This document shows positions 1 through 24,000 of a DNA stretch of 24,000 nt, in pieces. The DNA is from Limnobaculum zhutongyuii (GTDB lineage: Bacteria > Pseudomonadota > Gammaproteobacteria > Enterobacterales > Enterobacteriaceae), in contig NZ_CP034752.1 of assembly GCF_004295645.1 (NCBI RefSeq), forward strand, positions 2,081,809 to 2,105,808, written 5' to 3'. The translations under genes and the position numbers were made by a program. The stretch's first letter is position 1, and every line of letters begins with the position of its first letter. The notes beneath the pieces are model-generated. The model saw only the letters and a program-made list of their open reading frames with translations, was not told where the DNA came from and searched no databases.

Positions 1-817
1 TATGTGGTTTGAACGCTTTAAGGAAGCGAGACTTCTGTAAGCCACCCAAGAAGAAAATATCATTAATATAGATACCCCAATGTTTCAGTGTATCAATCAT
101 GGTCATTTCAGCCGGATCGCTGGAGCTGTTTTGAGAGGTAATCAATGCAACCCGTAACGGTGAGTGATCCAGACTTTCAGAGATGCGTTCTTGCACTTTC
201 GATAATTTGATCAGCAAGTTGGCATGCGGGCCTGGATTAATTGATGTTTCGGACTTACCGTCAGTGATCGCATTAAAAATCCCTGCGTCACCATCAAATG
301 CAAATCTGAGCTGAGGCAATGCAGTTTGTGCAATGGTCTTTTTCGGTGCATATACCAAAGCAGTAGCGCACTGATTGTTCTCCATTACCCGCTTAGCTTC
401 TTGCGTGTCTGTTGTCAGGAACAGGTCAATATAGTATGCATCAAGATAATCGCTAATTGATTCACCAGAAGTAAAAGCCGAACGGGAAATATTTAATCCA
501 CGTTTCTTAATCTCTTTTAATACACGGTAGCCTACTTCTGGGGCATTACGAGAGACCACAACAATTTCAACTACCGGACCTTCATCATTGGCTTTTTTAT
601 GTTCATTCAAGGCCAGTATAGATTTTACCAGCGGCATACCTGCGCCATCATCTAACGGCTTATCTTCATTTCCACGCAGATAGAGACGAAACTCTTTCAT
701 GGCTGAATCAGGATCTTGCTGTAATTTTTCCTGATACATGTCGTTGTCGGCTGATAAATCAAATAGCGCTGTAGCTGAGATACCTATCACCAATGTTTTA
801 GATAGATCGATTGCCAT
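1..817 (-). CDS. 5'-nucleotidase-family protein (cytosolic cN-I-like bacterial family); C-terminus cut by window edge
   Basis: Not in the ORF track because it runs off the edge. My reverse-strand translation from ATG at 817 is open for all 272 codons to position 1 (MAIDLSKTLVIGISATALFDLSADNDMYQEKL...LRFAFDGDAGIF...LGGLQKSRFLKAFKPH). The N-terminal hydrophobic/ALFDL block, the FDGDA motif and the C-terminal FLGG...K..FL block recall the bacterial 5'-nucleotidase family. The family call is from memory only. Confidence 0.55.
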   Translation of the reverse strand, partial: MAIDLSKTLVIGISATALFDLSADNDMYQEKLQQDPDSAMKEFRLYLRGNEDKPLDDGAGMPLVKSILALNEHKKANDEGPVVEIVVVSRNAPEVGYRVLKEIKKRGLNISRSAFTSGESISDYLDAYYIDLFLTTDTQEAKRVMENNQCATALVYAPKKTIAQTALPQLRFAFDGDAGIFNAITDGKSETSINPGPHANLLIKLSKVQERISESLDHSPLRVALITSQNSSSDPAEMTMIDTLKHWGIYINDIFFLGGLQKSRFLKAFKPH

Positions 818-1266
818 AATATTCTTTTATTTCCCTTTAATATTGTAGATGCCCACCCATCCATAGCATTGATTTCAGACATATGGCCTATTATGGGTAA
901 AGTCACTAACCTTTTTGATTAGTCATTTTTAGCGCTTGATGTCTGTATTAGCTATGTCTGTAATCACGTGTCAATTTAACGTTTGTGCCACCGAAATCAA
1001 ATTTATTTTTGTTAAAAACCACACGACTGAAATCCAGTATTCATTATTTCTCATTTTTGTTCCAGTCAGGTTGATGAATGTATTCTATTTTTCTCTATTT
1101 ATTGCACGACAATGGGATTGGTATCTTGTAATAGACACTGATTGCAGGAACTATTCTGAAGTGACTTTAAGCGATTCTTATTATTGTTGTCGAAAGCGAC
1201 TCATAAGCGTGTTTAAGGATATCTGGAGCGTGGTATGATTGCGATGGAATTTAACGGGAATGACTT

Positions 1267-2073
1267 ATGGTAATGTTACTGGCGCTGTTAGCCAAAGTCT
1301 TTATTGGAGCACTGCTGGGCTTGATTATCAGTACTACCGGTGTTGGAGGTGGCGTTCTTATTTTGCCAGTATTGATCTGGTTGTTTGGTATGGACACTTT
1401 GACGGCGGTAGCAACCGCCAATCTGATGTCGATGTTAATGAAGATATCTTCAACCGGCGTTCACTTTCGATTAGGTAATATCCCTTTAAAACGTTCGCTG
1501 ATTATTCTGTCTATTATGTTGCCCAGTACGCTGATTGCCAGTTACGGTATCACACTGCTAGCCAACATTGATGCCTGGCATCAGTATGTTCAACTCAGTA
1601 TCAATATTTTGATTGTATTGGCTATTGCATTGTCACTTTTTATCTTCTGCACCCAGCTGTTTCATCCTGCCGCCCTGGTTAGTGACGCATCCACAAAAAC
1701 AATAACACCGACAACCCGTTTTATTCTCCCTGGAATTGCTGCGGGGATCACTATTGGAGCAACGGGCGTCGGCGGTGGTGTTGTGATGTTACCGATTTTA
1801 ACCAAATATGCCGGGATGAATATCAAACAGGCAATAGGAACTTCGGTATTCGTTACCATGTTGCTTTCGGGTGCTTCTGCGCTGGCGTACGGTCAGGGTG
1901 GCTATACTGATTTACATCTGGCAGTCATACTCAGCCTGGGTTCAATACTCTCGATCCCGCTAGCCAAATACCTACTTAAAAATGTTTCAGAACGCGCTTT
2001 CCAGCTAATCACCTTTATTTTTATTCTTTGCAGCGCGATGACCATGCTTTATCGCTTACTGATATCACATTAG
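1267..2073 (+). CDS. TauE/SafE (YfcA-like) family anion-exporter membrane protein
   Basis: 268 aa, very hydrophobic with about 8 predicted TM segments. It has the internally duplicated GVGGG(V)(L/V)xLP motif (residues ~25 and ~155) typical of the TauE/SafE family. The start could instead be the ATG two codons downstream. Confidence 0.8.
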   Translation: MVMLLALLAKVFIGALLGLIISTTGVGGGVLILPVLIWLFGMDTLTAVATANLMSMLMKISSTGVHFRLGNIPLKRSLIILSIMLPSTLIASYGITLLANIDAWHQYVQLSINILIVLAIALSLFIFCTQLFHPAALVSDASTKTITPTTRFILPGIAAGITIGATGVGGGVVMLPILTKYAGMNIKQAIGTSVFVTMLLSGASALAYGQGGYTDLHLAVILSLGSILSIPLAKYLLKNVSERAFQLITFIFILCSAMTMLYRLLISH

Positions 2074-2115
2074 CCCGTATATTTATCTTAATTGAAATGG
2101 ATATAGGGTTTCTTC
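2074..2115 (+). terminator. Weak candidate terminator after the TauE-like gene
   Basis: CCCGTATAT...ATATAGGG imperfect A/T-rich stem followed by TTTCTTC. It sits between convergent genes. The stem is poor. Confidence 0.3.
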
Positions 2116-2125
2116 ACTGGCTGCA

Positions 2126-2413
2126 TTACTGCCCAACGGTCTCGTACTTCATATATTGACGTACTGATGTCAAAGCAATTTTTAACTCATAGCTTATTCT
2201 TTCTGGTGTATAGCCATCGTCCAACATCCGTTTTATTTGTCGTAAGATGTTCTCTTCATAACCCTTATAGATATAACTGGTTTGAAATGTTGTTTTACAC
2301 GCTTTACAGTAAAATCTGGGATAACCATTTTGGGCTGTCCCGTGCCGGTTAACCGTTTTTGAATCGCCACAGTAATGACAAATTGGTTTAGTCGCTTTCA
2401 TGTTTTCCTCCAA
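2126..2413 (-). CDS. Small zinc-ribbon + helix-turn-helix DNA-binding protein (InsA/IS1-type transposase N-terminal-like, orphan)
   Basis: 95 aa with CxxC-x18-CxxC (CHYCGD...YCKACK) followed by a C-terminal HTH-like segment (PERISYELKIALTSVRQYM). Strong SD: GGAGGAAAAC precedes the ATG. There is no adjacent InsB-like ORF. Confidence 0.6.
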   Translation of the reverse strand: MEENMKATKPICHYCGDSKTVNRHGTAQNGYPRFYCKACKTTFQTSYIYKGYEENILRQIKRMLDDGYTPERISYELKIALTSVRQYMKYETVGQ

Positions 2414-3092
2414 ATAAGAGCCCGCATTAAAGTTTCAACAGGCTCCCTATTTACTTCCAAGTAATAGAGACAGGACTCAAATATTCTGAATTATTGTTTT
2501 TTAAGAAAAATAACCACTAATCACAACGAAATATTGTGACGGCGTTTACAAGTAATTATCTAAGCCCATTCCATTTAATAATACATTAGCACATATTACT
2601 AATGAGATTTAATATTAAATTGAAAGTAAAATCAAAATAAATCGTTATTATCATTTGATCATTTAAAAAACAATCGAAACCACCAATCAAACATCAAGTT
2701 AAATAATTTACACCATATAAATCAATTAATTAAAATAAATCAAAAACATTGTAAATTAGTGATTATTTATAAAACATAAGTCATTATTTATATTTTTAGA
2801 GAATTATTAATTTAAAATAATCACATTTAAATCACAAATATAACTTATTAATCAAGATATAAATTAAAAACAAAAAAAGAATGAAAAATTAAATTAAAAA
2901 GACAGGTAAAAATAAATATTACCAAAATAAAAACAAAAATATATAAGTAAAACCTTATTTATTTATTTTCATATTAAGGTTGATTGCCAATCAAAATAAG
3001 TCATCACTTAAAAACACAAGGCACTACCTTCTTCAAAAGACCATGAAGTCCCCAAAATTAACGCCTAATGTGTTAGCCAATGCTTTTTATTG

Positions 3093-3128
3093 AAAAAAAT
3101 AAAGGCACTCCATTACAGGAGTGCCTTT
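3093..3128 (-). terminator. Rho-independent terminator of the rsr-rtcBA operon
   Basis: Minus strand reads AAAGGCACTCC-TGTAAT-GGAGTGCCTTT followed by ATTTTTTT. This is an 11-bp perfect stem, 50 nt after the rtcA stop. Confidence 0.85.
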
Positions 3129-3177
3129 AATCAGAACGTTGTACTATCCACACTACTGGACAGACTTATTTTTAGCA

Positions 3178-4203
3178 TTATTGCTTCTGAATGTTTACTT
3201 CGATTCCCTGCTCTATCGATTGAATATCAATACGGCAATTTAAAAACTGACAGATAACTAAAGCATTAGTCGAAAGATGATCGGTTATCTCTGAAGTGGT
3301 AAAACATCCTTTCCCCGCGATGGCCATTGGCAACAGCAATTGATCGGCCAAATACTCGCCTACCGCCGCTGATGATTTCAAATAAGCTTGTGCTTCATCA
3401 CAAGCCTCCTGAGCCACTTTAGCTGCTGCTTTGCCTTTAGTGCCAATGGCACAAAATAGTTCGGTTAAATGTTCAAATTGCAATTTTACCAATAGCGCAT
3501 TACCAGCACATCTTGCTGAAGATACATCAATCGAGCTTAGCTTTGATTGTTCAACCTTTAACTGCTGTTTTACAATGTTCAATTCTCTGAAGGCAACTGA
3601 ATCAGGGACATCTGAAATCAACGATTGTGCACCAATATCAATCAACTTACCGCGCTGAGGCAAATGTAACGCTTGCCATTGCTTAACCGGATAAACGACA
3701 ATCTCAACTTCACCGCCACCTGCCGGATAAAAACCACAGCGATGCACTAATAAGGTTGCTTTCGCCCCCATTCGCTCCATTAATGGCAGCCAAACCTGTT
3801 GTAAAAAACTGGTCGATGGTGCCATAGGGTTATGAGTACCACCGCTCAATCTCACCCTACTTTCGCTATGAGCTGACCATAAGGCGGGTAATAGCGTCTG
3901 TAACACCAATGCACAACTGCCAGCGCCTCCTAAATCAAACTGATAGTTTCCGGACTTAATTTGACCTGGAATAAACGTCAATTCCGTTGAGTTTAATATT
4001 GCACCACTGACCTGTGCATCACAAACCTGCTGTGCTGCCAGAATAGCGGTTAAATGTTGGCGCATAATACCGGGCTTGCTTCGCCCGGCTCTGATATGAG
4101 TAAAACGTACGGCTTTACCAGTAATCATCGACAGCGACAATCCGCTGCGGAGAATTTGCCCTCCGCCTTCACCTTTTGAGCCATCAATTTCAATCCATTG
4201 CAC
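3178..4203 (-). CDS. rtcA: RNA 3'-terminal phosphate cyclase RtcA
   Basis: 341 aa. The N-terminus IDGSKGEGGGQILRSGLSLSMITGKAVRFTHIRAGRSKPGIMRQHLTA closely matches the E. coli RtcA signature as I remember it (GEGGGQILRS...IRAGR.KPGL.RQHLTA). GTG start at 4203 with AGGA 7 nt upstream. Confidence 0.95.
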   Translation of the reverse strand: MQWIEIDGSKGEGGGQILRSGLSLSMITGKAVRFTHIRAGRSKPGIMRQHLTAILAAQQVCDAQVSGAILNSTELTFIPGQIKSGNYQFDLGGAGSCALVLQTLLPALWSAHSESRVRLSGGTHNPMAPSTSFLQQVWLPLMERMGAKATLLVHRCGFYPAGGGEVEIVVYPVKQWQALHLPQRGKLIDIGAQSLISDVPDSVAFRELNIVKQQLKVEQSKLSSIDVSSARCAGNALLVKLQFEHLTELFCAIGTKGKAAAKVAQEACDEAQAYLKSSAAVGEYLADQLLLPMAIAGKGCFTTSEITDHLSTNALVICQFLNCRIDIQSIEQGIEVNIQKQ

Positions 4204-4244
4204 TTTAGGTTCCTTTTCATTCTTATACCCAGAGCATCAGATGT

Positions 4245-5468
4245 TTACCCTTTAACGCAAACCACCTGCTTTAAAGTATGAACAATCTCTACCAGCTCTG
4301 ACTGTGCGGTCATCACTGCATCAATATCTTTATAAGCCATAGGTATCTCATCAATAACATCTGAGTCTTTACGGCATTCAACACCCGCCGTGGCTTTGAT
4401 CTGATCCTCGATCGAGAAACGACGTTTTGCTTCGGTACGACTCATTGTTCGACCTGCTCCGTGACTGCAGGAACAGAATGCATCCGGGTTACCTTTTCCT
4501 CGTACGATAAAAGATCGGGCTCCCATAGAACCGGAAATAATCCCCAATTCACCGGCCTGAGCACTCACCGCACCTTTACGAGTTACCAGTACGTCCTGAC
4601 CAAAATGCTGTTCTTTCTGTACATAGTTATGATGGCAGTTCACTGCTTCCATCTCTAAAGTAAAGGGCTTAGTGATTACAGTACGAACTGCAGCAATCAC
4701 GTTATTCATCATCGTTTCACGGTTTAATCGGGCATAACGCTGCGCCCAATCAACGGCAAAAACGTAATCGTTATAATGTTCGCTACCTTCAACCAGATAA
4801 GCTAAATCCTGATGCGGTAGGTTTATAAAGTGTCGTTGCATATCTTTTTTCGCCAGTTCAATAAACAGGCTTCCGATAGCATTACCGATACCACGAGAAC
4901 CGGAGTGCAACATAAACCACACAGCCTGATTCTCATCCAGACAAACTTCGATAAAGTGGTTACCTGTTCCCAAGGTTCCTAAGTGAACCCGATTATTGGT
5001 ATTTTTCAACTTAGGGTACTTATCAATAATCTGCTTAAAGTCAGGATCTAACTGTAACCATGCACGGTTTACCGTTTCAGGCACATCATTCCATGCTCCT
5101 TTATCTCGCTTGGATCGATTAACTTCCCGACCATGCGGTACCGCTCGTTCTATCGCATCTCGCACCGCAGATAAGTTATCCGGTAAATCGCTTGCATGCA
5201 GAGATGTTCTCACCGCAATCATCCCACAACCGATATCCACACCTACCGCAGCGGGAATAATCGCCCCTATGGTAGGAATGACAGAGCCAATGGTTGAACC
5301 TTTACCCAAATGTACGTCCGGCATCACTGCAATATGTTTAAAGATAAACGGCATTTTGGCCGTGTTCTCTAACTGACGCTTAGCCTCGTCTTCAACCGGA
5401 ACTCCCTGAGTCCACATTTTAACCGGGCGACCATTCTCAACGTTCATTACCTGAATTGAGGGTTTCAT
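4245..5468 (-). CDS. rtcB: RNA-splicing ligase RtcB (3'-phosphate/5'-OH RNA ligase)
   Basis: 407 aa. PVKMWTQGVPVE...AKMPFIFKHIAVMPDVHLGKGSTIGSVIPT...AAVGVDIGCGM is nearly identical to E. coli RtcB as I remember it. The catalytic-His block CSHGAGR is present. SD AAGGA lies 7 nt before the ATG. Confidence 0.96.
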   Translation of the reverse strand: MKPSIQVMNVENGRPVKMWTQGVPVEDEAKRQLENTAKMPFIFKHIAVMPDVHLGKGSTIGSVIPTIGAIIPAAVGVDIGCGMIAVRTSLHASDLPDNLSAVRDAIERAVPHGREVNRSKRDKGAWNDVPETVNRAWLQLDPDFKQIIDKYPKLKNTNNRVHLGTLGTGNHFIEVCLDENQAVWFMLHSGSRGIGNAIGSLFIELAKKDMQRHFINLPHQDLAYLVEGSEHYNDYVFAVDWAQRYARLNRETMMNNVIAAVRTVITKPFTLEMEAVNCHHNYVQKEQHFGQDVLVTRKGAVSAQAGELGIISGSMGARSFIVRGKGNPDAFCSCSHGAGRTMSRTEAKRRFSIEDQIKATAGVECRKDSDVIDEIPMAYKDIDAVMTAQSELVEIVHTLKQVVCVKG

Positions 5469-5537
5469 TATTTATCCTTTGTTCTCTTCCATTTCGTTGT
5501 TGGTTTTATCATTTCAACAAGTGGTATTTATAAGGTC

Positions 5538-5663
5538 GGGCGACAAATTTTGGTGAAACATTCACAATGCTCTATCCAACTGAGCTACGGAACCTGGTTA
5601 GATTCCGGCGGGAGTTGAACCCGCGACCTTTGTACTTGGATGTAGTTCCACCGGCATTCGCCC
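5538..5663 (-). ncRNA. Y-RNA-like unit 4 (YrlA-like, with permuted tRNA-like domain)
   Basis: Minus strand: GGGCGA-ATGCC-GGTGGAAC-TACATCCAAG-TACAA-AGGTC-[GCGGG TTCAACT CCCGC]-[CGGAATC TAACCA GGTTCCG]-TA-[GCTC AGTTGGATA GAGC]-A-TTGTG-AAT-GTTTCACC-AAAATTTG-TCGCCC. The 5' and 3' ends pair in two helices (GGGCGA/TCGCCC and GGTGGAAC/GTTTCACC). It has a canonical T-arm, a loop-closed 7-bp acceptor stem, a canonical D-arm and a 5-bp anticodon-stem equivalent (TACAA/TTGTG). Confidence 0.75.
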
Positions 5664-5674
5664 TGTATTTAGCT

Positions 5675-5785
5675 GCGGTAACAAGTATTGTGCGAAACAC
5701 TCGCTCTACCAGTTTGAGCTATTGCTGATTTCTCAGTAACCCGGACTCGAACCGGGAACACTGTAGTTTCGCCTGCATTTACCGC
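5675..5785 (-). ncRNA. Y-RNA-like unit 3 (YrlA-like, with permuted tRNA-like domain)
   Basis: Minus strand: GCGGTAA-ATGCAG-GCGAAAC-TACAGTGTT-[CCCGG TTCGAGT CCGGG]-[TTACTGA GAAA TCAGCAA]-TA-[GCTC AAACTGGTA GAGC]-GAGT-GTTTCGC-ACAATACTTG-TTACCGC. The architecture matches units 1 and 4, with different but complementary helix sequences. Confidence 0.7.
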
Positions 5786-5796
5786 TTATTCGTAAA

Positions 5797-5898
5797 GCAA
5801 ACCGATAACAACCAGTGATGCAGAGATATCTCCTTGCGGAGGCCGGGTTCGAACCGGCTAAACCATGTAATCCCTGCGGGCATTTGTTACCTGTTTGC
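5797..5898 (-). ncRNA. Y-RNA-like unit 2 (short, YrlB-like; T-arm only, no D-arm)
   Basis: Minus strand: GCAAACAGGTAACAA-ATGCCC-GCAGGGAT-TACATGGTTTA-[GCCGG TTCGAAC CCGGC]-[CTCC GCAA GGAG]-AT-ATCTCTGC-ATCACTGG-TTGTTATCGGTTTGC. The outer helix spans 15 positions (13 Watson-Crick pairs, 1 G.U, 1 mismatch). The 8-bp inner helix has 1 G.U. It shares the ATGCC and TACAT motifs with the other units. Confidence 0.6.
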
Positions 5899-5962
5899 GT
5901 TGTTCTGTCATTATTTCAGCAATGACTTAAACTATTTAATCTAACTCTGACCCTGAAAAAGC

Positions 5963-6104
5963 GGAGGACAAAAGTGATGAAACGTATTGGATGCAAGCAT
6001 CCGGTGCTCTGCCTCTGAGCTACGGTTCCATTGTGGCGGAACCGACGGGATTCGAACCCGTGACCTCCTCATTCGTAGTGATGTAGTTCCATCGGCATTC
6101 CTCC
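5963..6104 (-). ncRNA. Y-RNA-like unit 1 (YrlA-like, with permuted tRNA-like domain)
   Basis: Minus strand: GGAGGA-ATGCC-GATGGAAC-TACATCACTACGAATGAGG-AGGTC-[ACGGG TTCGAAT CCCGT]-[CGGTTCC GCCACAAT GGAACCG]-TA-[GCTC AGAGGCA GAGC]-ACC-GGATG CTTG CATCC-AATAC-GTTTCATC-ACTTTTG-TCCTCC. The inner helix covaries with unit 4 (A:T here, G:C there). The exact outer boundary is uncertain because GGAG can alternatively pair in a local CTCC-TGATAAA-GGAG hairpin. Confidence 0.7.
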
Positions 6105-6115
6105 TTTATCAGGAG

Positions 6116-6180
6116 TGGCATAACATTATGATGATCGGGAAGACAAACTTCTTACCACCTTGCTTTTAACTGTTATGCCA
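6116..6180 (-). other. 65-nt stem-loop immediately downstream of the rsr stop codon
   Basis: The minus-strand arms TGGCATAACA and TGTTATGCCA form a 10-bp perfect stem. It encloses an internal GGTAAGA/TCTTCCC hairpin. Function unknown; it could be a processing or stability element, or the 5' part of unit 1. Confidence 0.5.
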
Positions 6181-6190
6181 CGATGCTCAG

Positions 6191-7774
6191 TTATTGTGAC
6201 AATGTCACTTTATTAATTTCACCTAACCAGTGTTCGGATTGCATTTGTCCCTGGGAAAATGCGCTAATCATCTGAAATACTGTGTCAGAAAACCCACCAA
6301 TATTCAGAATGTCTTCCCTTTCCTTCGCCTGTGTCGTGGCATAGGGCTGGATATCCAGACAAATCAGTCTGGCCGACGGATTAAAACGTTTAAACATTTC
6401 CCACTGGCGCATAGTCTCTGTTGCGCTACTTCCCTGACGATGAATACTTCCCCAGGATTCGTTATCCGAAACCAGCAGTACTACATCAGCGCGAATGCCT
6501 TTGGCGTTTAACCATTTCAGCGGTGCGCTACAATCTGTTCCACCACCACAGGCCGCTGCCAATTTGGTAGCATTAGTTAACACCGTATCTCTTGGGTTCA
6601 ACACAACCCGATTGCTTTCCACTACCTGATACTCAAAAGGTACGATTAGTGTATCGCGCTGTTTACGCAGATAAGTGGCGGCAATCAATGCCGCAATATC
6701 AACGCAGCGGGTTACGGTTGTTGCTCCAGGGCGATAACCGGTTGCCGGAGAGTGCATAGAACCCGAGACATCCGGACATACCACCATTTTTCCTGCCACT
6801 GGCAATACGTTCTCTAAGGCAATTTCCAATGCATCCTGTAATGCTTCACGCACCATCAGCGGAATCTCTTTACTGGCTGACTGATATGCCGTCATTAACT
6901 GATACGGGAACACTTTTGCCTGCATAATGTTCTTTCTGTCACTCAACTTATCAGCAATCACTTTTGTCATGCCCGGTAACTCAAACACACCGTGACGGGC
7001 AAAGGTGTTCAGATTCATTCGCACCATCTGCCAGCTACCCTGCTTTGCTATCTTCGCCCAGTCTGCCGTAGTCAAATTTAATGCAGTTAACATCTGGAAC
7101 GGCACCGCCGGTAATCCATCTTCATCACAGTTACCCTGACGTTTATATTGCTCAAACGCGCGAGTAATTGGCGGTAATACTTTTTCATCATAGGGCTTAC
7201 CAATTAACCAGGCAAAGAAGGCTTCTCTCCAGCTTTCTTGTGGTTTTGGATGTACCATCTTTACCACATCCGCTAACGAAGGATTATTACCTACTGCCGC
7301 TGATAACAGTGCTTTCTCACTGGCGTTATTTAACCAATCCTGCACTAATTTTTTAGGACGTGTACCTAAAGATTTACGTCCCACGGTATCACTACGTAAT
7401 ATCTGCACAAAATTACGTAACATTTTGCCGTTATCCACCACCAGTGGAAATGCCATTGGTAAATACTCTTTTCCCTTCACTGACAATATGGCTAACAGTA
7501 ATGCCGGCATATCTTTCATATAACCATATTGACGGCAGTACACGGCTATTTTGGCCAGCATTAACGGATCTACCTGAGAGCACAGCGCCATTACGGTATC
7601 TAATTGAGTTTCTGCCGAAGCGTAATAAGTACCATTTAAGCAACCCGTGGCAGCATACTGTGCCAATGCATGTTCTGCACTAAAGCGGTATGCCGTTCCA
7701 CCTGCTTCATTCTTATCATTCGTTTTTGGTAACCAACGACCTTTTAATGATTTAAATAGTTGAGTATTCGCCAT
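6191..7774 (-). CDS. rsr: Ro60-related protein Rsr (TROVE domain + vWA domain)
   Basis: 527 aa from the ATG at 7774 (MANTQLFKSLKG...). AGGAG lies 7 nt upstream. The track's longer GTG-initiated ORF to 7816 lacks an SD. It is a TROVE-type protein with a C-terminal vWA MIDAS motif (DVSGSM) and sits next to Y-like RNAs and rtcBA, as in the Salmonella rsr operon. Confidence 0.9.
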   Translation of the reverse strand: MANTQLFKSLKGRWLPKTNDKNEAGGTAYRFSAEHALAQYAATGCLNGTYYASAETQLDTVMALCSQVDPLMLAKIAVYCRQYGYMKDMPALLLAILSVKGKEYLPMAFPLVVDNGKMLRNFVQILRSDTVGRKSLGTRPKKLVQDWLNNASEKALLSAAVGNNPSLADVVKMVHPKPQESWREAFFAWLIGKPYDEKVLPPITRAFEQYKRQGNCDEDGLPAVPFQMLTALNLTTADWAKIAKQGSWQMVRMNLNTFARHGVFELPGMTKVIADKLSDRKNIMQAKVFPYQLMTAYQSASKEIPLMVREALQDALEIALENVLPVAGKMVVCPDVSGSMHSPATGYRPGATTVTRCVDIAALIAATYLRKQRDTLIVPFEYQVVESNRVVLNPRDTVLTNATKLAAACGGGTDCSAPLKWLNAKGIRADVVLLVSDNESWGSIHRQGSSATETMRQWEMFKRFNPSARLICLDIQPYATTQAKEREDILNIGGFSDTVFQMISAFSQGQMQSEHWLGEINKVTLSQ

Positions 7775-7893
7775 TCTCATTCTCCTTTGAGACAAAATTA
7801 ATCTGGTGGGCAGCACGCCATCTTCGTTGTTATCACAATCAATCTATCTTTGATGACTTGTTCTAACGTTGCTGCCCTTCATGCCAGATATAT

Positions 7894-7909
7894 AGCGATA
7901 AGCGTGCCA
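7894..7909 (-). promoter_or_regulatory. Sigma54 (-24/-12) promoter for rsr operon
   Basis: Minus strand reads TGGCACG-CTTA-TCGCT against the consensus TGGCACG-N4-TTGCW. GG and GC have the correct 12-nt register, with a single mismatch in the -12 element. The predicted TSS is near 7883, about 110 nt upstream of the rsr ATG. Confidence 0.65.
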
Positions 7910-8122
7910 ACTTTTAAAAAACAGGAATAAATAATTTTAATTAATTGAATTAAAACAATATTAATTTTTTATTTATTTTTAAGAGAAAAATTAGGCGAAA
8001 ACAAACCGAAGGAAATTTATCCAATAGGATAAAAAATTATAAATTGAGATAATTAATGGCAACACGATTTGATTACCACATTGCCATTCTGTCCGCTCTT
8101 TTCAATCAGAGCCGGGAATGCT

Positions 8123-8779
8123 TTATTTTAACTGTTGTATTGCCTGCCAGACTTCACCCAGCGAATTAACCTGCACATCGGCTAATCCAAATCGCTTATC
8201 CTGACACGCTTCTGGTGCAGGCATAACGATCACTTTCATCTGGGCCGCTTTAGCCGCCACCATACCGTTTACTGCATCTTCAATCACGATACACTCCTCC
8301 GGATTGACGTTGAGTATTTCTGACGCCCGCAAAAATACCGCCGGATGAGGCTTACCATTAATCATGCCTTCAGCAGAGATTTGGTGGGAAAAGTAATGGC
8401 TAATATTTAACGCATCTAATACGCGGGCAATTTGCTTTCGTGGTGAAGAAGACGCAACTACTATCGGCAAACCATGCTGTTGAATAGTTTCCAACAGTTC
8501 AACTACCCCAGGCATAGGCTGAGGATGAGTTTGTATTCTTCGACCAACTTCAGTAACAATTTCTTCAACACGGCGAGGAACGTCTTCTAACGGGAGTGAG
8601 TGACGATGATGGTGCTCTGTCAGTAACTTATCAATACGAATCCCGGCACTATCTTTAAAATCCTCATCGTCTAAATGAACGCCATAACACTGCAAATAAA
8701 TTTCTTGTTCCACTTTGACCCAAACAGGCTCTGAATCCACCAGTACGCCATCCATATCAAAGATAATAGCCGTCGTCAT
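8123..8779 (-). CDS. HAD-superfamily sugar/hexitol-phosphate phosphatase (HxpB/YniC-like, beta-PGM subfamily)
   Basis: 218 aa from the ATG at 8779 (MTTAIIFDMDGVLVDSEP...), with GAGGG just upstream. It has HAD motif I DMDG, motif III K...P, and a C-terminal EDAVNGMVAAKAA...VMPAPEA..D.RF block resembling E. coli YniC as I remember it. The track's 244-aa version is an N-terminal over-extension into sgcR. Confidence 0.85.
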   Translation of the reverse strand: MTTAIIFDMDGVLVDSEPVWVKVEQEIYLQCYGVHLDDEDFKDSAGIRIDKLLTEHHHRHSLPLEDVPRRVEEIVTEVGRRIQTHPQPMPGVVELLETIQQHGLPIVVASSSPRKQIARVLDALNISHYFSHQISAEGMINGKPHPAVFLRASEILNVNPEECIVIEDAVNGMVAAKAAQMKVIVMPAPEACQDKRFGLADVQVNSLGEVWQAIQQLK

Positions 8780-9560
8780 ACCCTCTTTCTCCCGCTCTGA
8801 TGATATTAATTCCAGCCTGTCGGTAACGTTGAAACGTCTCTTCAGGCAGTAACGCATCAGTAATAATACAGCTCATCGAGAGTAACGTCGCCACACTGTG
8901 AGGTTTTATCTGATCGAATTTACTGTGATCCGCCAGTAGTACGACTTGTCGGCCCCGCTGGATCAGCATTTTCTTCACTCCTACTTCAAAAACGGTGGAG
9001 TTAGTTATCCCGCTCTCCAGAGATAACGCATCACATGACATAAAGGTTTTATCTGCTGAAAATAGTTTCAACATATCAACGGCAAGGCTTTCTCCTACGG
9101 AAAAATATCCTGAGCGAATCATGCCGCCAACGATATAGCTCTCCAGTTGGTTATAACACCCCAGTTGATTGGCTATTTTTACATCAGTGGTAATCACTTT
9201 GGCGGAGATATCTGACAGTCGTTTTGCCAGTTCCAGACAGGTTGAACCTGAATCCAGCAAAATGCAGTCATCTGGCTTGATCATGTTGCGGGCAACCTGA
9301 GCAATATCCTGCTTAGCCACCCGTTGAATACTCTGTTTAACATCAAAAATGTACTCTTGATCGACGGTGGTTTTATCAAATACGATACCACCATGACAGC
9401 GAACCATTCCCGGATAGCCATCCACAATAATCTGAAAGTCTCGTCTGACAGAAGCTTCAGCATAGCCAAACAGTTCAACCACCTGGCGTGTTTCTATCTT
9501 TTTATGCTGCCACAGATAGTGCAGGATATTACGCATTCGATCGGAACGTTTATCGCTCAT
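8757..9560 (-). CDS. sgcR: DeoR-family transcriptional regulator of the sgc-type PTS operon
   Basis: 267 aa from the ATG at 9560, with GGGAG 7 nt upstream. It has an N-terminal wHTH (RMRNILHYL...VVELFGYAEASVRRDF) and a DeoR C-terminal sugar-phosphate sensor domain. Its position after sgcE matches the E. coli sgcXBCQAER order. Confidence 0.8.
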   Translation of the reverse strand: MSDKRSDRMRNILHYLWQHKKIETRQVVELFGYAEASVRRDFQIIVDGYPGMVRCHGGIVFDKTTVDQEYIFDVKQSIQRVAKQDIAQVARNMIKPDDCILLDSGSTCLELAKRLSDISAKVITTDVKIANQLGCYNQLESYIVGGMIRSGYFSVGESLAVDMLKLFSADKTFMSCDALSLESGITNSTVFEVGVKKMLIQRGRQVVLLADHSKFDQIKPHSVATLLSMSCIITDALLPEETFQRYRQAGINIIRAGERGYDDGYYL

Positions 9561-10200
9561 CGCCAATCTCCCGAAAAGTATCGATATTTGCTACCAAGGC
9601 TTCTGAACTAAATAGTGCCCGCCCCAGCACCAGATGTCGGGCTCCGGCAGCATACAGTTTGCTGGCCGCGGCAAGCGTAATACCACCATCAGCCCAAATT
9701 TCCATTTCTTTAAACAACGATGTGGCCTGTACAACTTTATCAATCAGCTGTGGATTAAAACGCTGCCCCACACCGTCAGGCTCACTGGTCATAACCATTA
9801 AGCTATCCATCAATGAAGCCAGATAAGAATAAGGTGCCAATGGTGTTGCCGGATTGAACGCCAGTCCGGCTTTACTTCCGATTTCTTTAATTAGGGCCAG
9901 AATCTCAGCCGGATTCGCCAGTGTTTCAGCATGAACAAATATCCAGGCTGGATTAAGTGGTTTCAGCCATTCAATCCATGGAAATGGATCCCTGACCATT
10001 AAATGAAACGACAAAGGATGAGAAGTAGCCCCTGCAACCTGAGTAACGGTTTTTAAACCAAAGGTGATATTTCGAATAAAGCTGGTGTCTTCAATATCCA
10101 AATGAATCGAGCCTATTGTCGCCGTATTCAACCGGTTGAGGGTTTCGCCTAACTCAAGCTGACAGGCCGAGGCCAGTGACGGGTGAATAGTGGTTAGCAT
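9550..10200 (-). CDS. sgcE: Ribulose-phosphate 3-epimerase-family protein (SgcE-like pentulose/hexulose-phosphate epimerase)
   Basis: 216 aa. HPSLASA...GSIHLDIEDTSFIRNITFGLKTV...HPLSFHLM...PAWIFVHAET...AGLAFNPATP...MVMTSEPDG.GQRF...WADGGITLAAA...GRALFSS matches E. coli SgcE block for block as I remember it. Confidence 0.9.
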   Translation of the reverse strand: MLTTIHPSLASACQLELGETLNRLNTATIGSIHLDIEDTSFIRNITFGLKTVTQVAGATSHPLSFHLMVRDPFPWIEWLKPLNPAWIFVHAETLANPAEILALIKEIGSKAGLAFNPATPLAPYSYLASLMDSLMVMTSEPDGVGQRFNPQLIDKVVQATSLFKEMEIWADGGITLAAASKLYAAGARHLVLGRALFSSEALVANIDTFREIGDER

Positions 10201-10202
10201 AG

Positions 10203-10652
10203 TCAGATACCCACAATTGCCGAATCTACCAGTCGGTAAAGTTCATCATCGCTTCTGGCCTGCTGAATTTGTGTTATCAGTGCTGAGTTATCCAGTAAGG
10301 AGGCAATAGTCTGGATGGTCTTTATATGCTGTTCAGCATCCGTTGCACTGACGCAAATAAGCAGCCAGATGAGATCACACTCATCATGGTCAAAGTTCAC
10401 TGGTTGCGACAATGTAGTAAATGCCACACCATTACGGATAGCACCCTGCTCTGGACGGGCATGAGGTAAGGCGATTCCTGGTGCAATTAAATAATACGGG
10501 CCGTATTCCAGCGTATTATCAATAATGCCCTGGATATACTCGATTTTTGCATAGCCAAGCTCAATCAATGGTGTGGCCGCCAGCGCTACCGCTTCCTCCC
10601 ATGATTCAGCATGGCGTAAAGCCTGCGCGGCCTTACAATCCACAATCAACAT
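10203..10652 (-). CDS. sgcA: PTS EIIA component (mannitol/fructose-type EIIA_2)
   Basis: 149 aa. It has the phosphorylatable-His context GIALPHARPE, and its size and position equal E. coli SgcA. SD GGAG lies 6 nt upstream of the ATG. Confidence 0.85.
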   Translation of the reverse strand: MLIVDCKAAQALRHAESWEEAVALAATPLIELGYAKIEYIQGIIDNTLEYGPYYLIAPGIALPHARPEQGAIRNGVAFTTLSQPVNFDHDECDLIWLLICVSATDAEQHIKTIQTIASLLDNSALITQIQQARSDDELYRLVDSAIVGI

Positions 10653-10685
10653 CGTTGACTCCTTTAACCATTAGGTTATTGTAAT

Positions 10686-10725
10686 ATTCCCCCGAAGGTA
10701 CTTTTGGCGAAGACTTCGGGGGAAT
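10686..10725. repeat. 12-bp perfect inverted repeat (intercistronic hairpin) between sgcQ and sgcA
   Basis: ATTCCCCCGAAG-N16-CTTCGGGGGAAT, read directly from the sequence. Confidence 0.7.
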
Positions 10726-10775
10726 AGCCTGTTCATTGGCTAACTACCGGGGGTAAGCGCTTTGCTTATCCCTTT

Positions 10776-11582
10776 TTATTGGCGAATACTGCGAACCTTA
10801 TCCATAAATCGCGCTACACGATCTCCATCGACAAAATTTTCAAAAATGCCGTCTTTCTTGAAATGCGTGGCAGTAACGCAACCGTCAGCAATAGACAACT
10901 GCTCTTCTACGTTTTCCAGACAGACCCCGGTATTGGCTAACACCACGGTGTCAGGTACCGTATCTTTTACTAACTTCAGCGTAGCCGAGTCGGTTTTGCT
11001 GCCAGCAGTCAAACCAGAAACACAGAGCGCATCCGGACGATTGTTAAATACCGTTGATTTAGCAATCGACTGAATATCCCGATTACCTAAATAGACGGCT
11101 GCTTCCGGTACGATGTTGAACAGCGTTTTCACCTTTCCTGCACCTATCCGTTGCTGGTGCCGAATAGTCTCTCCAACATTGGTATTCCAAACGCCGAAAT
11201 CACTGGCATAAGCCCCGGTAAAAATTTCACGAATGAACTGTGCGTCTACTGCCATAGCCAAATCAAAAGAGGCCACCGGATCCCAGAGTACGTTAACCCC
11301 ATATGGAACCCGGATTTCCGCCATCAATTGACCAATAATGCGGGCCATTGCGGCTGAGGTTTCTGGTTTCACTTTGGTTAAGTAAGGCATACTAAACTCA
11401 TTGGAGAACATCACCGCATCTACTCCACCGTTTTGTAAGGCGGTCAAATCTTCATATGCCCGATCAATCACCCAGCTCATGCCTTTGCTGGTATCAAAAC
11501 CCGGATCTCCCGGTAATGCTCGAAAATGACACATGGCTATCACCGCTTTTTCTATGCCAATCACTGACTTAAGCCAACTCAT
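10776..11582 (-). CDS. sgcQ: BtpA/SgcQ-family protein (TIM-barrel, unknown function)
   Basis: 268 aa, the same length and operon position as E. coli SgcQ. Soluble alpha/beta-type composition. SD AGGAG is upstream. Confidence 0.8.
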   Translation of the reverse strand: MSWLKSVIGIEKAVIAMCHFRALPGDPGFDTSKGMSWVIDRAYEDLTALQNGGVDAVMFSNEFSMPYLTKVKPETSAAMARIIGQLMAEIRVPYGVNVLWDPVASFDLAMAVDAQFIREIFTGAYASDFGVWNTNVGETIRHQQRIGAGKVKTLFNIVPEAAVYLGNRDIQSIAKSTVFNNRPDALCVSGLTAGSKTDSATLKLVKDTVPDTVVLANTGVCLENVEEQLSIADGCVTATHFKKDGIFENFVDGDRVARFMDKVRSIRQ

Positions 11583-11634
11583 TTCTGTTACTCCTGTTCA
11601 ATTTAGACCTGAATAAAAAATTGTTAATAACCCA

Positions 11635-12948
11635 TTAAGCAGACAGCTCTTTAGTGCGTAACCACAGTACAATTGCACATACCGCCCCCACTGCAATGAC
11701 CACACCAATAACGCCCATGGCCATTAACTCAACAATTGACCAACCAAACATATTTCCCACGGATAAGGCACTGATTTGTGCACCGTCGGCAGCAAAGCTA
11801 AACCCACCGTTACGAGCCATTTCGGTAAAGTAAGGGGCAAATTGAGTGGCAATAAGTAATACGGTTATCATGACAATCACACCGCTAATTAAGGTACGAA
11901 TCAGGTCACCACGATGAATCACGGTTGCCATACAAATGAAGAATGGTGCGACGGGAAGGTCCGCCAGCGGTAATACCTGATTGCCGGGCAATACGCTGGC
12001 AATCAATAACATAATCGGAATCAGCAACAGGCCAACGGCGATCGTAGTTGGATGCCCCAGGGTTACCGCCGTGTCCAGACCAATGTAAACTTCCCGTCCG
12101 TGAAGATATTTTTGAAAGAATTTACGTGCACCGTCTGAAATCGGCATTAAACCTTCCACAATCAGGCGGATCATTCGAGGAAATAACACCATAATTGCCG
12201 CTACCGTGATCATCAGTGTCATCGTGCCTTTAAAGTTTTCTCCGGCGGACAAGCCAAAAATCAGTCCCAGCACGACGCCGATAATCACCGGATCGCCAAC
12301 CATGCCGAAACGCTTCTGAATTTCAGTGGCATCAATATTTCGGCCTTTAAGAAACGGAACATAGCTATAAAGTTTATCCAACAGGATAAACAGCGGCACT
12401 GAACTGGAACCATATCCCTGTGGTATAGAGATCCCTTCCAGCCCAACAATGCTTTGTACTCGTTTCGCCGTCAGATCGGCAATTTTCAGGGAAAGTGCCG
12501 CATGGCATATCGCTGCCAGCACGCCATAAATCATATTTCCCGTCATTAACTGTACCACTGAACCGGTAATGGCATAGTGCCAGTAGTTATAGATATCGAC
12601 GTTCATGGTTTTGGTTAACCGGGTAACCAACATGCCGATATTGAGTAAGAAAATCACCGGGATAATCATTGCGCCAATGGCAGTGGCATAGCCCACACCG
12701 GAGGCAGGTCCTGCGCCGACATCCAATATGTGTAGGTTCAGACCAAAGCGTTCAATCATGATTTTTATCGGCGGACTGAGGCTATCTATCGCCATAACAA
12801 TGACTAACCCCATACCAACGAAGCCAATACCTACCGTTACCCCCGCTTTTACCGCCTGCAGAACTGGAATTCTGAAAATTAAACCAATCAGAATCATCAC
12901 CATCGGTACGAAAACGGTTCCTCCCAGAGACAAAATGTAATCAAACAT
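11635..12948 (-). CDS. sgcC: PTS EIIC permease, galactitol (GatC/SgcC) family
   Basis: 437 aa polytopic membrane protein. Length and position are identical to E. coli SgcC. GGAGG is upstream of the ATG. Confidence 0.88.
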   Translation of the reverse strand: MFDYILSLGGTVFVPMVMILIGLIFRIPVLQAVKAGVTVGIGFVGMGLVIVMAIDSLSPPIKIMIERFGLNLHILDVGAGPASGVGYATAIGAMIIPVIFLLNIGMLVTRLTKTMNVDIYNYWHYAITGSVVQLMTGNMIYGVLAAICHAALSLKIADLTAKRVQSIVGLEGISIPQGYGSSSVPLFILLDKLYSYVPFLKGRNIDATEIQKRFGMVGDPVIIGVVLGLIFGLSAGENFKGTMTLMITVAAIMVLFPRMIRLIVEGLMPISDGARKFFQKYLHGREVYIGLDTAVTLGHPTTIAVGLLLIPIMLLIASVLPGNQVLPLADLPVAPFFICMATVIHRGDLIRTLISGVIVMITVLLIATQFAPYFTEMARNGGFSFAADGAQISALSVGNMFGWSIVELMAMGVIGVVIAVGAVCAIVLWLRTKELSA

Positions 12949-12961
12949 AACGCCTCCCGCC

Positions 12962-13240
12962 CTATTGGCTCAGCAGTGCTTTGATTTTTTCTTTAAGCAC
13001 ATCATCATTAATACCGATTAATAACGGTGCACCGTTCAGTGTGGGAATGCCGTAATCCTTATCCACTTTCATGGATGTCACGATCAGATCCATTCCGCTA
13101 CAGTTATAAGGGATCTCATTCAAACAACATTGAGATGTACTCACCGGGATTCCTTGCTCACTTAAATATTCCTGTAAGCGCTGTGCAATCATGGTTGAGG
13201 TGGACATGCCTGTTCCGCAGGCTACCAGTATCTTTTTCAT
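12962..13240 (-). CDS. sgcB: PTS EIIB component (galactitol-type)
   Basis: 92 aa from the ATG at 13240 (MKKILVACGTGMSTS...). It has the active-site Cys in the ACGTG context, with GAGG 8 nt upstream. The track's 97-aa version starts 5 codons earlier without an SD. Confidence 0.85.
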   Translation of the reverse strand: MKKILVACGTGMSTSTMIAQRLQEYLSEQGIPVSTSQCCLNEIPYNCSGMDLIVTSMKVDKDYGIPTLNGAPLLIGINDDVLKEKIKALLSQ

Positions 13241-13284
13241 CTTGTTGTACCTCATCGTAAAAGAGAGTTGTTAAGTGCCAACGC

Positions 13285-14376
13285 TTATCTGGCGGCAACA
13301 GGAAACTGTTGCCCCTTAGTCTGGGCTATGGCGGTTAATAATCGAATGCAATCACTCAGGTCGCGGATGCTGGCTACTTCGCTGGGAGAATGGGTATAAC
13401 GACAAGGGATAGACAGGCTGGCGCAAGGAATACCGTCTTGCTCCATTTGGATATAGCCCGTTTCAGTAATTACGCCCGGAGCCACTTCTCTTTGTACCGG
13501 GATCTGGTGCTCTGCTGCGGTCTTTTCCAGAAAAGCAATCAGCCTGGGTGGTGTAATCAGACCAGCCAGCGTTCCCCGCCCGTGATAGTTCAGACAGGTA
13601 ATACCCGGACCTTTGTTGATAACCACATCGGAATAATCTGATAAATCGGGGGTATCGCAAGACGGGGTAATATCAATACCAATGGCCATATCCGGGTTAA
13701 TCCGGCGCAATACCGGCAAAATCCCCCGAATATTAAATTCCTCTTGTACCGAGGCCACCAGATAAAGTGCAATATCCAGCTCCATCTGTTCTACTGCTGC
13801 AGCAACACCCAATAACGCGGTACATCCCAGTCGATCGTCCAGCGCTTTACTACAAACCAGATCGTTAGCTAACAGCTGCGGTGGGTTATACAGACATACC
13901 GGCGTTCCTACTTTGATGCCCATCCGGGCAGCATCCTGCTTATCTGCTGCACCGATATCAATCCACAGATGTTCAATACCCGGAGGTTGAGTACGTTCAT
14001 CGCCCTTACTGAAATGATAAGACTTAATCCCAATACAACCATGTACCGGGCCCTGTTCACCGTCCAGTCTGACCGTTGAACCTGACATCGTGATCTGTGC
14101 CGGACCACCTACTCGTTCGAAACGCAAAAAACCATTTTCTTCAATTTTTCGCACCATGAAGCCCACTTCATCCATGTGCGCAAAAACCATCAGTCTGAAA
14201 GCATCCGGCGATTGACTGCCGTATTGAGCAACAACGTTGCCCAGACGGTCCTGCCATACCTGATGAGCGCTTTGGCTAAATTGCTGTTGCATAACCGATG
14301 CGATGTTATGTTCATGGTCAGAGATTCCATCCAGCGCCAGTAAACTCAGCAGATTTTTTTGAACATCAAAAGTCAT
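13285..14376 (-). CDS. sgcX: M42-family metallopeptidase/endoglucanase-like protein
   Basis: 363 aa from the ATG at 14376, with GGAGG 6 nt upstream. It has M42-type metal-ligand blocks (AHMDEVGF, ALDDRLG, QEEF) and is the first gene of the operon, as in E. coli sgcX. Confidence 0.85.
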   Translation of the reverse strand: MTFDVQKNLLSLLALDGISDHEHNIASVMQQQFSQSAHQVWQDRLGNVVAQYGSQSPDAFRLMVFAHMDEVGFMVRKIEENGFLRFERVGGPAQITMSGSTVRLDGEQGPVHGCIGIKSYHFSKGDERTQPPGIEHLWIDIGAADKQDAARMGIKVGTPVCLYNPPQLLANDLVCSKALDDRLGCTALLGVAAAVEQMELDIALYLVASVQEEFNIRGILPVLRRINPDMAIGIDITPSCDTPDLSDYSDVVINKGPGITCLNYHGRGTLAGLITPPRLIAFLEKTAAEHQIPVQREVAPGVITETGYIQMEQDGIPCASLSIPCRYTHSPSEVASIRDLSDCIRLLTAIAQTKGQQFPVAAR

Positions 14377-14466
14377 ATATCCTCCCCGTTTTACTATTTG
14401 GGAGGCGTTCAAGACCACCTCCATTCAATCAACTACTGAACGTTTATATGCTTCCAATGGCGTTAA

Positions 14467-14488
14467 AATTGTGACAAACATCACTGCT
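14467..14488. promoter_or_regulatory. Candidate CRP-binding site in sgcX/eco divergent region
   Basis: TGTGA-CAAACA-TCACT (14470-14485) against the consensus TGTGA-N6-TCACA. It lies about 100 nt upstream of the sgcX ATG, which is plausible for a sugar PTS operon. Confidence 0.45.
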
Positions 14489-14722
14489 GATTGGTCAAAT
14501 CCTCGTCAATAGTGAGTTTTGTGATTGATTTCAAAATTAAATAATCAATTAAAGTGATTGTTAGCATTATTCACTCACAGGCTTTGATTGTTTTTCATCT
14601 GGGTATGGGGTTTATGGCCCAGGCGACGAGTTGAGGTATGAATTCGACGATTGTAGTAGAAGCATTAACACCATCAGCATATAATGCTTATAATTAGTTT
14701 ATTTGAAGAAGGAAAATAGCAA

Positions 14723-15280
14723 ATGAAGATTAAGCTCACCCTGATGGCCGCACTGATTGGTATCTCTACCCATGCATTCGCTGAAACACCAAGCCACAAC
14801 CGTATTGGCTCAGCCCCTAAAGAGGAAACATCTGTGTCAAAAGAGATTGCTCCAGCCTCTAAAACTCCGGAACTAAAAGAGATCGCGCCTTATCCTGAAG
14901 CGCAAAAAGGTCAGGTTCGTCACGCGATTTTTCTGCCTGCCGTAGAGAATGAAAATAACCTGAAAGTCGAACTGGTGATGGGAAAAGAGATGGAAGTCGA
15001 CTGCAACCGTCAAATGCTCGGTGGCAAGTTGGAAAACAAAGATCTCGAAGGCTGGGGATATAACTATTTTGTTTTAAGTGACGTAAGCGGCCCGGTTTCA
15101 ACCATGATGGCTTGTCCGGACGGTAAAAAACACAAGGCGCTGGTAACGATTCCTCACGGCGAGTTCCTGCAACGCTATAACAGCAAACTGCCTATTGTGG
15201 TTTATGCACCACAGGATATTCAGGTTCGTTACCGCATTTGGTCAACCACTGATGAGACTACTGCGGCAGAGACTAAATAA
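14723..15280 (+). CDS. eco: Ecotin (periplasmic serine-protease inhibitor)
   Basis: 185 aa with a signal peptide (…THAFA/ET). [12 protein letters not shown]...LKVEL..G...EVDCN...[15 protein letters not shown]....[16 protein letters not shown]...[11 protein letters not shown] matches E. coli ecotin as I remember it, including the reactive-site loop STMMAC. Confidence 0.95.
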
Positions 15281-15294
15281 CCTTCGCTGTTGTT

Positions 15295-15342
15295 AACGTG
15301 CTTGCAGATACTTTCTGAACCCAGAAGTTCTGTTTGCACGTT
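15295..15342 (+). terminator. Imperfect long hairpin downstream of eco (possible terminator)
   Basis: AACGTGC...GCACGTT outer arms with internal ACTTTCTG/CAGAAGT pairing, 15 nt after the eco stop. No clear T-run follows, so the assignment is weak. Confidence 0.3.
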
Positions 15343-15739
15343 ATCCCTCGCCTTACCCTCTCTTGTTTAAACCTATTGATATCACAATATGTTTTTTAAC
15401 CGGTCCAATGACAAATAACGGGCTAACAGCTATAACCAGATAGAGTACCTCTTAACCACACCCTGTTTCACCCTTCTTTTTTTCGTAGGTATTTTTCATA
15501 TTTATTTAAATTAATTAAATAGTTAGCCAGGTTTTATAACGCTCGTTTCAGGTTAAACGCACAGATTGATTTAATCTTGGTTTTTAACAGCTGATTTACC
15601 CTTAGTAAACAAAGCATTAATTATCTTTTATCGGGTAATACACCGATTATTTTTACTTCATAATGAAATAGTCAGATTCATTGATATACCCCATGCAATA
15701 ATTTTACAAAGGGAGTATGGTTATCAGATAAATTTGCGA

Positions 15740-15766
15740 CGGGCAGCTACAGCCCGCCATTTTTTT
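15740..15766 (+). terminator. Terminator-like hairpin + T7 run in the dauA leader
   Basis: CGGGC-AGCTACA-GCCCG followed by CCA and TTTTTTT. It ends 30 nt before the dauA ATG. Confidence 0.5.
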
Positions 15767-15796
15767 AGCTCTATTTTAGGGTCAGGTTATCCCACG

Positions 15797-17497
15797 ATGA
15801 AAACGCATGGAATTAACGGTGTCAGACCGTTCAGTGCACTGATTGATGCCTGTTGGCGCGAATCCTATACACTTCAACGTTTCCTTAAAGACATTATTGC
15901 CGGTATTACCGTAGGGATTATTGCGATCCCACTAGCTATGGTGTTGGCAATCGCCAGCGGTGTACCACCACAATATGGTCTGTATACTTCAGCCATTGCT
16001 GGCATTGTCATTGCCGTTACCGGTGGCTCTCGCTACAGTGTTTCCGGGCCAACCGCTGCTTTTGTTGTCATTCTCTATCCGGTATCCCAGCAGTTTGGCC
16101 TGTCAGGCTTGCTGATTGCCACCCTGATGTCCGGCGTATTTTTGGTGATTATGGGGCTGGCTCGTTTTGGCCGTCTGATTGAATATATTCCGATCTCTGT
16201 AACCTTAGGCTTTACCTCTGGTATCGGTATTACTATTGCTACCATGCAGATTAAAGATTTCTTTGGCCTGACGCTGGATGTCCCGGAGCACTACATAGAT
16301 AAGGTTGTTGCATTGGCTTCCGCTATGCCAACCATCAGTTGGGCGGATACGCTGATAGCCAGCGTAACTTTAGCGGTGCTGGTACTGTGGCCCCGTCTGA
16401 AATTACGAGTTCCCGGCCACTTACCGGCATTATTGGCCGGAACCGCAGTTATGGCACTGCTCTCCTGGTTTGGTTATTCGGTTGCTACCATTGGCTCTAA
16501 ATTTCATTATCTGATGCCTGATGGCAGCAGCGGTCAAGGTATTCCACCGATTCTTCCGCAGTTCGTACTGCCCTGGAACATCCCTGATATCAGTGGCAAA
16601 ACATTTGAGCTCAATTGGGATACCATTTCTGCCTTGTTACCTGCTGCATTCTCTATGGCCATGCTAGGGGCGATCGAATCGCTACTCTGTGCCGTAGTAT
16701 TAGATGGAATGACCGGTAAAAAGCACCATTCTAACGGTGAATTAATTGGTCAAGGATTAGGTAATTTGACGGCACCATTCTTTGGTGGCATTACCGCCAC
16801 TGCCGCAATTGCCCGCTCCGCGGCTAACGTGCGTGCAGGGGCCAGTTCCCCTGTTTCCGCTATTATTCACTCAATATTGGTGATTATGGCGTTACTGGTT
16901 TTAGCGCCTGCGCTTTCCTACTTGCCTCTGGCGGCTATGTCATCACTGTTGTTGTTAGTGGCATGGAATATGAGTGAAGCGCACAAAGTTATCGATATTT
17001 TACGTCGTGCACCAAAAGACGACATTATCGTAATGCTGCTGTGTATGAGCCTCACCGTGCTATTCGATATGGTTATCGCCATCACCGTGGGTATCGTTCT
17101 GGCCTCATTACTGTTTATGCGTCGAATTGCACGTATGACCCGCTTAACGGAAATGACGACAGAATCTACGTCTGACCGTCTAGTGATGCGGGTTAGCGGT
17201 CCATTGTTTTTTGCGGCAGCAGAACGCATCTTTAATGAACTCACCCTGCGAATTGAAAACCAACGTGTGATTATCCTGCAATGGGATGCGGTGTCTGTAC
17301 TGGATGCTGGTGGCCTGAGTGCATTTCAGCGGTTTATTGATGTTTTGCCAGAAGGTACTGAATTGATTAACTGTGATATTCAGTATCAGCCATTAAAAAC
17401 GCTGGCTCGGGCGGGTATTAAACCAATTGCCGGTAAGCTGGCGTTCTATGCCTCGATGGAAGAGGCGCTGATGGCAAGTTCCCGAATTCCGGATTAA
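15797..17497 (+). CDS. dauA: SulP-family C4-dicarboxylate transporter DauA (YchM) with C-terminal STAS domain
   Basis: 566 aa from the ATG at 15797 ([20 protein letters not shown]...). It is near-collinear with E. coli DauA as I remember it (ALIDACW...[30 protein letters not shown]...[26 protein letters not shown]...). The track's TTG start at 15734 reads through the leader hairpin and is rejected. Confidence 0.92.
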
Positions 17498-17524
17498 TCG
17501 AAAAGATTGGTAATTAATTATTAT

Positions 17525-17556
17525 AAAGCCCCGTTTCAAACGGGGCTTATCATTTT
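17525..17556. terminator. Bidirectional rho-independent terminator (dauA / DUF1090 gene)
   Basis: AAAGCCCCG-TTTCAAA-CGGGGCTT with T-rich tracts on both strands, between convergent genes. Confidence 0.8.
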
Positions 17557-17575
17557 CACTGATAACATTTATTCG

Positions 17576-17956
17576 TTACAGTGCATTCAGCGCTTCATCC
17601 AGTTCGGCCTCAGCTTTCTGAAGCTTTTTCTGTTTTTTGCTGATTTTGTCAGACTTGCCGGTAGCTTTCGCTTCAGCCAGTTCCTGACGGCGTTTTTCAA
17701 CTTTACGTTCTTTATCAGCTATCTTACTCTCTGCATCAGCAATATAGCCATTATTACTACAGTGAGCTTTTACATTGCTTAATGCACGTTCTAACCCGGC
17801 TAAACGATGCGGGTTATTATATTTTTTTGCATATTCTATCTGCTGATTGATTTTCTCCTCTTTTATCGCACAGTAATCTTTACCCGCGTTAGATTCCGCT
17901 GCAAAGACGGCTGGAGAAATAATTAAAGGAACAATTAAACAGATTTTCTTAAACAT
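17576..17956 (-). CDS. DUF1090 (YqjC-like) periplasmic coiled-coil protein
   Basis: 126 aa with a signal peptide (…PAVFA/AE). It has two conserved Cys flanking YAKKYNNPHRLAGLERALSNVKAHC, then a Lys/Glu-rich coiled coil (KERKVEKRRQELAEAKATGKSDKISKKQKKLQKAEAEL). This pattern matches the YqjC family as I recall it. Confidence 0.7.
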   Translation of the reverse strand: MFKKICLIVPLIISPAVFAAESNAGKDYCAIKEEKINQQIEYAKKYNNPHRLAGLERALSNVKAHCSNNGYIADAESKIADKERKVEKRRQELAEAKATGKSDKISKKQKKLQKAEAELDEALNAL

Positions 17957-18184
17957 ATGCTATCTCCCTGGAAAGCAATTAATTATTCTCAACCCTTTGA
18001 GAATTTGGGGATAATAACACGCAAAAACCGGTTATCAAGCCATTGAAACAATTAGTAGCACTTACTGAAAGATTCTTAACTCAGCTTAATAAAAATATAA
18101 CGAAAAAACCTTGTAGATCGAAAACAAATAATAGAAAGCATCAAGATTAATGCGTGTCAGGAAAATAATATAAATTATTTCATG

Positions 18185-18216
18185 TAAAAATAAAGGAGAG
18201 CCATGGCTCTCCTTTA
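18185..18216 (-). terminator. Rho-independent terminator after kdsA
   Basis: Minus strand reads AAAGGAGAGC-CATG-GCTCTCCTTT followed by ATTTTTA. Confidence 0.8.
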
Positions 18217-18237
18217 TCGGTTAAGTCTCAGTAAATA

Positions 18238-19104
<867 letters not shown>

Positions 19105-19149
19105 TTAATCTCTTGATTAACAGATTTAACTGCCGCCATTGACCGCATC

Positions 19150-19965
19150 TTAATGAAGCGTAACGGTGTTTTGTTCAATATTGTTCAGCTGTAACTTTAT
19201 AATCTCAGTCACCGGATCTTCCGGGCACTGCTCAACAAAATAATTCAAATCTTTTGCTGCAATGTGGTTGCACTCAAGTTGTGCATAAATTAAACCACGA
19301 TCGCGAATCTCATAGGGGTCTTCCGGGTCAAAGCTCAGGGCCAGTTCACTGGCTCTCAGGGCGAGCTCCGGCTTATTCTCCTGCATTAATGCCCCCTTAA
19401 GAGAACCCAACAACCGTATAATAATCTGGCTGTTTTCGGCATCACTCAGGTCATCATTAGTCAATTTGGCGCTAATGCCTAAATGCCCTTTCAGCCAGAC
19501 ATCCAGAATATGACTGGTTAGTGTCTCACCATTCAGTGGGTTAATCACCCAACTGTCACCATCCAACCATTCCGCTTTAATCAGCAACTGGGTTGGGAAA
19601 ATCACCGGATAAAGAGGAATACCCAATCGATTAGCAATATACATCAATATCAGACCTAATGATGAAGGCGCTCCCTGATGGGTTTTTAGCACTTTATCTA
19701 ACCATAAGGTATCTGACAAATTGTAAACCCCACCTGCACCGCCAAATCCCCAGGTATGGTAGAACAACTCCAGTAACTGCTCGAGCTGTAGGTCTGCATC
19801 CAGATCTTCAGCGATAAGGCCTCTGGCCTTTTCTGCTAACTGGTCTAATTCATAACGAACCTGATCTTCCGGAAAATCATCACGAATTAAACGGGTAATC
19901 AGGTAAATACCTTCACTTAACGGATGACTGTTAAACTCAAAATCAGTGATGCTTCCGCGCTTCAT
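19150..19965 (-). CDS. sirB1: SirB1/YchA (transglutaminase-like + TPR protein)
   Basis: 271 aa. DFEFN..PL.EG...FPTQL...PEDPYEIRDRGLIYAQL.C.H.A..DL.YFVEQCPEDP matches E. coli YchA as I remember it. Conserved position between sirB2 and kdsA. Confidence 0.9.
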   Translation of the reverse strand: MKRGSITDFEFNSHPLSEGIYLITRLIRDDFPEDQVRYELDQLAEKARGLIAEDLDADLQLEQLLELFYHTWGFGGAGGVYNLSDTLWLDKVLKTHQGAPSSLGLILMYIANRLGIPLYPVIFPTQLLIKAEWLDGDSWVINPLNGETLTSHILDVWLKGHLGISAKLTNDDLSDAENSQIIIRLLGSLKGALMQENKPELALRASELALSFDPEDPYEIRDRGLIYAQLECNHIAAKDLNYFVEQCPEDPVTEIIKLQLNNIEQNTVTLH

Positions 19966-20354
19966 GCATACCCCATAAATAACGGCATTTTACTTGTCGC
20001 TAATGTAACTATCAGATACAGGCAGAGTATCGCAGCCATAAAGGCTACCGATTTCACCATCTGACTCCGATCTCGTTTTCCCAGAGCGATATATCCCAAA
20101 ACAATATAAATCACTACGGCTATCAGCTTTTCAGTTAACCAGGTTCCCTGAACAGAGAATGGATAAAAGTGGGTAATAAAGATTAACACTACACCGGTGC
20201 CGAATAGAATAGTGTCATTCAGATGAGGTGCAATCTTGATCCAGCGTTGCTGCATAATGGCAGAGCCACGCCACTTCCAGTAAAAACGCAAAATAAACAG
20301 CACAATACTGATTACTGCGGTGAGAACATGTAAATGTTTTAACCATATGTACAT
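19962..20354 (-). CDS. sirB2: SirB2/YchQ small inner-membrane protein
   Basis: 130 aa with 4 TM segments. The 4-nt ATGA overlap with sirB1 and the position after prmC match conserved synteny. Confidence 0.85.
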   Translation of the reverse strand: MYIWLKHLHVLTAVISIVLFILRFYWKWRGSAIMQQRWIKIAPHLNDTILFGTGVVLIFITHFYPFSVQGTWLTEKLIAVVIYIVLGYIALGKRDRSQMVKSVAFMAAILCLYLIVTLATSKMPLFMGYA

Positions 20355-20402
20355 ATAAAGCTGTTCCTGTTTATTTGGTGTCCGAACGGTGATATTTCAA
20401 GT

Positions 20403-21239
20403 TTAATGTTTAAACCAGCGCCCCAGAGTAACTCGTTCATTTCCGCCATAATCCTGATGGGTAGCGATCAATTCAAAACCCCGCTGTTTAAACAGCGTTC
20501 GAACCTGCTCCCCCTGCGTCCAACCGTGTTCAAGTAATAGCCAACCGCCAGGTTTAAGGTAATCCGGAGCCTGTTCAATAATATGGTTTAAATCAGCAAA
20601 GCCCTGCTGTGCGGCAATTAGCGCGCTGTTTGGTTCATAACGCACATCTCCCTGACTTAAATGCGGATCGCTTTCATCAATATAGGGCGGATTACTGACG
20701 ATCATATCAAAATAAGCGTCATTCAGTGGCTCAAACCAATCGCCCTGAACAAAATGGACGTTGTTAATATTCAGATTATCTGCATTATCTTGCGCCAGCG
20801 AGACGGCTTCCGCCTGATAGTCAATACCGGTCACTGAACTGTCGGGACGTTCATGACCTAACGCCAGTGCAATAGCGCCGGTTCCGGTACCTAAATCCAG
20901 AATATCGCAATCGATCGTGGGTAAACGTTCTAATGCTAACTCTACTAACTTCTCGGTATCCGGACGGGGAATCAAGGTTACCGGTGAAACCTTCAACAGC
21001 AGCGACCAGAATTCACGGGAACCAACCAGATAGGCAATAGGTTCTCCCTGTAGCCTGCGGCACAATAGCTCGTCAAGACGAGATTGCTGATCGGCATCCA
21101 GCTCAGTTTCGCTAAACGCCATCAGAAATGTACGCGTTTTTCCTGTCACATGCCCCAACAGGATTTCCGCATCCCGCTTTGGACTGTCACCGCCGGTTAA
21201 TTTGGCGATGGCTTGCTCTAACCATTGATTAAATGTCAT
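20403..21239 (-). CDS. prmC: Release-factor glutamine N5-methyltransferase PrmC (HemK)
   Basis: 278 aa with the SAM motif DLGTGTGAIALAL and the catalytic NPPY. It lies immediately downstream of prfA. Confidence 0.95.
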   Translation of the reverse strand: MTFNQWLEQAIAKLTGGDSPKRDAEILLGHVTGKTRTFLMAFSETELDADQQSRLDELLCRRLQGEPIAYLVGSREFWSLLLKVSPVTLIPRPDTEKLVELALERLPTIDCDILDLGTGTGAIALALGHERPDSSVTGIDYQAEAVSLAQDNADNLNINNVHFVQGDWFEPLNDAYFDMIVSNPPYIDESDPHLSQGDVRYEPNSALIAAQQGFADLNHIIEQAPDYLKPGGWLLLEHGWTQGEQVRTLFKQRGFELIATHQDYGGNERVTLGRWFKH

Positions 21240-21248
21240 GGTGTCAAA

Positions 21249-22334
21249 TTATGCATCCTGCTCAGATAACGCTGCCAGTTGGTCAGCCTGATATTCCTGA
21301 ACAATAGGTTGAATTAGCATATCCAGCTTCCCTTCCATCACTTCATCTAAACGGTAAACCGTCAGGTTGATACGATGGTCAGTCACCCGACCCTGAGGAA
21401 AGTTATAGGTACGATTACGGTCAGAACGGTCACCGGTACCCAATAAGTTACGACGCGTTGACGCCTCTTCAGACTGACGCTTTTGCATTTCGGCTGCGCG
21501 AATACGTGCACCTAATACTGATAACGCTTTAGCTTTGTTTTTGTGTTGAGAACGCTCGTCCTGACACTCCACCACAATACCGGTTGGTAAGTGGGTTATT
21601 CGGATAGCGGAGTCAGTGGTGTTAACGTGCTGTCCACCCGCACCAGAAGAGCGGAAAGTATCAATTTTCAGGTCCGCCGGGTTAATATCCGGCAACTCTG
21701 CTTCTGGAATTTCAGGCATCACCGCAACCGTACAGGCAGACGTATGAATACGCCCCTGAGATTCCGTTTCTGGTACGCGCTGTACCCGATGGCCGCCAGA
21801 CTCGAACTTAAGTTGGCCATACACACCATCGCCGGTTACTTTGGCAATAATCTCTTTATAGCCACCGTGCTCACCATCGTTAGCACTCATAATCTCGACA
21901 CGCCAGCGACGAGATTCGGCATAGCGGCTATACATACGGAATAGATCGCCGGCAAAAATTGCCGCTTCATCACCGCCGGTTCCGGCCCTGACTTCAAGAT
22001 AACAGTTGCGTTCATCATCAGGATCTTTCGGTAACAACAATACCTGAAGCTGCTGTTCCAGCGTTTCAATTTGCTGTTTGGCCTCATCGATCTCTTCCTG
22101 AGCCATTTCGCGCATTTCAGGGTCAGCCAACATCATTTCGGCTGCAACCAAGTCCTCTTGTACTTTCTGCCACTGACGAAAACAGTTGGTAACATCTTCC
22201 AGTTGTGCGTATTCCCGTGAAAGCGCACGGAATCTGTCCTGATCGGCGATAACAGACGCATCACCCAGATGTGCCTGTACTTCTTCGTGACGCTCTTGTA
22301 ATGCTTCTAATTTAGCAACAATAGAAGGTTTCAT
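21249..22334 (-). CDS. prfA: Peptide chain release factor 1
   Basis: 361 aa with the GGQ motif (SGAGGQHVN) and an RF1-type PxT tripeptide (PET). Confidence 0.97.
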
Positions 22335-22371
22335 GCGTGGCTAAACACCTTGTGAATAAAATAAAAGAAAA

Positions 22372-23634
22372 CTAATACTGATCCAGCCCGAGGCTGTCAC
22401 GTAATACATTCAATTGTTCCAGATCGCCGCTGCTTGCCGCTTTCTGGAGAGATTTGGTTGGTGCGTGAATAAGACGGTTGGTGAGCTTATGCGCCAGTTC
22501 GTTAATGGTACTTTCAACATCAGCCCCCTGTTCAATAGAGGATAAGGCCTTTTCTACTAATTCTTCCCGAATACCATCCGCCATTGACCGGTAATCCCGA
22601 ATAGAAGAGACGGCTGACTGCGATCGCATCCATGCCATAAAGTTGGCGCTTTCCTGCTGAACAATATCTTCAGCCTGAACAGCAGCCGCTTTACGCTGTG
22701 ATAAATTGTGCTCAATAATCGCATGTAAATCGTCAACGGTATAAAGATAGACGTTTGACAGATCACCCACTTCAGGTTCGATATCACGCGGTACCGCAAT
22801 ATCGATAAATAACATTGGCTGATTACGGCGTGCTTTCAGCGAGCGCTCAACCATACCTTTACCAATAATAGGTAACGGACTGGCGGTTGAACTGATAACT
22901 ATATCCGCTTTATATAAGCGTTCATCAATTTCAGGTAGGGTGATAACGTCAGCCTGAACTTCATCCGCCAACTGTTGCGCTCTTTCGCGTGTACGATTGG
23001 CAATCACCATCTTTTTAACTTGATGTTCGCGTAAATAACGCGCCACCAACTCAATGGTTTCACCGGCGCCGACCAGCAATACATTCACGTCGCTCATGGA
23101 TTCGAAAATCTGGCGCGCCAGCGTACAGGCGGCAAAAGCAACCGACACCGCACTGGAACCAATTTCGGTTTCGGTACGAACGCGCTTTGCTACAGAGAAT
23201 GATTTTTGGAATAAGCGCTCAAGCTCGGTATTTAACTTACGGTGTTCCTGCGACTCGGCAAAAGCCTTCTTCACCTGCCCCAATATCTGAGGTTCACCCA
23301 GTACCAGAGAGTCCAAGCCGCTGGCAACACGCATTAGGTGGTTAACGGCATCAGAATCCTGATGCCAGTACAGACTTTTAGTTAATTCTTCTGGCGATAA
23401 CTGATGATACTGGCATAACCATTTAATGAGCTGTTGCAGCGTATTTTCATCCTGCTCAACGCTTAAATACAGCTCGGTTCGGTTGCACGTAGACAACACA
23501 ACACCGCCCTGCACCAAAGGTTGTTGGTGCAGGCTTTGCAATGCATCACCTAATGTATCCGGGGAAAAGGTAACCTTTTCCCTCAATGATACTGGGGCAG
23601 TTTTATGATTGATTCCAAGTGCAAACAGCGTCAT
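22372..23634 (-). CDS. hemA: Glutamyl-tRNA reductase
   Basis: 420 aa. [21 protein letters not shown]...[10 protein letters not shown] (active-site Cys)...NADPH-binding [10 protein letters not shown]. hemA-prfA-prmC synteny is conserved. Confidence 0.97.
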
Positions 23635-23872
23635 GAAATAGTTATAGTTATTTTAGATTCTCAGTTGAATCGGTATTTCGTTGGCATATTCTACTTGATG
23701 CTGACTACCAATAAAAGTCACTACTTATCGTGAGAGTGCGTTTGCAGGATTTATCAGCATAAAACAGATATACTTTATGCCATTAATTTTACCCGTAATA
23801 ACAATCCGATTGACGTTTTACCTTAAGGTCATTAGCGTTATCGGTTATCGACAGGATCCCGGCGAGAACATC

Positions 23873-24000
23873 ATGACATTTATACGGACTTCTACTTTTC
23901 TAAAACTGATCCCTTTAGCCAGCGTATTTCTGACTGCCTGTACATTAACCGGTCAACAGGGTACGGCGGTTTCGCCCTCTTCTCCTGAGTGGCAGAAACA
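23873..24000 (+). CDS. lolB: Outer-membrane lipoprotein LolB (N-terminal fragment, runs off window)
   Basis: The ATG at 23873 gives MTFIRTSTFLKLIPLASVFLTAC|TLTGQQGTAVSPSSPEWQK, with the lipobox LTAC. It is divergent from hemA as in E. coli, and the SP.SP.W motif resembles E. coli LolB. Confidence 0.8.
   Translation, partial: MTFIRTSTFLKLIPLASVFLTACTLTGQQGTAVSPSSPEWQK

What the first reader, a model, noticed from the sequence alone, without database searches (positions are those of the whole stretch)
5538..6104. Four tandem Y-RNA-like units with a shared architecture and helix covariation
On the minus strand I can trace four consecutive units (6104-5963, 5898-5797, 5785-5675, 5663-5538). Each has the same plan: outer helix, then A-ATGC(C/A) on the 5' side of an internal loop, then an inner helix, then TACA(T/G), then a T-arm-containing module, then the 3' strand of the inner helix, then an A...T(T/G)G loop, then the 3' strand of the outer helix. 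The helices differ in sequence but stay complementary. Outer helices are GGAGGA/TCCTCC, GCAAACAGGTAACAA/TTGTTATCGGTTTGC, GCGGTAA/TTACCGC and GGGCGA/TCGCCC. Inner helices are GATGGAAC/GTTTCATC, GCAGGGAT/ATCTCTGC, GCGAAAC/GTTTCGC and GGTGGAAC/GTTTCACC. Compensatory changes such as A:T versus G:C at inner-helix position 2 of units 1 and 4 argue for selection on structure. The conserved asymmetric internal loop is a candidate Rsr-binding site. As far as I recall, Salmonella has two such RNAs (YrlA, YrlB) and a few bacteria were reported with more. Four in a row, three of them with full tRNA-like domains, is at the high end.
Basis: seen in the sequence. Interest (0 to 1): 0.75.

Follow-up and report, generated by a model that had tools for sequence, protein, structure and literature searches.

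The report
Four Y-RNA genes between rsr and rtcB
The interval holds four real, structurally conserved Y-RNA-like genes (YrlA family and kin) between the Ro60 homologue gene rsr and the RNA-repair genes rtcB and rtcA of a Limnobaculum-type enterobacterium. Arrays of this size turn out to be common next to related rsr genes, so this is a good new example of a known kind, not an outlier.

Summary
On the minus strand, four consecutive units (6104-5963, 5898-5797, 5785-5675, 5663-5538) share one plan: outer helix, A-AUGC internal loop, inner helix, and a module with a tRNA-like T arm.

- **Rfam match.** All four match Rfam YrlA (RF02553) full length: 47.1, 22.8, 67.6 and 86.6 bits. Only unit 4 passes the 69-bit gathering score.
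- **Context.** They lie between rsr (7774-6191) and rtcB/rtcA, downstream of a conserved sigma-54-type promoter motif. This is the rsr-Y RNA-rtcBA operon type known from Salmonella.
- **Conservation.** The same four-unit array is present in all five Budviciaceae loci examined (three Limnobaculum, Pragia, Budvicia). Every unit shows compensatory changes.
- **Unit types.** Units 1, 3 and 4 have T arm, acceptor-like stem and D arm. Unit 2 has only a T arm and belongs to a widespread class of about 90-100 nt.
- **Age.** The units are old paralogues, not recent duplicates.

The claim that four in a row is "at the high end" fails. Among 79 related rsr loci, 27 carry arrays of four to six units, and Rfam's own model confirms this on the seven largest arrays.

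Expression and Rsr binding are untested. Verdict: new member of a known kind, modest interest.

The parts
7894..7909 (-). Sigma-54-type promoter motif TGGCACGCTTATCGCT, about 120 nt upstream of rsr. It is the likely operon promoter.
   Evidence: One mismatch to TGGCAC-N5-TTGCW. TGGCACN5TYGCT occurs once upstream of rsr in each of L001-L004. It is a conserved block (15 of 16 positions invariant) in an otherwise diverged AT-rich region in five species. Function is inferred.
6191..7774 (-). rsr, the Ro60 homologue (527 aa).
   Evidence: Pfam vWA_Ro60 6.6e-16 and TROVE. 95% identical to the Limnobaculum xujianqingii protein. The start codon is fixed by alignment of five species.
6115..6181 (-). 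Long hairpin directly after the rsr stop codon (GUGGCAUAAC...GUUAUGCCAC, U-rich apical loop). It is either a 3' stabiliser of the rsr mRNA or a fifth, hairpin-type small RNA.
   Evidence: Fold -22.9 kcal/mol, z = -2.6. A similar three-tier hairpin occurs in Pragia, and a different compact hairpin sits at the same place in Budvicia. It has no A-AUGC loop and no Rfam or R1 hit.
5963..6104 (-). Unit 1: a YrlA-like RNA. It has a 7-bp acceptor-like stem followed by GCCA (6037-6034), a D arm, and an extra hairpin GGAUG-CUUG-CAUCC (6002-5989). It is followed by GC + UUUUU.
   Evidence: Rfam YrlA 47.1 bits, E 3.1e-09. R1 106 bits. Helix coordinates. Compensatory changes in the outer helix and T arm among species. 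NCCA is present in 4 of 5 Budviciaceae. After in-silico permutation, ARAGORN at a relaxed threshold reads a cloverleaf.
5797..5898 (-). Unit 2: a Y-like RNA with a T arm only. It has a 14-bp outer helix, the A-AUGC loop, an 8-bp inner helix, a T arm and a small hairpin, but no D arm.
   Evidence: Rfam YrlA 22.8 bits, E 0.032. R1 (built without U2) 23.9 bits, and the unit is found in all five species. Fold z = -3.3. Inner-helix pairs CG to UA and AU to CG/UA among species. It belongs to a widespread class in which 16 of 21 pairs covary.
5675..5785 (-). Unit 3: a compact YrlA-like RNA (no variable-region insert) with T arm, 7-bp acceptor-like stem and D arm.
   Evidence: Rfam YrlA 67.6 bits against a gathering score of 69, E 3.7e-15. 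R1 96 bits. Four compensatory pairs in the acceptor-like stem among species. Its outer helix is shared with the first unit of Enterobacteriaceae bacterium B14.
5538..5663 (-). Unit 4: a canonical YrlA with the exact GNCGAAN0-1G motif (GGCGAAUG), T arm, 8-bp acceptor-like stem and D arm.
   Evidence: Rfam YrlA 86.6 bits, above the gathering score of 69, E 3.1e-19 for the whole window. R1 133 bits. GC to AU compensation in the inner helix in Pragia.
4245..5468 (-). rtcB, RNA ligase.
   Evidence: Pfam RtcB 1.5e-129.
3178..4203 (-). rtcA, RNA 3'-terminal phosphate cyclase.
   Evidence: Pfam RTC 2.7e-76. NCBIfam equivalog 437 bits against a cut-off of 352.

Best explanation
The interval encodes four distinct non-coding Y RNAs inside a sigma-54-driven rsr-(Y RNA x4)-rtcB-rtcA RNA-repair operon of a Limnobaculum species (Budviciaceae).

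Proposed mechanism:
- The units are co-transcribed with rsr and rtcBA.
- They are cut out of the polycistronic transcript at the short AU-rich linkers.
- Each is stabilised when Rsr binds the module formed by the outer helix and the conserved A-AUGC / UUG-U internal loop.
- The distal module is then exposed as the effector-binding part, which would tether Rsr to other factors, as Y RNA tethers Rsr to PNPase in Deinococcus. In U1, U3 and U4 this module is a permuted tRNA mimic (T arm, acceptor-like stem, D arm). In U2 it is a T arm only.
- The four units are old, separately conserved classes, so they probably give Rsr different partners or substrates.

Shown here: the sequences, the structures, the family match, the covariation, the synteny and the conservation.

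Inferred: transcription from the sigma-54 motif, processing, Rsr binding, and a separate function for each unit.
For: - **Family match.** Rfam YrlA hits all four units full length on the rsr strand. U4 is above the gathering score.
- **Neighbours.** Rsr, RtcB and RtcA are identified by Pfam and NCBIfam.
- **Conserved array.** The four-unit array is present in three Limnobaculum, Pragia and Budvicia. The units are far better conserved than the U1-U2 spacer, which is deleted in Pragia.
- **Covariation in the array.** 98.2% of cells are paired and 14 of 26 pairs change on both sides, against 35-49% paired in the slid controls. Each unit has true compensatory changes among orthologues.
- **Covariation in the wider family.** 25 of 26 pairs covary across 150 units.
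- **Binding module.** AAUGC and UUGU are invariant in the U1, U3 and U4 sequences of the model alignment and kept in U2.
- **Promoter.** The sigma-54-type motif upstream of rsr is conserved in five species.
- **Old paralogues.** Identity between units is 0.46-0.67. This is lower than each unit's best match in distant taxa, 0.67-0.79.
- **Literature.** In S. Typhimurium, Rsr binds YrlA and YrlB, which are encoded between rsr and rtcB. YrlA is modified by TruB and DusA (PMC4201824, PMC7790460).
Against: - There are no expression, end-mapping or binding data for this organism.
- Three of the four units fall below Rfam's gathering score, and U2 is only marginal by score alone.
- Three of the four lack the exact GNCGAAN0-1G motif proposed for Rsr recognition. 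The deviating bases are the helix pairs next to the loop.
- No rtcR lies next to the operon in Budviciaceae, so its regulation is unknown.
- The alignments used for the pair counts were fitted to the model's structure.
Confidence: 0.72

Rival explanations
1. Only unit 4 (perhaps with unit 3) is a true Rsr-bound Y RNA. Units 1-3 are conserved tRNA-like structured elements with another role in the operon transcript. They could be processing punctuation that separates the rsr and rtcBA messages. They could be decoys for anticodon nucleases. They could be ligands, substrates or regulators of the RtcB/RtcA/RtcR pathway.
For: Only U4 passes Rfam's gathering score and has the exact GNCGAAN0-1G motif. 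U1 has a 7-bp acceptor-like stem plus NCCA, the feature linked to RNase P cleavage of M. smegmatis YrlA (PMC4201824). Hughes et al. 2020 (PMC7790460) suggest that the tRNA-like domain could inhibit an anticodon nuclease.
Against: All four keep the same loop-proximal module: a closing A-U pair with AUGC on one side and UUG-U on the other. This is invariant in U1, U3 and U4 of five species and kept in U2, which argues for one shared ligand. About 35% of units in other arrays also deviate from CGAA.
Confidence: 0.2
2. Units 1-3 are decaying duplicates (pseudogenes) of a single functional YrlA gene.
For: Their scores against the YrlA model are lower.
Against: All four are retained in three genera. 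The units are near-invariant while the spacers diverge or are deleted. Each unit has compensatory base-pair changes. Each unit is closer to units in distant phyla than to its neighbours.
Confidence: 0.03
3. The region is a cluster of tandem tRNA genes or tRNA pseudogenes misread as Y RNAs. Chen et al. 2014 name this as a known false-positive source for YrlA models.
For: T-arm and D-arm sequences are tRNA-like. There are weak tmRNA and mascRNA hits.
Against: ARAGORN finds no tRNA in the whole window. The T arm precedes the D arm within each unit. Each unit is closed by two covarying helices around the A-AUGC loop, which tRNA dimers lack.
Confidence: 0.02

Closest known systems
S. Typhimurium YrlA and YrlB in the rsr-yrlBA-rtcBA operon (Chen et al. 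2013, 2014; Hughes et al. 2020)
   Same: The gene order is rsr, then Y RNAs, then rtcB, then rtcA, all on one strand. A sigma-54-type promoter motif lies upstream. The YrlA architecture is the same: a 5'/3' stem with the GNCGAA-type loop plus a permuted tRNA-like domain. U4 passes the Rfam YrlA gathering score.
   Different: There are four RNAs instead of two. No divergent rtcR is adjacent. The Rsr protein belongs to another clade: Salmonella Rsr is not among the best 120 homologues. Three units deviate from the GNCGAAN0-1G motif. I could not compare directly with the validated Salmonella sequences, because they were not retrievable with these tools.
M. smegmatis YrlA (cleaved by RNase P, CCA added; Chen et al. 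2014)
   Same: U1 has a 7-bp acceptor-like stem. Chen et al. name this as the determinant of RNase P cleavage. Here it is followed directly by an encoded discriminator plus CCA.
   Different: Cleavage is untested here. The CCA is genome-encoded, not added. U1 has an extra hairpin after the D arm. It lies downstream of rsr, not upstream.
D. radiodurans Yrn1/Yrn2 locus
   Same: Several small RNAs are encoded next to rsr on the same strand and made from a polycistronic precursor. One of them carries a tRNA-like module.
   Different: It is a different lineage of Y RNA with a metazoan-like Ro-binding helix, located upstream of rsr and not linked to rtcBA.
Vertebrate Y RNA sets (Y1, Y3, Y4, Y5)
   Same: A small panel of two to four distinct Y RNAs shares one Ro60-binding module and differs in the distal module.
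   Different: They are separate Pol III genes with no tRNA-like domain. The homology of the RNAs is uncertain.
Permuted (two-piece) tmRNA genes
   Same: The order in U1 is T arm, 3' acceptor strand, NCCA, loop, then 5' acceptor strand. This gives weak tmRNA_permuted hits (21 bits in the window, 29 bits in Budvicia).
   Different: The scores are far below the gathering score of 47. There is no tag reading frame. ARAGORN finds no tmRNA.

Membership tests
YrlA (Rfam RF02553) | Covariance-model score at or above the gathering score of 69 bits: unit 4 | tested here: met
   86.6 bits, model positions 1-114 of 114, E 3.1e-19 for the whole window.
YrlA (Rfam RF02553) | Covariance-model score at or above the gathering score of 69 bits: units 1, 2 and 3 | tested here: not met
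   U3 67.6, U1 47.1 and U2 22.8 bits. E-values are 3.7e-15, 3.1e-09 and 0.032 in a 901-base search. U1 and U3 are highly significant but below the threshold. U2 is marginal.
YrlA (criteria of Chen et al. 2014, PMC4201824) | Encoded within 4 kb of the Ro60/Rsr gene and on the same strand | tested here: met
   All four units lie 87-653 nt downstream of the rsr stop codon on the minus strand.
YrlA (criteria of Chen et al. 2014) | GNCGAAN0-1G motif near the 5' end | tested here: inconclusive
   The motif is exact only in U4 (GGCGAAUG). U1 has GAGGAAUG, U2 AACAAAUG and U3 GGUAAAUG. The AAUG(C) part is present in all four units. The deviating bases are helix pairs that covary. In other arrays 149 of 230 units have CGA before AUGC.
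YrlA (criteria of Chen et al. 2014) | Conserved T-like and D-like stem-loops joined by an acceptor-like stem, with T before D | tested here: met
   Met for U1, U3 and U4. U2 has the T arm only, so it is not a YrlA in the strict sense.
Y RNA (functional definition) | Bound and stabilised by Ro60/Rsr | not testable with these tools
   This needs Rsr immunoprecipitation or gel shifts.
Y RNA (functional definition) | Accumulates as a discrete small RNA | not testable with these tools
   No transcriptome data were available.
YrlB-type (second, non-YrlA Y RNA) | Sequence or structure homology to S. Typhimurium or M. smegmatis YrlB | not tested
   There is no Rfam family and no validated sequence was retrievable. 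According to PMC4201824, M. smegmatis YrlB has a possible T arm, and U2 shares that trait. This is resemblance only.
tRNA gene | Cloverleaf in the standard order, detectable by ARAGORN | tested here: not met
   No tRNA was found in the 24-kb window. A cloverleaf is read only after artificial permutation of U1 and U3, at a relaxed threshold.
rsr-yrlBA-rtcBA type operon | Divergent rtcR activator gene next to the operon | tested here: not met
   Upstream of rsr lie a HAD hydrolase and a DeoR regulator on the same strand. No sigma-54 activator ORF is adjacent. The related locus L005 does have RtcR, at 804 bits. The sigma-54-type promoter motif is nevertheless conserved.

The most novel reading that the evidence does not exclude
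Rsr genes of this clade come with conserved multi-class Y-RNA arrays of three to six genes. The classes seen are a short hairpin, a T-arm-only unit, a compact YrlA, a YrlA with a variable-region insert, and an NCCA-bearing YrlA. This would be a bacterial counterpart of the vertebrate Y1/Y3/Y4/Y5 panel, with each class tethering Rsr to a different partner.

In Budviciaceae one class (unit 1) is a complete permuted tRNA mimic. It has a 7-bp acceptor stem, an encoded NCCA and an anticodon-arm-like hairpin. RNase P would split it into a two-piece RNA with a free CCA end.
Probability: 0.2. Interest if true: 0.6.

Novelty: new member of a known kind. Interest (0 to 1): 0.33.

Why it matters
The finding adds a well-supported four-gene Y-RNA locus in Budviciaceae to the known YrlA family. 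Standard thresholds under-call such loci: one of the four units passes Rfam's gathering score, and NCBIfam's Rsr equivalog model scores this protein far below its cut-off.

The survey made here is more useful than the single locus. It indicates that heterogeneous Y-RNA arrays are the rule next to this Rsr clade. This bears on the open question of what bacterial Y RNAs and their tRNA-like domains do in the RtcB/RtcA repair operon.

Pragia fontium and Limnobaculum are culturable enterobacteria. The four RNAs could therefore be tested directly.

Tried and rejected
- **Tandem tRNA genes.** ARAGORN found none in the window, so this reading is rejected.
- **E. coli genomes.** Neither a near search nor a distant search for the locus gave any match.
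- **Salmonella locus.** I tried to reach the validated Salmonella yrlB-yrlA locus through homologues of the window Rsr and of the B14 Rsr. Salmonella Rsr is not among the best 120 in either search, so no direct comparison was possible. The second search was poor value.
- **Literature.** Chen et al. 2014's supplementary tables, which list genomes with several YrlA-like hits, are not held. The reviews by Sim & Wolin 2018, Sim et al. 2020 and Boccitto & Wolin 2019 are not held either. I therefore could not establish the largest copy number already published.
- **Internal promoter or terminator.** The scan found no sigma-70-type promoter in the U1-U2 spacer and no canonical terminator after U1. 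The conserved U-run after U1 remains unexplained.
- **Post-rsr hairpin as a sigma-54 promoter.** The hairpin contains TGGCAT, but the -12 element is not conserved. Rejected.
- **rsr 5' UTR.** An Rfam scan of it found nothing.
- **Small ORFs.** ORFs of 30-60 aa overlap the interval on both strands. I did not pursue them, because the pattern of change is compensatory in helices and does not follow codons.

Full report
**What is in the interval**

Read on the minus strand, the window has rsr at 7774-6191. This is a 527-aa Ro60 homologue with Pfam vWA_Ro60 at 6.6e-16 plus TROVE. A 722-nt non-coding stretch follows, then rtcB (5468-4245, Pfam RtcB 1.5e-129) and rtcA (4203-3178, RTC 2.7e-76).

The Rsr protein is 95% identical to that of Limnobaculum xujianqingii, 94% to L. 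eriocheiris and 79% to Pragia fontium. The window therefore comes from a Limnobaculum-type member of the Budviciaceae.

Every helix it listed is present at the stated coordinates.

**Is it more than chance?**

A whole-window Rfam scan at gathering thresholds returns exactly one family: YrlA (RF02553), at 5664-5534 with 86.6 bits against a gathering score of 69. A permissive scan of 5400-6300 finds all four units as full-length YrlA matches on the same strand:

| Unit | Bits | E-value |
|---|---|---|
| U4 | 86.6 | 1.2e-20 |
| U3 | 67.6 | 3.7e-15 |
| U1 | 47.1 | 3.1e-09 |
| U2 | 22.8 | 0.032 |

- ARAGORN finds no tRNA or tmRNA anywhere in the window. The published false-positive source, tandem tRNA genes (PMC4201824), therefore does not apply.
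- The minimum-free-energy folds of U1, U2 and U4 reproduce the proposed plan. U3 gives both closing helices but misfolds the inner arms. Z-scores run from -2.3 to -3.3.

**Conservation and covariation**

The rsr-rtcB spacer of L. xujianqingii (L001), L. eriocheiris (L003), Pragia fontium (L002) and Budvicia aquatica (L004) has the same four units in the same order.

- The units are nearly invariant. The 64-nt spacer between U1 and U2 is poorly conserved and is deleted in Pragia.
- I built a covariance model (R1) from U1, U3 and U4 of these species plus one unit from Enterobacteriaceae bacterium B14. It contains no U2 sequence. It still finds U2 in all five loci at E of 2e-4 to 8e-4.
- On the 20 aligned units, 98.2% of cells form standard pairs and 14 of 26 pairs change on both sides. 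With the 3' partners slid by one to three columns, only 35-49% are paired. This alignment is fitted to the model, which favours the structure. The gap to the slid controls is nevertheless large.
- Independent of the paralogue alignment, a plain MAFFT alignment of the orthologous spacers shows true double changes in every unit:
  - U1 outer helix: AU to GC and GC to AU.
  - U1 T arm: AU to GC.
  - U2 inner helix: CG to UA, and AU to CG or UA.
  - U3 acceptor-like stem: four pairs changed.
  - U4 inner helix: GC to AU.
- Across 150 units from 79 loci, 25 of 26 pairs covary.

**Anatomy of the units**

All four share a closing A-U pair followed by AUGC on the 5' side, and UUG-U on the 3' side. These positions are invariant in the U1, U3 and U4 sequences of the model alignment and are kept in U2. 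This module overlaps the GNCGAAN0-1G motif that Chen et al. 2014 relate to Ro60 recognition (PMC4201824).

Only U4 has the exact motif. In U1-U3 the two helix pairs next to the loop differ and covary. In other arrays 149 of 230 units have CGA before AUGC, so deviation is common.

- **U4** is a standard YrlA with a variable-region insert.
- **U3** is a compact form of about 113 nt.
- **U1** has a 7-bp acceptor-like stem (CGGUUCC/GGAACCG) followed directly by GCCA.
  - NCCA is present in 4 of 5 Budviciaceae, and in 13 of 118 units with such a stem overall.
  - CCA peaks at that offset: 15 cases against 2-4 at neighbouring offsets. A second peak at another offset and shared ancestry make this only suggestive.
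  - U1 also has an invariant extra hairpin after the D arm.
  - When the Rsr-binding stem is removed and the sequence permuted in silico, ARAGORN at a relaxed threshold draws a cloverleaf. This is an illustration, not a test.
- **U2** lacks the D arm and the acceptor-like stem. It aligns with a class of about 90-100 nt, T-arm-only units found in Burkholderiales, Neisseria, Acidobacteriota and Verrucomicrobiota. In that class 16 of 21 predicted pairs show compensatory change.

**Age of the units**

Within the window, identity over model columns is 0.67 for U4-U1, 0.52 for U4-U3 and 0.46 for U1-U3. Each unit's best match in a distant taxon is higher: 0.73, 0.79 and 0.67.

The first of the two units in Enterobacteriaceae bacterium B14 shares U3's outer helix sequence, and its second unit is the best match of U4. 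The units are therefore old paralogues, and U3-U4 look like the ancestral enterobacterial pair.

**How unusual is four?**

I fetched 80 rsr loci from species-representative genomes and searched them with R1. This gave 269 matches. All are on the rsr strand and almost all lie directly next to rsr.

| Units in the largest array | Loci |
|---|---|
| 1 | 10 |
| 2 | 17 |
| 3 | 25 |
| 4 | 18 |
| 5 | 8 |
| 6 | 1 |

- Excluding the five Budviciaceae loci, 22 of 74 loci have four or more units.
- R1 was trained on Budviciaceae, so counts elsewhere are, if anything, too low.
- Rfam's own YrlA model, run on seven of the larger arrays, finds five units in a Blastocatellia MAG, six in a Neisseria MAG, four each in a Verrucomicrobia MAG, Undibacterium terreum and Variovorax paradoxus, and three in each of the other two.
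- Four is therefore ordinary for this Rsr clade.
- The literature I could read describes two Y RNAs per characterised species. It reports 355 YrlA-like sequences in 276 genomes, with multiples listed in tables I could not obtain (PMC4201824).

**Operon context**

A sigma-54-type motif, TGGCACGCTTATCGCT (7909-7894), lies about 120 nt upstream of rsr. It is a conserved block (15 of 16 positions invariant) within diverged AT-rich sequence in all five species. This fits the RpoN/RtcR-dependent Salmonella operon (PMC7790460).

No rtcR is adjacent here, whereas the B14 locus has one at 804 bits. The linkers U2-U3 and U3-U4 are 11 nt long and AU-rich. This is compatible with endonucleolytic release of the units, which is an inference.

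**Conclusion**

Rsr binding and expression remain untested. The rarity claim is wrong. I rate this as a new member of a known kind. The side observations (the NCCA-bearing unit 1, multi-class arrays as the norm) are worth a specialist's follow-up.

Noticed in passing
window 6115-6181 (minus strand): A long three-tier hairpin with a U-rich apical loop sits directly after the rsr stop codon. It is conserved in Limnobaculum and Pragia, and Budvicia has a different compact hairpin at the same place. It could stabilise the rsr mRNA 3' end, or it could be a fifth, hairpin-type small RNA.
   Followed up: partly
window 5956-5962 (minus strand): A run of four to five U follows the closing helix of unit 1 in all five species (GC+UUUUU here), although the spacer beyond it is not conserved. 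The pattern scan called no terminator. Its role (a partial terminator or a 3'-end signal) is unexplained.
   Followed up: partly
window 7894-7909 (minus strand); L001 5866-5881, L002 5832-5847, L003 3867-3882, L004 3652-3667: A conserved sigma-54-type promoter motif lies upstream of rsr, although no rtcR or other enhancer-binding protein gene is adjacent in Budviciaceae. The activator must be encoded elsewhere.
   Followed up: partly
L004 3846-3966 (Budvicia aquatica): An RtT-like element (Rfam RF00391, 41.5 bits against a gathering score of 45) lies within an insertion of about 200 nt between the sigma-54 motif and the rsr start. It is absent from the window and the other species.
   Followed up: no
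L053 5792-6772; L082 2105-3928; L069 2227-3907; L045 3819-4489; L046 5620-6344: Related rsr loci carry arrays of five to seven Y-like units. In Neisseria the arrays lie upstream of rsr, in two clusters. Many Burkholderiales arrays start with a unit of about 62 nt that has no T or D arm.
   Followed up: partly
window 6191-7774 (minus strand): NCBIfam's Rsr equivalog model scores this protein only 94 bits against a cut-off of 900. Public records name it 'vWA domain-containing protein'. This Rsr clade is therefore not named as Rsr by the standard annotation.
   Followed up: no
window 8123-14424 and L001 1-5651 compared with L002 1-5529: The left flank of the operon differs between genera. In Limnobaculum it is a PTS sugar, DeoR, epimerase and HAD cluster. 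In Pragia it is ecotin and a sulfate transporter. The right flank (TauE, 5'-nucleotidase) is shared. This suggests rearrangement or insertion at the rsr side.
   Followed up: no
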